Below are positions 1 through 6,356 of a stretch of 6,356 nucleotides of DNA, piece by piece. The notes below the pieces were generated by a model. The model was not told where the DNA came from. It saw only the letters and a list, made by a program, of their open reading frames with translations, and did no database searches. The translations under genes and the position numbers were made by a program. How positions within the stretch are numbered: the first letter of the stretch is position 1; every line of letters begins with the position of its first letter. Origin of the DNA: Bugula neritina (taxonomy: Eukaryota; Animalia; Bryozoa); contig CAXIUT010000070.1 of NCBI GenBank assembly GCA_964035545.1, positions 1-6,356 on the forward strand, in the 5' to 3' direction.

Positions 1-86
1 CAACCCCAACCCAACCCCAACCCCAACCCCAACCCCAACCCCAACCCCAACCCCAACCCCAACCCCAACCCCAACCCCAACCCCAA
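1..86 (+). repeat. Left telomere, (CCCCAA)n
   Basis: Tandem CCCCAA from the window start to 86, with one CCCAA variant near 10-14. The C-rich strand is at the 5' end, as expected for a chromosome end. C4A2 is the Tetrahymena-type ciliate telomere repeat. Confidence 0.99.
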
Positions 87-761
87 AATATCTTAATTTC
101 TTCTTATATTAATATGATTTATAACTACAATTTTGATTTTGTATAAGATAAGCATCACTCCGCGTCATCAAATTAAAAAAAATTAAATAGACATATTGAT
201 TTTATGGTTAACAAATATCAAATTTATTCTGAATCAAAAAACTATTATCTTTTCCTTTTTCCTCAAGTTTTCAACATGTATTAAGAATGATATTCCCTTA
301 GAAGTTGTCATTATCGATTGCATTTTTGTGTTTTGTATTTTTTTTTTCAAAATGAATAGAATTTCTTTTGTATTTTTCGTAGTTTAAATGATGAATTTTC
401 GAGAGAGATGTTTTGATCAAACAATTTTTTCTTTTTTATAAAAATACTATTAATTGATAAAAAATAAAAGAAAATAGTTTGTAGATCTTTGAAATAATTA
501 AAGCGGATAGATTGTTGCATAAAATATGAAGAAGAGTAAAAAAGGATGTAAGTTATTAATAAGTTTAAATTAAAAAGTATAGGATAAAATGAATAAATGC
601 TTCAAAACTATCTCATAGAATTTCATTTTCAGGGAGCAGTAGATGTTTTATTCATATTTTATTGATTTGCCATGATTGGAACGGACTATTATTGGTTCTA
701 TTGGGTGCATATTAGAGGGCTTTTTCTAGCTAATCGATTTCATCTTGAGAAGTCCTTTTTT

Positions 762-1442
762 TCAACTATAACTGACTCTTTTGATCTTTTTGCTCTATAT
801 TTTGAGGTGGATGTCTATTCTAGTTCTCTATATTAACTCTAGGTTGTATTTCTGACATAATTTTTGAATACTAAGAATATTATATTAATAGTTTATTTTA
901 TTATTATTTCCTGATGATTTTTCCTGATCAATTCTGACTAATATAGTTTAGTTATTTTAATCAAAAAGGTTATTGAGAATAATAAATGTTATTGGACTTT
1001 TATTTTTCCTAAATTTATTTATTTTTTAACTTGTATTTTATTTATATTGATAAGAGTTGCAAATATTGACCAAATAAATACTCTTATAATTGGTACAAAC
1101 AGGAACTAACTGAATATTGACATTAAGTAGATAAATATTCTCCTTAGAATCTTGAATATTGAATAAAAATAATAAACAGGATTTTATTTATTCTAAACTT
1201 CTGGTATCTTCAATTTAATCAATTTTTTAATTATTAATTGCAAAATAACGCCACTAGATCCTTAATTTTACTTAGTAGATAGCTATTTAGATATAATCCT
1301 CAAATCTTGATCTTAAAGAATTTTTTAGATGATGCTTTGAAGAGATTATTTTGCTGATAAATATTTTTATATCTTATTTCGTAAGTCTAGAAATTATAAG
1401 TCTTATTTTTTGATCTTATTCTAGCCTAAAAGGTTACTACAT
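762..1442 (-). CDS. Hypothetical protein, 226 aa (MEEPFRLEEDQKIRLIISRLTKEDIKIF...)
   Basis: TGA-free frame from ATG 1442 to TGA 764-762. The off-frame TGAs inside it all fall in one frame as nnT-GAn junctions, as expected for coding DNA. No recognisable motif. A second minus frame is also open over the same span, so the frame is not certain. Confidence 0.45.
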
Positions 1443-1849
1443 ATCTTCAATACAAATGAAAAAAATATTTAGAAGTTGAAGTCAGCTATTATTCATAGAT
1501 AGTGATACTTCTTTGATCAACATTGATCTTAGAAGAAGACTTAGTTCCATCTGAATAGCTATCATAGCAGTTAACTCCTTCAGAGATATTGATATTGATA
1601 AAAATATTGAATTCATTTAGATATTTAATAACTAATTTTTAAATAATGTTATAACAATAGTCTTTGAAAATATCACTAAAATCTAAAATATAAAAAATTA
1701 GGTCTTTAATATTGATTTTGTTTTAATTTATATTAATTTATGATTTTAGATATATAACAGGTTCGAATCCATTTGAGAGAGTTTATTTATAATACGTATA
1801 ATCAATAATAAACTTTAACAACTCATCATATTTTTTCTATGAAATTTGA

Positions 1850-2419
1850 TTTTTTACTAATATTCCATGGTAGAGTAGTAGTTTAAATTCTTTATTATTG
1901 TCTAAGATCATCTTAATCAAAAAAGATTTTGAAATCTTGCTAATTGAAATATTTTTCTTTCAAAATGTATTTTGGTTTGTTTTGAGGATGCCTCTAAAGA
2001 CTATAAGTAATATGAAGTCCTTGAAATGTAAATTATACTTATTGGTTTTGGTTATTGGGGTTCATGATTTAAATAATATTATTATAAACTTTGTAAAAAT
2101 TGGTGGGTTTTTAAAGATAGAATTTTATGATGAAATGGAAAACATTTAGTTAGAGTTAAAGCTTTATGGAAATAAAAAAAAAGGTTTTTTAAAATTATTA
2201 TATAGAGTTTTTAAAAAAGAGTATCCTCTTTTAGAAAAATTGATAAGCAACCATGATAAATTAATTAACTTTATTTTTAGCTTTTATAAGTTTCTGAAAT
2301 TGTTTTCATTAATTTTTATTCGTTTTTAAGTATTTAAATAATTATTTAATCAATGGTATAAAAAATCTTATTATACTTGTTTGAATAATATAAATGACCT
2401 TAATTAACTTTATTATTGA
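1850..2419 (+). CDS. Possible hypothetical ORF or gene remnant (about 190 TGA-free codons, first ATG at 1988)
   Basis: The supplied ORF 1898-2149 continues through TAG (..DEMENIELELKLYGNKKKGFLKLLYRVFKKEYPLLEKLISNHDK..) to TGA at about 2417-2419. Very AT-rich, no motif, start unclear. Confidence 0.2.
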
Positions 2420-2571
2420 AATTAAAATCACTAAGTGTTTTTTTGAATTCATAAAAAATATATATTTGGTTTTGTTATTTTTCATAAAAAAACTCTTTAT
2501 TAAAGTAATTCAATTATATGAATTCTTAATGATAAAATAAAAGATAATAAAAAATAAAATAATTGATCTAC

Positions 2572-3422
2572 ATGAATACCTCATTTCCCTGTGTCAATAC
2601 TTCACCACTAAACACATCTAAAACAAAATAAACTCATCTCTTCTCAAAAGGACGTCGATTTCTACCCATTCGTGCTCCAAAGTATCATCTTATTAAACTA
2701 AGTTGTTCTCAATCATCTTATGATTTATCAAAAACCATGTTTACTTCATCAATTCAACATAAAACAAGTATAATAGGTCGAGATCAACGTTTCAAAACAA
2801 ATGCTACCATCTCTCCTTCACCGAATGTCTACCATCATCAAAGTTTTATCGAGCGAAATCGTTCATAAACCAGAGGAAATTCATTTAGTCATTAGCCGAA
2901 GTTGATTATCAGAGATACTAAGGCTAAATATCCAGGTCCTAACGCTTATGAATCAAAATACAACCCGTAGAAGAAGTTGTCCTATACTATGAGACATAAA
3001 TTCAATTAAATTGATAAAAAACCTGTATCATTGATGTTGATGTAGAAAGTTGGACCTGGGCAGTATCATATAGCTAGTTATCAGGCTTTGGCGAAACCTG
3101 GGCAAATTAGTTCTAAATACAATAATCCGAAATATGCAGTTATGGGCAAAACTCAAAGGTTTAAACCTAAAGCTGATTAAACTATTAGTCCTGGTCCTCA
3201 TACAGGTAATTACTAGATAAAAATAGGTGGAAGATTTAGAACTGAAAGTGACCAACCTAACTATACATTTGGGTATTCTAAGAAGGTGGCAAGTTATATA
3301 AGGAAGACAGGGACACCTGGTCCTGGAACATAGTAGTTATTATGTTAGATAGTTAAAAGTTTTCATAGTTTTCCTAGTTGAAAAACGGACTGCCTTGTTC
3401 AAGAATAGTTAGGTAGGAATGA
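2572..3422 (+). CDS. SHIPPO-repeat (sperm-tail PG-rich, ODF3/STPG-like) protein, about 255 aa after removing 4 introns (2682-2702, 3025-3045, 3206-3226, 3333-3352)
   Basis: ATG at 2572 follows an A-rich leader. Translation with TAA/TAG as sense gives MNTSFPCVNTSPLNTSKTKETHLFSKGRRF..., with repeated PG motifs SPSPNVY, YPGPNAY, VGPGQY, SPGPHT and TPGPGTY, each near an aromatic-x-(F/M)-(G/S/R) segment. The last Tyr is only restored by splicing 3333-3352. Ends TGA TGA at 3420-3425. Confidence 0.9.
2682..2702 (+). other. Spliceosomal intron, 21 nt
   Basis: gtatcatcttattaaactaag. Splicing gives RAPNCSQSSYDL. It is frame-neutral, so it is inferred from consensus and size only. Confidence 0.7.
3025..3045 (+). 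other. Spliceosomal intron, 21 nt
   Basis: gtatcattgatgttgatgtag. Splicing gives DKKPKVGPGQY. Frame-neutral. Confidence 0.75.
3206..3226 (+). other. Spliceosomal intron, 21 nt
   Basis: gtaattactagataaaaatag in a CAG|GT...AG|GT context. Frame-neutral. Confidence 0.7.
3333..3352 (+). other. Spliceosomal intron, 20 nt
   Basis: gtagttattatgttagatag. Splicing rebuilds TAT to give PGPGTY and the following KFSEFS motif. Confidence 0.85.
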
Positions 3423-3483
3423 TGACTGCTATCGATCATTTATCTATATCTAATTCTATTTATTTTGTAATAATAAGCGCCCA

Positions 3484-4176
3484 ATGAATAGATAGTAACT
3501 TGTTTTGGTTGTCTGTCGTACTAATATAACGTCGACAGCTCTTGAACCGCTGCAACTCATCATTCCGACCTTGTAAATGACCTCTCCGCTTACTATGTAT
3601 ACTTCTAGTGGTGATCAGGTGAGAGGATCTGATTTGTATTCGTAGTTGGCATAGGCATTAGTCAAAGACGGTCATTGCTATTTGTCTTAGACTTTGAAAA
3701 ATGTGCTTAATTCAAGGAAAAAGCAACGATTTCGAGTGTGTGTGCTGGGAGGGACGGAGTTGAGTTGGGATGTGGTGTTGTAGTATAAAAGAAGGTAGAT
3801 ACTAATTGATACTGCTGGAACAAGTTAGATTCTTAACCAGGTATCTTATATAACTGGTGGAGTATCACGTAAAGTGACAGCTACGAACATAATTAAATAC
3901 TTTTTGGTTGATTTTAGCATGTCTTCGTAGATCAGAAAATTCTTTGTAAACAAAAGAGACAACACCATTGAATTCCATTTACAGTCATAGTGCTGTCCCA
4001 ATAAAATAGCTTCATCTTTCTTTGTTTGTTCTACTTGTATGCAAACATATTGCAACTAACACGCCAGAGATACTAAAAAATGCAATAACTGCTAAAAAAC
4101 ATTCGATCCCAAATGGAAAGAAGCCAACTAGCTATAGATACCTTTGGTAGTTGAAAATTCAAAAGCATAAAGCTGA
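3484..4176 (+). CDS. TFB4: TFIIH core subunit Tfb4/p34 (GTF2H3-like), 230 aa, apparently intronless
   Basis: 231 codons from ATG to TGA with 16 in-frame TAA/TAG. ILIDTAG...ILNQVSYITGG resembles Tfb4 IPID...LQQAxxITGG. IEFHLQSECCPNK...FVCSTCMQTYC...KCNNCEKTF resembles the C-terminal zinc finger VDFRASCFCH...FVCSVCLSIFC...CxxC..F. Confidence 0.88.
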
Positions 4177-4298
4177 TCAATCATATTCCATTATAAGCAA
4201 TACTCATTATTTTATCATAATTTTTGACTTATTTTTACCAATTTGATTTTTAAAAGCAAATTAGATATCAGAGATATATATTTAATCGTGATAATAGC

Positions 4299-4532
4299 AT
4301 GAATAGCCTTCGACTTGGAGTATCGCAGTAGATCTTGCCTTACTCTCAGCAGGAAATATTGGAATCGGATTACAGGCTGAACAACTTCGTACTTGGTACT
4401 CTTGGCAATGCAGGTAAGGGACTTCTAATTGGTGCTGTAGCTTCTCTTTTCTTTATCCGTAAGCAACCCATTGTCTTCTACAGTGTTGGTTTTGGAGTTG
4501 GATTGTCAGTTTTTCATGAAATAGTTAAATGA
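4299..4532 (+). CDS. MIC10: MICOS complex subunit Mic10 (MINOS1-like), 77 aa
   Basis: ATG at 4299 reads through one TAG into the supplied 4335-4532 ORF. Two Gly-rich hydrophobic helices (AGKGLLIGAVASLFF and IVFYSVGFGVGLS, a GxGxG motif) are joined by a short basic loop (IRKQP), which is the Mic10 hairpin signature. Confidence 0.85.
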
Positions 4533-4733
4533 TAGTCTATTAATCTAAAAAAAGTTGTATTATCTGGATCATCTCTATCGATATCAGTTTGGTAAATAAT
4601 CTGCTAGTTGAATAAAACTAGTATCTGTTCAATGTTATTTAGTTTTTTATCTATTTTGTGTTGTTTTAATGATGAGTAAAGATGATATTTTTTGTTATTA
4701 TTGATATGATTGTTTATGATATAACTGGAGGGA

Positions 4734-5112
4734 TCATTATCCGACTTGTCTTTCTATTTCTTAAAGTTGTTCTCTAATATTTTTCAAAAAGTTTTGAAAG
4801 TTTTATTTCTAGGTGTTCAGTTGTTCAAGTTGACTCTTGATTCTGCTATTTTCACTTTTATGATGAGCTAAATGTCTCTTCCTGAATATTTGTATTTATA
4901 CAGTTATTAGTGAATTCTGTCCAATTCGGTGGTCAGAGTACGTCTTACGTCTGAGTTCTTAGCATCAAAAGCTTTCTAGAAGGAATCTTTTGCCTGCCTC
5001 AAGGCTTCTGTTTCTCGTTTGTAGGTCTTGATATTGGTGCTAAGGTTGAATAGTTCTTTCTTTGTATAGAGAGTAGTACCTCGACTGTTGATAATCTGTT
5101 CTTGAGTGACAT
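4734..5112 (-). CDS. Conserved small ciliate coiled-coil protein of unknown function, 112 aa, 2 introns (5079-5060, 4901-4882)
   Basis: Spliced product: MSLKNRLSTVEKELFNLSTNIKTYKRETEALRQAKDSFEKAFDAKNSDVRRTLTTELDRIHEELKRHLAHHKSENSRIKSQLEQLNTEKENFQNFLKNIREQLEEIERQVGE-stop. Both 20-nt introns are needed to keep this frame. It resembles, from memory, a ciliate family with DVRKTLTNELxRVEEEMKRHFAHQKAENSRLQQQI. An in-frame upstream ATG at 5178 exists but looks less likely. Confidence 0.85.
4882..4901 (-). other. Spliceosomal intron, 20 nt
   Basis: gtataaatacaaatattcag on the minus strand. It joins RIHEEL to KRHLAH. Confidence 0.88.
5060..5079 (-). other. Spliceosomal intron, 20 nt
   Basis: gtactactctctatacaaag on the minus strand. 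Without splicing, the frame hits TGA shortly downstream. Confidence 0.82.
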
Positions 5113-5250
5113 TTATTGAAGTTATATAATCAAGTCAAAGATATCATCTTATTGCTAATCATCAAAACAAACAATCATCAAATAAACAAAGAATAAATAT
5201 CAATTGAATATCACAATCAATAAATCAAAACACTATCATAATCCTTTATT

Positions 5251-6172
5251 TCATTTATGACTGACAGAATGTTTCCAATGGTTGCTATCAGGAACAGCCA
5301 TATCAGCTGAATGCGTCCGATTTAATCCATTATTTTTAATTTATTTAACTTTGACTAACACCTTCAAAACCTACTGAGCAGCATTGGCCAATACTCCAGG
5401 CATCTATCGCTAATAATCGATATCTATGATAATCTCAATAAATACTTCTTATTCTCGGTAAATCATCCATGATCTAATTGGCCATCTACCCGTATTTCCT
5501 AATTTGCTAGGAATATTCATTGGGCATATTGGTAGCTTTCTATGCCAAACTGAGAGTTCTTTTTAGTTATGTCAGCCATGTGCCTAATTTAGATTGTCCT
5601 AATTCGCTACTAATTTTAAAAAACAGGGAATTGATATTACTATACAATTTGAATTTATTTTGCATGGCTACGATAGGTTCTGTAAGTTTTGAAAACCTAT
5701 CGAATTTTTCTCTATAATTTTTATAGTAATTTTATAACTATAAGTACAATTTGGTTTTTTATTTATGTATCTATTAGTTAAATCTGGCAACGATATTAGA
5801 TATTTCTTATTATATTTGAAATTTGATTGTATTGATATGATTTTCTATGGAATTGAAATGCTGTTCTTTTTATTCTTGCCATTTTAGTAATCCTTCGACT
5901 CCTTTTACTGTTACCATCTCTTTGTATATTACGTTTGCTGATTTTTTTTATCTTTATATACGGGTGCAGAGCTACTAGATACCTCTTGATAGTTAGACGA
6001 CGTTTAGTTCATGTCCGTAGTGACGTTATTTGTAGCGATAGCTGTTGCGGCATTATTAGCAGAAGAGAGGCCAGCCTTAGCAGCGTGGGTCGATGCAGAG
6101 ATAGGTGAGGTTGAGTTTTGGGTGTTCTGGGCAGCGTAGGGGAAGCCGATTGATGAGTGAGTTTTAAAACAT
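5251..6172 (-). CDS. B-box-like zinc finger plus coiled-coil protein, about 299 aa, 1 intron (5445-5424)
   Basis: ATG at 6172. The N-terminus RCPEHPKLNLTYLCIDPRCEGWPLFCEECRNSYRYKERHYGH fits C-x2-H-x8-C-x4-C-x6-C-x2-C-x9-H-x2-H and is followed by a long helical region. The frame is TGA-free until a TGA lying inside a 22-nt GTA...TAG intron. Splicing extends it to TGA at 5253-5251. Confidence 0.82.
5424..5445 (-). other. Spliceosomal intron, 22 nt
   Basis: gtatttattgagattatcatag on the minus strand. It contains the only in-frame TGA, and removing it extends the ORF by about 57 codons. Confidence 0.78.
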
Positions 6173-6245
6173 TTGAATTATAATACTATATAATGTTGAA
6201 AAAGAAAAACTATAAACAAGAAGATCATTTTTAAAATTATCATCC

Positions 6246-6356
6246 GGGTTGGGGTTGGGGTTGGGGTTGGGGTTGGGGTTGGGGTTGGGGTTGGGGTTGG
6301 GGTTGGGGGTTGGGGTTGGGGTTGGGGTTGGGGTTGGGGTTGGGGTTGGGGTTGGG
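6246..6356 (+). repeat. Right telomere, (TTGGGG)n
   Basis: Tandem TTGGGG to the window end, with one G5 variant at 6305-6309. It is the reverse complement of the left telomere. Confidence 0.99.

Follow-up and report, generated by a model that had tools for sequence, protein, structure and literature searches.

The reading of both UAA and UAG as Glu is known from peritrich ciliates: it has been reported in peritrichs/Sessilida (PMC10553269, PMC11687900, PMC10089648, PMC4967479), and the peritrich code (NCBI table 30; Campanella, Carchesium and other Sessilida) combines it with UGA as the only stop and an otherwise standard table. Several other codes share part of this pattern: i) table 6 (Tetrahymena, Paramecium, Oxytricha) has TAA and TAG as sense codons and TGA as the only stop, and Tetrahymena also carries G4T2 telomeres, but the reassigned amino acid is Gln; ii) the code of Oligohymenophorea sp. 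PL0344 (PMC10553269) has UAG as Glu and UGA as stop in an oligohymenophorean-type organism, but UAA as Lys; iii) the Blastocrithidia code (table 31) also reads UAR as Glu, but belongs to a trypanosomatid in which UGA is Trp and UAA also stops; iv) the Mesodinium code (table 29), again of a ciliate, reassigned both UAR codons together, but to Tyr.

The window, i.e., the whole 6,356-nt stretch that was analyzed (contig CAXIUT010000070.1 of the Bugula neritina assembly GCA_964035545.1), carries C4A2 repeats at its 5' end ((CCCCAA)n, positions 1-88, the C-rich strand) and G4T2 repeats at its 3' end ((GGGGTT)n, positions 6246-6356), both read directly and both on one molecule. Since G4T2 telomeres at both ends indicate a ciliate, the window is a complete two-telomere ciliate macronuclear chromosome of 6.4 kb with five genes. 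Judging from its sequence, this telomere-capped mini-chromosome is very probably decoded as in table 30, with UAA and UAG as Glu and UGA as the only stop. Its likeness to the peritrich code thus extends to both reassigned codons, the single stop, the standard remainder and the ciliate host, while it differs in three respects: TAR codons are the majority among its Glu codons, the chromosome is a two-telomere molecule of only 6.4 kb, and its host group is one that we infer. From the Blastocrithidia code it is set apart by UGA stops, by Trp encoded by TGG only and by the ciliate-type telomeres.

The AT-rich left arm (89-2571, 18-28% GC) yielded no detectable gene: its TGA-free run lengths were not above those of Markov simulations (P=0.52), blastn and tblastx against all related loci found no similarity, and tRNA and Rfam scans gave no match. 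The Rfam scan found no rRNA in the window.

The five genes occupy 2572-6172 and sum to 994 codons, with 31 in-frame TAA and 32 in-frame TAG, under models that assume TGA as the sole stop and four GT..AG introns of 20-22 nt. These models bear out the preliminary description, which had claimed five genes with in-frame TAA or TAG, TGA ends and TGG for Trp. Gene A (SHIPPO/PG-rich-repeat-like; plus strand, 2572-3422; exons 2572-3332 and 3353-3422) has 276 codons, including five TAA and seven TAG, and ends in TGA at 3420-3422; excision of its 20-nt intron (3333-3352) restores a PGPGTY motif and the frame holding TAG 3366-3368, and the frame downstream of the intron agrees with that of a relative, L001 (S-E-F-S-E-L-K-N-G-L). 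Gene B (tentatively Tfb4/p34-like; plus strand, 3484-4176) has 230 codons, five of them TAA and 11 TAG, with its TGA at 4174-4176. Gene C, a Mic10/DUF543-like small membrane protein (plus strand, 4299-4532), is 77 codons long with a single TAG (codon 11) and TGA at 4530-4532. On the minus strand, gene D, a DUF7491-like coiled-coil protein (4734-5112; exons 5112-5080, 5059-4902 and 4881-4734, separated by two 20-nt introns, 5079-5060 and 4901-4882), has 112 codons (five TAA and two TAG) and TGA at 4736-4734; gene E (5251-6172; exons 6172-5446 and 5423-5251, with a 22-nt intron, 5445-5424) encodes a B-box-like Cys/His N-terminus plus a coiled coil in 299 codons (16 TAA and 11 TAG), with TGA at 5253-5251.

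Because TAR codons break the proteins up into stretches of 19-78 residues, Pfam and PDB matches for the genes of the window were only marginal. A 44-residue stop-free piece of gene A matched Pfam SHIPPO-rpt (PF07004) at E=0.004 (18.6 bits; cut-off 20 bits), and PGP..Y motifs are seen in its sequence; a PDB search gave no match. For gene B, the one piece with a match was the C-terminal Zn finger of the L001 orthologue, which hit Pfam Tfb4 (PF03850) at E=0.025 (model positions 225-273 of 273) and GTF2H3 in the PDB at E=1.4; the N-terminal and middle pieces found nothing in Pfam or PDB, even when longer stop-free pieces from relatives and a profile of four sequences were used, and the AlphaFold model built from one sequence was unusable (pLDDT 52). 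The names SHIPPO (gene A) and Tfb4 (gene B) are weakly supported by these sequence matches. Gene C matched Pfam DUF543/Mic10 (PF04418) at E=4.4e-5 (23.7 bits against a cut-off of 24.1 bits), gene D matched Pfam DUF7491 at E=0.0018 on the L001 exon, and a gene E profile run against 1.84 billion representative proteins returned 29 matches, nearly all of them unnamed fragments.

Searches of public assemblies and metagenomes recovered orthologues of each of the five genes. These share 47-87% amino-acid identity with the window's proteins and come from at least eight uncultured relatives, one of which has all five on a single contig. Gene A has an orthologue in L001 (~56% identity), gene B in L001 (50%) and L017 (47%), and gene C in P0001 (76%); gene D orthologues share 72-87% identity and a 20-nt intron at a conserved position, while gene E has orthologues in all eight of eight relatives (54-70% identity).

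Tallied separately against eight relatives, TAA was paired with Glu 87 times in 110 pairs (Asp 12, Gln 5, Asn 2, and Lys, Thr, Arg and Gly once each), and TAG with Glu 70 times (Asp 13, Gln 3, Lys 3, Ser 3). The Glu share of the partners was thus ~79% for TAA and ~71% for TAG, with Asp at 11-13%, much as for the window's own GAA codons (87% Glu). When each site was counted as one observation, the log10 likelihood for TAA was -16.8 under Glu and -24.8 under Gln, and that for TAG was -22.3 under Glu, -28.1 under Asp and -30.6 under Gln, i.e., Glu was favored over Gln by ~10^8 for each codon (10^8.3 for TAG). Calibration against L001 placed the window's GAR codons opposite Glu at 24 of 32 sites and its CAR codons opposite Gln at 21 of 32. 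Among the relatives TAA, TAG, GAA and GAG interchange at the same sites; as these relatives share the code, the comparison leans on their GAR codons. At five TAR sites of gene E, each of the seven relatives in that comparison has Glu. The TAG of gene C (codon 11) stands opposite Asp three times and opposite TAA once, and a minority of TAR sites, in weakly conserved stretches of gene B, stand opposite non-acidic residues. For the remaining codons the top partner was the standard residue wherever sites sufficed, those of ACG (four sites) and GCG (one site) being too few. These alignments support the reading of TAA and TAG, each on its own, as a codon that behaves as Glu.

The usual ciliate code (table 6), in which TAA and TAG are Gln, is exceedingly improbable here. 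Gln is the commonest ciliate reassignment, G4T2 telomeres would suit a Tetrahymena- or Paramecium-like organism, and Gln does stand opposite some TAR sites (8 of 209 non-TAR partners); yet the likelihoods above disfavor it for each codon, Gln aligns with the window's CAR rather than its TAR codons, and if TAR were Gln, the Glu content of gene E would drop to 4%, compared with 11-14% in the orthologues. Under the Glu reading, by comparison, GAR plus TAR amount to 11.4-14.0% of gene E whichever taxon is taken, while the fraction of these codons that are TAR runs from 6% to 69%, the highest value being that of the window; over all five genes of the window, 63 Glu codons are TAR and 34 are GAR (65% TAR). 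The preliminary description, which had proposed Glu rather than the usual Gln, was correct; the UAR=Glu code itself is already known from peritrich ciliates and is therefore not new. Its Tfb4-like codon counts were exact (5 GAR, 6 CAR and 16 TAR per 230 codons), and of those for the SHIPPO-like gene the 4 GAR and 9 CAR stand, while TAR numbers 12 in 276 codons in place of the 10 in ~255 it had given.

Nor do the tallies leave more than a minute probability for the split code of PL0344, with UAA as Lys and UAG as Glu. PL0344 is an oligohymenophorean in which UAG is Glu (PMC10553269), and for UAG the result here is the same; however, Lys is opposite TAA in one of 110 pairs, TAA and TAG substitute for one another at the same sites, and introns are 20-22 nt here against a median of 57 nt in PL0344. 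Three further readings were tried and rejected: Tyr (table 29) has zero partners at the window's TAR sites, Asp is disfavored relative to Glu by 10^5.8 for TAG, and UGA as Trp (table 31) is contradicted by TGA being the terminator of every gene and TGG the Trp codon. Pseudogene or noncoding readings were likewise rejected; all 63 of 63 TAR codons are read through in frame, and with eight independent taxa this excludes chance.

Individual sites pointed the same way. In the coiled-coil gene D, Glu had been placed in homologues at TAG 4978-4976, TAA-TAA 4909-4904 and TAG 4811-4809, which are codons 39, 62-63 and 88 on the minus strand: the first is GAA or GAG in four relatives, the pair is GAA GAA in the nearest relative and TAA or TAG in the others, and the third is GAA or GAG in two relatives and TAA in two. 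The TAG at 3366-3368, assigned earlier to an SEF motif, forms codon 259 in the SHIPPO-like gene and is in frame only when the intron is removed; L001 reads S-E-F-S-E-L there, with its two Glu at 3366-3368 and 3375-3377. A deep check was confined to the Rab11 gene of the relatives, which is not a gene of the window: TAA or TAG occurs at the Glu of the motifs N-E-F, G-V-E-F and DTAGQE, every one of which solved Rab11 structures show as Glu, and the invariant Glu of DTAGQE is TAA in one relative.

TGA terminates five of the five genes, and all alignable orthologue ends are TGA at identical positions; it never occurs in frame, and Trp codons are TGG in six of six cases (90% opposite Trp in relatives). 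Thus TGA is the sole terminator seen, in a small sample of five genes and their orthologues. That sample size is one point for a context-dependent code, in which TAA and TAG would be Glu within genes but stops for some of them, as in Blastocrithidia (UAA) or Condylostoma-type ciliates; another is the TAA-TGA at the end of gene D, which taken alone is readable as a tandem stop. Against it, besides the conserved TGA ends, the last sense codon of gene D is TAA in the window and TAG in L001, while three relatives have GAR there, with TGA next in all. We consider context-dependent termination very unlikely.

With UAA and UAG as Glu throughout, decoding would by analogy rely on suppressor tRNAs derived from tRNA-Glu, with anticodons UUA and CUA, and on an eRF1 that may recognize UGA alone. 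A change in the GTS motif of eRF1 is reported for Carchesium (PMC10089648). ARAGORN found no tRNA genes in the window or in the related loci scanned, and Rfam scans of these were likewise empty.

The source is most likely a peritrich, or else an oligohymenophorean close to the peritrichs, as we infer from the G4T2 telomeres, the conserved 20-nt introns and the taxonomic range known for the code. In the surveyed literature, the combination of UAR read as Glu and UGA as sole stop is reported from peritrichs only (PMC10553269, PMC11687900). Peritrich introns are short with a narrow length distribution (PMC13685798), and the telomeres and the narrow, tiny introns of the window are compatible with that group. 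A non-peritrich source, i.e., an independent lineage with the same reassignment, has several points in its favor. Cluster look-ups and a profile search brought up no named homologue of gene E from any annotated ciliate, and the known peritrich transcriptome runs SRR1768423 and SRR1768437 were absent among the samples looked up. Moreover, oligohymenophorean chromosomes are seldom as small as 6.4 kb. Together with its relatives, at least eight of them and all uncultured, the window could represent either a ciliate lineage that acquired UAR as Glu independently, outside the sampled peritrichs, or an unsampled deep peritrich branch; we regard this as unlikely. If it is true, then either way at least one member uses former stop codons as its main Glu codons and has very small multi-gene macronuclear chromosomes.

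Both this contig and a considerable number of environmental sequences related to it need translation under table 30. In public data the genes of these organisms are called in fragments; for example, ~20 distinct Rab11 gene-call clusters stop exactly at a TAR-encoded Glu. Beyond annotation, the data offer a clean natural case of four-way synonymous exchange among GAA, GAG, TAA and TAG, and the spread in TAR share across related taxa should be useful for studying how a reassigned codon spreads after its capture.

Gene models in the window were built with TGA as the sole stop in translation and with four GT..AG introns (20, 20, 20 and 22 nt) spliced out, at 3333-3352 in gene A, 5060-5079 and 4882-4901 in gene D and 5424-5445 in gene E, all of them AT-rich and of the form GTA...AG. 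The five genes so defined are A (SHIPPO-like; 2572-3422, plus strand, 276 codons), B (Tfb4-like; 3484-4176, plus, 230 codons), C (Mic10/DUF543-like; 4299-4532, plus, 77 codons), D (coiled-coil; 5112-4734, minus, 112 codons) and E (B-box-like with a coiled coil; 6172-5251, minus, 299 codons). Their 994 codons include 31 in-frame TAA and 32 in-frame TAG (together TAR), alongside 34 GAR (GAA/GAG), 32 CAR (Gln) and 89 AAR (Lys) codons. All five terminate at TGA, and Trp is TGG at 6/6 Trp codons. Every coordinate cited in the preliminary description was correct on these models and its codon counts for gene B were reproduced exactly, while gene A holds 12 TAR in 276 codons as against the 10 in about 255 counted earlier.

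Relatives were sought with stop-free pieces of the window proteins as queries. A 66-residue piece of gene C recovered one protein (76% identity), and the contigs coding it include the 61.7-kb Logan contig L001 and the NCBI contig L002. On L001 each of the five window genes has an orthologue (50-82% identity), and a stop-free piece of the gene E orthologue there recovered eight further fragmentary gene calls, whose contigs, with one JGI metagenome scan, make up loci L006-L018. The relatives, whose sequences were assembled either from metagenomes (Tara Oceans, JGI and others; ENA) or by Logan from SRA runs, represent at least eight distinct taxa of 26-46% GC, and in-frame TAA and TAG are present in all their loci.

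The preliminary description had proposed that TAA and TAG encode glutamate, not the usual ciliate glutamine. Window proteins with X at each TAR codon were locally aligned to the relatives, and the codons were then read back. Against L001 alone, TAA was opposite E 15, D 3, Q 2, T 1, K 1 and TAR 7 times, and TAG opposite E 14, D 4, I 1, A 1, K 1, W 1 and TAR 7 times. Under BLOSUM62 conditional probabilities, these partners favored Glu over Gln by 6.2 (TAA), 6.7 (TAG) and 12.9 (combined) log10 units, over Asp by 9.9 and over Lys by 18.7. For calibration, window GAR codons were opposite E at 24/32 sites and CAR codons opposite Q at 21/32. Over eight relatives the partners were E 87, D 12 and Q 5 for TAA and E 70, D 13 and Q 3 for TAG; when each site was counted once, by the relatives' majority residue, E still exceeded Q by ~8 log10 units for each codon. 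In gene E, five TAR sites were Glu in 7/7 relatives compared, and at many other TAR sites GAA, GAG, TAA and TAG swap freely among relatives. The in-frame use of TAA and TAG is confirmed, and the reading of both as Glu is supported.

Several independent cross-checks were made. In gene E of the window, L001, L006-L008, L011, L014 and L015, GAR and TAR together form 11.4-14.0% of codons in every taxon, and the TAR share of Glu codons ranges from 6% to 69%, the window being highest; reading TAR as any residue but Glu would leave window gene E at 4% Glu. The TAR share does not simply track GC (gene E of L006: 28% GC, 29% TAR; window: 34% GC, 69% TAR). For genes C, D and E, the TGA stops of the relatives coincide in position with those of the window. 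The TAA preceding the TGA of gene D corresponds to TAG in L001 and to GAR in three further relatives, so this TAA is read as sense and does not form a tandem stop. In Rab11 of the relatives, TAA encodes the Glu of WDTAGQE (L011) and TAG stands at the Glu of N-E-F and of G-V-E-F (L008), three positions that are all Glu in the solved Rab11A and RABA1a structures. Among public Rab11 gene calls (P0010-P0043), about twenty distinct 90%-identity clusters end exactly at ...DITRASSF, with a conserved Glu next. The clade is therefore diverse, and gene calling with the standard code systematically misreads it, cutting short many of its environmental sequences. When all codons were checked, no reassignment besides TAR emerged.

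The code pattern of the window is that of NCBI table 30, and the window is therefore a new instance of an already known code, not a new code. Other codes each failed on a tested feature: i) table 6 (TAR as Gln) and table 29 (Tyr), TAR being mostly opposite Glu, seldom opposite Gln and never opposite Tyr; ii) the split code of Oligohymenophorea sp. PL0344, in which UAA is Lys (PMC10553269), TAA being mostly opposite Glu; iii) table 31 (UGA as Trp), since TGA ends genes and Trp is TGG. By analogy with other reassigned codes, decoding would rely on suppressor tRNAs derived from tRNA-Glu, with the anticodons UUA and CUA, and on an eRF1 restricted to UGA. None of this machinery was seen, and no tRNA gene was found in the window or in any related locus scanned.

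The gene identities given in the preliminary description proved weaker than implied. In gene A, PGP..Y repeats are present but the SHIPPO match is below threshold, gene C scores just below the DUF543/Mic10 cut-off, and gene D matches DUF7491 weakly. The Tfb4 match of gene B is confined to a C-terminal zinc-finger piece (E=0.025), beyond which all further attempts gave no support. Gene E combines a B-box-like Cys/His pattern with a coiled coil and appears restricted to its lineage: when 1.84 billion representative proteins were searched with a profile of it, 29 matched, nearly all of them unnamed fragments and none bearing an organism name.

The window begins with (CCCCAA)n (1-88) and ends with (GGGGTT)n (6246-6356), which is how a complete macronuclear chromosome of a ciliate with G4T2 telomeres is organized. 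Every recognizable gene lies within 2572-6172 (29-39% GC). The remaining AT-rich arm (89-2571; 18-28% GC) spans 2.5 kb, or 39% of the chromosome; coding signal, RNA genes and similarity to any relative were all looked for there and none was found, and the whole 6356-base window gave no tRNA gene (ARAGORN) and no Rfam match. The arm may serve as a spacer or replication origin, or it may hold fast-evolving orphan genes. Gene order is kept among relatives but is not contiguous: C and D are separated by a Rab11 gene, and D and E by a protein kinase (spans of L007, L008 and L011; L001), and between B and C of L001 stands an ORF of roughly 2300 codons (L001 intervening spans: 2569-9468 and 10291-10900). 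The window has none of the three, and L017 has a B-C-D-E neighborhood like the window's. The five genes occupy a two-telomere molecule of just 6.4 kb, while the relatives' copies sit on contigs of 22 to 62 kb without a telomere nearby, and the window's taxon may therefore have unusually small macronuclear chromosomes. A second, distinct relative occurs in an SRA run shared with L001's taxon (L019; SRR23403440) and again in a metagenome of Tara Oceans (L020; SAMEA2623562), so that these samples contain several clade members, some of them marine.

G4T2 telomeres are compatible with oligohymenophoreans; phyllopharyngeans have C4A3 telomeres. The 20-nt introns keep position and length among relatives (exactly 20 nt and identically placed for the second gene D intron in L001, L008, L011 and L017, with a 20-nt gap between aligned exons in a fifth, L007), and peritrich introns are reported to be short and narrowly distributed in length (PMC13685798). 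In the literature examined, UAR as Glu with a UGA stop is reported for peritrichs/Sessilida only. Given these telomere, intron and code-distribution hints, a peritrich origin of the window is probable, and an independent, non-peritrich lineage that came to the same code is an improbable source. The finding matters for correct annotation of this clade, whose public gene calls are shortened under the standard code, for the extreme degree to which former stop codons serve as Glu codons, and for the residual chance of a lineage outside the peritrichs.
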